In this document: in pieces, positions 1 to 64,000 of the stretch
Position numbering within the stretch: position 1 is the stretch's first letter
How the letters are laid out: the number at the start of each line of letters is the position of its first letter
Assembly (NCBI RefSeq): GCF_000026545.1
Contig: NC_011601.1
Length of the DNA stretch: 64,000 nucleotides
Source of the DNA: Escherichia coli O127:H6 str. E2348/69
GTDB lineage: Bacteria > Pseudomonadota > Gammaproteobacteria > Enterobacterales > Enterobacteriaceae
Strand: one strand, 5' to 3'
Notes under the pieces: model-generated
The model's input: the letters and a program-made list of their open reading frames with translations, nothing else
Told to the model about the DNA's origin: nothing
The model's database searches: none
Program-made: the position numbers and the translations under genes

Positions 1-1790
1 CGCTCACCGGCCGTTTTCTGCAGGCAAGTGTCATTGAACCGAATTGTAGCCTGCGTGCACAGTATCTGGCGTCACTACAAACAACGCTGCAACCCTATAT
101 GTGGAACGCGGTTATTCTTGGATTAGGTATGGGGGAACGGTTATCCGTCCCCAAAGAAATCAAAAATATCATGCGTGATACTGGAACGGCGCATTTAATG
201 GCAATATCAGGATTGCACATCGCTTTTGCGGCGTTGCTGGCTGCAGGACTCATTCGCGGTGGGCAAGTTTTTCTGCCTGGGTGCTGGATCCACTGGCAAA
301 TGCCATTAATTGGTGGAATCTGCTGTGCTGCTTTTTATGCCTGGCTTACGGGAATGCAACCTCCTGCATTGCGTACTGTGGTGGCGCTTGCCATTTGGGG
401 AATGCTTAAGTTAAGTGGACGACAATGGAGTGGCTGGGATGTATGGATATGTTGTCTGGCGGCAATTTTGCTGATGGATCCTGTTGCCATTCTCTCGCAA
501 AGTTTATGGCTCTCTGCCGCTGCGGTCGCGGCACTGATTTTTTGGTATCAGTGGTTTCCCTGTCCGGAGTGGCAGCTGCCGCCGGTATTGCGCGCGGTTG
601 TTTCCCTCATCCATCTGCAACTGGGAATCACCCTCCTGCTTATGCCCGTGCAAATTGTCATATTTCATGGCATTAGTCTGACCTCATTTATTGCAAATCT
701 TTTTGCAATTCCCCTGGTGACATTTATCACGGTTCCGTTGATTCTCGCCGCGATGGTTGTGCATTTAAGCGGGCCGTTTATTCTGGAACAAGGGGTATGG
801 TTTCTTGCCGACCGGTCTTTGGCTTTACTTTTCTGGGGGTTAAAGAGTTTGCCGGAAGGGTGGATCAACATTGCTGAACGTTGGCAATGGCTAACATTTT
901 CCCCATGGTTCTTACTGGTGGTATGGCGATTAAACGCCTGGCGAACGTTGCCAGCAATGTGTGTGGCTGTAGGCTTGCTGATGTGCTTGCCGCTGTGGCA
1001 AAAACCTCGACCTGACGAGTGGCAAGTGTACATGCTTGATGTCGGGCAAGGGCTGGCAATGGTCATTGCGCGAAACGGCAAAGCGATTCTCTATGACACG
1101 GGACTGGCCTGGCCCGAAGGGGATAGTGGGCAACAACTGATTATCCCCTGGCTCCACTGGCATAATCTTGAACCGGAAGGCGTTATTTTGAGTCATGAAC
1201 ATCTGGATCACCGGGGAGGGCTGGACTCAATATTGCACACATGGCCGATGTTATGGATCCGAAGTCCGTTAAACTGGGAACATCATCAGCCCTGTATGCG
1301 TGGCGAAGCGTGGCAATGGCAAGGATTGCGTTTCAGCGCGCACTGGCCTTTACAAGGAAGCAACGATAAAGGAAATAACCATTCCTGTGTGGTTAAGATT
1401 GATGACGGGACGAATAGCATTCTTCTAACCGGTGATATTGAAGCCCCCGCTGAACAAAAGATGCTAAGCCGTTACTGGCAGCAAATGCAGGCAACATTAC
1501 TTCAGGTACCTCACCATGGCAGTAATACCTCATCATCGTTGCCATTAATTCAGCGAGTGAATGGAAAAGTGGCACTCGCATCGGCATCGCGCTATAACGC
1601 ATGGCGACTGCCCTCAAGCAAAGTTAAACATCGCTATCAACAACAGGGTTATAAGTGGCTTGATACTCCACATCAGGGTCAAATAACGGTCAATTTTTCA
1701 GCGCAAGGCTGGTGGATTAGCAGCCTCAGAGAGCAAATTTTACCTCGTTGGTATCATCAGTGGTTTGGCGTGCCAGTGGATAACGGGTAG
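1..1790 (+). CDS. ycaI: ComEC/Rec2-family competence protein homolog, C-terminal part (5' end lies upstream of the window)
   Basis: ORF 99..1790 runs open to the window edge in the same frame; polytopic membrane region followed by a metallo-beta-lactamase-like domain with SHEHLDHRGG motif; position immediately upstream of msbA as in E. coli. Confidence 0.85.
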   Translation, partial: LTGRFLQASVIEPNCSLRAQYLASLQTTLQPYMWNAVILGLGMGERLSVPKEIKNIMRDTGTAHLMAISGLHIAFAALLAAGLIRGGQVFLPGCWIHWQMPLIGGICCAAFYAWLTGMQPPALRTVVALAIWGMLKLSGRQWSGWDVWICCLAAILLMDPVAILSQSLWLSAAAVAALIFWYQWFPCPEWQLPPVLRAVVSLIHLQLGITLLLMPVQIVIFHGISLTSFIANLFAIPLVTFITVPLILAAMVVHLSGPFILEQGVWFLADRSLALLFWGLKSLPEGWINIAERWQWLTFSPWFLLVVWRLNAWRTLPAMCVAVGLLMCLPLWQKPRPDEWQVYMLDVGQGLAMVIARNGKAILYDTGLAWPEGDSGQQLIIPWLHWHNLEPEGVILSHEHLDHRGGLDSILHTWPMLWIRSPLNWEHHQPCMRGEAWQWQGLRFSAHWPLQGSNDKGNNHSCVVKIDDGTNSILLTGDIEAPAEQKMLSRYWQQMQATLLQVPHHGSNTSSSLPLIQRVNGKVALASASRYNAWRLPSSKVKHRYQQQGYKWLDTPHQGQITVNFSAQGWWISSLREQILPRWYHQWFGVPVDNG

Positions 1791-1826
1791 AATATGTGGC
1801 TATTTCAACAAATGCTGGTTTTTTGA

Positions 1827-3575
1827 ATGCATAACGACAAAGATCTCTCTACGTGGCAGACGTTCCGCCGACTGTGGCCAACCATTGCGCCTTTTAAAGC
1901 GGGTCTGATCGTGGCGGGCGTAGCGTTAATCCTCAACGCAGCCAGCGATACCTTCATGTTATCGCTCCTTAAGCCACTTCTTGATGATGGCTTTGGTAAA
2001 ACAGATCGCTCCGTGCTGATGTGGATGCCGCTGGTGGTGATCGGGCTGATGATTTTACGTGGTATCACCAGCTATATCTCCAGCTACTGTATCTCCTGGG
2101 TATCAGGAAAGGTGGTAATGACTATGCGTCGCCGCCTGTTTGGTCACATGATGGGAATGCCGGTTTCATTCTTTGACAAACAGTCAACGGGTACGCTGTT
2201 GTCACGTATCACCTACGATTCCGAACAGGTCGCTTCTTCTTCTTCCGGCGCACTGATTACTGTTGTGCGTGAAGGTGCGTCGATCATCGGCCTGTTCATC
2301 ATGATGTTCTATTACAGTTGGCAACTGTCGATCATTTTGATTGTGCTGGCACCGATTGTTTCGATTGCGATTCGCGTTGTATCGAAGCGTTTTCGCAACA
2401 TCAGTAAAAACATGCAGAACACCATGGGGCAGGTGACCACCAGCGCCGAACAAATGCTGAAAGGCCATAAAGAAGTATTGATTTTCGGTGGTCAGGAAGT
2501 GGAAACGAAACGCTTCGATAAAGTCAGTAACCGAATGCGTCTTCAGGGGATGAAAATGGTTTCAGCCTCTTCTATCTCTGATCCGATCATTCAGCTGATC
2601 GCCTCTTTGGCGCTGGCGTTTGTTCTGTATGCAGCAAGCTTCCCAAGTGTCATGGATAGCCTGACTGCCGGTACGATTACCGTTGTTTTCTCTTCAATGA
2701 TTGCACTTATGCGTCCGCTGAAATCGCTGACCAACGTTAACGCCCAGTTCCAGCGTGGTATGGCGGCTTGTCAGACGCTGTTTACCATTCTGGACAGTGA
2801 GCAGGAGAAAGACGAAGGTAAGCGCGTGATCGAGCGTGCAACTGGCGACGTGGAATTTCGCAATGTCACCTTTACTTATCCAGGACGTGACGTGCCCGCA
2901 TTGCGTAACATCAACCTGAAAATTCCGGCAGGGAAGACGGTTGCTCTGGTTGGACGATCTGGTTCAGGTAAATCAACCATCGCCAGCCTAATCACACGTT
3001 TTTACGATATTGATGAAGGCGAAATCCTGATGGATGGTCACGATCTGCGCGAGTATACCCTGGCGTCGTTACGTAACCAGGTTGCTCTGGTGTCGCAGAA
3101 TGTCCATCTGTTTAACGATACGGTTGCCAACAACATTGCTTACGCAAGGACTGAACAGTACAGCCGTGAGCAAATTGAAGAAGCTGCGCGTATGGCCTAC
3201 GCCATGGACTTCATCAATAAGATGGATAACGGTCTCGATACAGTCATTGGTGAAAACGGCGTGCTGCTCTCTGGCGGTCAGCGTCAGCGTATTGCTATCG
3301 CTCGAGCCTTGTTGCGTGATAGCCCGATACTGATTCTGGACGAAGCTACCTCGGCGTTGGATACCGAATCCGAACGTGCGATTCAGGCGGCACTGGATGA
3401 GTTGCAGAAAAACCGTACCTCTCTGGTGATTGCCCACCGCTTGTCTACCATTGAAAAGGCAGACGAAATCGTGGTTGTCGAGGATGGTGTCATTGTGGAA
3501 CGCGGTACGCATAACGATTTGCTTGAGCGCCGTGGCGTTTACGCGCAACTTCACAAAATGCAGTTTGGCCAATGA
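1827..3575 (+). CDS. msbA: Lipid A/LPS flippase, ABC transporter permease-ATPase MsbA (582 aa)
   Basis: 582-aa ORF; N-terminal transmembrane domain, Walker [13 protein letters not shown] signature LSGGQRQR, Walker [14 protein letters not shown] overlap with lpxK. Confidence 0.97.
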
Positions 3576-4558
3576 TCGAAAAAATCTGGTCTGGTGAATC
3601 CCCTTTATGGCGGCTATTGCTGCCACTCTCCTGGTTGTATGGCCTGGTGAGTGGCGCGATCCGTCTTTGCTATAAACTAAAACTGAAGCGCGCCTGGCGT
3701 GCCCCCGTACCGGTTGTCGTGGTTGGTAATCTCACCGCAGGCGGCAACGGAAAAACCCCGGTCGTTGTCTGGCTGGTGGAACAGCTGCAACAGCGCGGTA
3801 TTCGCGTGGGGGTTGTATCGCGGGGATATGGTGGTAAGGCTGAATCTTATCCGCTGTTATTGTCGGCAGATACCACCACAGCACAGGCGGGTGATGAACC
3901 TGTGTTGATTTATCAACGCACTGGCGCACCTGTTGCGGTTTCTCCCGTGCGTTCTGACGCGGTAAAAGCCATTCTGGCGCAACACCCTGATGTGCAGATC
4001 ATCGTAACCGACGATGGTTTACAGCATTATCGTCTGGCGCGTGATGTGGAAATTGTCGTTATTGATGGTGTGCGTCGCTTTGGCAATGGCTGGTGGTTGC
4101 CGGCGGGGTCAATGCGTGAGCGAGCGGGGCGCTTAAAGTCGGTTGATGCGGTAATCGTCAACGGCGGTGTCCCCCGCAGCGGTGAAATCCCCATGCATCT
4201 GCTGCCGGGTCAGGCGGTGAATTTACGTACCGGTACGCGTTGTGACGTTGCTCAGCTTGAACATGTGGTGGCGATTGCGGGGATTGGGCATCCGCCGCGC
4301 TTTTTTGCCACGCTGAAGATGTGCGGCGTACAACCGGAAAAATGTGTACCGCTGGCCGATCATCAGTCTTTGAATCATGCGGATGTCAGCGCGTTGGTAA
4401 GCGCCGGACAAACGCTGGTAATGACTGAAAAAGATGCGGTGAAATGCCGGGCCTTTGCAGAAGAAAATTGGTGGTATTTGCCTGTAGACGCACAGCTTTC
4501 AGGTGATGAACCAGCGAAACTGCTTGCGCAACTAACCTCGCTGGCTTCTGGCCACTAG
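3572..4558 (+). CDS. lpxK: Tetraacyldisaccharide 4'-kinase LpxK (328 aa)
   Basis: 328-aa ORF with P-loop [12 protein letters not shown]; start overlaps msbA stop (translational coupling); conserved msbA-lpxK arrangement. Confidence 0.95.
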
Positions 4559-4594
4559 TTACGCCGCGGCAGCGTTCGATTGATGGAGTCATGA

Positions 4595-5827
4595 ATGTCG
4601 CTGCCGCACCTCTCCCTTGCTGATGCGCGTAATCTTCACCTTGCCGCGCAAGGCCTGTTAAACAAACCCCGCCGTCGAGCCTCGTTGGAGGATATTCCGG
4701 CAACGATCTCCCGCATGTCCTTGCTGCAAATCGATACCATCAATATTGTTGCCCGTAGTCCATATCTGGTGCTTTTCAGTCGTCTGGGAAATTATCCTGC
4801 CCAGTGGCTGGATGAGTCTCTGGCGCGTGGCGAATTAATGGAATACTGGGCGCATGAAGCCTGCTTTATGCCGCGTAGCGATTTTCGTCTTATTCGCCAC
4901 CGCATGCTGGCACCTGAAAAAATGGGCTGGAAATATAAAGACGCCTGGATGCAGGAACATGCGGCGGAAATTGCACAGTTAATTCAGCATATTCATGATA
5001 AGGGGCCAGTACGTTCAGCCGATTTTGAGCATCCTCGTAAAGGGGCGAGCGGCTGGTGGGAGTGGAAGCCGCATAAACGACATCTGGAAGGTTTATTTAC
5101 TGCCGGAAAGGTGATGGTGATTGAACGGCGCAACTTCCAGCGCGTTTATGATTTAACTCACCGTGTCATGCCTGAGTGGAATGATGAGCGCGATCTCGTT
5201 TCGCAAGCAGAAGCAGAAATCATCATGCTGGATAACAGTGCGCGTAGCCTGGGAATATTTCGCGAACAGTGGCTGGCAGATTACTACCGGCTAAAACGTC
5301 CGGCACTGGCGGCGTGGCGTGAAGCGAGGGCTGAACAGCAGCAAATCATTGCTGTGCATGTTGAAAAATTGGGCAATCTTTGGCTGCATGCTGATTTGCT
5401 GCCGCTACTCGAGCGTGCGCTCGCCGGAAAGCTCACTGCAACGCACAGCGCGGTACTTTCGCCTTTTGATCCTGTTGTCTGGGATCGCAAACGCGCGGAG
5501 CAGCTTTTTGATTTTAGCTACCGGCTGGAGTGCTATATCCCAGCGCCGAAACGCCAGTATGGCTATTTTGTTCTGCCGTTATTACATCGTGGGCAATTAG
5601 TTGGGCGAATGGATGCCAAAATGCATCGCCAGACAGGCATCCTGGAAGTTATCTCTCTGTGGTTACAGGAAGGCATTAAGCCAACGACAACGCTGCAAAA
5701 AGGGTTACGTCAGGCGATTACTGATTTCGCTAACTGGCAGCAGGCAACGCGGGTGACATTACGACGCTGCCCGCAAGGCCTCTTTACTGATTGCCGCGCC
5801 GGCTGGGAAATAGACCCCGTCGCATAA
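4595..5827 (+). CDS. ycaQ: Winged-helix DNA glycosylase YcaQ (410 aa)
   Basis: 410-aa ORF matching recalled YcaQ length and position between lpxK and ycaR. Confidence 0.88.
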   Translation: MSLPHLSLADARNLHLAAQGLLNKPRRRASLEDIPATISRMSLLQIDTINIVARSPYLVLFSRLGNYPAQWLDESLARGELMEYWAHEACFMPRSDFRLIRHRMLAPEKMGWKYKDAWMQEHAAEIAQLIQHIHDKGPVRSADFEHPRKGASGWWEWKPHKRHLEGLFTAGKVMVIERRNFQRVYDLTHRVMPEWNDERDLVSQAEAEIIMLDNSARSLGIFREQWLADYYRLKRPALAAWREARAEQQQIIAVHVEKLGNLWLHADLLPLLERALAGKLTATHSAVLSPFDPVVWDRKRAEQLFDFSYRLECYIPAPKRQYGYFVLPLLHRGQLVGRMDAKMHRQTGILEVISLWLQEGIKPTTTLQKGLRQAITDFANWQQATRVTLRRCPQGLFTDCRAGWEIDPVA

Positions 5828-5878
5828 ATGATTATGATAAGATTTATGCATTCATAACCCGATCCATCTGGAGGAACT

Positions 5879-6804
<926 letters not shown>

Positions 6805-6810
6805 TTTCAC

Positions 6811-6846
6811 TTCACGACACTCCAGCCAATTTTGGGAGGAGTGTCG
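6811..6846 (+). terminator. Possible stem-loop downstream of kdsB (weak intrinsic terminator candidate)
   Basis: Inverted repeat cgacactcc...ggagtgtcg at 6815-6846 directly after the kdsB stop; no strong adjacent T-run. Confidence 0.3.
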
Positions 6847-6957
6847 TACCGTTACGATTTTCCTCAATTTTTCTTTTCAACAATTGATCTCATTCAGGTG
6901 ACATCTTTTATATTGGCGCTCATTATGAAAGCAGTAGCTTTTATGAGGGTAATCTGA

Positions 6958-7851
6958 ATGGAACAGCTGCGTGCCGAATTAAGCCATTTACTGGGCGAAA
7001 AACTCAGTCGTATTGAGTGCGTCAATGAAAAAGCGGATACGGCGTTGTGGGCTTTGTATGACAGCCAGGGAAACCCAATGCCGTTAATGGCAAGAAGCTT
7101 TAGTGCGCCCGGAAAAGCCCGACAACTGGCATGGAAAACCACCATGCTGGCAAGAAGTGGGACTGTCCGTATGCCGACTATTTATGGTGTGATGACGCAT
7201 GAAGAACACCCCGGCCCCGATGTCCTGCTACTGGAGCGAATGCGTGGTGTTTCGGTGGAGGCACCAGCCCGAACACCAGAACGCTGGGAACAACTCAAAG
7301 ATCAAATCGTTGAAGCCTTACTGGCCTGGCACCGTCAGGACAGTCGTGGTTGCGTCGGCGCGGTCGACAATACTCAGGAAAATTTCTGGCCCTCATGGTA
7401 CCGGCAACATGTTGAAGTGCTATGGACCACGCTCAATCAGTTCAATAACACCGGTCTAACGATGCAGGATAAGCGGATCCTGTTTCGCACTCGCGAATGT
7501 CTCCCGGCATTATTTGAAGGCTTTAACGACAATTGTGTACTGATTCACGGTAACTTCTGTTTACGTAGCATGCTGAAAGATTCGCGCAGCGATCAGTTAC
7601 TGGCGATGGTCGGACCGGGACTAATGCTTTGGGCACCGCGAGAATACGAACTGTTCCGACTAATGGATAATTCTCTGGCGGAAGATTTGCTCTGGAGTTA
7701 TCTGCAACGCGCGCCAGTGGCGGAGTCGTTCATCTGGCGGCGTTGGTTGTATGTGTTATGGGATGAAGTTGCGCAACTGGTCAACACCGGACGATTTAGT
7801 CGGCGTAACTTCGATCTGGCATCAAAATCACTCTTGCCGTGGCTCGCCTGA
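6958..7851 (+). CDS. ycbJ: Conserved kinase-like protein YcbJ (297 aa)
   Basis: 297-aa ORF, length and position match YcbJ; 3' end overlaps the convergent elyC by 24 bp. Confidence 0.82.
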   Translation: MEQLRAELSHLLGEKLSRIECVNEKADTALWALYDSQGNPMPLMARSFSAPGKARQLAWKTTMLARSGTVRMPTIYGVMTHEEHPGPDVLLLERMRGVSVEAPARTPERWEQLKDQIVEALLAWHRQDSRGCVGAVDNTQENFWPSWYRQHVEVLWTTLNQFNNTGLTMQDKRILFRTRECLPALFEGFNDNCVLIHGNFCLRSMLKDSRSDQLLAMVGPGLMLWAPREYELFRLMDNSLAEDLLWSYLQRAPVAESFIWRRWLYVLWDEVAQLVNTGRFSRRNFDLASKSLLPWLA

Positions 7852-8607
7852 CGAACCTTTCAGCCACTGCCAGATCCGGCCAAGCGTTTCATAGCCAACG
7901 CGGTCGCTATGCATCAACCAAACCGGAGAAGGGATTGCCCGTTCCCACGGATTAAGCGGCGAGTCGATGGCCAACTGATTCGCCGGGGCTGGTAGCGGAT
8001 TTAACCCTTCCTGCTGAAAAAAGATCATCGCCCGCGGCAGATGTGATGCGGAGGTCACCAGCAGGAAAGGTGCGTCACCAATCGCCTGTTTCACTGCTGC
8101 AGCTTCTTCTTCGGTATCTTTTGGCAAATCCAGGGTGATAATTTGCTCGCGCGGCACGCCCAGCGATTGCGCAACTCTGGCACCTACTTCGGCTGTGCTC
8201 ACCGTATTGGTTTTAGCTACGCCTCCCGTAAAGATCAGTTTTGATCCCGGATTTTCGCGCCATAAGCGAATACCTTCATTCAGGCGTGGCAGACTGTTAT
8301 TGATTAAATTAGAGCTCGGCGCCCACTGCGGGTTCCAAGTATAACCACCTCCGAGCACCACGATATAGTCCACTTTTTGCGAATTATTCCATGTCGGATA
8401 AGTGCTTTCGATGGGACGCAACAGGCGGTCGGCTATCGGTTGCAAACTCAATAACAAGAGCGCCAGCCACCCAATGCTAATAAAAATCTTCCCGGTTTTT
8501 TGAAAACGGCTAAACCACAGCAGCGCCAGGCCAGCGCCAATAATCAACAACATCAGCGGAAGTGGCAGCAACATATTGCCAATCACTTTTTTCAGTGTAA
8601 AAAGCAT
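7828..8607 (-). CDS. elyC: Envelope biogenesis factor ElyC (YcbC), DUF218 membrane protein (259 aa)
   Basis: 259-aa ORF with N-terminal transmembrane segment; conserved position divergent from cmoM. Confidence 0.85.
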   Translation of the reverse strand: MLFTLKKVIGNMLLPLPLMLLIIGAGLALLWFSRFQKTGKIFISIGWLALLLLSLQPIADRLLRPIESTYPTWNNSQKVDYIVVLGGGYTWNPQWAPSSNLINNSLPRLNEGIRLWRENPGSKLIFTGGVAKTNTVSTAEVGARVAQSLGVPREQIITLDLPKDTEEEAAAVKQAIGDAPFLLVTSASHLPRAMIFFQQEGLNPLPAPANQLAIDSPLNPWERAIPSPVWLMHSDRVGYETLGRIWQWLKGSSGEPRQE

Positions 8608-8742
8608 CCTTTCTGGTTCCTTTTTTGACCATATAGCAAGGGATCGCCAGCGATATTACACCAGACGGGTTCATTCTCGCCGTGGCTGTGACAAAATAGC
8701 GTCTTTATCAGAAAACGTCTTAGCCAACCGGTGGAGAAAGCA

Positions 8743-9528
8743 ATGCAGGATCGCAATTTTGATGATATTGCGGAAAAGTTTTCCCGTAACATTTACGGCA
8801 CCACCAAAGGGCAGCTTCGACAGGCTATTCTGTGGCAGGATCTCGATCGCGTGCTGGCGGAAATGGGCCCGCAAAAACTGCGTGTGCTGGATGCTGGCGG
8901 TGGAGAAGGGCAGACCGCAATCAAAATGGCCGAGCGTGGGCATCAGGTCATTTTATGCGATCTTTCTGCGCAGATGATCGACCGCGCAAAACAGGCGGCA
9001 GAAGCAAAAGGTGTGAGCGACAACATGCAATTTATACATTGCGCCGCTCAGGATGTTGCTTCGCATTTGGAAACGCCCGTTGATCTGATATTGTTCCATG
9101 CGGTGCTGGAGTGGGTGGCCGATCCCCGCAGCGTATTGCAGACCCTGTGGTCAGTGTTGCGTCCAGGCGGCGTGTTGTCGTTAATGTTCTACAATGCGCA
9201 TGGTTTGTTGATGCATAACATGGTCGCCGGGAATTTTGATTACGTGCAGGCGGGAATGCCGAAAAAGAAAAAACGGACGCTTTCGCCAGATTATCCACGC
9301 GACCCGGCGCAGGTTTATCTGTGGCTGGAAGAAGCTGGTTGGCAAATTCTGGGTAAGACAGGCGTTCGCGTGTTTCATGATTATCTGCGCGAGAAGCATC
9401 AGCAGCGCGACTGCTATGAAGCATTACTTGAATTAGAAACGCGTTATTGCCGTCAGGAACCGTATATTACCCTGGGGCGTTATATTCATGTCACCGCGCG
9501 CAAACCGCAGAGCAAGGATAAAGTATGA
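8743..9528 (+). CDS. cmoM: SAM-dependent methyltransferase CmoM (formerly SmtA), tRNA mcmo5U methyltransferase (261 aa)
   Basis: ORF-track entry 8731..9528 starts at GTG; ATG at 8743 gives a 261-aa product; SAM-binding motif VLDAGGGEG; stop overlaps mukF start. Confidence 0.85.
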
Positions 9529-10847
9529 GTGAATTTTCCCAGACAGTCCCCGAACTGGTTGCCTGGGCCAGAAAAAATGACTTCTCCATCTCGCTGCCGG
9601 TAGACCGACTCTCTTTTCTGCTGGCGGTTGCCACGCTGAACGGCGAGCGTCTGGATGGTGAGATGAGTGAAGGCGAGCTGGTGGATGCATTCCGCCATGT
9701 GAGTGATGCGTTTGAGCAAACCAGCGAAACCATCGGCGTGCGCGCCAACAACGCGATCAACGACATGGTGCGTCAACGTCTGCTGAACCGCTTTACCAGC
9801 GAGCAGGCGGAAGGGAACGCAATTTACCGTCTGACGCCGCTCGGCATCGGCATCACTGACTATTACATTCGTCAGCGCGAGTTTTCTACGCTGCGCCTTT
9901 CTATGCAGTTGTCGATTGTGGCGGGTGAGCTCAAACGCGCAGCAGATGCCGCCGAAGAGGGCGGTGATGAATTTCACTGGCACCGTAATGTTTATGCGCC
10001 ACTGAAATATTCGGTAGCAGAAATTTTCGACAGTATCGACCTGACGCAACGTCTGATGGATGAACAGCAGCAGCAGGTGAAGGATGATATCGCCCAGTTG
10101 TTGAACAAAGACTGGCGGGCGGCGATTTCCAGCTGTGAATTGTTGCTTTCAGAAACTTCCGGCACGCTGCGTGAATTGCAGGATACGCTGGAAGCGGCAG
10201 GCGATAAATTGCAGGCCAACCTGTTACGCATTCAGGATGCGACGATGATCCATGACGATCTGCATTTTGTCGATCGTCTGGTATTCGATCTGCAGAGCAA
10301 ACTTGACCGTATTATCAGCTGGGGCCAGCAATCCATCGACTTGTGGATTGGCTACGACCGCCACGTACACAAATTTATTCGTACTGCGATCGATATGGAT
10401 AAAAACCGCGTCTTTGCTCAGCGGTTACGTCAGTCGGTACAAACCTATTTTGATGAGCCGTGGGCGCTAACTTATGCCAATGCCGATCGTCTGCTGGATA
10501 TGCGTGATGAAGAGATGGTACTGCGCGATGAAGAAGTGACTGGGGAACTTCCTGAGGATCTGGAGTACGAAGAGTTTAACGAGATCCGCGAACAGCTGGC
10601 GGCGATCATCGAAGAACAACTTGCCGTGTACAAAACCAGACAAGTGCCGTTGGATCTTGGTCTGGTGGTACGCGAATATCTGTCACAGTATCCGCGTGCA
10701 CGTCACTTTGACGTTGCGCGCATTGTTATTGATCAGGCGGTACGTCTTGGCGTAGCGCAAGCAGATTTCACCGGACTGCCAGCGAAATGGCAGCCGATTA
10801 ATGATTACGGAGCCAAGGTACAGGCGCATGTCATCGACAAATATTGA
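9525..10847 (+). CDS. mukF: Chromosome partition protein MukF (kleisin, 440 aa)
   Basis: 440-aa ORF; first gene of the mukFEB cluster; overlaps mukE. Confidence 0.95.
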
Positions 10848-11532
10848 ACAAGTGATGCCGGTTAAGCTGGCGCAGGCGCTGGCGAATCCGTTATTTCCGG
10901 CGCTGGATAGCGCCTTACGTTCAGGCCGCCATATTGGCCTCGACGAACTGGATAATCATGCATTCCTGATGGATTTTCAGGAATATCTGGAAGAGTTTTA
11001 CGCGCGTTATAACGTTGAGCTTATTCGTGCACCGGAAGGGTTCTTCTATCTACGCCCACGTTCCACCACGCTGATCCCTCGTTCCGTCTTGTCGGAACTG
11101 GATATGATGGTCGGGAAAATCCTCTGTTATCTCTATCTCAGCCCGGAACGGCTGGCGAATGAGGGGATTTTTACTCAACAGGAACTGTACGACGAACTGC
11201 TCACCCTGGCCGATGAAGCGAAACTGCTGAAACTGGTGAACAACCGTTCAACCGGTTCAGACGTTGACCGTCAGAAGTTGCAGGAAAAAGTACGTTCTTC
11301 GCTCAACCGTTTGCGTCGTTTAGGCATGGTGTGGTTTATGGGCCACGACAGCAGCAAGTTCCGCATTACCGAATCGGTGTTCCGCTTCGGAGCCGATGTG
11401 CGTGCTGGCGACGATCCCCGTGAAGCACAGCGTCGCCTGATTCGTGATGGTGAAGCAATGCCGATTGAAAATCATCTGCAACTCAACGATGAAACCGAAG
11501 AGAGTCAGCCAGATAGCGGAGAGGAAGAATAA
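10828..11532 (+). CDS. mukE: Chromosome partition protein MukE (234 aa)
   Basis: ORF-track entry starts at 10801; ATG at 10828 gives the [15 protein letters not shown]-terminus (234 aa); acidic C-terminus; TAATG overlap with mukB. Confidence 0.9.
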
Positions 11533-14500
11533 TGATTGAACGCGGTAAATTTCGCTCACTGACGCTGATTAACTGGAACGGCTTTTTTGCCCGAACTTTT
11601 GACCTTGACGAGCTGGTCACGACGCTTTCTGGCGGTAACGGGGCGGGTAAATCCACCACCATGGCGGCGTTCGTTACGGCGCTTATCCCCGATCTGACCC
11701 TGCTGCATTTCCGTAACACTACGGAAGCCGGGGCCACCAGCGGTTCGCGCGATAAAGGTCTGCACGGTAAGCTGAAAGCGGGTGTCTGTTATTCGATGCT
11801 CGACACCATTAACTCGCGCCACCAGCGCGTAGTGGTCGGTGTGCGTCTGCAACAGGTTGCCGGACGCGATCGTAAAGTGGATATCAAACCATTTGCCATT
11901 CAGGGCCTGCCGATGTCGGTGCAGCCGACACAACTGGTGACCGAAACTCTGAACGAACGCCAGGCGCGCGTGCTGCCGCTTAACGAGCTGAAAGACAAGC
12001 TCGAGGCGATGGAAGGCGTGCAGTTTAAGCAGTTCAACTCCATTACCGATTACCACTCGCTGATGTTCGATCTGGGCATCATCGCGCGTCGCCTGCGTTC
12101 AGCGTCTGATCGTAGTAAATTCTATCGTCTGATCGAAGCCTCGCTGTATGGCGGGATCTCCAGCGCCATTACTCGTTCTCTGCGCGACTACCTGTTGCCG
12201 GAAAACAGCGGGGTGCGGAAAGCGTTCCAGGACATGGAAGCGGCGCTGCGTGAAAACCGCATGACGCTGGAAGCGATTCGTGTCACCCAGTCGGACCGTG
12301 ACCTGTTTAAGCATCTGATTAGCGAAGCCACCAATTACGTGGCGGCGGACTACATGCGTCACGCCAACGAGCGCCGTGTTCATCTCGATAAGGCCCTGGA
12401 GTTTCGTCGCGAGCTACATACTTCGCGTCAGCAACTGGCGGCTGAGCAGTACAAACACGTCGATATGGCGCGTGAGCTGGCAGAGCACAACGGTGCCGAA
12501 GGCGATCTGGAAGCGGATTATCAGGCGGCCAGCGATCACCTGAACCTGGTGCAAACCGCACTGCGTCAGCAGGAGAAGATCGAACGCTACGAAGCGGATC
12601 TCGATGAGCTGCAGATCCGTCTGGAAGAGCAAAACGAAGTGGTGGCAGAAGCCATCGAACGCCAGGAAGAGAACGAGGCTCGTGCGGAAGCTGCCGAACT
12701 GGAAGTGGACGAGCTGAAAAGCCAGCTTGCTGACTACCAGCAGGCGCTGGACGTCCAGCAAACGCGCGCGATCCAGTATAACCAGGCGATTGCTGCGCTT
12801 AATCGTGCCAAAGAACTGTGCCATCTGCCGGACTTAACCGCCGACAGCGCTGCCGAATGGCTGGAAACCTTCCAGGCGAAAGAGCTGGAAGCGACCGAAA
12901 AAATGCTCTCTCTTGAGCAGAAAATGAGCATGGCGCAAACCGCGCACAGCCAGTTTGAGCAGGCTTATCAGCTGGTGGTGGCAATCAACGGCCCGCTGGC
13001 GCGTAACGAGGCGTGGGATGTCGCTCGCGAACTATTGCGCGAAGGGGTCGATCAGCGTCACCTGGCAGAGCAGGTTCAGCCGTTGCGGATGCGCTTAAGC
13101 GAACTGGAACAGCGTCTGCGTGAGCAGCAAGAAGCTGAGCGTCTGCTGGCAGATTTCTGCAAACGTCAGGGCAAGAATTTTGATATTGATGAACTGGAAG
13201 CTCTGCATCAGGAGCTGGAAGCACGCATTGCCTCTCTTTCCGATAGCGTCTCTAACGCCCGAGAAGAGCGGATGGCACTGCGCCAGGAGCAGGAACAGCT
13301 TCAGTCTCGCATTCAGAGTTTGATGCAGCGTGCGCCGGTTTGGCTGGCAGCGCAAAACAGTCTCAACCAGTTGAGCGAACAGTGCGGCGAAGAGTTCACC
13401 TCCAGCCAGGATGTCACCGAATTTCTGCAACAGTTGCTGGAGCGTGAGCGCGAGGCAATTGTTGAACGCGATGAAGTAGGCGCGCGCAAAAACGCCGTCG
13501 ATGAAGAGATCGAACGTTTAAGCCAGCCAGGTGGTTCTGAAGATCAGCGTCTGAACGCGCTGGCGGAGCGTTTTGGTGGTGTGCTGCTGTCAGAAATTTA
13601 TGACGACGTTAGCCTGGAAGATGCGCCGTACTTCTCAGCGCTGTATGGCCCGTCACGCCACGCCATCGTGGTGCCAGATCTGTCACAGGTAACCGAACAC
13701 CTGGAAGGCTTGACCGATTGCCCGGAAGATCTCTATTTGATCGAAGGGGATCCGCAGTCATTCGATGACAGCGTGTTCAGCGTTGATGAGCTGGAAAAAG
13801 CGGTGGTGGTGAAAATCGCCGATCGTCAGTGGCGTTATTCACGTTTCCCGGAAGTGCCGCTGTTTGGTCGTGCTGCGCGTGAAAGCCGTATTGAAAGCCT
13901 CCATGCCGAGCGGGAAGTGCTTTCCGAACGCTTCGCCACGCTCTCCTTTGATGTACAGAAAATCCAGCGTCTGCATCAGGCGTTCAGCCGCTTTATCGGC
14001 AGTCATCTGGCGGTGGCGTTTGAGTCTGACCCGGAAGCAGAAATCCGTCAACTGAACAGCCGTCGCGTCGAACTGGAACGGGCGTTGAGTAATCATGAAA
14101 ATGATAACCAGCAGCAGCGTATTCAGTTTGAGCAGGCGAAAGAGGGCGTTACGGCGCTGAACCGCATTCTGCCGCGTCTCAACCTGTTGGCTGATGACAG
14201 CCTGGCGGATCGCGTCGATGAAATCCGCGAACGTCTGGATGAAGCCCAGGAAGCCGCGCGTTTTGTTCAGCAGTTTGGCAATCAACTGGCGAAACTGGAA
14301 CCGATCGTTTCGGTATTGCAGAGCGACCCGGAACAGTTCGAACAGTTAAAAGAAGATTACGCGTACTCTCAGCAGATGCAGCGCGATGCCCGTCAGCAGG
14401 CGTTTGCCCTGACGGAAGTGGTGCAGCGTCGCGCGCACTTTAGCTACTCTGACTCGGCAGAAATGCTTAGCGGTAACAGCGATCTCAACGAAAAACTGCG

Positions 14501-15992
14501 TGAACGTCTGGAACAGGCGGAAGCGGAGCGTACCCGCGCTCGTGAAGCGTTGCGCGGACACGCAGCGCAGTTGAATCAGTACAACCAGGTGCTGGCTTCG
14601 CTGAAAAGTTCGTATGACACCAAAAAAGAGCTACTTAACGATCTGCAACGTGAATTGCAGGATATCGGCGTGCGTGCTGATAGCGGGGCAGAAGAGCGGG
14701 CACGTATTCGCCGTGACGAGTTGCACGCGCAACTGAGCAATAACCGTTCACGACGCAATCAACTGGAAAAAGCGCTTACCTTCTGCGAAGCGGAGATGGA
14801 CAACCTGACCCGTAAACTGCGCAAGCTGGAGCGGGATTACTTTGAGATGCGCGAGCAGGTAGTGACCGCCAAAGCGGGCTGGTGTGCGGTGATGCGCATG
14901 GTGAAAGATAATGGCGTTGAGCGTCGCTTACACCGTCGTGAGCTGGCTTATCTCTCCGCTGATGATTTGCGTTCCATGTCGGATAAGGCGTTAGGTGCGC
15001 TGCGTCTGGCGGTGGCAGATAACGAACATCTGCGCGACGTGCTGCGGATGTCGGAAGATCCAAAACGTCCGGAACGTAAAATTCAGTTCTTCGTGGCGGT
15101 TTATCAGCATCTGCGTGAACGTATTCGTCAGGATATTATTCGTACCGATGATCCGGTGGAAGCTATCGAACAGATGGAGATCGAGCTTAGCCGTCTGACC
15201 GAAGAATTAACCTCCCGTGAACAGAAACTGGCGATCAGTTCCCGCAGCGTGGCGAACATCATTCGCAAAACCATTCAGCGCGAGCAGAACCGTATCCGTA
15301 TGCTCAACCAGGGGTTGCAGAACGTATCGTTTGGCCAGGTGAACAGCGTACGTCTGAACGTGAACGTACGTGAAACGCACGCCATGCTGCTGGATGTGCT
15401 CTCTGAACAGCACGAGCAGCATCAGGATCTGTTTAACAGCAACCGCCTGACCTTCTCAGAAGCGCTGGCGAAACTGTATCAACGTCTTAACCCGCAGATT
15501 GATATGGGGCAGCGCACGCCGCAGACCATCGGTGAAGAACTGCTGGATTACCGCAACTATCTGGAAATGGAAGTTGAGGTTAACCGTGGTTCCGATGGCT
15601 GGTTGCGTGCAGAGTCTGGTGCATTGTCGACCGGTGAGGCGATTGGTACCGGTATGTCGATTCTGGTGATGGTGGTACAAAGCTGGGAAGATGAATCTCG
15701 CCGCCTGCGCGGTAAAGATATCTCTCCTTGCCGCCTGCTGTTCCTCGATGAAGCAGCGCGACTGGACGCCCGTTCCATCGCCACGCTGTTTGAATTGTGT
15801 GAACGTTTGCAAATGCAGCTCATTATCGCAGCGCCGGAAAATATCAGCCCGGAGAAAGGCACCACCTATAAACTGGTGCGTAAAGTCTTCCAGAATACCG
15901 AACACGTTCACGTCGTCGGCCTGCGAGGATTTGCGCCGCAACTTCCTGAAACGCTTCCAGGAAGTGACGAAGCGCCTTCTCAGGCTAGTTAA
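11532..15992 (+). CDS. mukB: Chromosome partition SMC-like protein MukB (1486 aa)
   Basis: 1486-aa ORF, Walker [10 protein letters not shown] near N-terminus, long coiled-coil middle region, C-terminal head domain. Confidence 0.97.
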
Positions 15993-15996
15993 AATT

Positions 15997-16028
15997 AAGG
16001 CGGCAGCAATGCCGCCTTTTCTTTTTCC
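15997..16028 (+). terminator. Rho-independent terminator after mukB
   Basis: GC-rich hairpin ggcggcagcaatgccgcc (15999-16016) followed by ttttcttttt. Confidence 0.8.
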
Positions 16029-16252
16029 GAAAACTCCGTTTCTGCACTAAAAAAGTGGCACATTACGGCGCGCTTTTCTTTAAACTTCTTTACATTAGGT
16101 TATGTAAAAACGTATCGGCGTTTATATACTGAAGATAAGCCTGATGAGTAACAGGCTTGCTCGTCATACTTTCGTGAGTATTGGCGTTGTACAGGCAAGT
16201 CGTAAAATAACAGCCTGGCTATTCAGAGTATGATAAAAACAGGGGGCAAGGG

Positions 16253-18100
16253 ATGTTGCTTAATATGATGTGTGGTCGTCGGCTGTCGGCAATCAGTTTG
16301 TGCCTGGCCGTAACATTCGCTCCACTGTTCAATGCGCAGGCCGATGAGCCTGAAGTAATCCCTTGCGACAGCCCGGTGGCTGTCAGTGAACAGGGCGAGG
16401 CACTGCCGCAGGCGCAAGCCACGGCAATAATGGCGGGGATCCAGCCATTGCCTGAAGGTGCGGCTGAAAAAGCCCGCACGCAAATCGAATCTCAATTACC
16501 CGCAGGTTATAAGCCGGTTTATCTTAACCAGCTTCAATTGTTGTATGCCGCACGCGATATGCAACCCATGTGGGAAAACCGTGATGCTGTTAAAGCCTTC
16601 CAGCAACAGCTGGCAGAGGTGGCGATTGCCGGTTTCCAGCCGCAGTTTAATAAATGGGTAGAGTTACTGACCGATCCTGGTGTTAACGGGATGGCACGCG
16701 ACGTGGTGCTCTCTGATGCGATGATGGGCTATCTCCATTTCATTGCAAATATTCCGGTCAAAGGCACTCGCTGGCTATATAGCAGTAAACCTTATGCGCT
16801 TTCAACGCCGCCGCTTTCGGTGATTAACCAATGGCAGCTGGCGCTGGATAAAGGTCAATTGCCTACGTTTGTTGCAGGATTGGCACCGCAGCATCCGCAA
16901 TATGCGGCGATGCATGAATCGTTACTGGCCTTACTCAGTGACACCAAACCGTGGCCCCAACTGACCGGCAAAGCAACGTTGCGCCCAGGACAGTGGAGTA
17001 ACGACGTACCGGCGTTGCGCGAAATATTGCAACGTACAGGCATGTTGGACGGGGGACCGAAAATTACGCTACCTGGCGATGACACGCCAACTGACGCGGT
17101 AGTCAGCCCATCCGCTGTTACTATTGAAACAGCAGAAACTAAGCCGATGGACAAGCAAACTACGTCTCGTAGTAAACCTGCGCCTGTCGTTCGTGCCGCC
17201 TACGATAATGAACTGGTGGAAGCCGTTAAACGTTTTCAGGCATGGCAAGGATTGGGGGCAGATGGTGCTATTGGCCCGGCAACGCGTGACTGGTTAAACG
17301 TAACGCCCGCCCAGCGTGCTGGCGTGTTGGCACTCAACATCCAGCGATTGCGCTTGCTGCCAACAGAGCTTTCTACCGGGATCATGGTTAACATTCCGGC
17401 CTATTCGCTGGTCTACTATCAGAACGGCAATCAGGTGCTGGATTCGCGAGTCATTGTCGGTCGCCCCGATCGCAAAACGCCGATGATGAGTAGTGCCCTT
17501 AACAACGTGGTGGTAAACCCGCCGTGGAACGTCCCACCAACTCTGGCACGCAAAGATATTCTGCCGAAAGTGCGCAATGATCCTGGGTATCTCGAAAGCC
17601 ATGGCTATACATTGATGCGCGGCTGGAACAGCAGAGAAGCGATTGACCCATGGCAGGTTGACTGGTCTACAATCACGGCCTCGAATTTACCGTTCCGCTT
17701 CCAGCAGGCTCCAGGCCCACGGAACTCACTGGGGCGCTATAAATTCAATATGCCGAGTTCAGAGGCCATTTATTTGCATGACACGCCGAACCACAATCTG
17801 TTCAAGCGTGATACACGCGCATTGAGCTCAGGCTGTGTACGAGTGAATAAAGCTTCCGATCTGGCGAATATGCTGTTGCAGGATGCAGGATGGAATGACA
17901 AACGTATTTCTGATGCGCTGAAGCAGGGCGATACGCGTTACGTCAATATTCGGCAGTCGATTCCGGTGAATCTCTACTATCTGACGGCCTTTGTTGGTGC
18001 AGATGGTCGTACCCAGTATCGTACAGATATTTACAATTATGATCTGCCTGCGCGATCCAGCTCGCAAATCGTATCGAAAGCGGAACAATTAATCAGGTAA
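16253..18100 (+). CDS. ldtD: L,D-transpeptidase LdtD (YcbB), 615 aa
   Basis: 615-aa ORF with signal-like N-terminus and C-terminal YkuD-type catalytic region containing the SSGCVR cysteine motif. Confidence 0.9.
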
Positions 18101-18280
18101 ATGAAGCAGTTCGGGGAAATCAGTTGTCGTAATAATTAGCGTGATCGGGGGCGATTCTCTGCAGCCCCCGTCACTGCTGGGGTTGAGTCATCTTGACGTC
18201 TGCTTTACGGGCGGTTAAGGTGCCTCTTGTGCGCCAGAAGTGCATATAAACGATAACATTGACCTGTAGACTTGATTATC

Positions 18281-18829
18281 ATGGACAAATTCGACGCTAA
18301 TCGCCGCAAACTGCTGGCGCTTGGTGGCGTTGCACTCGGTGCCGCCATCCTGCCGACCCCGGCGTTTGCAACACTCTCTACCCCACGCCCGCGCATTTTG
18401 ACACTCAATAATCTTCATACCGGAGAGTCAATCAAAGCGGAGTTTTTCGATGGCAGAGGCTATATTCAGGAAGAATTGGCAAAACTTAACCATTTTTTCC
18501 GCGATTACCGCGCGAACAAAATAAAGTCCATCGACCCAGGATTATTCGACCAGTTGTATCGCCTGCAAGGGTTGTTAGGCACCCGCAAACCGGTGCAACT
18601 CATTTCCGGTTATCGTTCCATTGATACCAACAATGAACTACGCGCCCGCAGCCGTGGAGTAGCGAAGAAAAGCTATCACACTAAAGGCCAGGCGATGGAT
18701 TTCCACATTGAAGGTATCGCGTTAAGCAATATTCGCAAAGCCGCGTTATCTATGCGCGCAGGTGGTGTAGGATATTACCCACGTAGTAACTTTGTGCATA
18801 TTGATACCGGGCCAGCACGGCACTGGTAG
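18281..18829 (+). CDS. mepK: Murein endopeptidase MepK (YcbK), Tat-exported (182 aa)
   Basis: ATG at 18281 gives MDKFDANRRKLLALGG (twin-arginine signal); 182-aa product matches YcbK. Confidence 0.85.
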   Translation: MDKFDANRRKLLALGGVALGAAILPTPAFATLSTPRPRILTLNNLHTGESIKAEFFDGRGYIQEELAKLNHFFRDYRANKIKSIDPGLFDQLYRLQGLLGTRKPVQLISGYRSIDTNNELRARSRGVAKKSYHTKGQAMDFHIEGIALSNIRKAALSMRAGGVGYYPRSNFVHIDTGPARHW

Positions 18830-18855
18830 TAATCGCTTAACGAAACAGGGGCAGT

Positions 18856-19503
18856 ATGAACTATCGTATTATTCCGGTCACCGCATTCTCCCAGAACTGT
18901 TCATTGATCTGGTGTGAACAAACCCGTCTGGCCGCACTGGTCGATCCTGGCGGCGATGCGGAAAAAATCAAACAGGAAGTTGATGCCAGCGGCCTGACAC
19001 TGATGCAGATCCTGCTGACTCATGGTCATCTGGACCACGTTGGCGCAGCGGCGGAACTGGCGCAACATTACGGCGTGCCGGTTTTTGGCCCGGAAAAAGA
19101 AGATGAGTTCTGGCTGCAAGGCTTGCCTGCGCAAAGTCGTATGTTTGGTCTGGAAGAGTGCCAGCCGCTGACGCCAGATCGTTGGCTGAACGAAGGCGAT
19201 ACCATCAGCATAGGGAATGTGACTTTACAGGTGTTACATTGCCCTGGGCATACGCCGGGTCATGTCGTGTTTTTTGATGATCGGGCAAAGCTGCTGATTT
19301 CTGGCGACGTTATTTTCAAAGGTGGAGTAGGGCGCAGTGACTTCCCGCGTGGCGATCATAATCAACTGATTTATTCAATCAAAGATAAATTGCTGCCACT
19401 GGGGGATGACGTGACATTTATTCCGGGTCACGGACCATTATCCACACTTGGTTATGAGCGCCTGCATAATCCCTTCCTGCAAGACGAAATGCCCGTCTGG
19501 TAA
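18856..19503 (+). CDS. ycbL: Metallo-beta-lactamase fold hydrolase YcbL (glyoxalase II-like, 215 aa)
   Basis: 215-aa ORF with THGHLDH metal-binding motif. Confidence 0.85.
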
Positions 19504-19511
19504 AGGTGCAT

Positions 19512-19538
19512 AAAAAAGCCCGCTTTCAAGCGGGCTTC
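19512..19538 (-). terminator. Rho-independent terminator of aspC (shared intergenic hairpin with ycbL)
   Basis: Hairpin agcccgctttcaagcgggct (19517-19536) flanked by an A-run on the + strand (U-run for the minus-strand aspC transcript). Confidence 0.7.
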
Positions 19539-19552
19539 ATCGGTTTTAACGC

Positions 19553-20743
19553 TTACAGCACTGCCACAATCGCTTCGCACAGCGGCGCCATGTTATCTGG
19601 TGTCATCCCGGCCACGTTTACGCGACCAGAAGCAACAGCATATACGCCAAACTCTTCGCGCAGACGCAGCACTTGTTCTTTTGTCAGGCCACTGAAGGAG
19701 AACATGCCGTTCTGTTTGATGATAAAGCTGAAGTCGCGATTTGCGCCTTTTTCCTGCAGCGTATTGACGAACAACTGACGCATACGCTGAATACGCTGGC
19801 GCATATCAGTCAGTTCTTGTTCCCAAATCGCACGTAACGCATCGTTGCTCAGGATGGTGGCAACAACAGAAGCGCCGTGTGCTGGTGGGTTAGAGTAGTT
19901 AGCACGAATCGCCGCTTTCATTTGGCTGAATGCGCGTTCAACAGTTTCACTGTCAGCAGCAACCAGAGTACAAGCGCCAACACGCTCGTTGTACAGGCCA
20001 AAGTTTTTAGAGTAGGAACTGGCAACAATCAGCTCCTTATGCAGAGCCGCGAAAGCGCGCAGTCCTTCAGCATCTTCTTCCAGACCACGGGCAAACCCCT
20101 GGTAAGCGAAGTCAAACAGCGGTAACCAGCCTTTCTCAACGGAGAGTTGTGCCAGTGTCTGCCATTGTTCCAGCGTAGGGTCAATGCCGGTTGGGTTATG
20201 GCAGCAGCCATGGAACAGCACTACGTCGCCAGCCTGAGCTTCGTTCAGGCTGTTAATCAGTGCATCGAAGTCAAGAGTGTGATTTTCCGCATCATAATAA
20301 GCGTATTCACGAACTTCCAGACCTGCAGAGTTAAAGACGCTCTTATGGTTCGGCCAGCTTGGGTTGCTCACCCACACACGCTTAACGCTGGTATTTTTTG
20401 CCAGGAAATCGGCAGCCACGCGTAGTGCGCCAGTGCCACCCGGAGTCTGTGCCGTGCGAGCACGTTTGTCATTGATCAGGGCGCTACCTTTACCAAACAG
20501 CAGTTCCTGAGTGCAGCGACCAAATTCAGGGATGCCGTCAATGCCGAGGTAATTTTTGGTGGTTTCATTTTCGAGCAGATACTGTTCAGCCTTTTTCACG
20601 CTGGTCAGTACCGGGGTTTTACCCGTCTCATCTTTATAGACACCAATCCCGAGGTTAATTTTGCCAGGACGTTCATCGGCTCGAAACAGATCGGCCAGGC
20701 CCAGAATCGGGTCGGCAGGAGCGGCGGTAATGTTCTCAAACAT
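19553..20743 (-). CDS. aspC: Aspartate aminotransferase AspC (396 aa)
   Basis: 396-aa ORF; PLP-lysine motif [14 protein letters not shown]. Confidence 0.97.
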
Positions 20744-20871
20744 GACGAGGTTCCATTATGGTTACAGAAGGGAAGTCCGCTATCAGGGTAACGGGAGATT
20801 TACAAAATTCCAACTATTACTGATGAAAACGCAGGCTGTTTTTGCAAGACGTGAGATTGCTCTGGAAGGCA

Positions 20872-20902
20872 TAAAAAAACAGGACCAAAGTCCTGTTTTT
20901 TC
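20872..20902 (-). terminator. Rho-independent terminator of ompF
   Basis: Hairpin acaggaccaaagtcctgt (20879-20896) flanked by A-run and T-run, 25 nt downstream of the ompF stop. Confidence 0.8.
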
Positions 20903-20926
20903 GGCATTTAACAAAGGGGTATGCTA

Positions 20927-21997
20927 TTAGAACTGGTAAACGATACCCACAGCAACTGTATCGTCGGAACCTACGCCCAACTTGTTGTCAGAATCGATTT
21001 GGTTAATCGCATAGTCAACATAGGTAGACATGTTTTTGTTGAAGTAGTAGGTTGCGCCCACTTCAATGTAGTTCACCAGATCAACATCACCGATACCTTC
21101 TACATCTTTCGCTTTAGATTTGGTATAGGCGATGGACGGACGCAGACCGAAGTCGAACTGGTATTGCGCAACTAACAGGATATCTTGCGTTTTGTTGGCA
21201 AAGCCACCAGTGATCGGCGTAGCATTACGGGTTTCACCGTAGTTAGCTGCCAGATAGATGTTGTTAGCATCATACTTCAGGCCAGTAGCCCACTGTTCAG
21301 CTTTTTTGCCTTTGCCAAGGGTAGAGTCTTCCTGCAGGTTGGTACGGTCAGCGGCGCCATAAGCACCAACGATACCAAAGCCTTCGAATTCGTAGCTGAC
21401 AGAGCCGCCAACACCGTCGCCGTTAGAACGACGTGCAGTGTCACGCTCGTTTTTACCCAGGTACTGAACAGCGAAATTCAGACCGTCAACCAGACCAAAG
21501 AAGTTGGAGTTACGGTAAGTTGCAACGCCGCCAACACGACCTACGAAGAAGTCATCGCTGTAAGCGGTATCACCACCAAACTCAGGCAGCATATCGGTAT
21601 AACCCAGGGCATCATAAACCACGCCGTAGTTACGACCATAATCGAAAGAACCCGCATCAGCGAATTTCAGACCAGCAAATGCCAGACGCGTTTTATTGCC
21701 ATTCTGAGCATCATCACCTTCAGAGTTATTACCCTGGAAGTTGTATTCCCACTGACCGTAGCCAGTCAGATCGGAGTTAATCTGAGTTTCCCCTTTAAAA
21801 CCAAGACGGGCATAGGTCTTATCGCCATTGCCACCGTAACTGTTTTCACCATTACCCTTGGAGAAATAATGCAAACCGACAGCTTTACCGTATAGATCCA
21901 GTTTGTTGCCATCTTTGTTATAGATTTCCGCAGCGTTTGCGGTACCTGCTACCAACAGAGCAGGGACGACCACTGCCAGAATATTGCGCTTCATCAT
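20927..21997 (-). CDS. ompF: Outer membrane porin OmpF (356-aa precursor; allele appears divergent from K-12)
   Basis: Signal peptide [22 protein letters not shown], mature [10 protein letters not shown]..., C-terminal VAVGIVYQF; 356 aa versus recalled 362 aa for K-12. Confidence 0.95.
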
Positions 21998-22107
21998 TAT
22001 TTATTACCCTCATGGTTTTTTTATGACACCTGCCACTGCCGTCAATAAGTTCTGTCAATAAAAATTTACGGAATTATTGATGAGAGTTTGGTGTCTTTAT
22101 GTGTCTG
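21998..22107 (-). promoter_or_regulatory. ompF 5' leader including the region recalled as the MicF sRNA pairing site
   Basis: Minus-strand sequence upstream of the ATG reads ...AAAAAAACCATGAGGGTAATAAATAATGATGAAGCGC, matching the recalled ompF leader/RBS; leader length (~110 nt) from memory. Confidence 0.5.
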
Positions 22108-22144
22108 CAGGCATCTTTCCATTCAAACTAACGTTTCGCTACCG

Positions 22145-22206
22145 TGAAAGTGCTACAAAGATAAAGATTTGGTTTCAAAAAGAAAAAATATGTGACAAAA
22201 AGTAAA
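22145..22206 (-). promoter_or_regulatory. OmpR binding sites F1-F3 of the ompF promoter
   Basis: Three tandem ~20-bp units on the minus strand (TTTACTTTTTGTCACATATT / TTTTCTTTTTGAAACCAAATC / TTTATCTTTGTAGCACTTTC) about 150-210 bp upstream of the ompF ATG. Confidence 0.6.
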
Positions 22207-22556
22207 AATTAAGGAACTTTGTGAACACCGTCATATTTCCATAGAAGCGTGATGATATTTACAGCAATTTTTATCTATTTATATGATTTCCTTATATTTA
22301 AATTAACTAAACGGAAATTTTGTTTCTGATGGAAACTTTATCGACCAGGCACAAAATCTTCTTTCAGACATCCAGAACGCCAAAAAATTGTATGAAAATT
22401 GTGCTATCAGCTAAGAAAAAACTAATCCGCAATAAGAATGCAGATTATTTTTTTGTGCGTAAATGTTGCAGTGTAATATTCCGTAACAGGATGATCGTTA
22501 TGGCGGGGTTGCAAATAGATTGCTTGACTTAACAAACAGATAACTTGACAGAAAGG

Positions 22557-22588
22557 ATAAAAAAAGAGCCAGCGGGCGCTGGCTCTTG
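22557..22588 (-). terminator. Rho-independent terminator of asnS
   Basis: Hairpin agagccagcgggcgctggctct (22565-22586) preceded on the + strand by an A-run (U-run on the asnS transcript). Confidence 0.65.
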
Positions 22589-22599
22589 AAGACACTAAA

Positions 22600-24000
22600 T
22601 TAGAAGCTGGCGTTACGCGGAGTACGTGGGAACGGAATAACATCACGTACGTTTTGCACGCCAGTTACGTAAGCTATCAGGCGTTCAAAACCAAGACCGA
22701 AACCTGAATGCGGAACAGTACCGTAGCGACGCAGATCGCGATACCACCAGTAATCTTCTTTGTTCAGGCCCATTTCCAGCATACGCTCGTCCAGCACGTC
22801 CAGACGTTCTTCACGCTGGGAGCCACCGATGATCTCACCGATGCCCGGAGCCAGAACGTCCATAGCCGCAACGGTTTTACCGTCTTCGTTAAGGCGCATA
22901 TAGAACGCTTTAATATCTTTCGGATAGTTTTTAACCACTACCGGTGCTTTAAAGTGTTCTTCCGCCAGATAACGCTCATGCTCAGAAGAGAGATCTACGC
23001 CCCAGTAAACCGGGTTTTCAAACTTCCTGCCGCAGTTTTCGAGAATGGTCACTGCGTCGGTGTAATCCACCTGCGCAAAATCGGCCTCAATGAAGCGTTC
23101 CAGACGTGAAACGGCATCTTTATCTACGCGTTCAGCGAAGAATTTCATGTCGTCAGCGCGTTCTTCGAGAACCGCTTTGAAGACATATTTCAGCATGGCT
23201 TCAGCCAGACCCGCGATATCGTTCAGGTTAGCAAACGCCACTTCCGGCTCCAGCATCCAGAATTCCGCCAGGTGACGACTGGTGTTGGAGTTTTCAGCAC
23301 GGAAAGTCGGGCCGAAGGTATAAATTTTGGATAATGCGCAAGCGTAGGTTTCGCCGTTCAACTGGCCAGATACGGTCAGGAAAGACTCTTTACCAAAGAA
23401 GTCTTTGTCGAAATCTACTTTGCCCTGATCGTTACGCGGCAGGTTTTCCAGATCCAGCGTAGAAACGCGGAACATTTCGCCAGCCCCTTCGGTATCAGAC
23501 GCAGTAATCAGTGGCGTTGAAACCCAGAAGAATCCCTGCTCGTTAAAGAAGCGATGCAGCGCCTGCGCCAGCGTATGGCGAACGCGCGCGACGGCACCAA
23601 TCAGGTTTGTGCGCGGACGCAGGTGAGCGACTTCACGCAGATACTCAATGCTGTGGCGTTTTGCCGCCATCGGGTAAGTGTCTGGATCTTCAACCCAACC
23701 AGCAACTTCAACCTTGCTGGCCTGAATTTCAAATTGTTGCCCCTGGCCCGGCGACGCCACGACTTTACCCGTCACAATGACCGAGCAACCGGTGGTCAGA
23801 CGCAGGACGTCTTCATTGTAATTGGGCAGAGAATTATTGATGACAGCCTGTACAGGATCAAAGCAGGAACCGTCATAAACGGCGAGGAAGGAGATGCCAG
23901 CTTTTGAATCTCGGCGGGTACGTACCCATCCGCGCACGGTGACTTCGCTGTCAACGGCTACGCGGCCCTGGAGTACGTCGGCTACAGGCACAACGCTCAT
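22600..24000 (-). CDS. asnS: Asparaginyl-tRNA synthetase AsnS (466 aa)
   Basis: ORF-track entry extends to 24045; ATG at 24000 (minus) gives [15 protein letters not shown]-terminus and 466 aa; class II aaRS. Confidence 0.95.
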
Positions 24001-24134
24001 AATATTCTCTCTGTTAATAGTCGGAAAAAATAAACACTTGTCCACCCGTAAATGGGGGGATACCTATGTTACCTGGCATCTGCAATCAGACAAGCAGAAT
24101 TCGCAAATGCAGCGAAAGATTTCGGAATTAAAGG

Positions 24135-24160
24135 TAAAAAAAGGGAGCCGATTAGCTCCC
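24135..24160 (-). terminator. Rho-independent terminator of pncB
   Basis: Hairpin gggagccgattagctccc (24143-24160) with adjacent A-run on the + strand, just downstream of the pncB stop. Confidence 0.6.
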
Positions 24161-24168
24161 TGATGATA

Positions 24169-25371
24169 TTAACTGGCTTTTTTAATATGCGGAAGGTCGA
24201 ACGCTTTGCGCAGCGCCCGAACAAACGCTTTATCGTGGCAGATAGTTTTGCCAGGGCTGTCAGAAAGTTTCGCCACCGGTTTACCGTTACACTCTACCAA
24301 CTTAATGACAATATTCAGGGGTTTTACCTGGGGGATATCGCAGGTCAGGCGAGTCCCAATACCAAAACTTAATTGCACGCGGGAAGAGAAGTGGCGGTAT
24401 AGCTCAACCGCTTTGCGTAAATCCAGATTGTCAGAGAAAACCAGCGTTTTACTCTGTGGATCAATTCCCAGCTTTTCATAATGTGCAATGGCTTTTTCAC
24501 CCCATTCAACCGGGTCACCAGAGTCATGGCGCAGGCCCTGATAGCGACTGGCGAACTCGACACCGAAATCACGCAGGAAAGCATCCATAGTGATGCAGTC
24601 GGTTAACGCAATGCCAAGTTGGTCGGGATACTCTTCCAGCCAGGCAGCAAGTGCAGCTCGCTGGCTGTTGGCTAGATCCGGGCTGATTTGCTGATGCGCC
24701 TGGAACCATTCGTGTGCCTGTGTTCCCATCGGCGTGAGGGAAAGCCGACGCGCCAGATCGTAGTTGCTGGTGCCCACGAACCAGGATTCCTGGTGCAGAC
24801 GTTTCACGATGGTTTCTTGTACTTCGCGAGAAAAACGGCGGCGGGTGCCAAAATCCATCAGATGGAAGCGCGACATATCAAGACCGGCGGTTAATGCCGA
24901 GAAGTCGACTAATTTGTTTTCCAGCGTGTCGAGGGCTTGCGCAACGTCGGCCTGCGGTGAGCGATAGCGATGTACCATTTCACTGATAACCGCCAGCAAA
25001 GGAACTTCCCAGAGGATGACTTCACGCCACGGGCCGCTTAAACGAATATCCAGCTTGCCATTATCGTTGGACACGGTGACTTGTTCCGGGTTAAAGCGGA
25101 ACTCGCGTAGCCAGTTAAGATAGTCGGCCTTAAAGAAAGGCAGGGCAGAGAGCCACTGATATTCATCATCCTGCAGGCGCAGGTGCTGCATCGCCTGAAC
25201 CTGTTCACGAATAGCATCGGCATAAATACCCAGCAGATCGTCACCTCGGCAACGAAACTCCGCCGCGACATGCACATCGTAATAGTGATGAAACACGGCT
25301 TGCTGCATATGCAACTTATAAGCATCTGTATCCAGCAACGAGTGCAGAACAGGAGAAGCGAATTGTGTCAT
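24169..25371 (-). CDS. pncB: Nicotinate phosphoribosyltransferase PncB (400 aa)
   Basis: ORF-track entry extends to 25419; ATG at 25371 (minus) gives [20 protein letters not shown]-terminus and 400 aa. Confidence 0.95.
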
Positions 25372-25400
25372 AGGTGCGCAGTAGCGTCCTCGTACAGGAG

Positions 25401-25418
25401 CGTTTAGTACAATAAACA
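25401..25418 (-). promoter_or_regulatory. Candidate NadR operator in the pncB promoter
   Basis: cGTTTAgtacaaTAAACA approximates the NadR palindrome TGTTTA-N6-TAAACA, 30-47 nt upstream of the pncB ATG. Confidence 0.5.
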
Positions 25419-25636
25419 TCTTCAGGAACTGCTGGAGTATACCTTGTTTCGCAATTTATTGAACCCCGATCACACCATATGCCACCTTTCTGGTCGATGG
25501 CATAACGCGGTGTATGTTATAAAAATGTAGCAATAAAGGCGTTTGTACCTGAAAAGATGAAGATTCTGCATAGCGCGATTTACGCAATAGGAATAGACTG
25601 AACACCAGACTCTATAAAAGATGCTAAAGGTTATTT

Positions 25637-28249
25637 ATGACTCAACAGCCACAAGCCAAATACCGTCACGATTATCGTGCGCCGGATTACCAGATTACTG
25701 ATATTGACTTGACCTTTGACCTGGACGCGCAAAAGACGGTCGTTACCGCGGTCAGCCAGGCTGTCCGTCATGGTGCATCAGATGTTCCGCTTCGTCTCAA
25801 CGGCGAAGACCTCAAACTGGTTTCTGTTTATATTAATGATGAGCCGTGGACCGCCTGGAAAGAAGAAGAGGGCGCACTGGTCATCAGTAATTTGCCGGAG
25901 CGTTTTACGCTTAAGATCGTTAATGAAATTAGCCCGGCGGCGAATACTGCGCTGGAAGGGCTTTATCAGTCAGGCGATGCGCTTTGCACCCAGTGTGAAG
26001 CCGAAGGTTTCCGCCATATTACGTATTATCTCGACCGCCCGGATGTGCTGGCGCGTTTTACCACCAAAATTATTGCCGATAAAACCAAATATCCCTTCCT
26101 GCTTTCCAATGGTAACCGCGTTGCGCAAGGTGAACTGGAAAATGGACGTCATTGGGTACAGTGGCAGGACCCGTTCCCGAAACCGTGTTACCTGTTTGCG
26201 TTGGTGGCAGGCGACTTTGATGTGCTGCGCGACACTTTCACCACACGTTCTGGTCGCGAAGTAGCGCTGGAGCTGTACGTCGATCGTGGCAACCTTGATC
26301 GCGCGCCGTGGGCGATGACCTCGCTGAAAAACTCCATGAAATGGGATGAAGAACGCTTCGGCCTGGAGTATGACCTCGACATCTATATGATCGTCGCGGT
26401 GGATTTCTTCAATATGGGCGCAATGGAGAATAAGGGGCTGAATATCTTTAACTCCAAATATGTGCTGGCACGCACCGACACCGCCACCGACAAAGATTAC
26501 CTCGATATTGAACGCGTTATCGGCCATGAATATTTCCATAACTGGACCGGCAACCGTGTCACCTGTCGCGACTGGTTCCAGCTCAGTCTGAAAGAAGGTT
26601 TAACCGTCTTCCGCGATCAGGAATTCAGCTCTGACCTTGGTTCCCGCGCGGTAAACCGTATCAACAACGTGCGCACCATGCGCGGATTGCAGTTTGCGGA
26701 AGACGCCAGCCCGATGGCGCACCCGATCCGCCCGGATATGGTCATTGAGATGAACAACTTCTACACCCTGACCGTTTACGAGAAGGGCGCGGAAGTGATT
26801 CGCATGATCCACACCCTGCTGGGCGAAGAAAACTTCCAGAAAGGGATGCAGCTCTATTTCGAGCGCCATGATGGCAGCGCGGCAACCTGCGACGACTTTG
26901 TTCAGGCGATGGAAGATGCGTCGAATGTCGATCTTTCCCATTTCCGCCGTTGGTACAGCCAGTCCGGCACGCCGGTTGTGACCGTCAAAGACGACTACAA
27001 TCCGGAAACTGAGCAGTACACCCTGACCATCAGCCAGCGCACGCCAGCTACGCCGGATCAGGCAGAAAAACAACCGCTGCATATTCCGTTTGCCATCGAA
27101 CTGTATGACAACGAAGGCAAAGTGATCCCGTTGCAGAAAGGCGGTCATCCGGTGAATTCCGTGCTGAACGTCACCCAGGCGGAACAGACCTTTGTTTTTG
27201 ATAATGTCTACTTCCAGCCGGTGCCTGCGCTGCTGTGCGAATTCTCTGCGCCAGTGAAACTGGAATATAAGTGGAGCGATCAGCAACTGACCTTCCTGAT
27301 GCGTCATGCGCGTAATGATTTCTCTCGCTGGGACGCGGCGCAAAGTTTGCTGGCAACCTACATCAAGCTGAACGTCGCCCGTCATCAGCAAGGGCAGCCG
27401 TTGTCTCTGCCGGTGCATGTGGCTGACGCTTTCCGCGCGGTGCTGCTCGATGAGAAGATTGATCCGGCGCTGGCGGCAGAAATCCTGACGCTGCCTTCCG
27501 TCAATGAAATGGCAGAACTGTTCGATATCATCGACCCGATTGCTATTGCCGAAGTACGCGAAGCACTCACTCGTACTCTGGCGACTGAACTGGCAGATGA
27601 GCTGCTGGCTATTTACAACGCGAATTACCAGAGCGAGTACCGTGTTGAGCATGAAGATATTGCAAAACGCACTCTGCGTAATGCCTGCCTGCGTTTCCTC
27701 GCTTTTGGTGAAACGCATCTGGCTGACGTGCTGGTGAGCAAACAGTTCCACGAAGCGAACAATATGACCGATGCGCTGGCGGCGCTTTCTGCGGCGGTTG
27801 CTGCACAGCTGCCTTGCCGTGACGCGCTGATGCAGGAGTACGACGACAAGTGGCATCAGGATGGTCTGGTGATGGATAAATGGTTTATCCTGCAAGCCAC
27901 CAGCCCGGCGGCGAATGTGCTGGAGACGGTGCGTGGCCTGTTGCAGCATCGCTCATTTACCATGAGCAACCCGAACCGTATTCGTTCGTTGATTGGTGCG
28001 TTTGCGGGCAGCAACCCGGCAGCGTTCCATGCCGAAGATGGCAGCGGTTACCAGTTCCTGGTGGAAATGCTTACCGACCTCAACAGCCGTAACCCGCAGG
28101 TGGCTTCACGCCTGATTGAGCCGCTGATTCGCCTGAAACGTTACGATGCCAAACGTCAGGAGAAAATGCGCGCGGCGCTGGAGCAGTTGAAAGGGCTGGA
28201 AAATCTCTCTGGCGATCTGTACGAGAAGATAACTAAAGCACTGGCTTGA
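25637..28249 (+). CDS. pepN: Aminopeptidase N PepN (870 aa)
   Basis: 870-aa ORF; M1-family zinc motif HEYFHNWTGNRVT...E and GAMEN motif visible. Confidence 0.97.
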   Translation: MTQQPQAKYRHDYRAPDYQITDIDLTFDLDAQKTVVTAVSQAVRHGASDVPLRLNGEDLKLVSVYINDEPWTAWKEEEGALVISNLPERFTLKIVNEISPAANTALEGLYQSGDALCTQCEAEGFRHITYYLDRPDVLARFTTKIIADKTKYPFLLSNGNRVAQGELENGRHWVQWQDPFPKPCYLFALVAGDFDVLRDTFTTRSGREVALELYVDRGNLDRAPWAMTSLKNSMKWDEERFGLEYDLDIYMIVAVDFFNMGAMENKGLNIFNSKYVLARTDTATDKDYLDIERVIGHEYFHNWTGNRVTCRDWFQLSLKEGLTVFRDQEFSSDLGSRAVNRINNVRTMRGLQFAEDASPMAHPIRPDMVIEMNNFYTLTVYEKGAEVIRMIHTLLGEENFQKGMQLYFERHDGSAATCDDFVQAMEDASNVDLSHFRRWYSQSGTPVVTVKDDYNPETEQYTLTISQRTPATPDQAEKQPLHIPFAIELYDNEGKVIPLQKGGHPVNSVLNVTQAEQTFVFDNVYFQPVPALLCEFSAPVKLEYKWSDQQLTFLMRHARNDFSRWDAAQSLLATYIKLNVARHQQGQPLSLPVHVADAFRAVLLDEKIDPALAAEILTLPSVNEMAELFDIIDPIAIAEVREALTRTLATELADELLAIYNANYQSEYRVEHEDIAKRTLRNACLRFLAFGETHLADVLVSKQFHEANNMTDALAALSAAVAAQLPCRDALMQEYDDKWHQDGLVMDKWFILQATSPAANVLETVRGLLQHRSFTMSNPNRIRSLIGAFAGSNPAAFHAEDGSGYQFLVEMLTDLNSRNPQVASRLIEPLIRLKRYDAKRQEKMRAALEQLKGLENLSGDLYEKITKALA

Positions 28250-28261
28250 TACTTTTGAGCC

Positions 28262-28453
28262 AAAATGCCGGATGCGACGCTTGACGCGTCTTATCAGGCC
28301 TACAAGTCCGTTGAAAATGCTGGTTTTGTAGGCTGGATAAGGCGTTCACGCCGCATCCGGCAGCCGTGCCCAAATGCCTGATGCGACGCTTGACGCGTCT
28401 TATCAGGCCTACAATCCGTTGAAACTGCTGGTTTTGTGTGCCACATCCGGCAT
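28262..28453. repeat. REP/BIME-type repetitive extragenic palindromic cluster (two tandem copies of a composite unit)
   Basis: Near-identical blocks gatgcgacgcttgacgcgtcttatcaggcctacaa at 28270-28305 and 28379-28414, each followed by ccgttgaaa(a/-)tgctggttttgt; internal inverted REP ggctggataaggcgttcacgccgcatccggcag. Confidence 0.75.
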
Positions 28454-28454
28454 A

Positions 28455-29222
28455 TTAACCATGACGCCGAATCGGTTGTTCAGAGTGCCCACGCTGCATC
28501 ACCCGTTGCAAAACTTCCGCTTCCAGCTCCGCTAATCGCACCGACCCTAACCGGCGCGGACGGGGGATATCCACCGTCAAATCCAGACCAATTTTTCCCT
28601 CTTCAATTAACAATACCCGGTCAGCCATTGCTACCGCTTCGCTCACATCATGCGTCACCAACAGTACGGTAAAGCCGTGCTCCTGCCAAAGTGACACAAT
28701 CAAATCCTGCATCTCGAGCCGAGTCAGGGCGTCCAGCGCCCCGAGCGGTTCATCAAGCAATAATAAACCCGGTCGATGAATTAACGCTCTTGCCAGCGCC
28801 ACACGCTGTTTCTGCCCGCCAGAAAGTGCGGCAGGCCATTCCCCCGCGCGATTCTCCAGTCCTACCGCAGCCAGCGCCCGACGCGCGGCATCGCGCCACT
28901 GACCTTGAAGGCCTAACCCAACGTTATCAATCACCGATTTCCACGGTAGCAGACGCGCATCCTGAAACATCATTCGCGTGTCTTCCTGAATCTCAGCCAG
29001 CGGTGTGGTGCCGGCTAACACATCGCCTGCGGTTGGCGTTTCCAGACCTGCCAGCAGGCGCAGCAGGGTACTTTTGCCACCACCGCTGCGGCCCACCACC
29101 GCCACAAACTGACCAGCCGGAATATGTAAATCCAGTTGGTTCAGAACGATATTTTCCGCGTAATGCTTGCTTACTGCATTGAGCAACAATGGCGTGCCCT
29201 GGTTCAGACGAGCAGTATTCAT
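28455..29222 (-). CDS. ssuB: Aliphatic sulfonate ABC transporter ATP-binding protein SsuB (255 aa)
   Basis: 255-aa ORF; Walker [10 protein letters not shown], signature [15 protein letters not shown]. Confidence 0.95.
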
Positions 29223-30010
29223 ACCGTGGCCTCCTTCAAATGATAAGCCGGGTTCCAGCGCAACCAGAGGCGCTCTAACAGCTGCGCACTGACGTCAGCA
29301 AGTTTGCCGAGCAGGGCGTAAAGAATAATGGCGACAACCACCACGTCCGTTTGCAAAAACTCCCGCGCATTCATCGCCAGATAACCAATGCCGGAATTGG
29401 CAGAAATGGTTTCGGCAACAATCAACGTCAGCCACATCAGGCCCAATGCAAAACGCACGCCGACCATAATTGAGGGCAGGGCACCAGGCAGGATCACATG
29501 GATAAACAGCGGTATGCCGGATAATCCATAGCTACGCGCCATTTCCACCAGACCGCGATCGATATTACGGATGCCGTGCCAGGTGTTGATATAAATGGGG
29601 AATAGCGTGCCGAGCGCCACCAGAAAGATTTTTGCGGATTCATCAATGCCAAACCACAAAATCACCAGCGGGATCAGCGCCAGATGCGGCACGTTACGCA
29701 ACATCTGAATGGAGGTATCCAGCAGTCGTTCTCCCCAGCGAGATAGCCCGCTAATCAGTCCCAAAATCAACCCCAGCGATCCGCCAATTGAAAAGCCAAT
29801 GAGCGCCCGCCAGGAGCTGATCGCCAGATGCTGCCACAATTCGCCGCTAGCGGAGAGCGTCCAGAACGCCATCACCACTCCTTCCGGTGAGGGCAAAATA
29901 CGCGTTGACAGCCAGCCAACTGAGGAGGCCAGTTGCCACACCGCCACGATGCCCACCGGTAAAAACCAGGGGGCAACGCGCAATAACCACTTTTTCACTG
30001 GCGTTGCCAT
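29219..30010 (-). CDS. ssuC: Aliphatic sulfonate ABC transporter permease SsuC (263 aa)
   Basis: 263-aa polytopic membrane ORF; ATGA overlap with ssuB. Confidence 0.95.
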
Positions 30011-30021
30011 TATCGTATTCC

Positions 30022-31167
30022 TTAGCTTTGCGCGACTTTACGGGGGATAAAATCATTTGCCACCGCTTCGCCTTGCGGATTCAGCGGCTGCGGCTGGGGA
30101 ATTTCCGGGATGGCGACATCCAGATGCGGGAACAGCAACTCGCCAACCCGATACGCTTCTTCCAGATGCGGGTAGCCCGAAAGCACAAAGCTGTCGATGC
30201 CAAGCGCGGCGTATTCGTTGATTCGCGCAGCGACCGTCGGACCATCGCCCACCAGTGCCGTCCCGGCACCGCCGCGCACTAAGCCAACGCCCGCCCATAA
30301 ATTGGGGCTGATCTCCAGATTGTCGCGCTTGCCGTTATGTAGCGCCGCCATTCGCTGTTGTCCTACGGAATCCGTCCGGGCGAATGCGGCTTGTGCTTTG
30401 GCGATAGTCTCATCATCAAGATGCGAGATTAACCGCTCGGCGGCCTGCCACGCTTCGTCGTTGGTTTCACGAACAATCACATGCAGACGAATACCGAAAC
30501 GAATTTTGCGTCCATGCGCGGCAGCTTTCGCCCGCACGTGTTCGATTTTCTCTTTAACCAGTTCCGGCGGTTCGCCCCAGGTGAGGTAGAGATCAACTTG
30601 TTCTGCCGCCAGCTCCTGGGCGACATCTGACGATCCGCCAAAGTAAAGCGGAGGATACGGCTGTTGAATCGGCGGGAAGAGCAGTTTGGCTCCGCGCACA
30701 TGAATATGTTTACCGTTGAAATTGACGGTTTCCCCCAGCAATAAGCGCCGCCAGACCTGGGTAAATTCCGCCGAGGCTTCGTAGCGCTCGCTATGATCAA
30801 GGAACACGCCGTCGCCTGCCAGCTCTTGTGGATCGCTGCCTGTGACCAGATTAAACAACGCACGACCATTCGAGAGACGGTCAAGCGTGGCGGCCTGGCG
30901 GGCGGCAACGGTAGGTGAGGTTACGCTGGGACGCAGGGCGACAAGAAACTTCAGCCGTTGCGTCACCGGGATCATCGACGCGGCAACCAGCCACGCATCT
31001 TCACACGATCGTCCTGTTGGGATCAGCACACCGGTATAACCCAGACGATCCGCCGCTTGCGCAATTTGTTGCAGATAACCGTGATCAACCGGACGTGAAC
31101 CTTCTTCCGTTCCCAGATAATGCCCGTCACCGTGGGTCGGTAAAAACCAGAACATATTCAGACTCAT
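30022..31167 (-). CDS. ssuD: FMNH2-dependent alkanesulfonate monooxygenase SsuD (381 aa)
   Basis: 381-aa ORF starting [19 protein letters not shown] (luciferase-like monooxygenase). Confidence 0.95.
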
Positions 31168-32123
31168 AATTGTTTTCCTTCCAGTTGAGTGGGCTGCCAG
31201 ATGCGCTGGCGAATATCGACTTTTTTCGGCACCAGACGGTTTTCATAAAACAGATCTGCCGTTTGCTGCTGTAAGGCGGCAACTTCAGCGCTCAACGGTT
31301 TGATGGTGGTGGGAGGACGATGATCCAGATACGAGGCAATAACCGGTGCCGGTAAGCCCATCGTTTTTGCCAGTAAAGCGATGCTTTGTTCGCGCTGGCT
31401 GCGGGTTAACGCATCGGCCTCACTAAAGGTTGTCAGCACACCCTGAATAAAAGCGCCGTTTTTTTCTGCATACGGACGAGCTGCCAGATAAAACGATCCA
31501 GTTTGATTGAGATCGGTGCCGTCTTTCAGCACCCGCACGCCGCCCTGTAATAATGCAGCGGAGTAGTAGGGATCCCAGATAGCCCAGGCGTCAACGTTAC
31601 CTTGCTGGAACGCGGCGCGGGCATCGGCAGGCGTCAGGTAAGTGGGCTGAATATCCGTGAATTTAAGCCCGGCCTGGCGTAGTGCGCGTAGTAAAAGGTT
31701 GTGCGAACTGGAACCTTTCTGAAAGGCAACTTTGTGACCTTTAAGATCGGCTACGGTTTTGATCGGGCTGTTTTCTGCCACCAGAATCACTTCGGCTTTG
31801 GGCTTCGGTGGCTCGACGCCCACGTATACCAAATCAGCCCCGGCAGCCTGGGCAAAGATTGGCGGAATATCCCCGGTACTGCCGAGATCGATACTGCCAA
31901 CGTTTAACGCCTCCAGCATCTGTGGGCCAGCGGGGAACTCCACCCAGGAGATTTTTGTTTGCGGATAGCGTTTTTCCAGTAACTGGTGGCTTTTTGCCAG
32001 CACCATACCAATACTGCCTTTTTGATAGCCTATACGTAACGCCTCTGGCGAAGACTCCGCGGCAACAGCAAGTGTAGAGACGCTAAGTAAACCCGCCAGC
32101 GCCAGTTTAATGATCTTACGCAT
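31164..32123 (-). CDS. ssuA: Aliphatic sulfonate periplasmic binding protein SsuA (319 aa)
   Basis: ORF-track entry extends to 32165; ATG at 32123 (minus) gives [21 protein letters not shown] signal peptide; overlaps ssuE by 8 bp. Confidence 0.9.
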
Positions 32124-32691
32124 GGGCATTACCTCGCAGAGACAGAAGGTCAGGAACCTGAACATCGCGGCGGTGCAACGCCTGCCAGAAAGTTTCTAGC
32201 GCGGTATCAAGACGAGTTTGCAGATTTGGCGTGAACTGGGGTTTGTGGTGGTAATCAATTACTTGTGAGTCATCGGCAAACACGCCGTGTAGGATCTCCT
32301 GGGCTTTCAGCGTACTTAAAACTGGCTTAAGGGCATAATCGACCGCCAGCAGATGGGCCACGGTGCCGCCTGTCGCCAGCGGCAGCACCACTTTGCCTTG
32401 CAACGCACGTTCTGGCAGCAGGTCGAGCAGGGTTTTCAGTGCACCGGAATAGGCGGCTTTATACACAGGCGTGGCGACAATCAGCCCATCGGCCTGTTGC
32501 AGCTGTTCGGTGAAGGTCTTGAGTGCCGGACTATCGAAACGAGCATAAAGCAGATCTTCCGGGACGAAGTTTTGCAAATTCCAGTGATAAACCTCTACAT
32601 CCAGGCCATTTAGTTTTTCCCGCGCATATTCCAGCAAGGAGCTGGAGCGAGAAGGAAAGCGAGGACTACCCGCCAGGGTGATGACACGCAT
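32116..32691 (-). CDS. ssuE: NADPH-dependent FMN reductase SsuE (191 aa)
   Basis: 191-aa ORF; first gene of the ssuEADCB operon. Confidence 0.92.
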   Translation of the reverse strand: MRVITLAGSPRFPSRSSSLLEYAREKLNGLDVEVYHWNLQNFVPEDLLYARFDSPALKTFTEQLQQADGLIVATPVYKAAYSGALKTLLDLLPERALQGKVVLPLATGGTVAHLLAVDYALKPVLSTLKAQEILHGVFADDSQVIDYHHKPQFTPNLQTRLDTALETFWQALHRRDVQVPDLLSLRGNAHA

Positions 32692-32927
32692 ACTCTCTCC
32701 TTATAACCAATTGTTCTTTTTTTGTTAACATTGATAACAATTCGGTCAGTCTGACAGAGGGCGTCCGCGAGTCGAAATGATTTATCTGAGGAAGAAAAGC
32801 CAAAAAAAGCATAAAAAAAGCGCAATAAGAAAACGTTTGCTATTTATTGCCGCAGGTCAATTCCCTTTTGGTCCGAACTCGCACATAATACGCCCCCGGT
32901 TTGCACACCGGGAATCCAGGAGAGTTC

Positions 32928-33938
32928 ATGTACTACCCCTTCGTTCGTAAAGCCCTTTTCCAGCTCGATCCAGAGCGCGCTCATGAGTTTACTTTTCAGC
33001 AATTACGCCGTATTACCGGAACGCCGTTTGAAGCACTGGTGCGGCAGAAAGTGCCTGCGAAACCTGTTAACTGCATGGGCCTGACGTTTAAAAATCCGCT
33101 TGGTCTGGCAGCCGGTCTTGATAAAGACGGGGAGTGCATTGACGCGTTAGGCGCGATGGGATTTGGATCGATCGAGATCGGTACCGTCACGCCACGTCCC
33201 CAGCCAGGTAATGACAAGCCGCGTCTCTTTCGTCTGGTAGATGCCGAAGGTTTGATCAACCGTATGGGCTTTAATAATCTTGGCGTTGATAACCTCGTAG
33301 AGAACGTAAAAAAAGCCCATTACGACGGCGTTCTGGGTATTAACATCGGCAAAAATAAAGATACGCCGGTGGAGCAGGGTAAAGATGACTATCTGATTTG
33401 TATGGAAAAAATCTATGCCTATGCGGGATATATCGCCATCAATATTTCATCGCCAAATACCCCAGGATTACGCACACTGCAATATGGTGAAGCGCTGGAT
33501 GATCTCTTAACTGCGATTAAAAATAAACAAAATGATTTGCAAGTGATGCACCATAAATATGTGCCGATCGCAGTGAAGATCGCGCCGGATCTTTCTGAAG
33601 AAGAATTGATCCAGGTTGCCGATAGTTTAGTTCGCCATAATATTGATGGCGTTATTGCAACCAATACCACACTCGATCGTTCTCTGGTTCAGGGAATGAA
33701 AAATTGCGATCAAACCGGTGGCTTAAGTGGTCGTCCGCTTCAGTTAAAAAGCACCGAAATTATTCGCCGCTTGTCACAGGAATTAAACGGACGCTTGCCG
33801 ATTATTGGTGTTGGCGGCATTGACTCGGTTATCGCTGCGCGTGAAAAGATTGCTGCGGGTGCCTCACTGGTGCAAATTTATTCTGGTTTTATTTTTAAAG
33901 GTCCGCCGCTGATTAAAGAAATCGTTACCCATATCTAA
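32928..33938 (+). CDS. pyrD: Dihydroorotate dehydrogenase (quinone) PyrD (336 aa)
   Basis: ORF-track entry starts at 32901; ATG at 32928 gives [22 protein letters not shown]-terminus and 336 aa. Confidence 0.95.
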
Positions 33939-33970
33939 TTATTTTTTCAAATTCCTCTTTATAAGATAAT

Positions 33971-34002
33971 CAGGGCTTTATTTTCAGCCCTGGTTGTTTT
34001 AT
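33971..34002 (+). terminator. Candidate rho-independent terminator after pyrD
   Basis: Hairpin cagggctttattttcagccctg (33971-33992) followed by gttgtttta. Confidence 0.45.
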
Positions 34003-34111
34003 ATTCATCGCTGTTGCTTATTTAGACATTTTGTACTTTTATTGTTGAGGTTATTAAGCGAAGCGACAATGGATTGTGTCGCTGCGGTTTTATAAGGTTG
34101 GGGAGTGGCAG

Positions 34112-34654
34112 ATGCGAATTAAACCAGACGATAACTGGCGTTGGTATTACGATGAAGAGCACGATCGAATGATGCTCGATTTAGCCAATGGTATGCTATT
34201 TCGCTCACGTTTTGCGCGCAAAATGTTGACTCCAGATGCCTTTTCTCCCGCAGGTTTTTGCGTTGATGACGCCGCGCTCTATTTCTCTTTTGAAGAAAAG
34301 TGCCGCGATTTTAAGTTATCTAAAGAACAAAAAGCCGAACTGGTGCTGAATGCACTGGTAGCAATTCGTTATCTCAAACCGCAAATGCCGAAAAGCTGGC
34401 ATTTTGTATCTCATGGTGAAATGTGGATGCCCATGCCGGGCGATGCGGCCTACGTTTGGTTGAGCGACACTCATGAGCAAGTGAATTTACTGGTCGTTGA
34501 ATCTGGCGAGAATGCCGCGCTATGTCTACTGGCACAACCCTGCGTTGTTATTGCGGGTCGCGCGATGCAGTTGGGCGACGCCATTAAAATCATGAACGAC
34601 AGGCTGAAACCGCAGGTTAATGTTGACAGCTTCAGCCTCGAACAGGCAGTCTAA
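34112..34654 (+). CDS. zapC: Cell division protein ZapC (YcbW, 180 aa)
   Basis: ORF-track entry starts at 34076; ATG at 34112 gives [24 protein letters not shown] (180 aa). Confidence 0.85.
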
Positions 34655-35760
34655 CGCGCCAGCTTAAGCGCAGTCTTCGGTACACAACTACAGCAAAGAA
34701 TAGTGCCATCATCGCCTATTGCTGATTTTTTTAGCGGCGTGACTTCGCCTTCTAAAAGCTGAACACGGCAACTTCCACAAATGCCCGCGCGGCAAGAATA
34801 AGGGATACGAATTCCCTGATTTTCTAATTGCTCCAGCAGCACCTGTTGGTTATTTCCACGAAATGCCTGTCCCTGCCAGTCAATATCTACGTTTGCGTCC
34901 GGTTGTTGCGTGATGTTGGCAGTATCATCAGCGGCACCTGCGCCGTAAATTTTAGCCGGAGCCGTTGCCAGAATTTCCACCTCGTCGCCAACGCGAATCA
35001 CGCCGCTATTACGGGCAATTAAATTCTGACCAAAATCGACATCGCCGTTATCCTGGGCAGTACGGAAAGATTGCAGCGTTTTTAATGGTTCGCCTGCCGG
35101 ATGTTTTTGCCCTTTTTCTGGGCTGACGGTGGTGAAAATACAGCGGCTACAAGGCTTAACCACATCAAACACGACATCACCAATGCGAATCACTTTCCAG
35201 CTATCTTCTTCCCAGGCCGATGCACCGGAAACCACCAGATTGGGGCGGAATTGCTCCATTTTTACACTGGCCGGACAACGTTGTTGGAGATCACGTAACG
35301 AGGCCTCGTTAGCAAGAAGGTAAGGATAGCCATCAGCAAATGACAGGGGTACAGTGTTGTGGCGTTTCACGCGCCGGGTCATTTGTGGCCCCACCCAGCG
35401 TAATTGCACTTCGCGGGAGAAAAATCCACTTAGCCATTTGTTGATCGCGTCTGGCGCAATTCGCGCGGTAAAATGTGTGCCCCAAACTTCGGTTGGTGCG
35501 TCTTGTGTGGCGAAATCAGCAAAACGAACATATGCACTACTGCCATCTGGTGCGGTGAGATGCAAGCCATCATGCACGGGTGAAGGAGTAAACCGTACCA
35601 TTAGCGGAAACTGGCGAGCGGTAATAAACGTACCGTCAGGTTCCGTGATCATAAAGATGCGATCGAAGGCCAGACCACTGACATCTGCCAGGGTATGTGT
35701 AAGACCAATGCCGCGCATCGATTTAACAGGATGAATAAAAAGCCGGGTTAATGTCGCCAC
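34651..35760 (-). CDS. ycbX: MOSC-domain 2Fe-2S protein YcbX (369 aa)
   Basis: 369-aa ORF with C-terminal ferredoxin-like cysteine cluster (CRAGICGSC ... CCSC); stop overlaps zapC stop region. Confidence 0.85.
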
Positions 35761-35857
35761 GGTGCGGTCCTCAAATGAAAATAAGCCCTCAACTTTATGA
35801 CATGACGCGCTTATTAGCTATAATGCGCAACAATTTTCTTAGAGTAAAAGTGACAAT

Positions 35858-37966
35858 ATGAATTCTCTGTTTGCCAGTACGGCCCGTGGGCTGGAAGAGC
35901 TGTTAAAAACTGAACTGGAAAACCTGGGGGCCGTTGAATGCCAGGTGGTTCAGGGTGGGGTCCATTTCAAGGGCGACACACGGCTTGTTTACCAGAGCCT
36001 GATGTGGAGCCGCCTGGCCTCGCGTATTATGTTGCCGCTGGGCGAGTGTAAGGTTTACAGCGATTTAGACCTCTATCTCGGTGTTCAGGCGATCAACTGG
36101 ACAGAGATGTTTAATCCTGGCGCGACCTTCGCTGTCCACTTCAGTGGTTTGAATGACACCATACGCAACAGTCAGTACGGTGCGATGAAAGTGAAAGACG
36201 CGATCGTCGATGCTTTCACGCGGAAAAATCTGCCGCGTCCAAATGTTGATCGCGATGCGCCGGATATCCGCGTTAACGTCTGGCTGCATAAAGAAACCGC
36301 CAGTATCGCCCTTGATCTCAGTGGTGATGGTTTACATCTGCGTGGCTATCGCGATCGTGCTGGCATTGCGCCGATCAAAGAAACCCTGGCAGCCGCTATT
36401 GTGATGCGATCCGGCTGGCAGCCAGGAACACCGCTGCTCGATCCAATGTGTGGTTCAGGTACGTTGCTGATTGAAGCGGCTATGTTGGCGACCGACCGCG
36501 CACCGGGCTTGCACCGTGGGCGTTGGGGCTTTAGCGGCTGGACGCAGCATGATGAAGCTATCTGGCAGGAAGTGAAAGCGGAAGCGCAAACTCGTGCCCG
36601 TAAAGGCCTGGCGGAGTATAGCTCCCATTTCTACGGTTCGGACAGTGACGCACGGGTGATTCAACGTGCGCGCACTAACGCCCGTCTTGCGGGGATTGGT
36701 GAACTGATCACCTTTGAGGTGAACGATGTCGCGCAACTGGCCAATCCGCTGCCGAAAGGGCCGTACGGTACAGTGTTGAGCAACCCGCCATACGGTGAAC
36801 GTCTGGACAGCGAACCGGCGCTGATTGCGCTGCATAGTCTGCTGGGCCGAATCATGAAAAACCAGTTCGGTGGCTGGAATCTCTCTTTGTTTAGTGCCTC
36901 GCCGGATCTGCTAAGCTGCCTGCAGCTGCGTGCAGACAAACAGTACAAGGCGAAAAACGGCCCGCTGGACTGCGTACAGAAAAACTACCATGTTGCCGAA
37001 AGCACACCAGACAGCAAACCGGTAATGGCAGCGGAAGACTACGCCAACCGTCTGCGTAAGAACCTCAAAAAATTCGAGAAGTGGGCTCGCCAGGAAGGAA
37101 TTGAATGTTACCGCCTGTATGACGCCGATCTGCCGGAATATAACGTTGCCGTTGACCGTTATGCCGACTGGGTGGTGGTGCAGGAGTATGCGCCGCCAAA
37201 AACTATTGATGCGCACAAAGCGCGTCAGCGTCTGTTCGATATTATCGCTGCAACCATTTCGGTACTGGGGATTGCGCCAAACAAACTGGTGCTGAAAACC
37301 CGTGAACGCCAGAAGGGCAAAAATCAATACCAGAAACTGGGCGAGAAGGGCGAGTTTCTGGAAGTTACCGAATATAACGCTCACTTGTGGGTGAACCTGA
37401 CGGATTACCTCGATACCGGTCTGTTCCTCGATCACCGTATCGCCCGTCGTATGCTCGGTCAGATGAGCAAAGGCAAAGATTTCCTCAACCTGTTCTCTTA
37501 TACCGGCAGCGCCACCGTGCATGCGGGATTAGGCGGTGCACGCAGCACCACCACCGTGGATATGTCGCGTACTTATCTGGAGTGGGCAGAACGCAACCTG
37601 CGTCTGAATGGCCTAACCGGGCGTGCGCATCGCCTGATTCAGGCCGATTGCCTGGCGTGGCTGCGTGAGGCAAATGAACAGTTTGATCTGATCTTTATCG
37701 ATCCGCCAACCTTCTCTAACTCAAAACGAATGGAAGATGCGTTTGATGTTCAGCGCGATCATCTGGCGCTGATGAAAGATTTGAAACGTCTGCTGCGTGC
37801 AGGTGGGACGATCATGTTCTCGAACAACAAACGCGGCTTCCGTATGGATCTCGACGGCCTGGCGAAACTGGGACTGAAAGCACAAGAAATTACGCAAAAA
37901 ACGCTCTCCCAGGATTTCGCCCGTAACCGCCAGATCCACAACTGCTGGCTGATTACCGCAGCCTGA
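35858..37966 (+). CDS. rlmL: Bifunctional 23S rRNA methyltransferase RlmKL (RlmL/YcbY, 702 aa)
   Basis: 702-aa ORF, two SAM-MTase modules (DPMCGSGT and NPPYGERL motifs in the N-terminal half). Confidence 0.95.
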
Positions 37967-37977
37967 AAGGAATAGTA

Positions 37978-39885
37978 ATGTCATTAATCAGTATGCATGG
38001 CGCATGGCTGTCGTTCAGCGACGCGCCGCTTCTCGATAACGCCGAACTGCATATCGAAGATAACGAACGTGTTTGTCTGGTGGGGCGTAACGGTGCAGGC
38101 AAATCAACGTTAATGAAGATCCTCAACCGTGAACAGGGGCTGGATGACGGTCGCATTATTTATGAGCAAGATTTGATTGTAGCTCGTCTGCAACAGGATC
38201 CGCCGCGTAACGTTGAGGGTAGCGTTTATGATTTCGTTGCCGAAGGCATTGAAGAACAAGCGGAATACCTGAAACGCTATCACGATATTTCGCGCCTGGT
38301 GATGAACGACCCGAGCGAGAAAAATCTCAACGAACTGGCGAAGGTTCAGGAACAGCTGGATCACCACAACCTGTGGCAGCTGGAAAACCGCATCAACGAA
38401 GTGCTGGCGCAACTGGGATTAGATCCTAATGTTGCGCTGTCGTCGCTTTCCGGCGGCTGGTTGCGTAAAGCGGCATTAGGACGCGCGCTGGTGAGCAATC
38501 CGCGCGTATTGCTGCTCGACGAACCGACTAACCACCTAGATATTGAAACCATCGACTGGCTGGAAGGGTTCCTCAAAACCTTCAATGGGACAATTATTTT
38601 CATTTCCCACGACCGTTCGTTTATCCGCAATATGGCGACGCGCATTGTTGATCTCGATCGCGGCAAGCTGGTGACCTATCCAGGGAATTACGACCAGTAC
38701 CTGCTGGAAAAAGAAGAAGCCCTGCGCGTGGAAGAATTACAAAATGCCGAGTTCGAGCGCAAACTGGCGCAGGAAGAGGTGTGGATCCGCCAGGGGATCA
38801 AAGCACGTCGTACCCGTAATGAAGGCCGCGTACGCGCCCTGAAAGCAATGCGTCGCGAGCGTGGTGAACGTCGCGAAGTGATGGGTACCGCAAAGATGCA
38901 GGTGGAAGAAGCCAGCCGCTCCGGTAAGATCGTTTTCGAAATGGAGGACGTTTGCTACCAGGTTGACGGTAAGCAACTGGTGAAAGATTTTTCTGCCCAG
39001 GTTCTACGCGGCGACAAAATTGCCCTGATTGGTCCGAATGGGTGCGGCAAAACCACGCTGCTGAAACTAATGCTCGGTCAGCTTCAAGCAGACAGCGGGC
39101 GTATTCATGTTGGCACCAAACTGGAAGTGGCTTATTTCGATCAGCACCGCGCGGAACTGGATCCCGATAAAACGGTGATGGATAACCTTGCCGAAGGTAA
39201 GCAAGAGGTGATGGTTAACGGCAAGCCACGCCACGTATTGGGCTATTTGCAGGACTTCCTGTTCCATCCAAAACGGGCGATGACGCCGGTACGTGCGCTT
39301 TCTGGCGGTGAGCGTAACCGCTTGTTGTTGGCGCGTTTGTTCCTCAAACCAAGCAACTTATTGATTCTTGACGAACCGACCAACGATCTTGATGTCGAAA
39401 CGCTGGAACTGCTGGAAGAACTGATCGACAGCTATCAGGGCACGGTATTGCTGGTTAGCCACGATCGTCAGTTTGTCGATAACACCGTTACAGAATGCTG
39501 GATCTTCGAAGGCGGCGGTAAAATTGGTCGTTATGTCGGCGGTTATCATGATGCCCGTGGTCAGCAAGAACAGTATGTGGCGCTCAAACAGCCTGCGGTG
39601 AAAAAAAGCGAAGAAGCCGCTGCGCCAAAAGCAGAAACTGTAAAACGCAGCAGTAGCAAACTAAGCTATAAATTGCAGCGCGAACTGGAGCAGCTACCGC
39701 AATTGCTTGAAGATCTGGAGGCGAAGCTGGAAGCCCTACAGACGCAGGTGGCGGATGCTTCCTTCTTCAGTCAGCCCCATGAGCAGACACAAAAAGTGCT
39801 CGCCGATATGGCTGCTGCAGAGCAGGAGCTGGAGCAAGCCTTTGAACGCTGGGAGTATCTTGAAGCGTTAAAAAATGGTGGCTGA
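37978..39885 (+). CDS. uup: ABC-F family ATPase Uup (635 aa)
   Basis: 635-aa ORF with two ABC cassettes (GRNGAGKST / LSGGWLRKAALGRAL and GPNGCGKTT / LSGGERNRLLLARL) and C-terminal coiled-coil. Confidence 0.95.
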   Translation: MSLISMHGAWLSFSDAPLLDNAELHIEDNERVCLVGRNGAGKSTLMKILNREQGLDDGRIIYEQDLIVARLQQDPPRNVEGSVYDFVAEGIEEQAEYLKRYHDISRLVMNDPSEKNLNELAKVQEQLDHHNLWQLENRINEVLAQLGLDPNVALSSLSGGWLRKAALGRALVSNPRVLLLDEPTNHLDIETIDWLEGFLKTFNGTIIFISHDRSFIRNMATRIVDLDRGKLVTYPGNYDQYLLEKEEALRVEELQNAEFERKLAQEEVWIRQGIKARRTRNEGRVRALKAMRRERGERREVMGTAKMQVEEASRSGKIVFEMEDVCYQVDGKQLVKDFSAQVLRGDKIALIGPNGCGKTTLLKLMLGQLQADSGRIHVGTKLEVAYFDQHRAELDPDKTVMDNLAEGKQEVMVNGKPRHVLGYLQDFLFHPKRAMTPVRALSGGERNRLLLARLFLKPSNLLILDEPTNDLDVETLELLEELIDSYQGTVLLVSHDRQFVDNTVTECWIFEGGGKIGRYVGGYHDARGQQEQYVALKQPAVKKSEEAAAPKAETVKRSSSKLSYKLQRELEQLPQLLEDLEAKLEALQTQVADASFFSQPHEQTQKVLADMAAAEQELEQAFERWEYLEALKNGG

Positions 39886-40014
39886 TCGCAAAATAGTCGA
39901 TTTAAACAGAGACAGCTGACAACGGTAAAATTGCCTGATGAACTGGGTTTATCAGGCATGAAAACCAACACTTTGTTCGTCATCTGTAAAATAGCGCATC
40001 ATTAAGGAGTACCA

Positions 40015-41268
40015 ATGTGCGAACATCATCATGCCGCGAAGCACATCCTGTGCTCGCAGTGTGACATGCTGGTGGCGTTACCGCGCCTTGAGCATGGTCA
40101 GAAAGCGGCATGTCCCCGGTGTGGCACAACGTTAACCGTGGCGTGGGATGCCCCTCGGCAGCGTCCCACCGCCTATGCGTTGGCTGCACTGTTCATGCTG
40201 TTGCTGTCCAACTTGTTTCCTTTTGTGAATATGAACGTTGCAGGAGTTACCAGTGAAATTACATTACTGGAAATTCCCGGCGTGCTTTTTTTTGAGGACT
40301 ACGCCAGCCTCGGCACCTTTTTCCTGTTGTTTGTGCAACTGGTTCCCGCGTTTTGTCTGATAACCATTCTGTTACTGGTGAATCGCGCGGAATTACCGGT
40401 CCGTTTAAAAGAGCAACTGGCACGGGGGCTTTTTCAACTCAAAACCTGGGGAATGGCGGAGATTTTCCTCGCGGGTGTGCTGGTCAGTTTCGTTAAACTG
40501 ATGGCTTACGGCAGCATTGGTGTCGGCAGCAGCTTTCTCCCCTGGTGTTTATTTTGTGTCCTGCAACTGCGCGCCTTTCAGTGCGTTGATCGTCGCTGGT
40601 TATGGGATGACATCGCCCCGATGCCAGAGCTGCGCCAGCCGCTAAAACCAGGCGTCACGGGGATACGTCAGGGGCTGCGTTCGTGCTCCTGTTGTACGGC
40701 AATCCTTCCTGCTGATGAACCCGTGTGCCCGCGCTGTGGTACTAAAGGGTACGTTCGACGTAGAAACAGCCTGCAATGGACACTCGCGCTGCTTGTTACG
40801 TCCATCATGCTGTATCTTCCGGCTAATATTTTGCCCATCATGGTGACGGATTTATTAGGCTCGAAGATGCCGTCGACGATTCTTGCTGGGGTCATCCTGT
40901 TATGGAGCGAAGGCTCTTATCCCGTCGCTGCGGTGATCTTTCTGGCCAGTATTATGGTGCCAACGTTAAAGATGATCGCCATTGCGTGGCTGTGTTGGGA
41001 TGCCAAAGGACACGGCAAGCGCGACAGTGAAAGAATGCATTTGATTTATGAAGTTGTTGAGTTTGTAGGCCGCTGGTCGATGATTGACGTTTTCGTTATC
41101 GCGGTGCTCTCGGCGCTGGTGCGTATGGGAGGTTTAATGAGTATTTATCCGGCAATGGGTGCATTAATGTTTGCTTTAGTCGTCATAATGACAATGTTTT
41201 CTGCTATGACGTTTGACCCGCGTTTGTCGTGGGATCGTCAACCTGAATCAGAGCATGAGGAGTCCTGA
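40015..41268 (+). CDS. pqiA: Paraquat-inducible membrane protein PqiA (417 aa)
   Basis: 417-aa ORF with two CxxC zinc-ribbon-like motifs and multiple transmembrane segments. Confidence 0.9.
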   Translation: MCEHHHAAKHILCSQCDMLVALPRLEHGQKAACPRCGTTLTVAWDAPRQRPTAYALAALFMLLLSNLFPFVNMNVAGVTSEITLLEIPGVLFFEDYASLGTFFLLFVQLVPAFCLITILLLVNRAELPVRLKEQLARGLFQLKTWGMAEIFLAGVLVSFVKLMAYGSIGVGSSFLPWCLFCVLQLRAFQCVDRRWLWDDIAPMPELRQPLKPGVTGIRQGLRSCSCCTAILPADEPVCPRCGTKGYVRRRNSLQWTLALLVTSIMLYLPANILPIMVTDLLGSKMPSTILAGVILLWSEGSYPVAAVIFLASIMVPTLKMIAIAWLCWDAKGHGKRDSERMHLIYEVVEFVGRWSMIDVFVIAVLSALVRMGGLMSIYPAMGALMFALVVIMTMFSAMTFDPRLSWDRQPESEHEES

Positions 41269-41272
41269 CAGT

Positions 41273-42913
41273 ATGGAATCTAATAATGGGGAAGCCAAAA
41301 TCCAGAAAGTGAAGAACTGGTCTCCCGTGTGGATATTTCCTATCGTCACGGCGCTCATTGGGGCCTGGGTTCTTTTTTATCATTACAGCCATCAGGGACC
41401 GGAAGTGACCCTGATCACCGCGAATGCGGAAGGAATTGAAGGTGGCAAAACCACCATTAAAAGCCGTAGCGTTGACGTCGGCGTGGTTGAAAGCGCCACA
41501 CTGGCTGATGATTTGACGCACGTTGAAATCAAAGCGCGGCTGAATTCCGGTATGGAAAAATTGCTGCATAAAGATACCGTCTTTTGGGTGGTGAAACCGC
41601 AGATTGGTCGAGAAGGGATTAGCGGCCTGGGAACGCTACTGTCTGGGGTTTATATCGAACTGCAGCCAGGCGCGAAAGGCAGCAAAATGGATAAATACGA
41701 TTTGCTGGACTCGCCACCGTTGGCCCCGCCTGATGCGAAAGGTATCCGTGTGCTTCTCGATAGCAAAAAAGCCGGGCAGCTCTCGCCAGGAGATCCGGTG
41801 CTGTTCCGTGGCTATCGGGTAGGTTCGGTTGAAACCAGCACTTTCGATACGCAAAAACGCAATATCAGCTATCAACTGTTCATCAATGCACCTTATGACC
41901 GACTGGTGACCAGCAATGTTCGTTTCTGGAAAGATAGTGGCATTGCGGTTGATCTGACGTCAGCGGGAATGCGTGTGGAGATGGGCTCATTGACAACGCT
42001 GCTTAGTGGCGGTGTCAGCTTTGATGTGCCGGAAGGTCTGGATTTAGGGCAGCCAGTGGCACCGAAAACAGCTTTCGTTTTGTATGATGATCAGAAGAGC
42101 ATTCAGGATTCGTTGTACACCGATCACATTGATTATCTGATGTTCTTTAAAGATTCGGTACGCGGTCTGCAACCGGGAGCTCCGGTAGAATTCCGGGGTA
42201 TTCGCCTGGGTACCGTAAGCAAAGTGCCATTCTTTGCGCCGAATATGCGTCAGACATTTAACGATGATTACCGTATTCCGGTACTGATTCGTATCGAGCC
42301 AGAGCGGCTGAAAATGCAGCTTGGCGAAAATGCGGATGTTGTTGAGCACCTTGGCGAATTGTTGAAACGTGGTTTACGCGGATCGCTGAAAACCGGAAAC
42401 CTGGTCACTGGCGCACTGTATGTTGATCTCGATTTCTATCCAAATACGCCTGCAATAACCGGTATTCGTGAATTTAATGGTTATCAGATTATCCCGACCG
42501 TCAGCGGCGGCCTGGCGCAAATCCAGCAACGACTGATGGAAGCGTTGGATAAGATCAACAAACTGCCACTGAATCCGATGATTGAACAGGCAACCAGTAC
42601 GCTTTCTGAAAGTCAGCGCACAATGAAAAACCTGCAAACGACGCTGGATAGCATGAACAAGATCCTTGCCAGCCAGTCGATGCAGCAGTTACCGACGGAT
42701 ATGCAGTCAACGTTGCGTGAATTGAATCGCAGCATGCAGGGCTTCCAGCCTGGTTCCGCAGCCTACAACAAGATGGTGGCGGATATGCAGCGCCTTGATC
42801 AGGTGTTGCGAGAACTGCAACCGGTGCTGAAAACGCTCAACGAGAAGAGTAACGCGCTGGTATTTGAAGCGAAGGACAAAAAAGATCCAGAGCCGAAGAG
42901 GGCGAAACAATGA
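41273..42913 (+). CDS. pqiB: MCE-domain envelope-spanning protein PqiB (546 aa)
   Basis: ORF-track entry starts at 41213; ATG at 41273 gives MESNNGEAKIQKVKNWSPVWIFPIV (546 aa); overlaps pqiC (ATGA). Confidence 0.9.
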   Translation: MESNNGEAKIQKVKNWSPVWIFPIVTALIGAWVLFYHYSHQGPEVTLITANAEGIEGGKTTIKSRSVDVGVVESATLADDLTHVEIKARLNSGMEKLLHKDTVFWVVKPQIGREGISGLGTLLSGVYIELQPGAKGSKMDKYDLLDSPPLAPPDAKGIRVLLDSKKAGQLSPGDPVLFRGYRVGSVETSTFDTQKRNISYQLFINAPYDRLVTSNVRFWKDSGIAVDLTSAGMRVEMGSLTTLLSGGVSFDVPEGLDLGQPVAPKTAFVLYDDQKSIQDSLYTDHIDYLMFFKDSVRGLQPGAPVEFRGIRLGTVSKVPFFAPNMRQTFNDDYRIPVLIRIEPERLKMQLGENADVVEHLGELLKRGLRGSLKTGNLVTGALYVDLDFYPNTPAITGIREFNGYQIIPTVSGGLAQIQQRLMEALDKINKLPLNPMIEQATSTLSESQRTMKNLQTTLDSMNKILASQSMQQLPTDMQSTLRELNRSMQGFQPGSAAYNKMVADMQRLDQVLRELQPVLKTLNEKSNALVFEAKDKKDPEPKRAKQ

Positions 42914-43473
42914 AAAAGTGGCTAGTGACGATTGCGGCACTCTGGCTGGCCGGATGCAGCTCCGGCGAAATTAATAAAAACTATTACCAGTTACCTGTGG
43001 TGCAGAGCGGTACACAAAGCACCGCCAGCCAGGGTAATCGCCTGTTATGGGTTGAGCAGGTCGCTGTTCCTGACTATCTGGCGGGGAATGGTGTGGTTTA
43101 TCAAACCAGTGATGTGAAGTATGTGATTGCCAACAACAACCTGTGGGCCAGCCCGTTGGATCAACAGTTGCGCAACACCCTGGTTGCCAACCTGAGTACG
43201 CAACTGCCCGGCTGGGTGGTTGCCTCCCAGCCTCTGGGAAGCGCCCAGGACACGCTCAATGTTACCGTCACGGAGTTTAACGGTCGCTATGATGGCAAGG
43301 TCATTGTCAGTGGTGAGTGGCTGTTGAACCACCAGGGACAACTGATCAAACGTCCGTTCCGTCTGGAAGGAGTGCAAACTCAGGATGGTTACGATGAGAT
43401 GGTTAAAGTGCTGGCCAGTGTCTGGAGTCAGGAAGCCGCTTCTATTGCGCAAGAGATAAAGCGTCTACCTTAA
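42910..43473 (+). CDS. pqiC: Outer-membrane lipoprotein PqiC (YmbA, 187 aa)
   Basis: 187-aa ORF with lipobox LAGCSS after the signal peptide. Confidence 0.85.
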   Translation: MKKWLVTIAALWLAGCSSGEINKNYYQLPVVQSGTQSTASQGNRLLWVEQVAVPDYLAGNGVVYQTSDVKYVIANNNLWASPLDQQLRNTLVANLSTQLPGWVVASQPLGSAQDTLNVTVTEFNGRYDGKVIVSGEWLLNHQGQLIKRPFRLEGVQTQDGYDEMVKVLASVWSQEAASIAQEIKRLP

Positions 43474-43495
43474 TCATAAAGATTTGTAAATATAA

Positions 43496-43529
43496 CCGTC
43501 TCCGGTATGTTGCCTGAGGCGGTTTTTTT
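43496..43529 (+). terminator. Rho-independent terminator after pqiC
   Basis: Hairpin ccgtctccggtatgttgcctgaggcgg (43496-43522) followed by ttttttt. Confidence 0.65.
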
Positions 43530-43728
43530 GTTTCTAACGTGCGGAAAAAGTTGTTCCTCTTCACATTTTTTGTACAACCGACATGCCCGTGTAGTTCACA
43601 AATATGACAGTGGCGTGAATTTTGCGCATTGACGGCAGTTATGATTCGCGGTATTGCTTAACTGTGATTGCATATTTAGTAATCACTGTTTTCTTTTCCA
43701 CCAGAAACCAGTATGAGGGAAACGAGGC

Positions 43729-43896
43729 ATGAAGAGACAAAAACGAGATCGCCTGGAACGGGCACATCAACGTGGTTATCAGGCCGGCATCGCCGGACGC
43801 TCAAAAGAAATGTGTCCCTATCAGACGCTGAATCAAAGGTCACAATGGCTGGGAGGCTGGCGAGAAGCCATGGCGGACAGGGTAGTAATGGCCTGA
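43729..43896 (+). CDS. rmf: Ribosome modulation factor Rmf (55 aa)
   Basis: Hand-translated: MKRQKRDRLERAHQRGYQAGIAGRSKEMCPYQTLNQRSQWLGGWREAMADRVVMA; below the 60-aa ORF-track threshold; the track instead shows a spurious 65-aa ORF in another frame. Confidence 0.9.
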   Translation: MKRQKRDRLERAHQRGYQAGIAGRSKEMCPYQTLNQRSQWLGGWREAMADRVVMA

Positions 43897-43914
43897 TTCT
43901 GTCTCTTTAAAAAG

Positions 43915-43937
43915 AAACCTCCGCATTGCGGAGGTTT
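43915..43937. terminator. Bidirectional rho-independent terminator between convergent rmf and fabA
   Basis: Hairpin aaacctccgcattgcggaggttt with T-rich flank on the fabA side (ttaaaaag upstream on +) and cgccttt on the rmf side. Confidence 0.65.
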
Positions 43938-43965
43938 CGCCTTTATATACTCTGTCTGATTAAAA

Positions 43966-44484
43966 TCAGAATGCAGACGTATCCTGGAACAGACCTACTT
44001 TCAGGTCGTTGGCGGTATAGATCAAACGACCATCAACCAGCACTTCGCCATCAGCTAGGCCCATAATCAGACGACGGTTAACTATGCGTTTAAAGTGAAT
44101 ACGATAGGTCACTTTTTTCGCCGTCGGCAGCACCTGGCCTGTGAATTTCACTTCACCTACGCCCAGCGCGCGACCTTTACCTTCGCCGCCCAGCCAGCCG
44201 AGGTAGAACCCTACCAGCTGCCACATTGCGTCCAGGCCCAGGCATCCCGGCATAACCGGATCGCCGATAAAGTGGCATCCGAAGAACCACAGATCCGGAT
44301 TGATATCCAGCTCTGCTTCAACATACCCTTTGTCGAAGTTACCACCCGTTTCGGTCATTTTGACCACACGGTCCATCATCAGCATGTTTGGTGCTGGCAA
44401 TTGCGGGCCTTTAGCGCCAAACAGTTCACCGCGACCAGAGGCAAGAAGGTCTTCTTTTGTATAGGATTCGCGTTTATCTACCAT
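43966..44484 (-). CDS. fabA: 3-hydroxydecanoyl-ACP dehydratase/isomerase FabA (172 aa)
   Basis: ORF-track entry extends to 44682; ATG at 44484 (minus) gives [23 protein letters not shown]; active-site region [13 protein letters not shown]. Confidence 0.95.
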
Positions 44485-44522
44485 GTTCTCTGTAAGCCTT
44501 ATTTTATTGAAGCACGCAGGAT

Positions 44523-44558
44523 AGCTAACACGTGTACGCTGAACAAGTCCGATCAGTT
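44523..44558 (-). promoter_or_regulatory. fabA promoter operators: FabR palindrome (44523-44540) and FadR site (44541-44558)
   Basis: Minus strand reads AACTGATCGGACTTGTTC (FadR-like) directly followed by AGCGTACACGTGTTAGCT (perfect 18-bp palindrome, FabR-like), 40-75 nt upstream of the fabA ATG. Confidence 0.65.
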
Positions 44559-46313
44559 CGGAATAAACCAGTTCAGCCAACGTAATGGCCATGGAAAACG
44601 GTGACGTCCTTCCTGTTGCGATGCTTGTGCGATACGTTCCTGGATGGTTTGCATCAGCGTCGTTTGGCCTTCGCCATCCCACACCAGATTTAATAATAAC
44701 GGCAGTGCGTCAGTCACATCGTCTACTGCCCAGATGGTGAATTTGTCTTCTTCTACCGCTTTCACCAGTTCACTGTGAAGACTTAAATGGCGAACGTTAG
44801 CTGTGGGGATAATGACACCTTGTTTCCCCGTTAACTCACGTTGCTGGCAAATAGCAAAGAAGCCTTCGATTTTCTCATTTAAACCACCGACTGGCTGGGC
44901 GCGACCGAACTGATCGACTGAACCTGTGATAGCGATACTCTGATTCACCGGCACATCGGCGAGGGCGCTTATCAGGGCGCAGAGTTCAGCCATCGAGGCA
45001 CTATCGCCATCCACTTCACTGTATGACTGCTCAAATGTCAGCGATGCTGAGAAGGGGATCTGTTGCTCAAGCTGTAGTTCCGACATCAGGAACGCTTGCA
45101 TGATCATCATCCCTTTTGCATGGATATTGCCGCCAAGCTCCGCTTTGCGTTCGATGTCGGTGAATTCACCATCGCCAATATGTACAACGCAGCTAATGCG
45201 AGAAGGTTCGCCAAAAGCGCGTGGATGACCCGGAAATTCAATGACCGAAAGGGCGTTAATTTGCCCGATGCGTTCGCCTTCGGTTTCAATCAGGATTTGC
45301 TCCTGAAGGATCTCATCCTGCATGCGTTCAGCGAGGAAACCTTCGCGCCATTCACGCTGCTGTAGCATTAAGTTTAGCTGCTCGCCGGAGAAGGTGTCGC
45401 CATCACACAGGGAGGCGACCTCTTGACACTGGCGGAGGATCCACTGCGGGCTAAGCGGAAGTGTTTCTTGTTCACCAGTGTAGCGTGCTGCTTCGCGGAT
45501 AAGCACCGGCCAGGCATCCGCTCCCGGTGCAGGTAAGTGATTATGTCTGGCGGTAAATGTCACCCAGCGACACCACTGGCTTACTGACTCCGCATCGACA
45601 ATCTGCAGAGTATCTTCAAATTCGCTATAAATAGTCTGCTCTGAAAGCTCTGGTTCTATCTCCTGGAAATCAGCCAATGATTCGCGTTCGCCTACCAGAA
45701 TGACTTTCAGCTTCAATGGCATCGAAGGCACAGAGACGGGGAGAGGGCGCGACTCATCAAACGCAACCCAGTCAAAACGCTCGCGGTTAACGATATTTTT
45801 CAGCCGCATCCACAGCAGAGGTTGCGCCAGCAGTGTACGCAAAGAGATGATGAGAATACCGCCATTTGCCTGATGCACCAGACCAGGCTGCAGGGTAATA
45901 TCGCCATTAAACTGACGCAGGCAGCCAAAGAGTTGCTCTGCTTCTACCCAGTCGGCAGCGACAACTTGCGTTAAAGTCGCAAAATTATCATCTGCACTCA
46001 CTGCGTGACGTAAGCGGATGGTGTGGCCGGAAACCTCATAGTGACCGCCCACCAGTTGGCCTGCATCGCTTTGTAGCGTACGCGCGGCATCAGCAATAAG
46101 ATTCAGATACTCAGACTCTTCCGGGGCCTTCGCCAGCATAAAAGAGGAGGATGCTCGCGTATGCAGCAACTGCTCCAGCGCAAATTGCAGTCGCGGTTGA
46201 GTATCACTGAATAAAGGATCGTTTTCGTCAATCAAATGTGGCTGAGCAAATATTTCCTGATAGCTATCGGTATCAGGAACCAGGTCACGCCATGCAAGTT
46301 TCGTAATGGTCAA
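44553..46313 (-). CDS. ycbZ: Lon-like protease YcbZ (586 aa)
   Basis: 586-aa ORF; C-terminal Lon protease domain with putative Ser-Lys dyad ([17 protein letters not shown] ... GGLNEKIEG); no canonical Walker A seen in the translation. Confidence 0.9.
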
Positions 46314-46498
46314 AGTTGATGTTTTTTAGTCTGTTGTCAAAGCCGCGATTATACCGTAACCGGCACTGCAGCACACGTAGAAAGCAACGACAATACTCCT
46401 GGCATGGGCGTTAAAGCTCACAGGATGGAGATTCTTTTCTTCACTGGCCTAAAAAGCTGATATTCTGTAAAGAGTTACACGGTAACATTGAGATCGCT

Positions 46499-46951
46499 AT
46501 GAAATATCAACAACTTGAAAATCTTGAAAGCGGTTGGAAATGGAAGTATCTGGTGAAGAAGCACCGCGAAGGGGAGTTAATCACCCGTTACATAGAAGCC
46601 AGTGCCGCCCAGGAAGCCGTCGATGAGTTGCTCTCGCTGGAAAATGAACCCGTGCTGGTAAATGGTTGGATTGACAAGCATATGAATCCGGAACTGGTCA
46701 ATCGCATGAAGCAGACCATTCGGGCCAGACGGAAGCGCCATTTTAATGCAGAACACCAGCATACGCGCAAAAAATCGATCGATCTGGAATTTATCGTCTG
46801 GCAACGTCTGGCTGGCCTTGCGCAGCGTCGCGGTAAAACGCTTTCTGAAACGATTGTTCAGCTGATTGAAGATGCGGAAAACAAAGAGAAATACGCGAAT
46901 AAAATGTCTTCTTTGAAGCAGGATCTGCAGGCATTGCTGGGTAAGGAATAA
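46499..46951 (+). CDS. matP: Ter macrodomain organizer MatP (150 aa)
   Basis: 150-aa ORF starting [26 protein letters not shown]. Confidence 0.9.
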
Positions 46952-46983
46952 CTGTCAAAAGTCAGTTCAATTTACTAAAGGCG

Positions 46984-47014
46984 AAAAAAAAACCCCGCAG
47001 CTGCGGGGTTTTTC
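46984..47014. terminator. Bidirectional rho-independent terminator between convergent matP and ompA
   Basis: Hairpin ccccgcagctgcgggg (46993-47008) flanked by A9 upstream and T5 downstream. Confidence 0.85.
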
Positions 47015-47028
47015 TACCAGACGAGAAC

Positions 47029-48069
47029 TTAAGCCTGCGGCTGAGTTACAACGTCTTTGATGCCTTTAACTTCGATCTCTACGCGACGATCCGGAGCCAG
47101 GCAATCGATCAGTGCAGCACGCTGTTTCACGTTGTCACAGGTGTTGCCAGTAACCGGGTTGGATTCGCCCATACCACGTGCGGAGATTTTGTCTGCCGGG
47201 ATACCTTTAGAGATCAGGTAATCAACAACGGACTGAGCACGACGCTCGGACAGAGCCTGGTTATAAGCGTCAGAACCGATGCGGTCAGTGTAACCCAGAA
47301 CAACTACGGAACCGTCTTTCGGATCCAGGTTGCTCAGCTGGCTGTACAGCTGATCCAGAGCAGCCTGACCTTCCGGTTTCAGGGTTGCTTTGTTGAAGGT
47401 GAACAGAACGTCAGACTTCAGAGTGAAGTGCTTGGTCTGTACTTCCGGTGCCGGAGCTGGAGCCGGAGCAACTACTGGAGCTACTTCGCCCTGACCGAAA
47501 CGGTAGGAAACACCCAGGCTCAGCATGCCGTTGTCCGGACGAGTGCCGATGGTGTGTGCGTCACCGATGTTGTTGGTCCACTGGTATTCCAGACGGGTAG
47601 CGATTTCAGGAGTGATCGCATACTCAACACCGCCAGCGAAGACCGGAGAAACGCCGGTGTCGTGGTTTTTACCATAAACGTTGGATTTAGTGTCTGCACG
47701 CCATACCATACCACCCAGACGAGTGTATACGTCCAGATCGTCAGTGATTGGGTAACCCAGTTTAGCGGTCAGCTGAACGCCCTGAGCTTTATATGCACCG
47801 TTTTCAACGCTGCCTTTGTATGGCATACGACCTAACCAGTCATAACCCATTTCAAAGCCAACATACGGGTTAACCTGGTAACCACCAAAAGCACCAGCGC
47901 CCAGTTGGTTTTCATGGGTCGGACCATTGTTAGGAATAAAACCAGTGTCATGGTACTGGGACCAGCCCAGTTTAGCACCAGTGTACCAGGTGTTATCTTT
48001 CGGAGCGGCCTGCGCTACGGTAGCGAAACCAGCCAGTGCCACTGCAATCGCGATAGCTGTCTTTTTCAT
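47029..48069 (-). CDS. ompA: Outer membrane protein A OmpA (346-aa precursor)
   Basis: ORF-track entry extends to 48156; ATG at 48069 (minus) gives [21 protein letters not shown] signal peptide; APAPAPAP hinge; C-terminal OmpA-like peptidoglycan-binding domain. Confidence 0.96.
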
Positions 48070-48202
48070 TTTTTGCGCCTCGTTATCATCCAAAATACGC
48101 CATGAATATCTCCAACGAGATAACACGGTTAAATCCTTCACCGGGGATCTGCTCAATATTAACTCTACCGATATCTTCGGCTTATGCCGAGCACCCCTGG
48201 CG
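48070..48202 (-). promoter_or_regulatory. ompA long 5' untranslated leader (approximate extent)
   Basis: Non-coding stretch directly upstream of the ompA ATG; leader length (~133 nt) from memory of E. coli ompA, not measurable from sequence alone. Confidence 0.4.
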
Positions 48203-48424
48203 ATGTAAAGTCTACAACGTAGTTGAAAACTTACAAGTGTGAACTCCGTCAGGCATATGAAAAAAAAGTCTTGTATAAGGTACGTTTAATCTTTTTTGTC
48301 AGCGACAATTTACAGAAGAAAATCGCGGAAACCGCTTCAGACAAGCCTCCGCAAGGAAAATTAGTCACGACTGAAAGCATTGGCTGGGCGATAAAAAAAG
48401 TTCCAGGATTAATCCTAAATTTAC

Positions 48425-48934
48425 TTAATGATACAAATTAGAATGAATTTTTAGCCCGGAAAGTTGTCTCGTTGCGTGAGAGGATGCGCTTACCGGACGC
48501 ATAATAAACCCCATAGCGTTACCTTCATTTGCCGCATCAACAAGTTCAGCATGCTCTTCTGCAGTCAAATCATCTGCCAACCAACCGATCACCACGCTGT
48601 AATTGCCCGTGCGTAAAGCGCGAACCATTGACTCCACGGTGTGGCAAGGGGAGAGCTGGCTAATCTGCATTACTTTCGTTAAGGGTAGCCCAGATGCCTG
48701 AACCCATTCGCGACTCAGTTTTTGTTGCGGTGTTAACCAGAGTTGCCAGCGCGATTGCTGACCGAGTTGCTGTAACAATGGCAACAGTAGAAGTTGCGTC
48801 ATCATGGGCTGATCTTCGCGATAGACAACTTCACTGATAAGCCCGGCTGTAGTGTTTTCCGTAGAGACACGCGCAATTTTGCTTGCTGCGGATGAGAACG
48901 ACGAATCACGATGTGCATAGCCTGAAGTGTACAT
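48425..48934 (-). CDS. sulA: SOS cell-division inhibitor SulA (169 aa)
   Basis: ORF-track entry extends to 48991; ATG at 48934 (minus) gives [19 protein letters not shown]; LexA box immediately upstream. Confidence 0.95.
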
Positions 48935-48955
48935 AATCAATCCAGCCCTGTGAGT

Positions 48956-48975
48956 TACTGTATGAATATACAGTA
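48956..48975 (-). promoter_or_regulatory. LexA (SOS) box in the sulA promoter
   Basis: Perfect palindrome TACTGTATGAATATACAGTA (CTGT-N8-ACAG consensus), 22-41 nt upstream of the sulA ATG. Confidence 0.9.
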
Positions 48976-49151
48976 TATCCAGTGACGACAAAGATCAACC
49001 CTATTTTCGGAAAGAGCCTCGCAAATTTTGTCGTTGGTGGCGGGAAAACATAAATTAATCTTGCCCCTTAAGAATAAGTTGCCTATTTTCGTAGTTAACG
49101 GATCCGTTAATGTGAATCATTCTTTTATGTTATGATTTTAAAAGGAATTTT

Positions 49152-49781
49152 ATGAAAAGCCTCTCCTATAAGCGGATCTATAAATCACAAGAATACCTGG
49201 CAACGTTGGGCACAATTGAATACCGATCATTGTTTGGTAGTTACAGCCTGACCGTTGACGACACGGTGTTTGCGATGGTTTCTGATGGTGAGTTGTATCT
49301 TCGGGCTTGTGAGCAAAGTGCACAGTACTGTGTAAAACATCCGCCTGTCTGGCTGACATATAAAAAGTGTGGCCGATCCGTTACCCTCAATTACTATCGA
49401 GTTGATGAAAGTCTATGGCGAAATCAACTGAAGCTGGTGCGTCTGTCGAAATATTCTCTCGATGCAGCGCTGAAAGAGAAAAGCACGCGCAATACCCGGG
49501 AAAGACTGAAAGATTTGCCCAATATGTCTTTTCATCTGGAAGCGATTCTCGGGGAGGTGGGGATTAAGGATGTACGGGCGTTACGTATACTTGGGGCAAA
49601 AATGTGTTGGTTGCGACTGCGGCAGCAAAACTGTCTGGTGACAGAAAAGATTCTGTTTATGCTTGAAGGGGCCATTATCGGCATTCATGAAGCTGCGCTC
49701 CCGGTGGCACGCCGCCAGGAGCTTGCAGAATGGGCTGACTCTCTTACGCCAAAACAGGAGTTTCCTGCGGAACTTGAGTAA
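49152..49781 (+). CDS. sxy: Competence regulator Sxy/TfoX (209 aa)
   Basis: 209-aa ORF starting MKSLSYKRIYKSQEYLATLGTIEYRSLFG (TfoX N- and C-domains); 3' end overlaps the convergent yccS. Confidence 0.9.
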   Translation: MKSLSYKRIYKSQEYLATLGTIEYRSLFGSYSLTVDDTVFAMVSDGELYLRACEQSAQYCVKHPPVWLTYKKCGRSVTLNYYRVDESLWRNQLKLVRLSKYSLDAALKEKSTRNTRERLKDLPNMSFHLEAILGEVGIKDVRALRILGAKMCWLRLRQQNCLVTEKILFMLEGAIIGIHEAALPVARRQELAEWADSLTPKQEFPAELE

Positions 49782-51897
49782 TCTGGCGTTGCAGACGACC
49801 AATCTCTGGCAGTAATGCAATCAATAACCCAACTTGTTGTACGACCAGAGGTTCTTTGCTGTCTGCCCGTGGTTCAAGTTGCTGCATCCGCTGTTTCAGG
49901 CCAGCTAATGCCTGATTGACGCGTTCTTCATCAGCAGGTTGATGATGTAGCGCGTCATCAACATAGCAAACTGCGTCATCAAGAAACGCCAGAATTTCAG
50001 GATTAGTTAACTGCTCCCGGTGAGCACCGAGGGCTGAGATATAGCTGGTAAACGTATGGTTAAGGCACAGCAACCGAAACGCGGCTTCGCGAATTTGCGG
50101 GGTAACGTTCGGTTCGCTGGACATATTTGATACCACCGACGCCAGTTCAGCATCACGGTTGTGTGCATCGCGGCGGGCAATACGATACGCCAGACGGTTA
50201 TCACGCCCCTGATGGTATTGCTCCAGTATGGCATCGAGATACCGACAGTTGGCCTCGGTGGCGCGTTCGAGCATTCGCGGCAGATTGCGAAACTTCCAGT
50301 CAGGCCAGATGTAGCTCACTGCAGCCCACGCAATGGCACAACCAATCAGCGTATCGATTACGCGAGGTAACGCCACTTCAAAACCTTCACCCAGCAAGTT
50401 GAAACACAGTAGCACCAAAAGTGTGATGAACATCGTTGCATGGGCGTATTGCACGTTACGGAAGGCAAAAAAGAGCACGCCGGTAATAACCAGCAGCACC
50501 AGCTGCCCTTCCAGTGATGGCACAAACCACAGCACAGGAATGCCAATTGCGATACCTACCAGCGTACCAATAATCCTTAACTTCAGGCGGTGGCGCGTGG
50601 CGTTATAGTTTGGCTGGCAGACAAACAAACTTGTCAGCAAGATCCAATACCCGTGATGCATTCCGGTTATCTGAATGATGGCGTAGCCGAAGCACAACAC
50701 CAGCGACATTCTTACTGCATGACGGAAGAGGGCGGATTCCGGCGTGAAGTGACGGCTAAGACGCAGCCAGATATCACTCAATCCGTGCGGGCTGTCATCA
50801 GCGAGCTCATTTTCGTCATTATTATGGGGCAGTGCCTGGGCCTGTTCTGATTCAATTGTTGCCAGTTGGGCATCAATGGCACGTAAATTGTTCAGTAAAA
50901 ATCCCAGTGTTTTGAGTAAATCAGCAGGAGCGCCGTTATCGCGCATCCGCTCCAGCGCAGCATCAATATGCGTAAAAGCGCGCTCAAAATGCGGATCATG
51001 TTGATAAGGCTGACGCAGCAAAATACAGCGTGACAGTTGCTGGCACGCCTGGCCCTGCATCGACATCAGCCGCTGAAAACGGAACAGCACGTCGCTGTGG
51101 CGAAAATGTTCACGCAATGTTTGATATTGAATATGAGAAGAGCTGGCACGCTCGTGAATATCCTGTGCGACAAAGTAATAATGCAGTGTGCGACGCGTTC
51201 CCCGTTGACCACGATCGCCACGTAAGCGGGTCAGCAGCGAGAGTTTCGTCTGATTCAATGTCGCCATCAGCTGACCGTTGGCGAGAGCCAAATCGTACAG
51301 CGGTGCCTGGCTTTCATCTTCAATATCAGGATCAAACATGCGCGACTTGAGCTCAAGATAACGCGCCAGTTGTTCATAGCAACGCGCCAGGTTGTCCTGC
51401 AGCGGGCGGACCGGGAACAGCAGATGACCAATAAGTGTCAGGACGTTGTACCAGACGGCACCGGCCAGAAGATACATCGGCTGCTGATACCAGTGCTCAT
51501 ACAGTGATGTTCCCAACATAGTGTAAATGGCGATCAGCAATGCACCGAAGGCAATTGTTGCATAGCGTTGACCCAGACCGCCGAGCAAAATGAAGCCGCT
51601 GGTAGAGAGCGTTAAGCCAATCGCAAATAGCCAGGGCCAGGGAAACAGCAATTCTACTGAGGCTGAGGCGATAAAAAAGCAGAACAGCGTAATGATGAGG
51701 TTACGCAAACGTCCCGCCAGTCGGTCATCGAGATCGGTCAGCGCCGCTGCCACCATCCCCAGCGTCAGCGGAATCGTCAGTTTTACATCACCCAGCCACC
51801 ACGGAAACGCTGTGGTTCCACAAAGCGCAATAAAAATACGCGCGTAATACAGCCAGGCGCTGTTCCAGGTATAGCGTTTGAGCAAAGGACTTAGCAT
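49744..51897 (-). CDS. yccS: Inner membrane protein YccS (about 717 aa)
   Basis: Large polytopic membrane ORF; the track gives 720 aa (start 51906, MAFMLSP); recalled protein starts at MLSPLLKRYTWN (51897). The true start is uncertain by 9 nt. Confidence 0.8.
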   Translation of the reverse strand: MLSPLLKRYTWNSAWLYYARIFIALCGTTAFPWWLGDVKLTIPLTLGMVAAALTDLDDRLAGRLRNLIITLFCFFIASASVELLFPWPWLFAIGLTLSTSGFILLGGLGQRYATIAFGALLIAIYTMLGTSLYEHWYQQPMYLLAGAVWYNVLTLIGHLLFPVRPLQDNLARCYEQLARYLELKSRMFDPDIEDESQAPLYDLALANGQLMATLNQTKLSLLTRLRGDRGQRGTRRTLHYYFVAQDIHERASSSHIQYQTLREHFRHSDVLFRFQRLMSMQGQACQQLSRCILLRQPYQHDPHFERAFTHIDAALERMRDNGAPADLLKTLGFLLNNLRAIDAQLATIESEQAQALPHNNDENELADDSPHGLSDIWLRLSRHFTPESALFRHAVRMSLVLCFGYAIIQITGMHHGYWILLTSLFVCQPNYNATRHRLKLRIIGTLVGIAIGIPVLWFVPSLEGQLVLLVITGVLFFAFRNVQYAHATMFITLLVLLCFNLLGEGFEVALPRVIDTLIGCAIAWAAVSYIWPDWKFRNLPRMLERATEANCRYLDAILEQYHQGRDNRLAYRIARRDAHNRDAELASVVSNMSSEPNVTPQIREAAFRLLCLNHTFTSYISALGAHREQLTNPEILAFLDDAVCYVDDALHHQPADEERVNQALAGLKQRMQQLEPRADSKEPLVVQQVGLLIALLPEIGRLQRQITQVPQETPVLA

Positions 51898-51915
51898 AAA
51901 GGCCATATTAGTGGA

Positions 51916-52362
51916 TTATTCAAAACGACGACGTGCATTGGCTTCGCGCGCAGCTTGCGCTGTTTCTACCGATACCACGCGACGACCGACCGGCCATAGT
52001 GCAATAGCGGCAATTTTAAAGTTCGCAATACCGACAGGAATGCCAATGATGGAAATACATTGTGCGATGCCCGTTGCAATGTGCATCAGGCATAACCACC
52101 AGCCAAAGAAAATCAGCCAGAAAATATTCAATACCGTACCGCCAGTATTCAGCAGCACATTTTTGCCAGCCGGGTTCAGTTCATCGACATGAATAGCTTC
52201 ATTGCCATAAGGCACCAGAGACAGTTTAGTGATCTCCCAGCAGGATCGTGTCAGCGGTAAGGTAAAAATCAGCACAATACTGACCAGAGTCGCCAACAGC
52301 CAGCCCAGAGTGGTGGCAAATCCGCCAAGCACAAAGTTCAGAATGTTCAAAACGGTACGCAT
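51916..52362 (-). CDS. yccF: Inner membrane protein YccF (148 aa)
   Basis: 148-aa hydrophobic ORF; stop 10-19 nt upstream of the yccS start (likely co-transcribed). Confidence 0.85.
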   Translation of the reverse strand: MRTVLNILNFVLGGFATTLGWLLATLVSIVLIFTLPLTRSCWEITKLSLVPYGNEAIHVDELNPAGKNVLLNTGGTVLNIFWLIFFGWWLCLMHIATGIAQCISIIGIPVGIANFKIAAIALWPVGRRVVSVETAQAAREANARRRFE

Positions 52363-52484
52363 AAAACCTCGCTTTACTGTGGTTTTCAGTAATGGGCGGC
52401 AATTGTAACGTTTTTTTGGGCTGGAGCACGTTTTCTCTGACGGTTACACTGATAAGAAATAATTTCGTGTGGATCTACAGAGTC

Positions 52485-54539
52485 ATGGAACTGAAAGCGA
52501 CAACGCTTGGAAAACGTCTGGCACAGCACCCTTACGATCGGGCGGTGATCCTCAATGCCGGGATTAAAGTCTCCGGCGATCGCCACGAATACCTTATTCC
52601 TTTCAATCAATTACTGGCGATTCACTGTAAGCGCGGTCTGGTATGGGGCGAGCTGGAATTTGTACTGCCGGACGAAAAAGTGGTGCGTCTGCACGGCACC
52701 GAATGGGGCGAGACGCAGCGTTTTTACCATCATCTTGATGCTCACTGGCGGCGGTGGAGTGGCGAGATGAGCGAAATTGCGTCTGGTGTTTTACGCCAGC
52801 AACTGGATTTGATTGCCACGCGCACCGGAGAAAATAAATGGCTGACGCGTGAGCAAACCTCTGGCGTTCAGCAACAAATCCGCCTGGCTATGTCGGCGTT
52901 GCCGTTGCCGGTTAACCGACTGGAAGAATTCGATAACTGCCGTGAGGCGTGGCGTAAATGTCAGGCCTGGTTGAAAGACATTGAAAGCGCTCGGTTGCAG
53001 CATAATCAGGCGTATACCGAAGCCATGCTTACCGAGTATGCGGATTTTTTCCGCCAGGTCGAGTCTTCACCGCTGAATCCGGCGCAGGCCCGGGCAGTCG
53101 TTAATGGCGAGCATTCTTTGTTAGTGCTGGCTGGTGCAGGAAGCGGAAAAACGTCGGTGCTGGTGGCCCGTGCAGGCTGGTTGCTGGCGCGTGGTGAAGC
53201 GTCCCCTGAGCAAATTTTATTGCTGGCGTTTGGTCGCAAAGCCGCTGAAGAGATGGACGAGCGTATTCGAGAACGACTACATACCGAAGACATTACCGCA
53301 CGCACGTTTCATGCGCTGGCGCTGCATATTATTCAGCAGGGCAGCAAAAAAGTTCCGATAGTCAGCAAACTGGAAAATGATACCGCTGCCCGTCATGAAC
53401 TTTTTATTGCTGAGTGGCGCAAGCAATGCAGCGAAAAGAAAGCGCAGGCGAAGGGCTGGCGGCAATGGCTGACGGAAGAAATGCAGTGGTCAGTGCCAGA
53501 AGGTAATTTCTGGGATGATGAAAAATTACAGCGTCGTCTTGCCTCTCGCCTCGATCGCTGGGTAAGTCTGATGCGGATGCACGGTGGTGCACAGGCAGAA
53601 ATGATTGCCAGTGCACCCGAAGAGATTCGCGATCTGTTCAGTAAACGTATCAAGTTGATGGCCCCGTTATTAAAAGCCTGGAAAGGTGCGCTGAAGGCAG
53701 AAAACGCTGTCGATTTTTCGGGCCTTATTCACCAGGCGATTGTGATTCTGGAGAAAGGTCGCTTTATCAGCCCGTGGAAGCATATTCTGGTTGATGAATT
53801 TCAGGATATCTCGCCGCAGCGTGCAGCGTTGTTAGCGGCATTACGCAAGCAAAATAGTCAAACGACGTTGTTCGCTGTTGGTGATGACTGGCAGGCGATT
53901 TACCGATTCAGCGGTGCGCAAATGTCGCTTACCACGGCTTTCCATGAAAACTTTGGTGAAGGTGATCGCTGCGATTTAGACACGACTTACCGTTTTAACA
54001 GTCGTATCGGTGAGGTGGCAAACCGGTTTATTCAGCAGAACCCAGGCCAGCTGAAAAAGCCGCTAAACAGCTTAACCAATGGAGACAAAAAAGCCGTCAC
54101 ATTATTGGATGAGGGGCAACTTGACGCTTTGCTGGATAAGCTCTCTGGTTATGCCAAACCGGAAGAGCGCATTCTGATCCTGGCGCGTTACCATCACATG
54201 AGGCCTGCCAGCCTGGAAAAAGCGGCAACACGCTGGCCGAAGTTGCAAATCGACTTTATGACCATTCATGCCAGCAAAGGGCAACAGGCGGATTACGTCA
54301 TCATCGTTGGCTTGCAGGAGGGGAGTGATGGTTTTCCGGCTGCGGCGCGGGAGTCGATTATGGAAGAGGCGCTACTGCCACCGGTTGAGGATTTCCCGGA
54401 CGCTGAAGAACGGCGGTTAATGTACGTGGCGCTGACCCGGGCACGCCATCGGGTATGGGCACTGTTTAACAAAGAGAATCCCTCTCCCTTTGTGGATATA
54501 CTGAAAAATCTGGATGTGCCGGTGGCGAGAAAACCGTAA
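52485..54539 (+). CDS. helD: DNA helicase IV HelD (684 aa)
   Basis: ORF-track entry starts at 52392; ATG at 52485 gives MELKATTLGKRLAQHPYDRAV (684 aa); UvrD-like helicase motif LAGAGSGKTSVL. Confidence 0.95.
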   Translation: MELKATTLGKRLAQHPYDRAVILNAGIKVSGDRHEYLIPFNQLLAIHCKRGLVWGELEFVLPDEKVVRLHGTEWGETQRFYHHLDAHWRRWSGEMSEIASGVLRQQLDLIATRTGENKWLTREQTSGVQQQIRLAMSALPLPVNRLEEFDNCREAWRKCQAWLKDIESARLQHNQAYTEAMLTEYADFFRQVESSPLNPAQARAVVNGEHSLLVLAGAGSGKTSVLVARAGWLLARGEASPEQILLLAFGRKAAEEMDERIRERLHTEDITARTFHALALHIIQQGSKKVPIVSKLENDTAARHELFIAEWRKQCSEKKAQAKGWRQWLTEEMQWSVPEGNFWDDEKLQRRLASRLDRWVSLMRMHGGAQAEMIASAPEEIRDLFSKRIKLMAPLLKAWKGALKAENAVDFSGLIHQAIVILEKGRFISPWKHILVDEFQDISPQRAALLAALRKQNSQTTLFAVGDDWQAIYRFSGAQMSLTTAFHENFGEGDRCDLDTTYRFNSRIGEVANRFIQQNPGQLKKPLNSLTNGDKKAVTLLDEGQLDALLDKLSGYAKPEERILILARYHHMRPASLEKAATRWPKLQIDFMTIHASKGQQADYVIIVGLQEGSDGFPAAARESIMEEALLPPVEDFPDAEERRLMYVALTRARHRVWALFNKENPSPFVDILKNLDVPVARKP

Positions 54540-54568
54540 GAAACAGGTGGCGTTTGCCACCTGTGCAA
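54540..54568. terminator. Candidate shared terminator hairpin between convergent helD and mgsA
   Basis: Hairpin acaggtggcgtttgccacctgt (54543-54563); flanking U-runs are weak. Confidence 0.45.
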
Positions 54569-54570
54569 TA

Positions 54571-55029
54571 TTACTTCAGACGGTCTGCGAGATAACGCTG
54601 ATAATCGGGGATCAGAATATCGACCGCGTCGTTAAAATGCGGTGACTGGATAATGAAGTCTGCCGTTGCCACGTTGGTGGCGACCGGAATGTTCCATACC
54701 GTTGCCAGACGCAGCAAGGCTTTCACGTCAGGATCGTGCGGCACGGCATTTAGTGGGTCCCAGAAGAAAATCAATACATCAATTTTCCCTTCTGAGATCA
54801 ATGCGCCAACCTGCTGGTCACCCCCCATTGGGCCACTCAACATCGCGTTGACGTTCATGCCGGTCGCGCGGGAAATTAAGTTACCGGTAGTGCCTGTTGC
54901 ATACAGTACGTGTTGTTCCAGTAACGGTTGATGCCGTTCCACCCAGCTCATCAGCATTTGTTTGCAGTGATCGTGTGCCACCAGCGCAATATGTTTCCGC
55001 GAAGGTAAAGTGCGAGTCGTCAGTTCCAT
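54571..55029 (-). CDS. mgsA: Methylglyoxal synthase MgsA (152 aa)
   Basis: ORF-track entry extends to 55038; ATG at 55029 (minus) gives [21 protein letters not shown]. Confidence 0.95.
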
Positions 55030-55124
55030 AATGTACATCCGTAGTTAACTTTCCTACAGATTACTGTAAGTACTTATCGCTGCAAGATAAAGACTGAAAA
55101 AGCCTGCGCACAGGCACAAAAATC

Positions 55125-55787
55125 TCAGGAGGATGGTTGTTTTTCCGCCCATTGCAGGAAAGTATTTCGCGTTTGTGGGTCAGCCAGTTTAAACCAATAC
55201 TTCAGCCGTTGTTCTGTGAGCACCTGAGACTGCGGCGGAATAGCATCCAGCTCGGAAACACCCGAAAGCAGCGTACTGTCATCTGCCATCATCGTGGCAA
55301 ATTGCGGTAGTGAAGCGCGTTTCGCGGATTTGTTATAGCGTTCAACCTCGACCTCATAATCAATCGTTTTTGCCGTTGAGGTAATGGCGAGAATATCCAG
55401 CTTTACCGGAATCGGCGTCGCATCGCCATCCAACAATTCAAGGCGCGGCGCGGCATCAAAATGGTTAGCTTCCCGCTCATTCTCCAGGCGAGGCAGGCGA
55501 AAATTGACCTGGTTGATGAGCTGGGTATTAAAACTAACCACCAGTGGAGGGGAGATATAGAGCCGTTCTTCACTATTGGAAAGATGAATCGTCTTCTCAA
55601 CGCGAAACACTAACTGATGCGGTCCATTGTCCAGTTCAATGCTGTCCGCACCGCGCAGCAGAGAGCTGGAAACCTTCTTACCGTCGAGTACCAGAAGATC
55701 GACATCAGTAGAAAGCCGCAGCGTGGTGGCAAAAACGGATACCGGCAAACATAATGCAATCAAGGTGGTCACGATGCCGGTTTTCAT
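55125..55787 (-). CDS. yccT: Secreted DUF2057-family protein YccT (220 aa)
   Basis: 220-aa ORF with N-terminal signal peptide [20 protein letters not shown]. Confidence 0.85.
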
Positions 55788-55959
55788 AGATAGCTCCTGT
55801 TAAAAGACCGCCCGAATAATAATGTGTCAAAATTTTTCTTTAATCATACTTACTAACATATAGACATATTTCCCGCTTTTGCTTTCATTCATTCGTATTA
55901 GCTGCATGGTTGGCATGTCGGCTTTGTCGTACACTTTGTTAAACAGTCTGGAGGAAATA

Positions 55960-56373
55960 ATGAAAGAAACCGATATTGCAGGCATTTTAACGTCCACTCA
56001 CACCATTGCGCTGGTGGGGGCAAGCGACAAACCCGATCGTCCCAGCTATCGCGTGATGAAATATCTACTCGACCAGGGGTATCACGTCATTCCTGTTTCG
56101 CCAAAAGTTGCCGGCAAAACACTGCTGGGCCAGCAGGGGTATGGCACGCTGGCAGACGTTCCAGAAAAAGTCGATATGGTCGATGTTTTCCGTAATTCAG
56201 AAGCGGCGTGGGGCGTGGCGCAGGAAGCTATCGCCATTGGCGCGAAAACCCTCTGGATGCAACTGGGGGTGATTAATGAGCAAGCGGCAGTGCTGGCGCG
56301 TGATGCAGGGCTAAACGTGGTGATGGATCGCTGCCCGGCGATTGAGATCCCTCGCCTGGGCCTGGCCAAATAA
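55960..56373 (+). CDS. yccU: CoA-binding domain protein YccU (137 aa)
   Basis: ORF-track entry starts at 55879; ATG at 55960 preceded by GGAGGA gives [30 protein letters not shown] (137 aa). Confidence 0.85.
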
Positions 56374-56412
56374 AAAATCCCCGGAAGGCAAAAACCTTCC
56401 GGGGATTTGTTC
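56374..56412. terminator. Bidirectional rho-independent terminator between convergent yccU and hspQ
   Basis: Hairpin atccccggaaggcaaaaaccttccggggat (56377-56406) with A-run upstream and ttgtt downstream. Confidence 0.75.
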
Positions 56413-56417
56413 AGGGA

Positions 56418-56792
<375 letters not shown>

Positions 56793-57983
56793 TTACATGA
56801 CGCGACAGGCAAACCCTTTCAGATATAGCCCTTCCGGGTAGGTAGCGATCACCGGATGATCGGCTGCCTGACGGAACTGCTCTATAAATTGTACATCACG
56901 ACCGGCATCAATTGCGGCATCCGCGATGATTTTCTGAAATAAATCGCTGGTCATCAGACCGGAACAGGAGAAAGTCAGGAGAATACCGCCTTCATTCAGC
57001 AACTGAATCGCCAGCATGTTGATGTCTTTATAACCACGACACGCGCCCATCAACTGGCTTTTATTCTCAACAAACTTCGGCGGGTCCATCACGATAACAT
57101 CAAATTTTTCACCGCGATCGCGATAAGTACGCAGCAATTTAAAGACATCATCACGGACAAACTCTGCCTTGCTCAGATCCAGTTTGTTCAGCTCAACGTT
57201 CTGCCGTGCAATATCCAGCGCTTCGTGGGAGGTATCAACGCTGACAACCTGGCTGCAACCGCCCATCAATGCCGATACGGCGAAACCACCGGTATAGGAG
57301 AAACAGTTAAGTACGCGTTTATTTTCGACGTAGCGGCGGGTAGCCAGGCGGCTGTCACGCTGGTCCAGGTAGTAGCCCGTTTTGTGTCCGTGCTGAATAT
57401 CCACCAGCAGTTTCATGCCGTGTTCTTCAATCGGCAGCAGGGCAGGCGGCAACTCGCCGGTGATGGGGCCCTGAGTCAGCTCCATCCCTTCTTTTTTACG
57501 TACCGCGACGTCGCTGCGATCGTAAATAGCACATTCCGGGTACAGCGTTTGCAGGACACTAATTAATGCCGCGCGCTGATACTCTGCGCCAGCACTCAGC
57601 AGTTGCAGCACCAGAAAATTACCGAAACGATCGATAGTAATACCCGGCAGGCCATCAGATTCTCCGGCGATTAAACGATAGCTGTCGAGGCCATCTTTTT
57701 GCGCCAGCCAGTCACGCCATTTTTGTGCTTGCTGTAAACGGCGGGTAAAAAAAGCAATGTCGATAGACTCAGACGGGTCAAACGTCCAGACGCGCGCCCG
57801 GATTTGCGAAGCTGGCGAATAAGCGCCGCGTGCTAACCATTTTCCCTGATGATCAACAATATCGATGGTTTCACCGAGGCTGGCTTTACCTTCCATGCGG
57901 GCAACGGCCCCGGAAAAGACCCACGGATGGCGACGAAGTAATGATTTTTCGCGCCCTTTGGCTAACACTAAACGTACACTCAT
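56793..57983 (-). CDS. rlmI: 23S rRNA m5C1962 methyltransferase RlmI (YccW, 396 aa)
   Basis: 396-aa ORF; PUA-like N-terminus and SAM-dependent MTase C-terminal domain. Confidence 0.9.
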
Positions 57984-58077
57984 AATTTACTTTTCTGTCG
58001 ATGCAAAGAAATGGGCGTCATTGTCCGGAGTTTTCCATGGATTTGCAACGCGTCCATTAAGGATAAGGAGAGCAGCA

Positions 58078-64000: not shown

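Follow-up and report, generated by a model that had tools for sequence, protein, structure and literature searches.

Overprinting, in which a gene gains a C-terminal extension into its neighbour after loss of a stop codon or of the spacer, is a classical route to overlapping genes. Other described systems concern the transcripts of such genes. Excludons are adjacent opposite-strand genes whose overlapping transcripts lead to mutually exclusive expression, with the two genes repressing each other, RNase III processing the transcripts and a long antisense UTR as hallmarks; the pair ycbJ/elyC, the subject of the present analysis, is included in a published E. coli 'excludome' (PMC12288877). In bidirectional termination and programmed head-on collision of RNA polymerase (RNAP), described by the Liu laboratory (10.1101/2022.10.23.513370), a stem-loop is placed between the boundaries of the convergent genes.

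The ycbJ/elyC locus shares features with each of these systems. As in overprinting, ElyC gained a new, non-homologous, disordered tail that is antisense to an older YcbJ helix; however, the new segment consists of only 7 residues and the total length of ElyC was kept, suggesting replacement of a tail rather than net extension. As in excludons, the transcript 3' ends are complementary; however, the pair is known from its CDS overlap and a survey listing rather than from the excludon hallmarks, and the overlap lies in coding sequences, not only in UTRs. As in the collision system, the two genes converge with essentially no spacer, so that collision-assisted termination is plausible, but the junction has neither a conserved stem-loop nor a hairpin flanked by U- and A-tracts. 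Further parallels lie nearby, within the window (the whole stretch of 64,000 nucleotides of E. coli O127:H6 E2348/69 that was analysed). sxy/yccS (49744-49781; 38 bp), zapC/ycbX (34651-34654; 4 bp) and yccX/tusE (58353-58356; 4 bp) are likewise convergent pairs of opposite-strand genes that share their 3' ends, with the stop of one gene inside a sense codon of its partner and no intergenic terminator. With its 24 bp, the ycbJ/elyC overlap greatly exceeds the frequent 4-bp kind but does not reach the length of that in sxy/yccS.

ycbJ occupies positions 6958..7851 of the + strand and encodes a 297-aa putative phosphotransferase of the YcbJ family with an APH fold, as judged from the ORF list, RefSeq, Pfam and orthologues across Enterobacterales. 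elyC (also termed ycbC) occupies 7828..8607 of the - strand and encodes a 259-aa envelope biogenesis factor of the DUF218 type, as judged from the ORF list, RefSeq, Pfam and alignment. The RefSeq names are 'YcbJ family phosphotransferase' and 'envelope biogenesis factor ElyC', respectively. YcbJ matched Pfam APH over residues 63-249 with 27.9 bits (curated cut-off 23.2), and ElyC matched Pfam DUF218 over residues 80-231 with 99.3 bits (curated cut-off 27.6); neither matched stretch includes residues encoded by the overlap. The Pfam matches, RefSeq annotation and conserved orthologues show that ycbJ and elyC are both genuine protein-coding genes. ycbJ encodes an uncharacterised, putative APH-fold kinase and is located in the msbA-lpxK-kdsB envelope neighbourhood. 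ElyC regulates enterobacterial common antigen and peptidoglycan precursor flux.

The 24 bp at 7828..7851 encode protein on both strands, in the codon-aligned antisense register. The length of the overlap is divisible by 3, so that third codon positions in either gene lie opposite first positions in its partner, and a clear asymmetric pattern of constraint results. On the + strand the overlap encodes YcbJ residues S291-A297 (SLLPWLA) and the stop, by the codons TCA CTC TTG CCG TGG CTC GCC TGA; on the - strand it encodes ElyC residues S253-E259 (SGEPRQE) and the stop, by TCA GGC GAG CCA CGG CAA GAG TGA. The elyC stop TGA (7828..7830, - strand) is the reverse complement of the TCA codon of YcbJ Ser291, and the ycbJ stop TGA (7849..7851, + strand) is the reverse complement of the TCA codon of ElyC Ser253. 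A back-up in-frame TGA for elyC is present at 7822..7824 on the - strand, opposite the TCA codon of YcbJ Ser289 and two codons past the elyC stop; it was found in E. coli and a few other species only, and most species are without it. Loss of the ycbJ stop in E. coli would extend YcbJ by 47 codons.

The ends of both genes are identical in the RefSeq annotation of E2348/69 NZ_CP059840.2, which contains the window at 100% identity in reverse orientation. The preliminary description of this DNA had claimed a convergent 24-bp overlap at 7828-7851, and the ORF list, the junction sequence and the RefSeq ends all agree with it. An annotation or sequencing artefact, in which the true end of one ORF would lie earlier and the overlap would vanish, is extremely improbable and was rejected: the ends are the same in a finished genome and in RefSeq, elyC has no earlier in-frame stop, YcbJ residues L292, P294 and W295 encoded by the overlap are invariant across the order, and the 60-bp junction was found at ≥95% identity in 5424/5426 complete E. 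coli genomes. No evidence in support of an artefact was found in the ORF list, RefSeq or genome comparisons.

Stops in the codon-aligned antisense frame arise only from TTA, CTA and TCA codons of the host gene, which make up 16 of the 297 codons of ycbJ and 8 of the 259 codons of elyC. Because so few host codons produce antisense stops, 7 sense codons before a stop are nothing unusual. CDS overlaps were present in 4 of the 10 annotated convergent pairs within the 64-kb window. What goes beyond chance at ycbJ/elyC is the conservation and persistence of the overlap, not the existence of a short run-in. Within E. coli, the overlap of strain W is identical to that of E2348/69.

To describe the distribution of the overlap, one genome per species was scanned, giving 80 Enterobacteriaceae loci with YcbJ identity of 81-98%. 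One of these loci had no elyC sequence, and the 80 species scored therefore comprised the E. coli of the window and the other 79 loci. More distant lineages were reached through representatives of 50% clusters and their contigs, and by searching again with a Yersinia-like sequence; this sampling covered 3 Erwiniaceae loci, 2 Yersiniaceae loci and 1 Pectobacteriaceae locus. Of the 80 Enterobacteriaceae species, 69 shared an overlap of exactly 24 bp, 5 had one of 21 bp, 2 had one of 36 bp, and 4 had none. It was thus kept in 76/80 Enterobacteriaceae species and in 3/3 Erwiniaceae loci, and is not a strain-specific frameshift. In the two species with a 36-bp overlap, the ycbJ stop had shifted and YcbJ was longer by 4 codons. 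The overlap was 24 bp in Erwinia billingiae and Erwinia amylovora, and 21 bp in Paramixta manurensis and in a Dryocola/Cedecea-like locus (73% identity). Convergent pairs separated by a gap were found in Serratia (7 bp), Rahnella (8 bp), Dickeya (24 bp), Plesiomonas shigelloides (30 bp) and an unassigned relative with 33% identity (107 bp), and the convergent order of ycbJ and elyC was retained in every gapped lineage. Two loci had no elyC beside ycbJ, one from Edwardsiella and one from an unassigned relative (44% identity), and in Yersinia similis elyC had decayed to a remnant. The simplest reading of this distribution is that the convergent arrangement is ancestral and that the overlap is derived, with a single origin in the Enterobacteriaceae-Erwiniaceae lineage and later one-codon shifts of the stops. 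Separate origins in Erwiniaceae and Enterobacteriaceae may also account for it.

The two protein tails encoded by the overlap differ in age. In an alignment of 28 YcbJ proteins with identity down to 33%, which included lineages without the overlap, L292, P294 and W295 (tail motif LxPW) were invariant. In the AlphaFold2 model of YcbJ (mean pLDDT 80.5), residues 282-296 form the terminal helix with pLDDT of about 90-94. The last invariant column of the ElyC alignment was L249; no column after L249/K250, and none in 251-259, was conserved. In the AlphaFold2 model of ElyC (mean pLDDT 86.4), the last helix ends at residue 249, residues 250-259 are coil, and pLDDT is <50 at 256-259. ElyC tails of lineages without the overlap (ADSAGAE, NTATPDA and KH) are mutually unrelated. 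Among overlap-bearing species the tail residues vary (E/K/Q/D at 255; G/R at 257), and this variation exactly tracks the wobble positions of YcbJ: a CTC, CTT or CTG codon for YcbJ Leu296, for example, goes with E, K or Q, respectively, at residue 255. ElyC length was 257 aa in Serratia, 259 aa in Dickeya and 259 aa in E. coli. Since the YcbJ tail is conserved even without the overlap while the ElyC tail is disordered and non-conserved, the YcbJ tail is the ancestral, dominant partner and the ElyC tail is a newcomer read from the antisense of older YcbJ sequence. The ElyC tail shows no sign of a gained function and appears to be largely a passenger. However, the invariant C at 7848 and the restriction of 7839 to C/G suggest that Gly254 and residue 257 of ElyC are not fully free, and the term 'passenger' may understate the role of the tail.

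Constraint was quantified as Shannon entropy at degenerate third positions in 74-75 overlap-bearing species. Third-position entropy of ycbJ was 0.59 bits inside the overlap vs 1.27 bits outside, and that of elyC was 0.37 vs 1.37 bits, i.e., variability was reduced by about half and by about 70%, respectively; these values, which come from 8 codons and from species related by phylogeny, are indicative rather than formal tests. No other 8-codon window was as low as the overlap in ycbJ (0/283) or in elyC (0/245). Second-position entropy decreased from 0.19 to 0.06 bits inside the overlap. Single sites gave a consistent picture. YcbJ codon 291, whose third base is 7830, was TCA in 72/75 species, and in 72/74 of the cases in which it encoded serine; the 3 exceptions were exactly the species in which the elyC stop lies one codon earlier (TTA/CTA at codon 292). 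At codon 289, close by, serine was encoded by TCA in just 5/32 cases. Position 7848, the third base of YcbJ codon 297, was C in 75/75 species even though residue 297 varies (A/S/V/T), which points to constraint from ElyC Gly254. The ycbJ stop was TGA in 73/75 species. Positions 7830, 7848 and 7850 and both stop codons were nearly or fully invariant across the species compared. Evolutionary constraint on both genes, as had been proposed beforehand, is thus borne out by comparative entropy and site data, but it is asymmetric, with YcbJ dominating. The detectable constraint of ElyC's own consists mainly of the position of its stop, the Gly254 base and the restricted base of residue 257.

The overlap has been lost naturally in some lineages. 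At four loci of the Citrobacter freundii group (L007, L016, L019 and L031), a REP-like palindromic insert of 35-117 bp immediately follows the stop of ycbJ, so that YcbJ keeps its tail and ElyC ends in WQWLKG(S/A/R)EH followed by a stop. The insert motif, CTTATCCGGCCTAC, also occurs in the window, as three copies in alternating orientation at 28290-28412, in the spacer of the convergent pair ssuB/pepN (0.02 matches expected by chance). At the four insert loci, position 7830 was T, A, G and A, and position 7848 was C, A, C and C. This variation fits relaxed constraint after loss of the overlap, although support for it is weak (Fisher p = 0.018 for 7830 and 0.051 for 7848; n = 4 related species). 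In Escherichia sp. MOD1-EC7003, a change of CGA to CTA at 7852-7854 turns ElyC codon 252 into TAG, and the overlap is lost. The Citrobacter inserts and the MOD1-EC7003 nonsense mutation speak for a dispensable ElyC tail and against a requirement for the CDS overlap itself.

A consensus pattern scan of both strands revealed no terminator-like site between 7800 and 7900. Rfam gave no match at the junction; within 6500-9000 the only hit was mcrA at 6630-6654, with 15.3 bits vs a gathering threshold of 57.6 (E = 0.86). In E. coli, a 9-bp inverted repeat brackets the overlap (7813-7821, GATCTGGCA; 7868-7876, TGCCAGATC), with an inner 6-bp stem GTGGCT/AGCCAC. When the junction was folded and compared with shuffled sequences, the + strand did no better (z = +0.30) and the - strand did modestly better (z = -2.08); in the - strand fold, a U-run begins about 10 nt beyond a weak stem. 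Compensatory changes in the inverted repeat were absent in the 75 species, and variable positions broke pairs. All 9 outer pairs could form in only 8/75 species, and the first pair of the inner stem in 8/75. A conserved hairpin or terminator across the overlap was therefore rejected, the repeat being neither conserved nor covarying and the pattern scan showing no terminator. A GC-rich hairpin with an A-tract upstream and a U-tract downstream, which would let an intrinsic terminator act on both strands, was absent from the junction, as was a structure conserved among relatives. We judged the repeat to be a by-product of Trp, Leu and Gln codons near both protein ends.

Since the genes leave no DNA between them and a conserved intrinsic terminator is absent, either mRNA must terminate within the partner gene, and simultaneous transcription of the two genes will give complementary 3' ends. 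Mutual antisense transcription at the 3' ends, which the preliminary description had deduced from the coordinates, is accordingly logical if both genes are expressed, and the pair is present in an RNA-seq survey: ycbJ-elyC and sxy-yccS are among 165 convergent 'excludons' detected by ExcludonFinder in at least 50% of 58 MG1655 samples, and all four overlapping pairs of the window appear in the table (PMC12288877). ExcludonFinder scores overlap of transcript boundaries defined by coverage (PMC12288877). Any co-expressed pair with overlapping CDSs will be scored in this way; the listing therefore shows co-expression, not regulation. Termination of convergent E. coli genes by head-on RNAP collision has been documented, and is reported to need a positioning stem-loop (10.1101/2022.10.23.513370). 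ycbJ, elyC, b0919 and b0920 are not mentioned in the TERMITe supplements of Term-seq 3' ends. The gaps of 7-30 bp in relatives leave no room for separate terminators, and overlap of the transcripts is thus probably older than, and independent of, overlap of the CDSs.

These results bear on whether the overlap is selected as a functional excludon, in which complementary 3' ends couple the genes negatively through polymerase collision and/or RNase III cutting of the duplex. Apart from the survey listing, such pairs are more syntenic than other neighbours (PMC12288877), and ycbJ/elyC is syntenic across Enterobacterales; there is no space for an intergenic terminator and none was predicted, and polymerase collision is known from other convergent E. 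coli genes. However, the survey criterion follows trivially from co-expression, which is the opposite of mutual exclusion, and validation of double-stranded RNA with p19 was unsuccessful for convergent pairs in general (PMC12288877). Further, on at least two occasions the CDSs have ceased to overlap with both genes surviving, the RNA structure is not conserved in 75 species, and conservation of the overlap is fully explained by two protein frames and their stops. A literature search gave neither reports of correlated or anticorrelated expression of ycbJ and elyC nor promoter knockouts. Selection for such coupling is therefore unlikely in our view. There is a small chance that the putative kinase YcbJ and ElyC are reciprocally tuned, e.g., at low temperature, where ElyC matters. 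If coupling were real, it would amount to a hard-wired envelope-biogenesis switch between YcbJ and ElyC, for which the chance is likewise small, and the Citrobacter freundii group, with its REP insertion, would have uncoupled that switch in evolution.

The opposite possibility is that the overlap is a neutral accident, persisting because time has been too short or mutation too slow, with the ElyC tail and the stops free to drift. A run-in of 7 codons is within chance for the antisense frame, convergent overlaps are frequent in the window (4/10 pairs), and the residues of the ElyC tail do vary. However, synonymous sites elsewhere in the genes mostly differ between species (mean 1.27-1.37 bits), whereas the stops and positions 7830, 7848 and 7850 are near-invariant, and serine is encoded by TCA in 72/74 cases at codon 291 vs 5/32 at codon 289. 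A longer elyC run-in occurred in none of the lineages examined, and in Citrobacter, where the overlap is gone, variation is seen at 7830 and 7848. Pure drift is therefore very unlikely. We consider it likely that ycbJ/elyC is an ancient tail-to-tail overlap that arose by overprinting and is held by selection on the YcbJ tail and on both stops, the complementarity of the transcripts being incidental.

According to this overprinting scheme, the convergent pair, ancestral in Enterobacterales, would have started with a short spacer. The common ancestor of Enterobacteriaceae and Erwiniaceae would then have lost this spacer together with the original 3' end of elyC, probably through a small deletion that set the elyC frame in register with the end of ycbJ, judging from present-day sequences. 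A small deletion is the most economical origin because ElyC length is about unchanged. elyC would thereafter have been read through the ycbJ stop as TCA (Ser) and along the antisense of the last seven YcbJ codons, until it stopped at the reverse complement of the TCA codon of YcbJ Ser291. The seven-residue ElyC tail would drift only within the freedom left by synonymous sites of YcbJ. The arrangement would be locked by purifying selection on the C-terminal helix of YcbJ (L292/P294/W295), by selection for the ycbJ stop, whose loss would add the 47 extra codons, and by selection holding the position of the elyC stop. Overlap of the transcripts is most likely incidental and tolerated rather than a selected switch, and we infer that termination proceeds via Rho and/or head-on polymerase collision.

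The overlap itself is already known from standard annotation, a 2025 phenotyping study and a published excludon table. The present analysis adds phylogenetic dating, the direction of overprinting, quantified asymmetric constraint and natural reversals; the result is tidy but unsurprising. The overlap has a practical consequence for deletion libraries. Keio deletions retain the last 18 coding nt and the stop, i.e., 21 nt (design per PMC2691949). This is 3 nt short of the 24-bp overlap, so that each Keio deletion should remove the stop of the partner gene: by design, the ycbJ deletion should lose the elyC stop, and the elyC deletion the ycbJ stop. According to the 2025 phenotyping study (10.1101/2025.02.11.637708), ycbJ deletion inactivates elyC. 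When deletion libraries assign a phenotype to the uncharacterised ycbJ, elyC is thus a confounder. For elyC, independent confirmation of the phenotype came from a strain in which elyC is depleted under arabinose control (PMC3879167).

The ycbJ/elyC overlap is a fairly ordinary arrangement and opens no new biological question. On a small scale, the locus illustrates asymmetric dual-coding constraint with textbook clarity: an old conserved helix faces a young disordered tail, and lineages in which the overlap never existed or was lost serve as natural controls.

In Escherichia sp. MOD1-EC7003 (L004, one of the orthologous ycbJ/elyC loci compared), CGA was replaced by CTA at the equivalent of window 7852-7854, creating a TAG stop at ElyC codon 252. 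Read from the sequence, ElyC of this strain would be 251 aa long, with its stop abutting the ycbJ stop and no overlap between the two genes. The elyC gene is decayed or absent beside ycbJ in Yersinia similis (L091), Edwardsiella (L095) and an unassigned relative (L083; YcbJ identity 44%). Only a weak elyC remnant (tblastn E = 1e-6, ElyC residues 3-95) was detected in Y. similis, in a 793-bp stretch without a called gene (L091:3395-4187), and no elyC at all adjoined ycbJ in the Edwardsiella locus or L083.

Insertions were also found at this locus. E. coli strain R9 (L002, NZ_CP107164.1) carries a Mu-like prophage of ~38 kb, with genes that include those for Mor activator and the gp16 family, inserted just upstream of the overlap at the equivalent of window ~7814-7820. 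ycbJ of this strain is annotated as truncated (876 bp), and both elyC and its stop codon are located beyond the prophage. In four loci of the Citrobacter freundii group (C. youngae, C. braakii, C. werkmanii and sp. wls619), 35-117 bp of REP/BIME-like palindromic sequence has been inserted, separating the ycbJ stop from elyC (L007:1364-1480, L016:3895-3929, L019:3895-3987 and L031:3895-3952). Palindrome copy number varies from species to species, and "EH*" stands in place of the ElyC tail in these loci.

Two database labels appeared suspect. A ycbJ/elyC locus in an assembly labelled Chryseobacterium sp. 18061 (Bacteroidota; L058, CACSKA010000002.1) was of Enterobacteriaceae type, with YcbJ identity 84%, and Citrobacter sp. 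18056 (L064) has identical gene tails. The accession of the latter and the way the isolates are named point to a common project for both; the L058 assembly is probably mislabelled or contaminated. The attribution of a YcbJ-family protein (P0362) to the alphaproteobacterium Martelella alba looks similarly suspect.

Consensus matching in the window revealed a terminator-like hairpin at the very end of kdsB (6779-6802) and a 9/12 sigma-70-like promoter match (6898-6926) ~30 bp upstream of the ycbJ start. These matches, consensus matches only, suggest that ycbJ may have its own promoter. The inverted repeat that flanks the overlap, specific to E. coli, has a GATC (Dam) site in each arm (7813-7816 and 7873-7876); this is probably a coincidence.

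Other convergent coding sequences in the window overlap by 38 bp (sxy/yccS, 49744-49781) or 4 bp (zapC/ycbX, 34651-34654; yccX/tusE, 58353-58356), and these three pairs are also present in the table of ExcludonFinder, an RNA-seq survey of E. coli MG1655 (PMC12288877). The 205-bp spacer of the convergent genes ssuB and pepN contains a BIME-type cluster (28290-28412), in which the REP-like motif CTTATC[CA][GA]GCCTAC occurs three times with its orientation alternating; 0.02 occurrences of the motif were expected by chance.

The overlap also bears on the Keio alleles of this pair (b0919/b0920 in K-12). The Keio design retains 18 coding nucleotides plus the stop, i.e., 21 nt (PMC2691949). Because this is shorter than the 24-bp overlap, each deletion (ycbJ or elyC) should, judging from the design, remove the stop codon of the partner gene. 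A phenotyping study stated that deletion of ycbJ inactivates elyC (10.1101/2025.02.11.637708), and the stop-codon loss predicted for the Keio ycbJ deletion is consistent with that statement.

Follow-up and report, generated by a model that had tools for sequence, protein, structure and literature searches.

A rare, deeply divergent ompF allele, probably acquired by recombination, in Escherichia coli E2348/69 (O127:H6)

The porin gene ompF of Escherichia coli E2348/69 (O127:H6) encodes a product six residues shorter than that of K-12, with differences in its predicted surface loops, which raises the question of whether these loops were remodelled in place or whether the locus carries a different allele altogether. 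We consider it fairly probable, taking three statements jointly, that the gene is the functional ompF of this strain in the form of a rare and deeply divergent natural allele, that it originated through recombination, and that its product presents a changed outer face. In the window (the whole 64-kb stretch of E2348/69 DNA that was analysed), the ORF listing gives a single long open reading frame of 356 aa spanning 21180-21340 (Table 1). A phmmer search against the PDB aligned its product end to end with K-12 OmpF (3hw9_A, 362 aa; E 3.7e-222), confirming both the identification as OmpF and the length difference that a sequence-only reading of this DNA had put forward. The product scores well above the cut-off of the OmpF equivalog model (NCBIfam NF007446; 762.5 bits, cut-off 583) and under those of the PhoE model (497 bits, cut-off 599) and the OmpC model (468 bits, cut-off 484), and it matches Pfam Porin_1 (PF00267) with an E-value of 5.8e-139. 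Its neighbours in the window are aspC (19553..20743, minus strand) and asnS (from 22600, minus strand), and K-12, LF82 and every carrier of the allele share this asnS-ompF-aspC arrangement, placing the gene at the orthologous position. An N-terminal signal peptide and a C-terminal aromatic Phe, as expected of a protein assembled into the outer membrane, are present, and the protein is catalogued in RefSeq as WP_000977937.1. Two further long ORFs, not taken to be genes, run antisense within ompF on the plus strand, at 21185-21895 (236 aa) and 21433-21780 (115 aa).

Table 1 Coordinates of ompF and associated features in the window
Feature	Position	Strand	Basis
ompF CDS, 356 codons plus stop, intact; signal peptide residues 1-22, C-terminal ...VYQF	20927..21997	-	ORF list, phmmer, NCBIfam, Pfam
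ompF 5' UTR and promoter region, host (B2) background, outside the putatively imported block	21998..22400	-	6 differences/~400 nt vs LF82
Hairpin with A and U runs on either side, just 3' of the ompF stop; likely intrinsic terminator; 3' edge of the divergent block	20873..20902	-	RNA fold
Divergent block, 89 substitutions plus 18-nt indel vs LF82, codon 10 to 10 nt beyond the stop, essentially CDS only	20917..21970	-	mismatch positions, 100-nt profile, 500-nt tiles
Loop L2: A73D, T77N (mature numbering), adjoining the conserved latching residue Glu71	21701..21715	-	residue mapping
Loop L3, constriction loop with PEFGGD; protein identical to K-12, 8-9 synonymous differences	21527..21634	-	alignment, mapping
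Loop L5, residues 218-231; variable tip D224 S225 T226 ... K229 (21311-21328) vs K-12 A Q P ... N	21305..21346	-	phmmer, AF2, mapping
Loop L6, residues 258-268, short form PITGGFANK; 18-nt indel vs K-12; S248G (K-12 mature numbering) at 21206-21208	21194..21226	-	phmmer, AF2, mapping

These scores bear on gene conversion from a paralogue in the same genome (ompC, phoE, ompN or an ompD-like gene) as an explanation of the allele. Conserved stretches are common to the porin paralogues, and one metagenome scaffold fuses an ompD-like 5' end to the E2348 allele, though as an apparent assembly chimera. Nevertheless, the product passes the OmpF equivalog model and fails the PhoE and OmpC cut-offs, and the differences from K-12 ompF, at 95% protein identity over the full length, lie mostly at third codon positions, whereas tracts from paralogues of ~60% identity would bring dense amino-acid changes. 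We therefore regard such conversion as highly improbable.

Relative to K-12 OmpF, the E2348 protein carries 17 substitutions and a 6-residue indel, the two proteins being 95% identical. In the phmmer alignment the indel is a single 6-residue gap opposite K-12 ATPITnkftntSGFANK, the placement of which is ambiguous, as the absent residues may be TNKFTN or NKFTNT; the segment 'NKFTNTS' that the sequence-only reading had named as missing hence corresponds to six absent residues plus the substitution S248G. Codon arithmetic places the 14-residue peptide of the L6 region (A259-D272) at 21182-21223, with the indel junction between 21209 and 21208, and the 12-residue peptide of the L5 region (L221-K232; K-12 counterpart LQEAQPLGNGKK) at 21302-21337, so that both the gap and the L5 differences fall within the 21180-21340 interval in which that reading had located them. 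An AlphaFold2 (AF2) model of E2348 OmpF built from 53 homologues reached a mean pLDDT of 71.5, which is moderate, and was therefore used for secondary structure only. It contains the 16 strands of the barrel, with L3 at residues 122-157 and L5 and L6 at the limits given in Table 1, a loop assignment that agrees with the OmpF topology reportedly described by Cowan et al. in 1992.

Alignment and structural mapping, as that reading had proposed, upheld the length and loop differences and placed the indel and the cluster of non-conservative changes in the extracellular loops L6 and L5. In mature numbering, the L5 substitutions are A202D, Q203S, P204T and N207K, turning EAQPLGN into EDSTLGK, and additional changes occur in L2 (Table 1) and at the top of strand 2 (M38K). 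The proposal that the differences lie in surface loops holds for the indel and for the L2, L5 and L6 changes, but 8 of the 16 substitutions in the mature protein are conservative and fall in strands or a turn (V11L, Y90F, V93A, I178V, Y182F, V257I, F295I and I314A); one more, I10V, lies in the signal peptide. Residues K16, R42, R82, R132, D113, E117, G119, G120, D121, R167, R168 and the trimer latch residue E71 are identical to K-12. Since L3 and every checked constriction residue are the same in both proteins, the further suggestion that the loop changes influence antibiotic permeation finds no support. The predicted outer face of E2348 OmpF is different from that of K-12 (short L6, a re-charged L5 tip, the L2 changes and M38K), and the predicted pore is the same.

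The loop changes are real; however, they are not an isolated feature, as the whole CDS is ~9% divergent from K-12 and LF82 within flanks that are 99-100% identical to LF82. At the DNA level, ompF is 90.9% identical to K-12 and 91.7% to the B2 strain LF82, whereas the 3 kb on each side are 99.0-99.6% identical to LF82, and immediately outside the divergent block LF82 differs at just 6 of ~400 nt upstream and 3 of ~300 nt downstream. Among 500-nt tiles of the window compared with LF82 (median identity 99.4%), none is lower than the two that cover ompF (90.4% and 90.5%). For ompF, dS reaches 0.41 in the comparison with K-12 and 0.38 in that with LF82, whereas aspC and asnS have values of 0.014-0.067; dN/dS for ompF is 0.05-0.06 in both comparisons. 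Approximately 80% of the 97 substitutions relative to K-12 are synonymous and evenly distributed over the barrel, L3 and loops (dS 0.40, 0.40 and 0.56, respectively). Purifying selection acts on the E2348 gene, and region-wide positive selection in the loops was not seen against K-12 (dN/dS 0.08 in loops, 0.05 in the barrel), these being pairwise region averages that are insensitive to selection at few sites. Sharply bounded and mainly synonymous divergence between near-identical flanks argues for gene-sized recombinational replacement, and not for local evolution of the loops. The gene displays the hallmarks of a mosaic, namely a bounded synonymous block, the same allele in different flank haplotypes, and chimeric alleles.

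Fast evolution in place, in which positive selection by host immunity or phages drove loop changes and a deletion in the EPEC lineage, would account for the non-conservative changes and the indel being housed in L2, L5 and L6. We consider it very unlikely all the same: the excess of synonymous substitutions, even over barrel, L3 and loops, contradicts it, dN/dS is as low as 0.06 overall and 0.08 in the loops, the neighbouring genes show no acceleration, other flank haplotypes bear the same allele, and at most of the substituted positions the E2348 residue predominates in other genera.

Several other variable segments were observed in the window. A second and larger recombination block at 28001-31000 covers the 3' end of pepN and ssuB-ssuC-ssuD, with 93.4-95.4% identity to LF82 in 500-nt tiles, and isolated tiles at 96.4-96.6% (8001-8500, 26501-27000, 38501-39000 and 56001-56500) may be small recombination patches. 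Within asnS, ~12 clustered differences at 22996-23788 set E2348 and four same-allele records (L095, L097, L100 and L103) apart from LF82 and the other carriers of the allele; the cluster resembles a small separate recombination patch, and none of the 18 differences between E2348 and LF82 in asnS alters the protein. The aspC-gloC spacer (~19495-19530) is also variable: K-12 has ~170 nt extra relative to E2348 and LF82, and IS621 occupies the same place in strains 02E060 and 165.

The survey of ompF alleles across strains that had been suggested by phylogroup was made over 5426 complete E. coli genomes, 5425 of which contain ompF, and was read against the flanks of the carriers, which are B2-like. 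The E2348 type is rare, its 50-nt L6 junction occurring in 13 of these genomes (0.24%). By DNA identity to the E2348 allele, 7 records are at 100%, 4 at 98% and 2 at 94.5%, with all the rest at or below 91.5%; the seven identical records include three independent assemblies of E2348/69 or O127:H6 (e.g. NZ_LT827011.1, 980927-981997). The exact protein was also found on 459 contigs of a large collection, always named E. coli OmpF, and asnS-ompF-aspC synteny is the same at all nine places shown for it. With an identical CDS in 7 complete-genome records, the junction in 13 genomes and the protein on 459 contigs, a sequencing or assembly artefact has next to no probability. The 98% alleles of FDAARGOS_144 and A21 differ almost exclusively in the first ~180 nt, and those at 94.5% (Z1323HEC0423 and Z1323HEC0067) are clean chimeras, in which LF82-like sequence extends to about nt 645 and the E2348 type takes over from L5 on. 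The coding sequences of carriers are 0-1 nt apart, yet the 3.9 kb upstream differ at 26-44 positions and form at least three haplotypes, all of them B2-like. The same CDS in differing flanks indicates that the allele moved, or that its flanks were overwritten, recently and repeatedly.

Counts with junction-specific 50-mers show that the short L6 is not peculiar to the E2348 type. The long, K-12-type L6 was found in 4913 of the 5426 genomes, and three allele classes have the short form (PI-E/D/T-GGFANK), together ~9% of E. coli genomes: the E50 type (487), the E2348 type with the 13 genomes given above, and the SCU-316 type (7; 356 aa). Outside E. coli, a short L6 (PI-x-GGF/YANK) occurs in E. 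albertii, in a cryptic Escherichia lineage and in two Citrobacter genomes, and it is present in 29 of 53 aligned OmpF sequences, which include many from Citrobacter and three E. coli alleles. A K-12-like long L6 (FTNGxxxxSGFANK) is also found within Citrobacter, where both forms coexist. Of the 17 substituted positions, 12 have the E2348 residue as the commoner state among 48 non-coli homologues. The protein does have six residues fewer than K-12 OmpF, but because the short form is common in relatives, the polarity implied by the term 'deletion', which the sequence-only reading had used, is doubtful and 'indel' is safer; K-12 OmpF may be the form that bears an insertion.

The E50-type gene (357 aa) lies at a dS of 0.28 from K-12 and 0.56 from the E2348 type; as a third deep class it indicates that ompF holds several old lineages. 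Its representative (L012:5001-6074) has a new L4 sequence with one extra residue, DAQEAEFRGQ in L5, PIEGGF as its short L6, and ordinary flanks. Several complete genomes carry a broken ompF, with frameshifts in strains 165 and LS45 and IS1 or IS26 insertions in others, which is the usual route of porin loss (e.g. L011:5001-6081, L013:5001-6072, H54, H55 and H65).

To place the E2348 allele among Escherichia lineages, we compared it with its closest matches. Neither of the two non-coli Escherichia among the matches listed is a donor: E. albertii NBRC 107761 ompF is 87.9% identical at the DNA level (dS 0.70), and that of SCPM-O-B-8794, the nearest relative in this set, is 92.5% identical (dS 0.34), a comparison drawn up without E. 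fergusonii, E. marmotae, E. ruysiae and others. Although labelled 'E. coli', SCPM-O-B-8794 is taken to be a cryptic Escherichia lineage on account of flanks only ~91% identical to E. coli. In a dS tree, the E2348 type falls beside SCPM-O-B-8794, outside both the K-12 and the E50 type; it stands at dS 0.38-0.56 from E. coli alleles, more than the 0.27 that separates the K-12 type from the cryptic lineage. Protein clusters at 90% identity gather all Escherichia OmpF into two clusters, so that species are not separable by them, and a scan of metagenome contigs with an allele-specific 25-mer returned two chance matches on unrelated contigs. The closest separate protein cluster (P0031) was rejected as a relative, since it is the metagenome scaffold mentioned above (L104:1-1695, ENA, 1.7 kb). 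On this scaffold, the 3' end of yddG and an ompD-like signal peptide stand in frame with an ompF body that matches the E2348 allele at ~99%. Misassembly across the N-terminal region that porins conserve is the probable origin, with a real hybrid gene as a less likely possibility. Codon usage sets the E2348 allele apart as well. Calculated with a fixed textbook list of E. coli optimal codons, its Fop is 0.746, compared with 0.80-0.82 for other E. coli alleles and 0.756 for E. albertii, and 33 of its synonymous differences are towards non-optimal codons with 12 in the opposite direction. This low, E. albertii-like codon optimality fits a history in another lineage.

Based on these comparisons, we favour import from an unsampled Escherichia lineage of species-level divergence over an ancient polymorphism within E. 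coli. Homologous recombination would have placed the allele into the conserved asnS-ompF-aspC locus on a tract extending from codon 10 to just beyond the stop. The source would most likely be a divergent Escherichia lineage unsampled here, because at synonymous sites the allele is as distant from all common E. coli alleles as E. coli is from other Escherichia species. The allele may later have moved among B2-like backgrounds on short tracts, recombining within the gene with common alleles.

An alternative that we regard as possible, if rather unlikely, is ancient balanced polymorphism, in which the E2348, K-12 and E50 types would all be old within E. coli (trans-species) and kept by frequency-dependent selection from phages and bacteriocins, with flanks homogenised by recombination up to the gene borders and no interspecies import. 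It would explain why the block edges coincide with the CDS edges, why at least three deep classes occur together, each with ordinary flanks, why inter-class chimeras exist, and why Citrobacter has both long and short L6, and it agrees with the lack of a donor species among the matches listed. The match of block and gene borders and the presence of other deep ompF classes in E. coli would fit such long-term maintenance as well as they fit import. However, the E2348 allele is carried by as few as 0.24% of complete genomes and was seen in B2-like flanks only; its internal diversity of 0-1 nt despite ~1% flank differences points to recent arrival and spread, and not to an old resident; its codon optimality is below that of all other E. 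coli alleles; and its dS to these alleles (0.38-0.56) exceeds that between the K-12 type and another Escherichia lineage (0.27).

A broader proposal, which we offer tentatively and with somewhat more doubt than conviction, would join introgression of the E2348 type from an unsampled Escherichia lineage with the presence of at least three CDS-confined ompF lineages of species-level dS (K-12, E50 and E2348), so that ompF would not be as conserved a porin as commonly held. The introgressed allele would now be spreading in B2 on tracts of 1-2 kb, with its L5 and L6 shuffled into common alleles, under frequency-dependent selection from OmpF-targeting phages, microcins and contact-dependent inhibition (CDI).

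The hairpin that follows the stop codon folds at -20.1 kcal/mol (z -5.5), although a simple terminator scan gave no call there, and control of ompF by OmpR and micF is assumed from K-12. As ompF is intact, its promoter region is of host type and the hairpin terminator is strong, we infer normal expression of a general porin whose diffusion properties resemble those of K-12 OmpF and whose receptor and antigen surfaces are altered.

OmpF is the receptor or entry port of T2-like and K20-type phages, of colicins A, N and the E group, of microcins B17 and C and of some CDI effectors, and it is a main route for beta-lactams and quinolones. The loops in question had been described as contact sites for such ligands, and this is borne out by phage K20, which requires L5, L6 and L7 of OmpF (cited in PMC12032242); some Gp38 phages also use OmpF (PMC12032242). 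CdiA-EC536 and the StbD receptor-binding domain likewise use OmpF, and loop differences prevent docking (PMC5056734; bioRxiv 10.64898/2026.05.07.723447). In natural MccB17-resistant E. coli, ompF changes at Ala95, Thr263 and Ser270 were reported as an association in two strains (PMC10926693), and these sites coincide with L2 and L6 positions that differ in E2348. It is therefore plausible that phages, colicins, microcins, CDI effectors and antibodies that bind OmpF recognise this form differently, and diffusion would be largely unchanged. This combination of altered recognition and retained diffusion may account for the persistence of alleles of this kind.

For E2348/69, the standard EPEC laboratory strain, a K-12-type pore with a different outer face would aid the reading of host-range and bacteriocin tests, and genome surveys should be cautious about scoring ompF alleles of this kind as resistance mutations. 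The natural allele series, with long and short L6, four L5 tips and chimeras, could be used for receptor epitope mapping. The E2348 gene is an ordinary, catalogued natural allele, one more example of a well-recognised phenomenon in a thoroughly known gene; ompF thereby joins the E. coli surface genes exchanged as cassettes, and is no new kind of system.

ompF is usually treated as a more conserved porin than ompC. Our literature search found no description of the E2348 ompF allele or of deep ompF allele classes. Loops of OmpF and OmpC are known to vary among isolates under phage and immunity pressure (PMC5056734 and its refs 30, 31), and diversifying selection on porin loops is attributed to Petersen 2007 and Chen 2006 (as cited in PMC5056734). 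E2348 OmpF shares with K-12 OmpF (P02931; PDB 2OMF, 3HW9) the locus, L3, the constriction residues, the E71 latch, the type of signal peptide and the C-terminal Phe, and differs in an L6 shorter by six residues, the EDSTLGK tip of L5, A73D/T77N in L2 and a DNA identity of 90.9%. The E50 and SCU-316 types have the short L6 in common with E2348, and E50 is also deep and limited to the CDS; unlike E50, however, with which it shares 88.0% DNA identity, the E2348 type is a separate lineage with a K-12-like L4 and is far rarer. The OmpF proteins of E. albertii NBRC 107761 and SCPM-O-B-8794 are also 356 aa long with a short L6, but at the DNA level they match the E2348 allele at only 87.9% and 92.5%, respectively, and they share with it, in various combinations, the residues V11L, Y90F, V93A, Y182F, T77N and I314A.

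A close parallel is ompC, whose allelic replacement by recombination in E. coli is well described (PMC6970295). As in ompC replacement and the modular loops of OmpC (PMC6970295; PMC5056734), exchange of ompF appears to be whole or in parts, with variation focused on loops and with chimeric loops, and selection by phages, CDI and immunity is presumed in both cases. The E2348 tract of ~1.05 kb is short compared with ~22.7 kb in one ompC tract with a stated length (PMC6970295). Unlike the ompC case, the E2348 ompF allele has no link to antibiotic resistance, and its pore-lumen residues are unchanged.

Follow-up and report, generated by a model that had tools for sequence, protein, structure and literature searches.

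A tandem REP array, probably of the BIME-2 type, between the convergent pepN and ssuB genes of Escherichia coli

The window analyzed here is a 64-kb stretch of the genome of Escherichia coli O127:H6 strain E2348/69, taken as a whole, in which the convergent genes pepN and ssuB are separated by a spacer of 205 nt (28250-28454) that lies between two converging stop codons. The gene pepN (25637-28249, + strand), encoding aminopeptidase N, was identified by its open reading frame and a match to TIGR02414 (1254.6 bits versus a cut-off of 718), and ssuB (28455-29222, - strand), encoding the ATPase of the aliphatic sulfonate ABC transporter, by a match to NF008420 (497 bits). The latter is the last gene of the convergent ssu operon, with ssuC and ssuD coming after it on the - strand. 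The stop codon of pepN occupies positions 28247-28249, 17 nt upstream of the first of several REPs, and the stop codon of ssuB occupies positions 28455-28457 on the - strand. The 3' untranslated region of pepN enters the REP array, which is located in the 3' untranslated region common to the convergent transcription units pepN and ssuEADCB. E. coli strain 104 (NZ_CP029164) shows 100% identity over the 601 bases around the array, and the neighboring genes are annotated in this strain as pepN and ssuB. In the RefSeq records inspected, the annotations at this spacer consist of the two coding sequences only, with no repeat feature. No further REPs of the Z2/Y kind are present elsewhere in the 64-kb window. 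Rfam matches above the gathering score were obtained elsewhere in the window for a PyrD leader (32860-32933, + strand, 97.9 bits) and a tRNA (59643-59727, - strand, 57.5 bits).

The spacer contains an exact 35-mer, GATGCGACGCTTGACGCGTCTTATCAGGCCTACAA, that occurs twice in the 64-kb window (28271-28305 and 28380-28414), where the chance expectation is 0.00 copies even with 3 mismatches. An earlier note on this DNA, made from the letters alone, had described two direct copies of a core; their number is indeed exactly two, but the starts that had been assigned to them, 28270 and 28379, are each 1 nt early, and the base at these two positions differs between the copies (G versus T). The G at 28270, in the first Z2 of the E2348/69 window, is T in most alleles; with G, the stem foot has one mismatch more. 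The direct repeat is also longer than had been noted: positions 28259-28305 are repeated at 28368-28414 (47 nt, 96%) and, after a 1-nt indel, positions 28307-28329 are repeated at 28415-28437 (23 nt, 96%), which gives an overall correspondence of 28259-28329 with 28368-28437 and a period of 108-109 nt.

The first unit of the array (28259-28367, + strand, 109 nt), delimited by the direct repeats and a pairwise alignment of the two units, comprises a flank or S-like motif, a Z2, a linker and a Y. The Z2-type REP of this unit, GCCGGATGCGACGCTTGACGCGTCTTATCAGGCCTAC (28267-28303, + strand, 37 nt), which reads ...GGCCTAC, is followed by a 24-nt tail-to-tail linker, AAGTCCGTTGAAAATGCTGGTTTT (28304-28327, + strand), and by an inverted Y-type REP of 35 nt (28328-28362, - strand), for which the + strand reads GTAGGCTGGATAAGGCGTTCACGCCGCATCCGGCA. 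The latter is the inverted REP-like element that had been placed between the two copies, and it is complementary to both of the copies that flank it. A 13-nt, S-like head-to-head linker, GCCGTGCCCAAAT (28363-28375, + strand), which can be aligned with the linker in Rfam's naRNA4 model, connects it to the second Z2-type REP (28376-28412, + strand, 37 nt). This copy is followed by a second tail-to-tail linker of 23 nt (28413-28435, + strand) and by a remnant of a Y REP, GTGTGCCACATCCGGCA (28436-28452, - strand), recognized by alignment, from which about 20 nt have been deleted internally. Between the end of the remnant, the fourth REP of the array, and the ssuB stop codon there are only 2 nt, TA (28453-28454), in line with the claim of the earlier note that the array fills the convergent spacer and reaches this codon.

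The REPs of E. coli are imperfect palindromes of 30-40 nt, classified as y (35 nt), z2 (37 nt) and z1 (29 nt) (PMC8266576), with a conserved GTAG/CTAC tetranucleotide at the foot and a two-base mismatch in the stem as hallmarks (PMC3333891; the mismatch also PMC8266576). The complete palindromes of the array, two of 37 nt (28267-28303 and 28376-28412) and one of 35 nt (28328-28362), have the lengths of z2 and y, not of z1. Their feet are CTAC at 28300-28303 and 28409-28412 and GTAG at 28328-28331, the deleted fourth copy retaining GT only, and GC is found opposite TT in the stems of all 3 complete copies (...GATGCG... versus ...CTTATC...). The position within the 205-nt spacer between two stop codons is extragenic, and the sequence is dispersed in high copy, with parts of the 601-nt query recurring at a median of at least 32 places per E. 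coli genome.

Elements of the BIME-2 type are defined by y and z2 REPs alternating in orientation, a short head-to-head linker and tandem repetition (PMC3333891). The REPs of the spacer follow the order Z2(+), Y(-), Z2(+), Y remnant(-), with the head-to-head linker of 13 nt, and the tandem units vary in number among strains (1, 2 or 3). The Rfam model RF02564 (naRNA4, a Y-S-Z2 BIME-2 unit) matches positions 28331-28409 on the + strand with 82.2 bits (gathering score 59.5, E = 6e-15), and the covariance model also scores 52 bits on the - strand. The 24-nt tail-to-tail linker is locus-specific and not a dispersed motif: at about 90% identity or more, a 34-nt probe detects it at the pepN–ssuB locus only, in 2,249 BIME-allele genomes with 1 to 4 copies each (median 2). 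This fits the published statement that the linkers of BIME-2 elements vary in length and sequence between loci and are uniform within a locus (PMC3333891). Overall, the spacer is best explained, with a probability of about 0.9, as a BIME-2-type REP cluster that consists of two tandem 109-nt units, each with a Z2 and an opposed Y, the last Y being internally deleted. The assignment to the REP/BIME family made in the earlier note is thereby upheld, the palindromes being E. coli REP/PU types z2 and y in a tandem BIME-2-type array; that the 37- and 35-nt palindromes might not align, genome-wide, with the catalogued z2 and y REPs is already excluded. The element is a typical member of this long-described class, with class-typical behavior, and its kind is already known. 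Motifs of type s, l or r are expected at tail-to-tail or flanking positions of BIME-2 elements; the 24-nt linker may resemble the right-hand portion of the L motif and is at best a tentative candidate for an 'r' motif.

Allele counts were obtained from 5,426 complete E. coli genomes. The array, in any form, is present in 2,233 of these at E <= 1e-120 (uninterrupted in 2,046) and in 2,249 as judged by the linker probe, and two units are the dominant state among the array-bearing genomes. Variants in unit number were recovered by spread sampling at a strict E-value, synthetic one-unit and three-unit queries being uninformative because close two-unit genomes outrank diverged true variants, and the REPs in the spacers were counted by a Hamming scan. 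A three-unit allele with a spacer of 314 nt was found in strain N96 and a one-unit allele with a spacer of 96 nt in strain VE-T9; strain SCU-176 and others have a 12-nt deletion in the first Z2 arm, and strain PCP07014 has an extra degenerate Y. Each change in unit number corresponds to exactly one period of the repeat, gained or lost. In the one-unit allele, the left part of unit 1 is fused with the right part of unit 2, which is the expected product of a one-period loss by recombination or slippage between direct repeats. Copy number across E. coli, the invariance of which had been named beforehand as an argument against the REP interpretation, takes the values 0, 1, 2 and 3 and thus differs among strains.

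In 3,166 of the 5,426 genomes (~58%), including K-12 MG1655 and O157:H7, pepN and ssuB are separated by a 42-nt spacer that is unrelated to the array and contains no REP. Like the array, this K-12-type spacer is placed where pepN and ssuB converge, and it too folds into a strong stem-loop, a hairpin with a single GC stem of 12 bp (-25.7 kcal/mol, centroid structure). It differs in being non-homologous, REP-free and tied to an ssuB end that has diverged over 12 codons. The block in which the BIME and K-12-type alleles differ runs ~40 nt into ssuB and takes in the last ~12 codons of the gene (28458-28493); these encode RGESETRLRKQG in the K-12 type and 12 different residues in the BIME allele. 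The absence of the BIME from ~58% of the genomes implies that the element is dispensable, and the presence of a strong hairpin in an unrelated spacer mildly supports a requirement for a stem-loop at this site. As K-12 is devoid of the element, it is missing from K-12-based REP catalogues.

The pepN–ssuB junction is dimorphic in E. coli (window 28250-28493; L001 501-580), the two alleles being non-homologous. In the BIME allele, a small hairpin of 8 bp, UGGCUUGA/UUGAGCCA, lies across the stop codon of pepN (window 28242-28262), its 3' arm being part of the variable segment; the cryptic-clade alleles (TGATACAAACATGCC) lack this hairpin, which is therefore probably incidental.

The age of the array was addressed by a pattern scan of outgroups with one genome per species, a small sample of 7 loci to which neither the type strain of E. 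coli nor E. fergusonii contributed. In E. albertii (L011), the pepN–ssuB spacer contains one decayed Z2/Y pair, the Y being full-length but decayed and adjoining the ssuB stop codon. Two units are present in the spacer of E. whittamii, and two and three units, respectively, in those of two cryptic-clade 'E. coli' genomes. All these genomes have the BIME-type ssuB end. Given that other Escherichia carry the BIME type, the array is probably ancestral in this genus, and the K-12-type spacer looks derived or imported, having replaced the BIME in ~58% of E. coli genomes. In E. albertii, the homology of ssuB seems to end ~150 nt into the gene (L011 8503-8920), which suggests a truncated ssu operon in this species. 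The pepN–ssuB spacer of Enterobacter hormaechei (L014 3716-3810) harbors a REP of another, species-type kind, GCCCGGTGGCGCTTCGCTTACCGGGCCTAC, with a GGGTGAGGGC-type repeat after it; a second REP family has thus settled independently in this spacer.

The remark that such elements can be IS targets also holds at this very locus, where, in other strains, an IS3-family element annotated as IS1397 has inserted into the first or the second Z2. At least three independent insertions, in both orientations, were found in the apical loop TTGAC of the Z2 REPs, which in the window corresponds to positions 28281-28285 (first Z2) and 28390-28394 (second Z2). In DETEC-S586 (L005 1069-2490), IS1397 is inserted in the first Z2 in + orientation, with the target duplication TGAC; in PCP07014 (L010 ~1482-2902), it is found in the first Z2 in the opposite orientation, with the duplication TGA; and in C4 (L009 ~3345-4790), it occupies the second Z2 in + orientation, with a duplication of about 3 bp. 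The DETEC-S586 junction is common to 142 genomes with 100% identity, and these look like a single inherited event. The junction probe from C4 also matches IS1397 copies that lie within Z2-like REPs of further loci, one of which is near mutT. This element has been described as specific for REPs (PMC1525189).

The folding proposed in the earlier note as a check yields very stable stem-loops on both strands, with minimum free energies of -104.5 kcal/mol for the + strand (z = -7.8 versus shuffled controls) and -104.1 kcal/mol for the - strand (z = -8.9). In the predicted folds of both strands, a single long hairpin is made up of the first Z2 together with the inverted Y, and a separate stem-loop of the second Z2. 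The 16 Z2 and 10 Y copies that were collected are nearly identical and show one-sided changes only; the REP copies are thus too uniform for covariation to separate RNA structure from DNA structure. A few substitutions were observed in Z2 stems (the second Z2 of strain A7, and E. whittamii), all of them C-to-T on the + strand (GACGC to GATGC and GCGTC to GTGTC). In these cases, which are too few for interpretation, G-U pairs would be kept in a + strand RNA and not in the - strand RNA or in DNA.

Among the alternative explanations, the possibility that the array acts mainly as a Rho-independent terminator, working in both directions on pepN and on the ssu operon, draws on the position between convergent genes, on the very stable hairpins of both strands and on the single GC hairpin in the same place in the alternative allele. 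However, the search for intrinsic terminators, defined as a GC-rich hairpin followed by a T-run, gave 0 on either strand versus 0.9 expected in shuffles, and REPs, by definition, differ from intrinsic terminators in having no U tail (PMC12306157), so this role appears unlikely. An effect on translation was considered as well. Ribosome stalling induced by REPs requires that the REP starts no more than 15 nt past the stop codon (Liang et al. 2015, as summarized in PMC12306157). The gaps between stop codon and complete REP are 17 nt for pepN (to the Z2 foot) and 42 nt for ssuB, where only the deleted Y remnant adjoins the stop codon; both exceed 15 nt, and the published stalling mechanism is probably not applicable.

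It is likewise unlikely that the array encodes a nucleoid-associated non-coding RNA similar to naRNA4, which would bind HU and bridge cruciform DNA in the manner of the REP325 transcripts. The score of RF02564 is above the gathering threshold on the + strand (82.2 bits; 52 bits on the - strand), and, according to a published report, transcripts arise from ~80% of the REPs in E. coli, and the RNAs of REP325 act jointly with HU in condensing the nucleoid (PMC4550694). The Rfam model is, however, in effect one Y-S-Z2 BIME-2 unit of REP325, and any such unit will score. Furthermore, no sigma-70-like promoter was detected on either strand in or near the spacer (27900-28800 scanned), which implies that any transcript of the array is the tail of the pepN or ssu mRNA, and ~58% of E. 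coli genomes are without the element.

Similarly slim chances are given to the notion that the two non-homologous spacers, each tied to its own ssuB end, represent regulatory alleles of distinct function that selection has maintained or recombination has spread among E. coli lineages. If this were the case, the BIME allele would change the fate of the ssu and pepN mRNAs, local supercoiling or nucleoid contacts of the HU/naRNA type.

Assignment to BIME-1 or RIP elements, which combine Y and Z1 with a long L linker and bind IHF, could be prompted by the inverted REP pairs and by the tail-to-tail linker, which at 24 nt is longer than the head-to-head linker, but is very improbable. The non-Y REPs are 37 nt long (z2) and not 29 nt (z1), the array is tandem, whereas BIME-1 elements are single copies (PMC3333891), and the IHF consensus WATCAANNNNTTR is absent from the array, its sole near match having one mismatch. 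With the z1 REP, the long L linker and the IHF consensus all absent from a tandem array, BIME-1/RIP was excluded. Finally, chance similarity (0.00 core copies expected), a private segmental duplication without any relation to REPs (a genome has tens of copies of the palindromes) and coding of a small protein can be dismissed almost outright, the last because the overlapping ORFs of 46-53 codons (28233-28373, 28300-28446 and 28374-28535) cross repeats with strain-variable number and indels, and the whole segment is missing from more than half of the genomes.

For the BIME-2-type cluster, possible functions are suggested by the literature on the family. REP and BIME elements affect mRNA fate and bind gyrase, the affinity of BIME-2 being higher than that of BIME-1 (PMC12306157; PMC1475751; PMC3333891), and high-affinity gyrase binding and cleavage have been described for BIME-2 (PMC1475751). 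From this work, we infer two roles for the pepN–ssuB array, as an RNA barrier and as a gyrase site. At their 3' ends, the mRNAs of pepN and ssu would fold into the REP hairpins, which would block 3'-to-5' exonucleases and attenuate read-through. As DNA, the array may serve as a high-affinity gyrase site between the converging genes, and gyrase binding would be useful where two transcription units converge. Units may be gained and lost via slippage, via unequal recombination between direct repeats or via cleavage and joining by TnpA-REP (RAYT); the one-unit and three-unit alleles are accounted for by plain homologous recombination of the 109-nt repeats no less well than by TnpA-REP.

The locus is of little weight beyond annotation, where marking the array would help to avoid false calls of small ORFs or of a 'naRNA4 gene'. 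It is nevertheless a clean natural example of the gain and loss of units, of repeated targeting of the Z2 loop by IS1397 and of a BIME whose place has been taken by a hairpin spacer of unrelated sequence. Possible uses are as a marker in strain typing or as a test bed in which BIME and plain-hairpin 3' ends are compared on the same genes. Among the papers searched, none names three or more of pepN, ssuB, extragenic palindromes and IS1397.

Compared with known systems, the array shares with BIME-1/RIP elements the inverted REP pairs in intergenic DNA and differs from them by the lack of z1, the L linker and the IHF consensus, and by its tandem rather than single-copy organization. There is also similarity to the REPIN/RAYT (TnpA-REP) system. 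Binding and cleavage by TnpA-REP require the GTAG tetranucleotide and the stem mismatch (PMC3333891), and the array consists of inverted Z2 and Y doublets that have both, with CT dinucleotides in the linkers; no tnpA-REP gene, however, adjoins the array, and a part of this enzyme in the gain and loss of units is inference only. With respect to the target sites of IS1397, the palindromic units of BIMEs, no difference was noted: the apical loop of Z2 is hit with a duplication of 3-4 bp, in agreement with PMC1525189, and the locus provides a natural example, the E2348/69 window itself being free of the IS. In organization, the array resembles BIME-2 clusters such as REP325, the naRNA4 locus, which have the same two REP types with the same lengths, alternating orientation, a short head-to-head linker, tandem units in strain-variable number and an Rfam naRNA4 match above the gathering score. 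REP325 has six units (PMC4550694), as opposed to two at pepN–ssuB, the last one truncated, and the tail-to-tail linker of the pepN–ssuB array is specific to its locus.

Follow-up and report, generated by a model that had tools for sequence, protein, structure and literature searches.

The small gene rmf of Escherichia coli E2348/69 and a conserved hairpin at the 5' end of its mRNA

Background

In Escherichia coli K-12, slowing growth leads to the production of ribosome modulation factor (Rmf), which binds to the 30S ribosomal subunit, its residues R3 and K5 contacting helix 28 of the 16S rRNA and its R45 contacting C1536 in the anti-Shine-Dalgarno. This binding alters the conformation of the 30S subunit, leading two 70S ribosomes to join by their 30S subunits in an inactive 100S dimer, which is then stabilised by HPF; after a nutrient upshift the dimers come apart again within about a minute. 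The formation of 100S dimers in stationary phase has been established experimentally with the K-12 protein (PMC8126665, PMC8778775), which is identical to the one encoded in the strain considered here. Transcription of rmf is turned on in starvation as ppGpp and cAMP-CRP go up (PMC8778775), translation of Rmf is tuned by polyamines by way of an unusually placed SD (PMC7177335), and the stationary-phase half-life of the mRNA is about 24 min (PMC8778775). Its decay has been tied in published work to 3' polyadenylation, not to the 5' end. The roles of rmf in ribosome hibernation, stress survival and antibiotic tolerance are important and already established, and the gene, far from being new, is among the best-characterised small genes of E. 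coli.

Structured RNA at the 5' end of an mRNA has been described in two settings that bear on this locus. One is the 'rmf RNA motif' of Rfam, described upstream of the rmf genes of Pseudomonas. The other is the 5' UTR of ompA, the classic example of a 5'-terminal stem-loop that stabilises its mRNA, reportedly since the work of Emory, Bouvet and Belasco in 1992.

Identity of the gene and its protein

The DNA analysed here (the window) is a stretch of 64,000 nucleotides from E. coli O127:H6 strain E2348/69; it corresponds base for base to NZ_LT827011.1 960001-1024000. On the plus strand, positions 43729..43896 (168 bases, 55 codons plus a TGA stop) translate to MKRQKRDRLERAHQRGYQAGIAGRSKEMCPYQTLNQRSQWLGGWREAMADRVVMA. 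All 55 of the residues are identical to those of PDB chains 6H4N_v and 4V8G_AV, 'Ribosome modulation factor' (E = 2.7e-34), and the same 55/55 identity is seen with the Rmf chains of the hibernating-ribosome structures 6H58 and 9IOT. The protein is a member of Pfam family PF04957, with a score of 79.6 bits against a cutoff of 27.9, and of the NCBIfam equivalog NF011162, with 92.1 bits against a cutoff of 40. Residues R3, K5, R11, G16, G23, C29, P30, W40, G43, W44 and R45, which mutagenesis has identified as required either for binding to the ribosome or for dimerisation (PMC8126665), are all in place when the translation is set against the list in that paper.

The protein has the signature common to the Rmf/CrpP-fold relatives (G-x-x-A-G, C-P-Y and W-x-x-G-W) and matches the NCBIfam model Rmf_CrpP_fam at 51 bits, but it does not reach the cutoff for Rmf_like_phage (24 vs 40) or for CrpP_fam (20 vs 55). 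Together with the equivalog score of 92 bits, this identifies it as Rmf proper. RefSeq likewise places rmf (WP_000828648.1, 'ribosome modulation factor') at 1003729..1003896 of the record, which is 43729..43896 of the window, with pqiC upstream at 42910..43473 (+) and fabA convergent downstream at 43966..44484 (-).

The K-12 locus (b0953) is the same in all respects of functional note. Its protein is 55/55 identical, its coding sequence does not differ by a single nucleotide, and its neighbours are again pqiC and fabA. The pqiC-fabA spacer is colinear in the two strains over 492 nt, with 8 substitutions, none of them in the coding sequence, and no indels; one of them, at 43673, where K-12 has C and the window has T, changes a loop base of the leader hairpin discussed below. 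Within this spacer, given the colinear alignment with no indel, the window coordinate is the K-12 coordinate minus 971986.

An earlier note on this DNA, made from the letters and a list of open reading frames, had recognised Rmf by hand translation and had staked that reading on an alignment; the translation does match Rmf. It had also held that the gene was absent from the ORF track because its 55 codons fell under a 60-aa cutoff, and that a 65-aa ORF in another plus-strand frame, 43713..43910, was reported in its place. A mechanical ORF list bears out both points, since it contains the ATG-initiated ORF 43729..43896 as well as the 65-aa ORF, which does pass the cutoff. With the translation, the profile matches, the RefSeq annotation and the orthologue frames described below all in agreement, it is as good as certain that 43729..43896 (+) is rmf, the gene for ribosome modulation factor, and that it is missing from the ORF track purely through the 60-aa cutoff; nothing speaks against the identity of the gene. 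A fixed cutoff of 60 codons can conceal real, well-studied genes and put a longer out-of-frame artefact in their place. This window holds one such case, and no second one was found in it.

Promoter, transcript and terminator

SMRT-Cappable-seq of K-12 yielded one full-length primary transcript for b0953, at K-12 1015649-1015926 (PMC6131387 supplement). Mapped to the window, it runs from 43663 to 43940, 278 nt, and is monocistronic for rmf. The transcription start site in these SMRT-Cappable-seq data (PMC6131387) is 43663 (+), 66 nt before the ATG, while PMC6134199 puts the rmf promoter at -58 from the ATG, or window position 43671, 8 nt away from 43663. A start at 43671 would take away the 5' arm of the hairpin at 43664-43686 that is described below.

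No sigma-70-like site was found by a consensus promoter scan of 43440-44000, which missed the weak -10 element, and the promoter was therefore placed from the published start site. The putative -10 hexamer, TATTGC, lies at 43652..43657 (+), with the start site 6 nt downstream, and the putative -35 hexamer, TTGACG, at 43629..43634 (+), separated from the -10 by a spacer of 17 bp and 29 nt upstream of the start site. The -10 is weak in that its last position is not T; an AT-rich discriminator, TTAAC, comes next. TATT is conserved in the leader alignments, as is the TTGA of the -35 across 37 Enterobacterales leaders. Directly upstream of the -35 there is a block, 43600-43628 (AAATATGACAGTGGCGTGAATTTTGCGCA), that is conserved from Escherichia to Yersinia and Dickeya and that is presumably an activator site for CRP or another factor. 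A by-eye reading of the block for a CRP site gave no convincing match to TGTGA-N6-TCACA.

At the other end of the transcript, a hairpin scan detected on both strands a stem at 43914..43938, of 11 bp with 7 G-C pairs. Term-seq has reported 3' ends at K-12 1015926/27 (+) and 1015897 (-) (PMC7815308 supplement), which in the window are 43940/41 for the rmf mRNA and 43911, a very strong end, for fabA. These flank the hairpin, and the presence of 3' ends on both sides of it identifies it as a bidirectional terminator serving the convergent genes rmf (+) and fabA (-). It is an intrinsic terminator; its plus-strand tail (GCCUUUAU) is poor in U. The stem is kept in Pluralibacter, Brenneria, Yersinia and Hafnia, where its variants are compensatory. 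A further Term-seq 3' end, reproducible and seen in two conditions, lies inside the rmf coding sequence, 44 nt in, at 43773 (K-12 1015759).

The 5'-terminal hairpin of the rmf mRNA

The rmf mRNA begins almost directly with an RNA hairpin, 43664..43686 (+), which starts at transcript position +2 and has 8 bp and a loop of 7 nt. Its 5' arm contains GTGATTGC. The hairpin belongs to the single-sequence MFE fold, and RNAalifold, unaided, recovers 7 of its 8 pairs. When 33 Enterobacterales leaders are aligned, 93.3% of the cells are paired and compensatory changes are seen at 5 of the 8 pairs, as in Hafnia, with GTAGTAGC...GCTACTAC. Values as high as those observed were reached by 0-1 of 500 column shuffles, and in a control in which the partner was slid by 1-3 columns the pairing came to 16-69%. 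The frequency of G-U pairs in the hairpin indicates an RNA structure on the plus strand, not a palindrome in the DNA. The hairpin also has two of the features expected of the stabiliser class, in that its pairing is under selection and that it lies near the primary 5' end, given the start site at 43663, with which the -58 of PMC6134199 conflicts.

In the Rfam search, no leader family matched in 43474-43965 even at E <= 10 (17 hits), and the sequence ahead of rmf at 11 loci, drawn from seven further genera, likewise gave no Rfam family. The enterobacterial rmf leader, which gave no match in this covariance-model search, is not a member of the Rfam rmf motif, though like that motif it is structured RNA lying in the 5' UTR of rmf. 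With the stabilisers of the ompA type it has in common a stable hairpin that starts no more than two bases from the 5' end and an mRNA that is long-lived; unlike them, the control of rmf decay has been reported to go through 3' polyadenylation.

By this analogy, the hairpin 43664-43686 may be an ompA-like 5'-terminal protective stem-loop that helps to explain the long life of the rmf mRNA, a reading that fits both the 24-min half-life and the dependence of decay on 3' polyadenylation. The covarying hairpin at the 5' end and the terminator hairpin at the 3' end would then shield the mRNA from decay that depends on its ends. A bolder version of this proposal, which we put forward tentatively and consider rather doubtful as a whole, is that the hairpin is an undescribed cis-element of Enterobacterales which, with the nearly tail-less 3' terminator hairpin, seals the 278-nt transcript and is the main reason for its lifetime of about 24 min and for its 3'-polyadenylation-dependent decay. 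In the literature surveyed, no experiment linking the hairpin 43664-43686 to rmf mRNA stability was found. The hairpin fits a known principle, and it may already have been described. The conserved hairpin at the 5' end is a small lead on how a stress mRNA gains an unusually long life.

A different role has to be weighed, in that a simple scan finds the hairpin terminator-like -- a stem of 8 bp followed by TGTTTTCTTT -- and the U-rich tract after it is highly conserved. The hairpin 43664..43686 and its U-rich tail might on these grounds be a transcription attenuator, causing premature termination of rmf or of read-through from pqiABC, rather than a stabiliser. However, the stem has 3 G-C pairs only, and with the start site one base ahead of it the hairpin would form as soon as about 25 nt have been transcribed; pqiABC, for its part, has a terminator-like hairpin of its own at 43509-43523. 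Term-seq in three conditions gave no 3' end in K-12 1015600-1015699, though it did report the terminators of rmf and fabA, and an attenuator at this place is unlikely.

Less probable again is that the inverted repeat 43664..43686 is a DNA site at the promoter for a dimeric transcription factor, not an RNA structure, as might be thought from the half-site-like look of its GTGA...TCAC arms and from the many transcription factors that bind a 256-bp rmf promoter probe in vitro (PMC6134199). The arm sequences, however, vary in a compensatory way rather than staying fixed as a motif, and G-U is found in 24 sequences at one pair and in 6 each at two others; these are pairs in RNA but mismatches in a DNA palindrome. 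The gap from TGTGA to TCAC, moreover, is 14 nt, unlike the 6-nt spacing of the CRP consensus, and we regard a protein-binding role for the repeat as highly improbable. A protective RNA stem-loop continues to be the reading that we prefer for the hairpin.

Translation-initiation region

Between the hairpin and the coding sequence lies the structured translation-initiation region, 43687..43728 (+), which is the target of polyamine control (PMC7177335). It contains SD1, GAGGG, at 43716-43720 (+) and SD2, GAGG, at 43724-43727 (+), which are located 11 nt and 2 nt upstream of the AUG, respectively; its structure, from -1 to -41, has been probed by NMR (PMC7177335). In the leader alignment the region from -41 to -1 is almost invariant within the Enterobacterales. 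For a predicted helix that pairs UUCC (43696-99) with GGAA in SD1, the columns are invariant or show changes on one side, with no compensatory change.

Selection on the rmf reading frame

A degenerate DNA pattern covering the invariant motifs C-P-Y and W-x-G-G-W was run against a single genome of each species and yielded 115 distinct rmf orthologues, nearly all from Enterobacterales, Vibrionales, Alteromonadales and Aeromonadales. The rmf frame is open in all 115. The frame of the 65-aa ORF, 43713..43910 (+), is open in 20 of the 115 and has a stop already in Citrobacter, at 94-96% identity over the coding sequence; that of a 55-aa antisense ORF, 43676..43843 (-), is open in 22 of the 115. Profile searches gave no Pfam or NCBIfam match for the 65-aa ORF and no Pfam match for the antisense ORF, and neither is a gene.

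The same is seen in the distribution of substitutions among 36 orthologues of identical length, where the number of variable columns at rmf codon positions 1, 2 and 3 is 27, 20 and 51 of 55, and the summed entropy is 22.6, 11.8 and 61.3. This concentration at the third position means that selection acts on the rmf frame, which is under purifying selection across the Gammaproteobacteria. In the frame of the 65-aa ORF, third codon positions fall on the rmf position that varies least, and the first would be the one to vary most, which is not how a coding sequence behaves.

Although the 65-aa ORF is longer than rmf, starts with ATG and has that ATG (43713-43715, -16 from the rmf start) kept in most Enterobacterales, the idea that it is the real gene, or a second and overlapping one, at the rmf locus can be set aside with near certainty, since it is without any family match and without an SD-like motif ahead of its ATG, its frame is interrupted in 95 of the 115 orthologues, Citrobacter included, the codon-position pattern is compatible with the rmf frame alone, and the conservation of its ATG follows from its abutting SD1 (AUGAGGG) in the functionally studied initiation region.

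Conservation of the locus and rmf paralogues

Of 5426 complete E. coli genomes, 5425 match a 1-kb query around the site, and the match in E2348/69 is 100% identical. In this collection, four of the matches to the rmf region fall in plasmid-labelled records, and some genomes have the region in two places. The convergent order of rmf and fabA is kept in 82 of 99 gammaproteobacterial loci that extend far enough downstream; in 31 of 102 loci, all of them from Enterobacterales, rmf is preceded by pqiC.

Two rmf paralogues, on different contigs, occur in Colwellia (L027/L028, L037/L038 and L056/L057), in Thalassotalea (L090/L091) and in an Alteromonadaceae MAG (L074/L075); in the pairs whose flanks could be read, one copy has a convergent fabA and the other does not. 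In the alphaproteobacterium Roseovarius amoyensis, an ORF of 65 aa (L061:7778-7976) has C-P-Y and W-L-G-G-W, without the basic N-terminus of Rmf, and from its sequence it may be a relative with the Rmf/CrpP fold beyond the Gammaproteobacteria. Two matches in Firmicutes MAGs (L026 and L045) contain no ORF and look like chance matches to the pattern.

Other small genes in the window

The earlier note had warned that other genes under 60 aa might be missed in the same way, while finding none by inspection, and the RefSeq annotation, the curated K-12 annotation and a sweep of intergenic ORFs all come to the same answer. The RefSeq annotation of this sequence has no CDS shorter than 60 aa besides rmf, ycaR having exactly 60, and for the syntenic region of K-12 the curated annotation, experimentally found small proteins included, has rmf alone under 60 aa. 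Intergenic sequence in the window amounts to 5,601 nt in 40 segments. Start and stop codons that enclose 15-59 aa, with 80% or more of the length intergenic, make 168 combinations. An ATG together with an SD-like motif is present in two of these, one of 21 aa at 20758..20823 (+) and one of 16 aa at 60056..60106 (-). When its upstream sequence is inspected, rmf itself passes this filter.

The 72 intergenic ORFs of 20-59 aa that are the longest for their stop gave no Pfam match at E <= 0.01. Marginal NCBIfam matches to SecE (E = 0.0027) and to EspK/GogB (E = 0.0084) are at the level of chance for 72 queries and were rejected; Rmf, as a positive control in the same NCBIfam run, was found at 1.4e-26. 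Apart from rmf, no small gene in the window is annotated or, among the intergenic ORFs of 20-59 aa, matches a family.

Other differences from K-12 in the window

The spacer between ssuE and pyrD, 32692-32927, is 236 nt long where K-12 has the elfADCG-ycbUVF fimbrial operon of roughly 7 kb, which means that this operon is absent from this EPEC strain. The pepN-ssuB spacer, 28250-28454, is 205 nt vs 42 nt in K-12 and contains, at 28331-28409, a match to the Rfam family naRNA4, a REP-type repeat. Other spacers are shorter than in K-12, namely gloC-aspC, with 49 vs 221 nt, and ycbX-rlmL, with 97 vs 243 nt. The coding sequence of ompF, 20927-21997, has 1071 nt vs 1089 nt in K-12, or six codons fewer. 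A match of 97.9 bits to the Rfam PyrD leader, a known regulatory element, is found at 32860-32933, upstream of the pyrD start and overlapping it.

Follow-up and report, generated by a model that had tools for sequence, protein, structure and literature searches.

YcbZ of Escherichia coli, a Lon-type serine protease with a fossil ATPase module and the features of a reduced LonC

In Escherichia coli, ycbZ is a core gene encoding a Lon-type serine protease that carries a fossil ATPase module. By analogy with its closest solved relative, YcbZ is probably a soluble, ATP-independent, LonC-like serine protease. The gene was analyzed in the window, a stretch of 64,000 nucleotides from E. coli O127:H6 str. 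E2348/69 (contig NC_011601.1), where positions 44553-46313 have 100% DNA identity to ycbZ of that strain and coincide exactly with the RefSeq CDS, whose product label is ‘AAA family ATPase’ (Table 1). An earlier note, made from the sequence alone, had named this 586-aa reading frame YcbZ and left its strand unstated; the name holds, and the gene lies on the minus strand. A pseudogene or a mis-called reading frame is ruled out: among 5426 complete E. coli genomes, 5425 carry the gene over at least 80% of its extent, and its homologs align end to end. A ycbZ-type gene is also kept in endosymbionts with genomes of 0.59-1.08 Mb. On inspection of the sequence no obvious Shine-Dalgarno precedes the TTG start, a scan for sigma-70 promoters around ycbZ found none against 2.7 expected by chance, and Rfam gave no match in positions 40000-50000 of the window.

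Table 1. Features of ycbZ and its downstream neighbor, in coordinates of the window
Feature	Coordinates	Strand	Basis
fabA, 68 nt downstream of ycbZ	43966..44484	-	RefSeq, neighborhood comparison, PMC4161252
ycbZ CDS, 586 codons and TGA stop, TTG start	44553..46313	-	ORF list, DNA identity, RefSeq
C-terminal tail, aa 548-586, two predicted helices and an aromatic/basic end	44556..44672	-	AF2, sequence, PMC8848927
Lon (S16) protease domain, aa 344-547	44673..45284	-	Pfam, PDB alignments
LonC-specific insertion 2, aa 516-520, LVKAV, helix alpha5	44754..44768	-	Alignments; definition PMC3391209
LonC-specific insertion 1, aa 490-496, QQRELTG after Cys489	44826..44846	-	Alignments; definition PMC3391209
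Catalytic Lys481 codon	44871..44873	-	Alignments, conservation
Catalytic Ser438 codon, within G436-D437-S438-A439 (LonB/LonC-type ‘GDS’)	45000..45002	-	Alignments, conservation
Alpha-helical lid of the AAA-like module, aa ~241-336	45306..45593	-	AF2, PDB alignment
Pseudo-AAA+ alpha/beta domain, aa ~57-232, with Pfam AAA_32 on aa 140-225	45618..46145	-	Pfam, AF2, Foldseek
Degenerate Walker B position, aa 151-158, GGILIISL	45840..45863	-	Family alignment
Short beta-rich segment, aa 81-142, at the LonC helical-hairpin site	45888..46073	-	AF2, gap lengths, Pfam
Degenerate Walker A position, aa 58-72	46098..46142	-	Family alignment
N-terminal helical region before the AAA-like core, aa 1-56	46146..46313	-	AF2 secondary structure

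The protease assignment is carried by the C-terminal region of the protein, which matches Pfam Lon_C (E = 1.5e-10; 41.4 bits, cutoff 21.1) and, among its PDB matches, the protease domains of LonA, LonB and LonC. Two motifs had been matched by eye in the earlier note to the catalytic serine and lysine of Lon, a 17-residue stretch (aa 435-451, window 44961-45011) and GGLNEKIEG (aa 476-484, window 44862-44888), and alignments place both of them on the Lon active site. In BLASTP they align with DGPSAGIAMC and GGLKEKL of LonA from the same genome, setting Ser438 and Lys481 opposite Ser679 and Lys722, the established LonA dyad; a PDB alignment sets the same two residues opposite Ser582 and Lys625 of Meiothermus taiwanensis LonC (MtaLonC), the best solved relative by sequence (E = 3.7e-56, YcbZ aa 140-547 against 296-691). 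Judged from these sequence comparisons, the similarity of YcbZ to the Lon family is far beyond chance. In an alignment of 136 diverse relatives G436, D437, S438 and K481 are invariant, as are GDSA, T463 and K400 around the dyad, and a column-wise motif count found both the catalytic Ser and the catalytic Lys in 133 of 133 sequences. Such invariance speaks against YcbZ being a pseudo-protease or chaperone-like scaffold with no need of catalysis, a reading prompted by the chaperone activity of heptameric MtaLonC (PMC13069640) and by the many MEROPS S16 members that are non-peptidase homologues (PMC9569914). [quoted passage not shown]

Within the Lon proteases, the active-site region of YcbZ carries the marks of LonC, an ATP-independent type of Lon-like protease known since 2012, for which crystal and cryo-EM structures exist. 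An Asp and not a Pro precedes the catalytic Ser (G436-D437-S438), which is the LonC or GDS-type criterion (PMC9569914). Both LonC-specific insertions are recognizable as well. Insertion 1 has been defined as CX3GLX(G/E) in the loop after the catalytic-Lys helix (MtaLonC K634-G640) and insertion 2 as phi-X2-A-phi in helix alpha5 (MtaLonC V660-V664; PMC3391209). YcbZ C489-QQR-E-L-T-G496 aligns ungapped with the first and faces a 7-residue gap in E. coli LonA; the Gly of the consensus is Glu in E. coli, and Cys489 is at least 90% conserved. L516-V-K-A-V520 likewise aligns ungapped with the second, opposite a 4-residue gap in LonA.

Other Lon types share less with YcbZ. E. coli LonA has a homologous protease domain with the catalytic Ser and Lys aligned (38% identity over 76 residues), but it differs by a large N-terminal domain, GPPGVGKT at residue 356, a functional AAA+ motor and GPS in place of GDS, and it lacks the 7- and 4-5-residue insertions present in YcbZ. 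Archaeal LonB (Thermococcus onnurineus, TonLonB, PDB 3K1J) resembles YcbZ in joining AAA and protease domains without an N-terminal domain and in having Asp before the catalytic Ser, but has intact Walker A and B motifs, ATPase activity and a transmembrane insertion in its alpha/beta domain, and is without both LonC insertions. LonB membership was rejected: the insertion site of YcbZ is a short beta-rich segment, the Walker motifs are absent, and the NCBIfam LonB model stays at 85 bits, below its cutoff of 517. BrxL, and with it a role in defense, was rejected as well (TIGR02653 E = 0.21, 9.9 bits against a cutoff of 628; housekeeping neighbors matP, fabA and rmf).

The ATPase module of YcbZ, to go by sequence and model, is degenerate and not absent, because the whole AAA-like alpha/beta and lid fold is predicted at high confidence and superposes on both MtaLonC and TonLonB. 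The AlphaFold2 monomer model, built on the family alignment (mean pLDDT 95, pTM 0.91), shows an AAA-like alpha/beta domain, a lid and the protease. In Foldseek its best fold match is to MtaLonC crystal chains, full-length, at TM 0.81-0.84, followed by TM 0.71 to archaeal TonLonB and TM ~0.35 to LonA, over the protease part only. Sequence and fold comparison with LonB- and LonC-type proteins, which the earlier note had proposed along with profile searches and structure prediction, thus put LonC closest. The same note had left the ATPase module as ‘degenerate or absent’; the first word stands and the second does not. In the model the scaffold of beta1, P-loop and alpha1 is kept, together with the Walker B strand and the lid, and the residues that bind and hydrolyze ATP are gone.

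At the level of motifs, the remark that YcbZ has no recognizable P-loop was correct: none of GxxxxGK[ST], [AG]xxxxGK[ST], GK[ST] or G.{4}G[KR] occurs anywhere in its 586 residues. In the family alignment AKAPEESEY (KAPEESEY at the P-loop position itself) occupies the columns of GPxGxGK/R in the longer relatives, and aa 58-72 as a whole face their YNLFVLGPxGxGK/Rx, so that the three Gly and the Lys of Walker A are all lost. GGILIISL stands at the column of GGYLILDA, the Walker B-like motif of MtaLonC (GGYLILDA or GYLILDA; PMC3391209), with Ser157 in place of the MtaLonC Asp and Ser157-Leu158 at the aligned position of the acidic pair of hhhhDE. Two regex matches to hhhhD[DE] in YcbZ (aa 182 and aa 527) both lie outside the Walker B position. 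Profile searches found no canonical AAA+ P-loop: Pfam AAA_32 (‘LonB-like AAA domain’) matches partially, on aa 140-225 (E = 7.5e-14), generic P-loop NTPase profiles in Pfam match weakly in long relatives and not in YcbZ, and no NCBIfam model reaches its cutoff. W168, K172 and R277 of the module are at least 90% conserved even in P-loop-less forms, and given this conservation the pseudo-AAA module may have another kind of ligand-binding role.

These results bear directly on whether YcbZ could be a true ATP-dependent protease, acting through a non-canonical nucleotide site or through a partner unfoldase in trans. The AAA-like fold is kept, some conserved basic residues are left in the module, and the literature and databases name the protein a ‘putative ATP-dependent protease’ (PMC13232886, PMC9508795). 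However, YcbZ has no Walker A glycines or Lys, no Walker B Asp and no catalytic Glu, it matches no P-loop NTPase profile, and the NCBIfam models all fall below cutoff. Its closest characterized relatives keep a GK motif and still have no ATPase activity (PMC3391209). In the neighborhoods compared, ycbZ has no conserved unfoldase gene beside it, and ATP dependence in either form is barely credible.

LonC (MEROPS S16.007; MtaLonC, PDB 4FW9, 4FWD and 8K8V; Thermus thermophilus TTC1975) shares with YcbZ the GDS-type dyad, both insertions, an AAA-like alpha/beta and lid module without functional Walker motifs, and a soluble form without the LonA N-domain or the LonB membrane anchor. The two nevertheless differ, at an identity of ~25% and with a mesophilic gamma-proteobacterium as the host of YcbZ. 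In MtaLonC a type-specific helical-hairpin extension serves substrate recognition and chaperone activity (PMC13069640). YcbZ is without this extension because only 88 residues separate its P-loop and Walker B positions, where MtaLonC has 254; the site is predicted as beta strands by AF2 and gives no match to Pfam LonC_helical. Absent too are GPPSLGKH, the Walker A-like motif of MtaLonC that was proposed to bind nucleotide (PMC3391209), and the Walker B-like Asp. By sequence and by analogy, YcbZ is LonC-like in its protease domain and mechanism, but it appears reduced and does not count as a typical LonC, because the protease-domain features of LonC are in place and the hairpin and GPPSLGKH are missing.

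The reduction can be followed across the family. From 3066 sequences at E ≤ 0.001, 150 representatives were taken, and 137 near-full-length ones were aligned. All length variation in the family sits between the P-loop and Walker B positions, which are ~300 residues apart in the 780-845-aa forms, ~200 in MtaLonC-like forms (MtaLonC itself being measured from K59 to D313), 150-167 in the ~650-aa forms and 56-71 in the shortest forms; in LonA the distance is 60 residues (PMC9569914). Across ten representatives scanned, Pfam LonC_helical scores 40-64 bits in 714-832-aa relatives and 18-23 bits, under its cutoff, in 656-662-aa relatives, and it has no match in the three short-form relatives. Motif decay goes hand in hand with shrinkage of the insertion across 133 sequences. 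With insertions of more than 180 residues, GxxGxG[K/R] is present in 58 of 76 sequences and an acidic Walker B position in 67; between 111 and 180 residues the counts fall to 1 and 7 of 20, and at 110 residues or fewer to 0 and 2 of 37. The longer relatives (640-720 aa, and 780-845 aa with AAA_32, LonC_helical and Lon_C) keep 150-300-aa insertions, unlike YcbZ, and the longest have kept GxxGxG[K/R] and the Walker B Asp, YcbZ standing at the reduced end of the series. The catalytic Glu that would follow Walker B is missing from all 133 sequences, and the whole family is therefore probably hydrolysis-dead; YcbZ-type proteins, to judge from their motifs, are probably also without residues able to bind nucleotide.

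In a neighbor-joining tree of aa 140-547, rooted on a long form and without support values, 34 of the 37 short forms and YcbZ make up one pure clade, which is nested among the 150-167-residue forms in an arrangement that is only indicative; midpoint rooting was uninformative, and the clade structure came with the long-form root. Named short-form members come from Enterobacterales, Pasteurellaceae and insect endosymbionts, and named intermediate forms from Aeromonadaceae. The Aeromonadaceae-type proteins (640-720 aa) belong to the same family, are the nearest outgroup of YcbZ in this tree and are also encoded upstream of fabA. By these comparisons YcbZ belongs to a reduced gamma-proteobacterial lineage that is usually found directly upstream of fabA.

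For the mechanism, the best guide is MtaLonC, which has no ATPase activity, degrades unfolded proteins independently of ATP (PMC3391209) and forms ring assemblies (PMC13069640). MtaLonC is also inhibited by bortezomib and MG262, and it binds nucleotide (ATPgammaS/ADP) with K of ~1e5 per M. By this analogy YcbZ, in which the Ser438-Lys481 Lon S16 domain is joined to an AAA+-like module complete in its parts but catalytically dead, would assemble into rings like those of MtaLonC and TTC1975, and the pseudo-AAA tier could act as an oligomerization scaffold and as the entry gate to a sequestered proteolytic chamber. Because YcbZ has no motor, it would cleave only chains that are unfolded beforehand or contain flexible stretches, and the missing GK remnant suggests that it is insensitive to nucleotide. 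Without hairpin and GK remnant, substrate choice must come from elsewhere, and candidates are partner proteins or one of two parts of YcbZ itself, the beta-rich segment of aa 81-142 and the C-terminal tail with its aromatic/basic end. Published genetics point to translation-linked substrates, the weakest and purely inferred step of the scheme. Retention of ycbZ by selection, in E. coli and in small endosymbiont genomes, counts in favor of this scheme. Against this, the mechanism leans on MtaLonC at ~25% identity, and the analogy may fail at substrate selection because YcbZ lacks the substrate-recognition extension of MtaLonC.

Several published phenotypes connect ycbZ with translation. A ycbZ mutant has raised stop-codon readthrough that a plasmid rescues, according to the reports that cite it (PMC9508795, PMC8848927), and a role in translation and ribosome biogenesis is cited elsewhere (PMC7686311). 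Two independent evolution studies found ycbZ mutations repeatedly selected by erythromycin; these mutations are loss-of-function, and a reconstructed ycbZ inactivation mutant resists erythromycin, EDTA and other compounds (PMC7686311, PMC4079197). In a two-hybrid screen, contacts with RNase E were reported for full-length YcbZ and for a fragment of aa 565-586 (PMC13232886). For DgcE, one candidate substrate, turnover was unaffected by ycbZ deletion (PMC6510439). The end of the protein also contains a ribosome-arrest site, Pro585-Asn586 (PMC8848927). Of the features of the tail, only its aromatic/basic composition was clade-specific; the hydrophobic moment of the E. coli tail (muH 0.49), computed as a test for an amphipathic membrane helix, was not above that of shuffles.

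The gene neighborhood adds a further constraint. By RNA-seq, ycbZ and fabA form an operon that also has internal and fabA-proximal promoters (PMC4161252). Of the 9 lineages examined, 7 have fabA directly downstream on the same strand. Among them are loci whose flanks otherwise differ (L003, L008) and the Aeromonadaceae-type genes of intermediate length (L011, L012); a metagenomic locus (L005) and an endosymbiont (L004) depart from the pattern. At the one locus examined for a MtaLonC-like gene, of 717 aa, fabA is not adjacent. The linkage may simply go back to an inherited order of genes, without any coupling of function. In reading ycbZ mutants, polar effects on fabA have to be controlled, and the erythromycin and EDTA phenotypes could be partly such effects on the co-transcribed gene.

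Taken further, these data raise the tentative idea that YcbZ is a site-specific regulatory or processing protease and no bulk degrader of unfolded proteins, with one or a few defined partners in translation, RNase E function or membrane-lipid homeostasis, to which its C-terminal tail would recruit it. That YcbZ has lost the extension for generic substrate binding and chaperoning fits this idea, as do the specific phenotypes of readthrough and of erythromycin and EDTA resistance, the first of them taken from citing reports (PMC7686311, PMC4079197, PMC9508795), the RNase E signals of the whole protein and of its last residues, the recurrent ycbZ-fabA pair and the clade-specific tail. However, the two-hybrid screen was called biased by its own authors (PMC13232886), the synteny may reflect no more than inherited order, and Lon-family chambers are usually processive. 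The idea is possible but improbable as it stands. A wider and equally speculative proposal, doubtful in its full form, starts from the soluble ATP-independent protease and sees in it a nucleotide-blind ‘minimal LonC’ of gamma-proteobacteria. This lineage would have shed the hairpin stepwise (~300, 160, 88 and 58 residues) together with its last nucleotide-binding residues, gained an aromatic/basic tail and kept co-transcription with fabA. The product would be a tail-targeted quality-control protease at the ribosome, RNase E or the membrane, whose loss raises macrolide tolerance and whose tail doubles as a translation-arrest peptide tuning its own synthesis.

YcbZ had already been described as a Lon homolog without ATPase activity (PMC6510439), and the earlier note, right in its observation and its interpretation, restated this published view. 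What is added here is a residue-level demonstration that the ATPase module of YcbZ is a fossil and not absent, and the recognition of YcbZ as a hairpin-less, fully P-loop-less reduced form. The names in circulation for it, ‘AAA family ATPase’ in RefSeq and the often repeated ‘putative ATP-dependent protease’, are misleading. Among the core proteases of E. coli, YcbZ is one of those still uncharacterized; evolution experiments on erythromycin resistance and translation-fidelity screens have turned it up repeatedly, and because of these phenotypes it is a reasonable target for characterization. Once it is seen as an ATP-independent, LonC-like protease that lacks the usual arm for substrate recognition, the choice of worthwhile experiments becomes narrower.

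RefSeq names the product of ycbZ (WP_000156499.1) "AAA family ATPase", and several papers label YcbZ a "putative ATP-dependent protease". The RefSeq name is misleading, because Walker A, the Walker B acid, and the catalytic Glu are all missing from YcbZ and no NCBIfam model matches it at cutoff. Within the pseudo-AAA module, the AAA-like alpha/beta and lid part that has lost its P-loop, W168, K172, and R277 are conserved at 90% or above in every length class of the family, including those without a P-loop. Candidate roles for these three residues are subunit interface, phosphate binding, and binding of another ligand.

The order Lon-like gene followed by fabA is kept in Enterobacterales, Pasteurellaceae, and Aeromonadaceae-type and metagenomic lineages (the window and the relatives' neighborhoods L002, L003, L006, L008, L011, and L012). 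In the same loci the pair is often flanked by a convergent rmf and a divergent matP, and across the loci compared it persists despite differing outer flanks. In E. coli, ycbZ and fabA are co-transcribed (PMC4161252); phenotypes of ycbZ mutants, e.g., resistance to erythromycin and EDTA, could be confounded by polarity on fabA. The convergent gap between fabA and rmf holds a GC-rich hairpin, perfectly paired over 11 bp and with T-runs on each strand; it looks like a bidirectional intrinsic terminator.

Coordinates of ycbZ, its neighbors, and the features discussed
Feature	Window position	Strand
rmf (flanking gene)	43729-43896	
fabA/rmf hairpin	43914-43938	
fabA (neighbor of ycbZ)	43966-44484	
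ycbZ	44553-46313	minus
ycbZ 3′ end (last 15 codons)	44553-44600	minus
YcbZ C-terminal region, aa 548-586	44556-44672	minus
W168, K172, R277	~45481-45812	minus
ycbZ start codon and preceding sequence	46311-46353	minus
matP (flanking gene)	46499-46951	

Translation of ycbZ starts at a TTG codon, preceded by ...AACAGACTAAAAAACATCAACT. No Shine-Dalgarno sequence is recognizable within 40 nt 5′ of this TTG, and a simple scan found no consensus sigma-70 promoter for the gene; this would fit weak expression. At the other end, the reading frame closes with ...CGT TGG CTG AAC TGG TTT ATT CCG AAC TGA. Ribosomes arrest strongly at this C-terminal end of YcbZ, when Pro585 occupies the P site and Asn586 the A site, and the arrest has been ascribed to slow accommodation of tRNA-Asn, a queuosine-modified tRNA (PMC8848927). 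YcbZ protein is increased approximately 2-fold in a tgt mutant, which lacks queuosine (PMC9508795).

The C-terminal region was also compared with the C-termini of relatives. In the short, YcbZ-type forms, the last 15 residues are aromatic and basic (mean of 2.8 W/F/Y, net charge +2.6), whereas those of the 780-845-aa relatives carry a mean of 0.4 W/F/Y and a net charge of -0.3. When the tail of the E. coli protein was assessed as a candidate amphipathic membrane helix, its hydrophobic moment (muH 0.49) did not exceed that of shuffled sequences. A two-hybrid screen with RNase E recovered a YcbZ fragment spanning aa 565-586 (PMC13232886).

YcbZ-type genes are also kept in two insect endosymbionts, Ca. 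Dasytiphilus stammeri (P0123, at locus L004; 586-kb genome) and Ca. Erwinia haradaeae (P0127; 1.08 Mb genome), in both cases with the catalytic GDSA motif intact. Retention in such strongly reduced genomes suggests a housekeeping role for the protein, although ycbZ can be deleted in E. coli.

What the first reader, a model, noticed from the sequence alone, without database searches (positions are those of the whole stretch)
44523..44558. FadR and FabR operators of fabA abut and overlap the ycbZ stop codon
On the minus strand the sequence AACTGATCGGACTTGTTC (FadR-like) is immediately followed by the perfect palindrome AGCGTACACGTGTTAGCT (FabR-like) upstream of fabA. The FadR site (44541-44558) overlaps the last codons and stop of ycbZ (stop at 44553-44555), so the fabA control region is embedded in the end of the upstream gene.
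Basis: partly seen in the sequence, partly recalled or inferred. Interest (0 to 1): 0.2.

Follow-up and report, generated by a model that had tools for sequence, protein, structure and literature searches.

The report
Known fabA operators overlapping ycbZ stop
This is the textbook control region of the E. coli fatty-acid gene fabA: an activator (FadR) site and a repressor (FabR) site lie side by side, and the activator site happens to contain the stop codon of the upstream gene ycbZ, which is real and evolutionarily conserved but ordinary.

Summary
The window is E. coli O127:H6 E2348/69. Both quoted strings, their coordinates, the ycbZ stop (TGA, 44555..44553) and the fabA start (44484) are correct. 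The only error is "perfect palindrome": the FabR box pairs at 7 of 9 positions.

The 36 bp lie inside published EMSA probes used to show FadR and FabR binding at fabA. A weight matrix built only from other FadR sites scores the box at 16.1 bits, above all 488,382 background 17-mers. The FadR box is about -47..-31 and the FabR box about -29..-12 from the main start site. This matches the published description of FadR at -40 and FabR over the -10.

Only 6 of the 36 bp lie in ycbZ: the Asn586 codon and the stop. Published work puts further fabA promoters and a CpxR site deeper inside ycbZ.

New here:
- ycbZ-fabA synteny holds in 77 of 80 gamma-proteobacterial species.
- The stop is the TGA of the half-site CTGATC in 45 of them.
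- fabB carries the same CTGATC module in non-coding DNA, so the operator fixes the stop, not the reverse.

Side lead: in Pectobacteriaceae the FadR box appears to have moved about 14 bp upstream.

Verdict: already known, low interest.

The parts
44542..44558 (-). FadR operator of fabA (17 bp, AACTGATCGGACTTGTT). It is an activator site at about -47..-31 from the main fabA start site. Its left half-site CTGATC contains the ycbZ stop codon.
   Evidence: Sequence read. It matches 14 of 16 specified consensus positions (consensus from PMC9329746). PWM score is 16.1 bits against a background maximum of 13.1. It lies inside the published EMSA probes. It is invariant in 26 of 27 Enterobacteriaceae species.
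44523..44540 (-). FabR operator of fabA (18 bp, AGCGTACACGTGTTAGCT). It is an imperfect palindrome with 7 of 9 pairs. It fills the 17-nt spacer and the first base of the inferred -10 hexamer, at about -29..-12.
   Evidence: It is identical to the published FabR palindrome region of the probe. The FabR motif is quoted in PMC4273635. A recognisable box is present in 74 of 80 species. The published -19G>A suppressor falls inside this box.
44553..44555 (-). ycbZ stop codon TGA, at positions 4-6 of the FadR box.
   Evidence: ORF list, RefSeq annotation and direct translation. The stop sits at the same position inside CTGATC in 45 of 77 species that have ycbZ upstream of fabA.
44553..46313 (-). ycbZ coding sequence (586 aa). 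It encodes a Lon-like protein with a LonB-like AAA domain and a Lon_C proteolytic domain. The last 46 residues lie outside both Pfam domains.
43966..44484 (-). fabA coding sequence (172 aa plus stop), encoding 3-hydroxydecanoyl-ACP dehydratase/isomerase.
44541..44546 (-). Inferred -35 hexamer TTGTTC of the FadR-dependent promoter (3 of 6 to consensus). It lies inside the right half of the FadR box.
   Evidence: This is an inference from a 17-nt spacing to TATCCT and from the start site derived. The consensus promoter scan found no strong sigma-70 promoter here, which fits an activator-dependent promoter.
44518..44523 (-). Inferred -10 hexamer TATCCT. The main fabA start site lies at about 44511-44512.
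   Evidence: The start site was back-calculated from the '-432 to +27' reporter fragment and its primers, and from -19 being a G (PMC11226057). The block to -31 from the ATG is nearly invariant in Enterobacteriaceae.
44515..44558 (-). Nearly invariant 44-bp block, -74..-31 from the fabA ATG. It comprises the FadR box, the FabR box and the -10 region with its discriminator.
   Evidence: Column conservation is 0.98-1.0 across 27 Enterobacteriaceae species, against 0.62-0.91 in the adjacent ycbZ coding sequence. The 56-nt probe region is identical in 5384 of 5425 E. coli genomes.
44687..44771 (-). Published upstream fabA control elements, mapped onto the window. The acid-induced start site S3 is at about 44687, with a TATTAT -10 at 44698..44693. 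The CpxR DNase footprint is at 44771..44739. All lie inside ycbZ.
   Evidence: Positions come from PMC7083825 and were converted to window coordinates. The TATTAT hexamer was read. This stretch is poorly conserved across Enterobacteriaceae (0.62-0.76).

Best explanation
This is the well-characterised dual-control promoter of E. coli fabA.

How it works:
- Ligand-free FadR (a GntR-family dimer) binds the 17-bp box at about -47..-31. The box overlaps a weak -35 hexamer (TTGTTC), and FadR activates sigma-70 transcription. Long-chain acyl-CoA releases FadR and lowers fabA expression.
- FabR (a TetR-family repressor that senses the unsaturated to saturated acyl-thioester ratio) binds the adjoining 18-bp imperfect palindrome. 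This box fills the promoter spacer and touches the -10 hexamer. It also covers a second, FadR-independent start site.

Why the overlap exists: ycbZ and fabA are co-directional and only 68 nt apart, so the FadR box runs 6 bp into ycbZ. The last codon supplies the C of the half-site CTGATC, and the stop codon is its TGA.

The operator constrains the stop codon, not the reverse. The same CTGATCGGACTTGTTC-plus-FabR module controls fabB in purely non-coding DNA. No terminator lies between ycbZ and fabA, so ycbZ transcripts read through into fabA.

Shown by others: FadR and FabR binding and regulation. Shown here: sequence identity, geometry, statistics and conservation. Inferred: the exact -35 and -10 hexamers and the direction of constraint.
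For: - Identity: the window is 100% E. coli E2348/69, with annotated fabA and ycbZ.
- Probes: 44567..44512 equals the published fabA EMSA probe.
- Regulation in the literature: FadR activates and FabR represses fabA. FadR sits at -40 and FabR over the -10.
- Geometry: a start site at about 44511-44512 places FadR at -47..-31, FabR at -29..-12 and the stop at -44..-42.
- Statistics: PWM score of 16.1 bits against a background maximum of 13.1. The FabR pattern is expected 0.11 times per window.
- Conservation: the block -74..-31 is nearly invariant in 27 Enterobacteriaceae, while YcbZ protein identity falls to 57-95%. The probe region is identical in 5384 of 5425 E. coli genomes. The FabR box is present in 74 of 80 species, and the stop is inside CTGATC in 45 of 77.
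- fabB comparison: the same module lies in the divergent mnmC-fabB intergenic region.
- No terminator lies between ycbZ and fabA, and RNA-seq describes a ycbZ-fabA operon.
Against: - I could not read the original DNase footprint papers (Henry & Cronan 1992; Feng & Cronan 2009 and 2011; Zhu et al. 2009), because they are not held. The exact protected bases rest on probe tables and secondary statements.
- The start site is back-calculated to within about 1-2 nt.
- The -35 and -10 hexamers match only 7 of 12 consensus positions, and the consensus scan does not call a promoter here.
- No experiment has addressed whether the overlap with the stop codon has any consequence.
Confidence: 0.95

Rival explanations
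1. The overlap is itself functional. Placing the ycbZ stop inside the FadR half-site would couple the two genes. For example, RNA polymerase reading through from ycbZ promoters could displace FadR or FabR, or bound FadR or FabR could act as a roadblock that sets how much ycbZ transcription reaches fabA.
For: The stop-in-operator arrangement and the roughly 68-nt spacing are conserved in 45 of 77 species, and the stop abuts the box in Vibrio. No terminator separates the genes. Read-through ycbZ-fabA transcripts are reported.
Against: Conservation is fully explained by selection on the operator alone. fabB has the identical module with no upstream co-directional gene. Morganellaceae, Pectobacteriaceae, Pasteurellaceae and Kosakonia end ycbZ 11-90 nt earlier while keeping the FabR box, and most keep a FadR box. 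The last three YcbZ residues are variable, so nothing suggests a protein-level reason. A stop codon acts on mRNA and the operator acts on DNA, so there is no obvious mechanistic link.
Confidence: 0.08
2. The resemblance to FadR and FabR sites is chance, or the conserved block reflects a ycbZ 3' feature (coding constraint, terminator or RNA element) rather than fabA operators.
For: The FadR consensus with up to 3 mismatches is not enriched in the window (4 found, 2.3 expected). Part of the box is coding.
Against: The PWM score exceeds all 488,382 background 17-mers. Only 6 of the 44 conserved bp are coding, and conservation drops sharply inside ycbZ. No terminator and no Rfam family were found. 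The same module lies upstream of fabB. Published EMSA used this exact sequence.
Confidence: 0.01

Closest known systems
E. coli fabA promoter with its FadR activator site and FabR repressor site (Henry & Cronan 1992; Zhang et al. 2002; Feng & Cronan 2009 and 2011, as cited)
   Same: It is this very locus. The sequence is identical to the published probes. The FadR box is at -40 and the FabR box lies over the spacer and -10.
   Different: Nothing differs in substance. In the papers I could search, none states that the FadR box contains the ycbZ stop codon. Only 3 papers mention both ycbZ and fabA. The fact follows from the database coordinates.
E. coli fabB promoter FadR-FabR module
   Same: It has the same composite: CTGATCGGACTTGTTC immediately followed by an 18-bp FabR palindrome (GGCGTACAAGTGTACGCT), then GCTAT.
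   Different: It lies in the divergent mnmC-fabB intergenic region and overlaps no coding sequence or stop codon. Its FabR box differs from the fabA box at 4 positions.
Shewanella and Vibrio fabA FadR-FabR sites
   Same: The FadR box abuts an 18-bp FabR palindrome in the Shewanella probe TAGCTGATCGGAGTTGTTT+AGCTTACACGTGTTCGCT and in Vibrio loci L075-L081. A ycbZ homologue lies upstream in Vibrio.
   Different: In three of the four Vibrio loci the ycbZ stop (TAG) sits immediately 5' of the box rather than inside it. The box's in-frame TGA lies one codon after that TAG stop.
Tandem FadR sites of the fadL and fadD promoters
   Same: These are precedents for two FadR boxes in one promoter. They are relevant to the second, upstream FadR-like palindrome seen in Yersiniaceae and Erwiniaceae.
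   Different: Those are repressor sites over or downstream of the promoter. E. coli fabA has only one good box, and its upstream register scores -1.9 bits.

Membership tests
FadR (GntR-family) operator | A 17-bp pseudo-palindrome matching aaCTGGTCnGACC(T/A)Gtt. | tested here: met
   It matches 14 of 16 specified positions. It scores 16.1 bits with a PWM trained on five other E. coli FadR sites, above every background 17-mer. It deviates at CTGATC, as does the fabB site.
FadR (GntR-family) operator | Located in the promoter of a fad or fab regulon gene, at an activating position (-40) for fabA and fabB. | tested here: met
   The box spans about -47..-31 from the start site derived. [quoted passage not shown]
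FadR (GntR-family) operator | Direct binding by FadR that is released by long-chain acyl-CoA. | not testable with these tools
   Published EMSA used a probe identical to window 44567..44512 (PMC4537474; PMC4259882). The original footprint papers are not held.
FabR (TetR-family) operator | An 18-bp inverted repeat with core ACAnnTGT flanked by AGC and GCT. | tested here: met
   AGCGTACACGTGTTAGCT has 7 of 9 pairs and is therefore imperfect. The core motif ACAnnTGTnnnnT is given in PMC4804515. The box is conserved in 74 of 80 species.
FabR (TetR-family) operator | Position overlapping the -10 region and spacer, immediately downstream of the FadR box, as in fabB. | tested here: met
   The box spans about -29..-12. 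It has the same arrangement as fabB.
FabR (TetR-family) operator | Direct FabR binding, enhanced by unsaturated acyl thioesters. | not testable with these tools
   This rests on the literature only.
Sigma-70 promoter | -35 and -10 hexamers with 16-18 nt spacing. | tested here: inconclusive
   The consensus scan finds none with at least 9 of 12 matches. The best reading is TTGTTC, a 17-nt spacer and TATCCT (7 of 12). That is weak, as expected for an activator-dependent promoter.
Intrinsic terminator between ycbZ and fabA | A GC-rich hairpin followed by a T-run in 44485..44552. | tested here: not met
   None was found there. The only strong terminators in the scanned region are at 43914-43938, downstream of fabA and rmf.

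The most novel reading that the evidence does not exclude
The C-terminal tail of YcbZ may be partly a translation of fabA regulatory DNA, and the FadR operator may have changed register during enterobacterial evolution.

Two FadR-type boxes start with AAC-TGG or AAC-TGA, in frame and 15 bp apart. The downstream one is the E. coli box and carries the stop. The upstream one, AACTGGTTyAACCAG, encodes N-W-F-N-Q.

In all 6 Pectobacteriaceae the E. coli-register box has decayed. Only the upstream palindrome remains FadR-like, and in 5 of the 6 it is non-coding because ycbZ stops earlier. That would move FadR from about -39 to about -53 relative to the start site.

Several Erwiniaceae have TGA changed to TAA at the same position together with a degraded box. 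If this reading is right, operator turnover and protein-tail evolution are mechanically linked at this locus.
Probability: 0.3. Interest if true: 0.3.

Novelty: already known. Interest (0 to 1): 0.1.

Why it matters
It matters little as a discovery. fabA regulation by FadR and FabR is a textbook system, and these exact bases are the published operators.

The analysis adds three minor points:
- It confirms that the first-stage reader can recognise real operators from raw sequence.
- It documents that the stop-in-operator arrangement is ancient and that the operator fixes the stop codon as TGA.
- It serves as a reminder that the 3' end of ycbZ is regulatory DNA for an essential gene. Deletions or insertions in ycbZ can therefore have polar or regulatory effects on fabA, so 'ycbZ phenotypes' need that control.

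Tried and rejected
- I tried to read the primary footprint and promoter papers (PMC2787350, PMC30389, PMC2785586, PMC99677, PMC4072462, PMC2612455). None is held. I relied instead on probe tables and secondary statements.
- I tested whether the non-consensus A in CTGATC is a compromise forced by the ycbZ stop. I rejected this because fabB and Shewanella fabA have the same CTGATC without that constraint.
- I looked for a terminator or a known RNA element between ycbZ and fabA. None was found.
- The simple sigma-70 scan does not find the fabA promoter. I placed the hexamers from the literature-derived start site instead.
- The FadR IUPAC consensus with 3 mismatches is uninformative, with 4 hits against 2.3 expected. 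I replaced it with a PWM and an empirical background.
- My first automated stop-codon calls ran through in-frame stops inside BLAST HSPs (L018 and L071). This was corrected.

Full report
**Observation.** The window is 100% identical to E. coli O127:H6 E2348/69. RefSeq annotates, in order, rmf (+), fabA (-, 44484..43966), ycbZ (-, 46313..44553) and matP (+). On the minus strand, 44558..44541 reads AACTGATCGGACTTGTTC and 44540..44523 reads AGCGTACACGTGTTAGCT, with no gap between them. ycbZ ends ...WFIPN-TGA, with the stop at 44555..44553. The fabA ATG is at 44484, and 68 nt separate the stop from the ATG.

One descriptor is wrong. The 18-mer is not a perfect palindrome, because only 7 of 9 pairs are complementary (82%). 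Only the FadR box touches the stop codon. It covers one sense codon (Asn586) and the TGA, so 6 of the 36 bp lie in the ycbZ ORF.

**Is it more than chance?** I built a weight matrix from five repressor-type E. coli FadR sites: fadL (two sites), fadD (two sites) and fadBA. These came from the probe table of PMC4259882, and the fabA and fabB sites were left out of the training set. The window box scores 16.1 bits, higher than any of 488,382 background 17-mers (maximum 13.1). The FabR 18-mer pattern is expected 0.11 times per window. The crude IUPAC consensus is uninformative at 3 mismatches. At 2 mismatches it gives only this site.

**What it is.** Window 44567..44512 (minus strand) is letter-for-letter the fabA probe used in published FadR and FabR gel shifts (PMC4537474; PMC4259882; located). 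The literature describes FadR as activator and FabR as repressor of fabA. [quoted passage not shown]

I back-calculated the annotated start site from the '-432 to +27' reporter fragment of PMC11226057, its primer sequences, and the fact that -19 is a G. This places it at about 44511-44512. FadR is then at -47..-31, FabR at -29..-12 and the ycbZ stop at -44..-42.

The best hexamers are TTGTTC (44546..44541, inside the FadR box) and TATCCT (44523..44518), separated by a 17-nt spacer. The FabR box covers that spacer plus the first base of the -10. These hexamers match only 7 of 12 consensus positions, and the consensus scan does not call them. That fits an activator-dependent promoter. The hexamer assignment is my inference.

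**Wider control region.** Published RACE and footprinting place a third, acid-induced fabA start site 203 bp upstream of the ATG. They also place a CpxR footprint at -287..-255 (PMC7083825). In window coordinates these are about 44687 and 44771..44739, both inside ycbZ. A TATTAT hexamer sits at the right distance from 44687. [quoted passage not shown] I found no terminator between ycbZ and fabA and no Rfam family.

**Conservation.** The 56-nt probe region is identical in 5384 of 5425 complete E. coli genomes. One variant carries A>G at FabR box position 1, which makes it fabB-like.

A scan of one genome per species returned 80 fabA loci from Enterobacterales, Pasteurellaceae, Vibrionaceae and Orbaceae. 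A ycbZ homologue lies directly upstream on the same strand in 77 of them. Across 27 Enterobacteriaceae species, the block -74..-31 from the ATG has column identity 0.98-1.0. The adjacent ycbZ coding sequence shows 0.62-0.91, and YcbZ protein identity falls to 57-95%. A FabR box is recognisable in 74 of 80 loci.

The stop is the TGA inside CTGATC in 45 of 77 species. In three of the four Vibrio loci a TAG abuts the 5' edge of the box. In Morganellaceae, Pectobacteriaceae, Pasteurellaceae and Kosakonia, ycbZ ends earlier. The last three YcbZ residues vary (IPN, NHN, SPN, NHG, NQS and others), and they lie beyond the Pfam Lon_C domain.

**Direction of constraint.** The fabB promoter carries the same module: CTGATCGGACTTGTTC, then GGCGTACAAGTGTACGCT, then AT. 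It lies in the divergent mnmC-fabB intergenic region and overlaps no gene. Shewanella fabA also has CTGATC. The non-consensus A that creates TGA is therefore a property of the activator-type FadR site, not a concession to ycbZ. The operator fixes the stop codon and the third base of the last codon. The overlap is most simply a by-product of tight co-directional gene spacing.

**Side lead.** In all 6 Pectobacteriaceae the E. coli-register FadR box has decayed (PWM score -0.1 to 4.1 bits). A palindrome AACTGGTTnnnCCAGA about 14 nt upstream scores 8.3-10.2 bits (background p about 6e-5 to 3e-4). It is non-coding in 5 of the 6, because ycbZ stops earlier in those species. It shares CTGGT-N3-ACCAGA with the strong fadBA operator.

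In Erwiniaceae and Yersiniaceae the same bases encode the YcbZ motif N-W-F-N-Q. Several Erwiniaceae have TGA changed to TAA at the E. coli stop position together with a weakened box. In Pasteurella bettyae the same palindrome abuts the FabR box in intergenic DNA. This suggests the operator changed register, but it is untested. In E. coli itself the upstream register scores -1.9 bits, so it is not a site in this window.

**Verdict.** This is the known fabA FadR/FabR control region, so it is not novel and is of low interest. In the papers I could search I found no explicit statement of the conserved stop-in-operator detail or of the possible box relocation in Pectobacteriaceae. Both are minor additions.

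Noticed in passing
L028, L030, L034, L035, L047, L058 (about -88..-72 from the fabA ATG); also Erwiniaceae and Yersiniaceae loci: A FadR-like palindrome AACTGGTTnnnCCAGA lies 14-15 nt upstream of the E. coli-type box. In all 6 Pectobacteriaceae it is the only FadR-like site, and in 5 of them it is non-coding. Elsewhere the same bases encode the YcbZ C-terminal motif N-W-F-N-Q. It may be a relocated or second FadR operator.
   Followed up: partly
L032, L042, L043, L053, L055, L056, L059, L061, L068 (Erwiniaceae): The ycbZ stop is TAA, not TGA, at or within 1 nt of the same position. This turns the FadR half-site CTGATC into TTAATC, CTAATC or TTAACC. The box is usually degraded while the FabR box is kept. 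FadR control of fabA may be weakened or lost in these lineages.
   Followed up: partly
window 43914-43938: An 11-bp-stem GC-rich hairpin (GAAACCTCCGC...GCGGAGGTTTC) has T-runs on both strands. It lies between the convergent genes rmf and fabA and looks like a bidirectional intrinsic terminator.
   Followed up: no
L083 (E. coli TUM17543), locus 1098-1903: An IS5-family element is inserted in the 3' part of ycbZ, about 210 nt upstream of the fabA ATG. The FadR and FabR operators and the S3 region stay next to fabA, but the published CpxR footprint region is separated from them.
   Followed up: partly
window 44739-44771 and about 44687: The published CpxR footprint and the acid-induced fabA start site S3 map inside ycbZ. 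This stretch is among the least conserved across Enterobacteriaceae (column identity 0.62-0.76). The CpxR input may therefore be specific to the Escherichia lineage.
   Followed up: partly
L084 (E. coli AB_24_S34), equivalent to window 44540: A natural A>G change at position 1 of the FabR box gives GGCGTACACG..., the same first bases as the fabB FabR box. 41 of 5425 E. coli genomes differ somewhere in the 56-nt probe region.
   Followed up: partly
window 44488-44496 (-) and L082 about 1570-1580: fabA and fabB share the 9-mer CTTACAGAG in their 5' UTRs, just upstream of or overlapping the ribosome-binding site. It is not invariant across Enterobacteriaceae, so it may be chance or related to the Shine-Dalgarno sequence.
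   Followed up: no
window 43966-44682 (-): The fabA reading frame stays open for 198 nt upstream of the real ATG, so the ORF finder lists a 238-aa GTG-started ORF that runs across the operators into ycbZ. This is an ORF-calling artefact, not an alternative fabA start.
   Followed up: no
L018 (Kosakonia cowanii); L039, L050, L066, L071 (Morganellaceae): ycbZ ends 11-22 nt before the FadR box. Kosakonia has TAG in place of the Trp codon of NWF. The FadR and FabR boxes are still intact, which shows the operators do not need the overlap.
   Followed up: partly

Follow-up and report, generated by a model that had tools for sequence, protein, structure and literature searches.

The window analysed here, a stretch of 64,000 nucleotides from Escherichia coli O127:H6 str. 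E2348/69 (NC_011601.1), contains the chromosomal ompA gene of EPEC E2348/69. The coding sequence, which specifies the precursor of outer membrane protein A, occupies positions 47029..48069 on the minus strand, as do all features described below, and consists of 346 codons and a TAA stop according to its open reading frame and translation. It starts with an ATG at 48069 behind the ribosome-binding site AACGAGG, and the reading frame is uninterrupted. In RefSeq, a 'porin OmpA' (WP_012578862.1, also deposited as CAS08491.1) is annotated at 1007029-1008069 of NZ_LT827011.1; subtracting 960,000 from the coordinates of that record gives those of the window, and the two intervals coincide. A 375-aa open reading frame beginning with a TTG at 48156 was regarded as a mechanical extension, and the RefSeq start at 48069 was used instead. 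The genes matP, ompA, sulA and sxy follow one another in the order and orientation found in K-12 and in the RefSeq annotation of E2348/69, and the neighbours of ompA (ycbZ, matP, sulA, and sxy) are like those in K-12.

The product is a standard two-domain OmpA, with a Sec signal peptide, an eight-stranded outer-membrane barrel, a proline-rich hinge, and a periplasmic peptidoglycan-binding domain. Its residues 1-346 matched positions 1-358 of the NCBIfam equivalog NF008071 'porin OmpA', scoring 671.5 bits where the cutoff is 277. The signal peptide comprises codons 1-21 (48007..48069); residues 1-45 are identical to those of K-12, and the cleavage site was taken from K-12 OmpA, whose signal peptide has 21 residues (PMC9560509). 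The N-terminal eight-stranded beta-barrel with its four extracellular loops, mature residues 1-171 (47494..48006; limits according to PMC9560509), was identified by PF01389 (264.9 bits, residues 23-195 of the precursor) and by the solved barrels 1BXW, 1QJP, 1G90, and 2GE4, which matched at E values of about 1e-114. The C-terminal periplasmic OmpA-like (peptidoglycan-associated) domain, mature residues 189-325 (47032..47442), was identified by PF00691 (84.9 bits, residues 222-317) and by the solved C-terminal domain 2MQE (1.3e-90). The function of the protein is predicted as for OmpA generally, and nothing suggests a different mode.

Signals on both sides of the gene were also considered. The 5' untranslated leader, which carries the ribosome-binding site, was assigned to 48070..48202 from the sequence and its alignment with K-12, and has one C fewer than the K-12 leader at about -77. 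The transcript start presumably lies where likeness to the K-12 leader (GCCAGGGG...) places it. At the 3' side of ompA, a candidate intrinsic terminator, CCCCGCAGCUGCGGGG followed by U9, was located at 46984..47008 by fold and sequence; it is palindromic and so faces matP too. The RNA fold of the hairpin was -22.1 kcal/mol (z = -3.6), none of 200 shuffles folded equally well, and the hairpin with its U9 run probably acts as a terminator. A consensus scan for promoters and terminators gave counts not above those of shuffles and overlooked this terminator because of its loop rule of 3-8 nt; the region was folded separately. A search at the Rfam gathering thresholds across window positions 44000-51000 returned no family.

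Ungapped alignment with ompA of K-12 MG1655 (b0957, P0A910; Liao allele (I, alpha), Nielsen pattern E2) revealed 26 differences in 1041 nucleotides (97.50% identity), distributed over 18 synonymous and five non-synonymous codons, and 341 of the 346 residues are those of K-12 OmpA. Length, locus, domains, signal peptide, and loops 2-4 are alike in the two proteins, and the five substitutions in mature numbering are N25P, I93V, A175V, N203T, and G251A. An earlier sequence-only reading had stated that this OmpA differs from the K-12 sequence. The alignment, a deterministic comparison in which chance plays no part, agrees with that statement: there is no exact identity, the differences found are exactly the five motifs that were quoted, and the K-12 protein to which it referred corresponds to MG1655, to the K-12 sequence printed in PMC6995065, and to the solved E. 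coli OmpA structures, all of which have N at position 25. The same reading had placed the differences at loop and hinge positions, which is correct for N25P (loop 1) and A175V (linker), but not for I93V in a transmembrane strand or for N203T and G251A in the periplasmic domain.

Residues were mapped according to Liao et al. (2017), after Pautsch and Schulz and Marcoux et al. (PMC5413513). N25P, in precursor codon 46 (47932-47934), changes extracellular loop 1; residue 25 occupies the centre of this loop, in a stretch (22-28) that is reported to be 'highly mobile' in the crystal (PMC5413513). I93V (codon 114, ATC to GTA, 47728..47730) is located in a transmembrane strand near its periplasmic end (PMC5413513). 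A175V (codon 196, GCA to GTA, 47482..47484) falls where the proline-rich linker or hinge, residues 173-188, begins, while N203T (codon 224, 47398..47400) and G251A (codon 272, 47254..47256) are known polymorphisms of the periplasmic C-terminal (dimerisation) domain (PMC5413513). Natural variation has been recorded at all five positions, namely 25 N/D/P, 93 I/V, 175 A/V, 203 N/T, and 251 G/A (Liao 2017, PMC5413513).

Most of the divergence from K-12 is background of the lineage, in which E2348/69 is related to UTI89, NU14, and Nissle. Divergence from K-12 in the genes flanking ompA ranges from 0% (rmf) to 3.5% (fabA), and the 2.5% of ompA, which sits within this range, is therefore ordinary. 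Twenty-one of the 26 nucleotide differences are common to the ompA genes of UTI89, ATCC 11775, STEC299, and Nissle 1917. N203T and G251A occur in all four of these comparators, I93V is common to UTI89, STEC299, and ATCC 11775, and V175 is present in STEC299 and Nissle 1917 but not in UTI89 or ATCC 11775. These 21 differences, including I93V, N203T, G251A, and, in a subset of the comparators, A175V, represent ordinary lineage divergence. The combination V175/T203/A251 fits the 'VTVA' linker/dimerisation pattern of Nielsen, which was reported in NMEC and UPEC of phylogroup B2 only (PMC6995065), and the C-terminal class gamma of Liao 2017, which is V/T/A according to the (III, gamma) column of their table (PMC5413513).

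The loop-1 difference has another character. E2348/69 ompA differs from the alleles of UTI89 and ATCC 11775 by 6 nt and from that of STEC299 by 5 nt over 1041 nt. Five of these differences are found at gene positions 132, 135, 136, 137, and 138, and only 0-1 elsewhere. In codons 44-46 they turn TTC ATC AAC (or GAC) into TTT ATT CCT, with synonymous changes in F23 and I24 and replacement of all three bases of codon 46. When six differences were placed at random over 1041 sites, five fell inside 7 bp in none of 2,000,000 trials. The patch at gene positions 132-138 (47932..47938) carries, at five of its seven bases, the long-class state, unlike every short-class allele compared.

Long-class alleles encode a 350-aa OmpA with P in loop 1, DNI in loop 2, and ANVPGGASFKD in loop 3, and were represented here by Nissle 1917, SK1144, and O121 RM8352. 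We take this class to be the ompA2 of Power 2006. It matches patterns II/III of Liao and B/C/F of Nielsen, and the short class matches patterns I/IV/VII of Liao and A/D/E/G of Nielsen. E2348/69 OmpA has the short-class loop 2 SVE, loop 3 SNVYGKN without the insertion, H in loop 4, and a length of 346 rather than 350 aa, so that DNI and ANVPGGASFKD are absent; its residue 25 is P, not the short-class N or D, and is encoded by the long-class TTT ATT CCT. The three long-class alleles have exactly TTTATTCCT and then depart from E2348/69 at positions 156, 171, and 174, and their differences continue through loops 2-3 to position 403 and include a 12-bp insertion. The single terminator-like scan match inside ompA (47942-47959) is a product of the T-rich loop-1 patch and was judged to be due to chance, since the same string occurs in all long-class alleles.

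The two parental types can be specified closely. The STEC299-type short allele (Nielsen string G4, DSVEVS--VY----NYHMVTVA) is the same at 1036 of 1041 nt and alike in loops 2-4, V175, and T203/A251, but has D in loop 1 where E2348/69 has P. The UTI89/ATCC 11775-type short allele (Nielsen string A1) is the same at 1035 of 1041 nt in UTI89 and alike in loops 2-4 and T203/A251, but has N in loop 1. The long allele of Nissle 1917 (Nielsen string C4) is identical to E2348/69 at positions 1-155, including P25, and again from 404 onward, with V175, T203, and A251; it differs by 25 substitutions and the 12-bp indel within 156-403, where it has DNI, I93, and a loop 3 four residues longer. With STEC299 and Nissle 1917 as parental types, the informative sites divided cleanly: the 5 at or before position 138 were all Nissle-like, and the 25 from 156 to 403 were all STEC299-like (p = 7e-6). 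The whole gene can be composed of Nissle-type positions 1-155 and STEC299-type positions 139-1041 with zero residual difference. In the notation of Nielsen it reads PSVEVS--VY----NYHMVTVA, between G4 and C4 (PDNIIA--VPGASFDYHMVTVA). P25 is accordingly attributed to intragenic recombination and not to divergence, because the five nucleotide changes of the 7-bp patch are identical to the long class. E2348/69 ompA is thus very probably (about 0.88) a lineage backbone with a recombinant junction, formed by homologous recombination of long- and short-class alleles.

The 3' breakpoint is confined to gene positions 139-155 (47915..47931), as the sequence from position 156 (CAT) onward is of the short class. 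One breakpoint in this interval would join the long-class loop 1 to the short-class loops 2-4. Among the comparator strains there were no class-informative sites from -909 to +131, so the 5' boundary cannot be placed, and beyond position 403 both parental types are identical. Two histories, which differ in tract length and in the direction of transfer, therefore fit equally well: a short-class allele may have received a patch of at least 7 bp, or a long-class allele may have received at least 248 bp with loops 2-3. The 910-bp upstream flank of another carrier of the allele (L012) has 1 difference from Nissle 1917 and 3 from STEC299, a small margin. The donor may be any enterobacterial allele with the same 7-bp string, not necessarily one from E. 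coli.

The distribution of the allele was investigated in 5,426 complete RefSeq E. coli genomes, which were screened with BLAST probes and not by full allele extraction, a procedure that mosaics on very divergent backbones could escape. Identity of 100% over ompA and a 24-kb block was found only in three E2348/69 records (NZ_CP059840.2, NZ_LT827011.1, and NZ_LT903847.1), all with the identical junction, and the next best matches of this region were NU14, UTI89, PMV-1, and similar strains with 99.3%. A 90-bp junction probe was exact only in these three records, with 96.7% as the next best value, and a 161-bp probe from loop 1 to loop 2 was likewise exact only in E2348/69 records (next best 96.9%). 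Across the 5,425 genomes that matched the 90-bp loop-1 probe, 3 were exact, 2,050 fell at 95-99% (top 96.7%), and 3,372 at 90-95%; the middle group is called long class from the members examined, Nissle 1917, SK1144, and O121 RM8352. A further probe count of 2044 genomes at 99% or more was not accepted as a count of mosaics but attributed to partial long-class alignments, and among the 30 matches listed only A30 was full-length.

Beyond the complete genomes, the exact E2348/69 OmpA protein was present on 93 contigs in a collection of 15 billion proteins, and was indexed in 164 blocks of an assembly collection, among which are isolate assemblies from NCBI and a scaffold from a gut metagenome. 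Four carrier loci were examined, and the ompA DNA was identical to that of the window in 4/4; isolate assemblies with identical ompA are GCA_900450255.1, GCA_014146945.1, and GCA_043615525.1. Two carriers (L011 and L012) have 14-17 differences from the window in their flanks, nearly all on the sulA side, which indicates that the allele is not confined to one laboratory stock. In published panels the combination is missing: each P25 isolate among the 78 typed by Liao 2017 has the DNI loop 2, with a correlation between P and SVE of rho = -0.81, and their Table 3A has no (P, SVE, ...) row (PMC5413513), while the 25 patterns that Nielsen distinguished in 399 ExPEC include none with both P and SVE (Table S3). 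The surface pairing of P in loop 1 with SVE in loop 2 and SNVYGKN in loop 3 is rare in nature.

These results also bear on the lineage and the allele type proposed in the sequence-only reading. Its suggestion of a non-K-12 E. coli lineage is substantiated by the 100% identity of ompA and 24 kb with the E2348/69 records alone. Typing against published ompA allele sets, which it had recommended, recovers each of the five positions as a known polymorphism but not the combination of P25 and SVE, which is absent from the sets of Liao 2017 and Nielsen. The loop-1 change cannot serve as the lineage marker that it was taken for, as residue 25 is N or D in the nearest alleles (UTI89, ATCC 11775, and STEC299) and P25 belongs to the 7-bp long-class patch.

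Other hybrids of this kind exist. Variants of the K-12, UTI89, and SNFDG-type OmpA proteins that carry P25 were designed and then looked up exactly, and all were found, with their identities confirmed, on 136, 7, and 6 contigs, respectively, compared with at least 1000 for each parental allele; the contigs are mostly from metagenome assemblies, may include chimeras, and were not used as frequency estimates. In the DNA of these mosaics the long-class state persists through 156/171/174 and the breakpoints, which vary, lie beyond; owing to these different breakpoints they are considered independent of the E2348/69 event. Strain A30, a baboon isolate with a complete genome, combines P25 and SVE with the loop 3 AHNNVTGESEKN. 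A30 and the K-12-type protein with P25, ENO1937030.1, resemble E2348/69 in joining a long-class loop 1 to SVE, but they have other backbones and the long-class state through 156/171/174, so that their breakpoints differ and the events are independent; A30 also has W129. BHUCD02, likewise among the complete genomes, carries a multi-hybrid allele (P, DVE, ANVYG), though its assembly is possibly reference-guided. Recombination between loop 1 and loop 2 of ompA is recurrent but rare. The same mechanism was described by Chen et al. for mosaic ompA: in the parts of the preprint available to us, local recombination reshuffles the variable regions of ompA in L1, L2, and L3, and sub-groups within three major OmpA groups are traced to 'shorter-fragmental recombination events' (bioRxiv 10.1101/2021.09.21.461324). 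In those parts E2348/69 is named for OmpF only, and its junction between loop 1 and loop 2 is not described (bioRxiv 10.1101/2021.09.21.461324).

Other origins of the patch have to be weighed against recombination. If the five residues had simply accumulated as point substitutions of a diverging lineage, with no recombination inside ompA, the distance of 2.5% from K-12 within the 0-3.5% of the neighbours would be in keeping with this, and four of the five substitutions and most of the synonymous changes are indeed common to the closest comparator alleles. The fifth substitution does not follow them. UTI89, ATCC 11775, and STEC299 have TTC ATC AAC/GAC at this site, the five changes are packed into 7 bp with 0-1 elsewhere, all five are the long-class state, and the probability of such clustering is below 5e-7, which makes plain divergence of the lineage very unlikely. 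A single complex event, such as template switching or error-prone repair, could instead have rewritten codons 44-46 of a short allele de novo, arriving at the long-class sequence by chance or through selection for proline. The minimal tract of only 7 bp, which came without a co-transferred flanking long-class marker, would suit such an event, as would the fact that position 25, where N, D, and P all occur naturally, is a hotspot (PMC5413513). Selection for proline, however, would not call for two of the changes, which are synonymous and at third positions of the adjacent codons, and the patch reproduces exactly the state found in about 38% of E. coli genomes (2,050/5,425, the 95-99% probe band). 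In addition, P25 with SVE on other mosaics with different breakpoints (A30 and the metagenomic contigs) indicates that class exchange does occur in this interval, and a mutational origin is accordingly so improbable that we give it little weight.

It might also be supposed that the junction is an artefact of assembly or sequencing, in which reads of two ompA types were joined. Several of the other sequences with P25 and SVE derive largely from metagenome assemblies, in which mixed strains may give chimeras, and the BHUCD02 allele resembles the outcome of a reference-guided assembly. The E2348/69 junction itself is identical in three separate complete genome records of the strain and in the isolate assemblies GCA_900450255.1, GCA_014146945.1, and GCA_043615525.1, and the protein has been deposited under two accessions (CAS08491.1 and WP_012578862.1), so the chance that it is a chimera is practically negligible. 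Homologous recombination between the two allele classes remains the preferred origin of the patch. A 7-bp patch, if minimal, is shorter than typical recombination tracts.

The sole surface change in comparison with the common short alleles is the proline at the tip of loop 1, and known effects of this region give an indication of what it may do. A difference between N and D at residue 25, in alleles that are otherwise identical, altered the surface charge and the sensitivity to neutrophil elastase (PMC9560509). The combination of OmpA loop variants determines infection by Gp38-bearing phages, and in in-silico models loop 1 (F44 of the precursor, two residues from codon 46) contacts the adhesins of narrow host range (PMC12032242); the AlphaFold models of that study predict this contact for the 'type 2' Gp38 phages FL12, FL18, and FL20. 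It is plausible that P25 affects how phages, colicins, or host factors recognise loop 1. Colicins U and Y reportedly recognise this loop. The association of OmpA loop variation with phage and serum resistance, raised in the sequence-only reading, is plausible but putative for this allele. A broader proposal, that very short gene-conversion patches, possibly of 7-24 bp, move single loop tips between the classes and that the E2348/69 lineage has kept P25 on an otherwise short-class surface for changed recognition by a loop-1-dependent phage, colicin (U/Y), or host factor, is doubtful at present. If it is true, the E2348/69 allele is a natural single-loop swap that parts the effect of P25 from the background of DNI and the long loop 3, to which it is otherwise almost always linked.

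The gene, the protein sequence, all five polymorphic positions, and the mosaic manner in which ompA evolves through local recombination are already documented; the present analysis adds the recognition of the loop-1 difference as a recombinant patch, which makes the E2348/69 allele a rare hybrid between the long and the short class. The overall importance is small, and the finding is ordinary. Its practical consequence is that the loop-1 difference should not be taken as a lineage marker. In published allele panels P25 always occurs with DNI, and such panels therefore cannot isolate the effect of residue 25. E2348/69, a standard laboratory strain of EPEC, has P25 together with SVE and the short loop 3, and its allele could help to separate out what residue 25 contributes to phage, colicin, neutrophil-elastase, or adhesion phenotypes.

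The long-class loop-1 patch of the window ompA, which carries P25, creates a T-rich run (TTTTATTCCT) that immediately follows a weak 5-bp hairpin (CCAGT...ACTGG), and a consensus scan accordingly returned a terminator-like match inside the gene (47942-47959, minus strand). This match is probably meaningless, because the number of terminator-like matches in the scan was not above that in shuffled sequences and the same string is common to all long-class alleles. The ompA 5' leader, a well-studied regulatory leader, contains a C-run at about 48146 (gene position -77), which is composed of four C (GATCCCCGGTG) in the window, UTI89, STEC299, Nissle and SK1144 and of five C in K-12 and O121 RM8352; it is a 1-nt length difference at the lineage level.

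Hybrid OmpA proteins combining P25 with short-class sequence were designed and looked up as exact proteins, and the matches were found mainly in metagenome assemblies (contigs L013-L030). The breakpoints of these ompA genes differ from contig to contig, the pattern expected of chimeras assembled from strain mixtures, and caution is needed when rare mosaic alleles are tallied in protein catalogues derived from metagenomes. On one of these contigs, L018, sulA (635-1204) was called as 189 aa vs. 169 aa. Two further alleles were encountered in complete genomes: a frameshifted long-class ompA pseudogene (L033, NZ_OZ197100.1, 882-1932), and a multi-hybrid ompA with P25, DVE, ANVYG, N149 and L161 in BHUCD02 (L032, NZ_CM183444.1). 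The BHUCD02 chromosome is close to that of MG1655 in length, and its ompA could be either a real multiple recombinant or an artefact of reference-guided assembly.

Variants private to E2348/69 were observed to cluster at 48882-48981, a segment comprising the 5' end, leader and operator of sulA (CDS 48425-48934, minus strand). The LexA box reads TACTGTATATTCATACAGTA in the window vs. TACTGTACATCCATACAGTA in K-12 and TACTGTACATTCATACAGTA in Nissle, and just upstream, close to this box, GGATG is changed to GGATA. The cluster further includes the loss of one base from the leader, where CACAGGGGC becomes CACA-GGGC, and, within the coding sequence, the substitution S10D, in which codon 10 is changed from TCT to GAT. 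A 291-bp probe for the cluster was matched exactly in three of 5,426 genomes, all of them E2348/69 records, and the next best match among these genomes was 99.0%. Two other loci with the same ompA allele as the window, L011 and L012, are without this cluster of sulA variants. The cluster may have been imported in a second small recombination event, and SOS repression of sulA could be altered by these changes.
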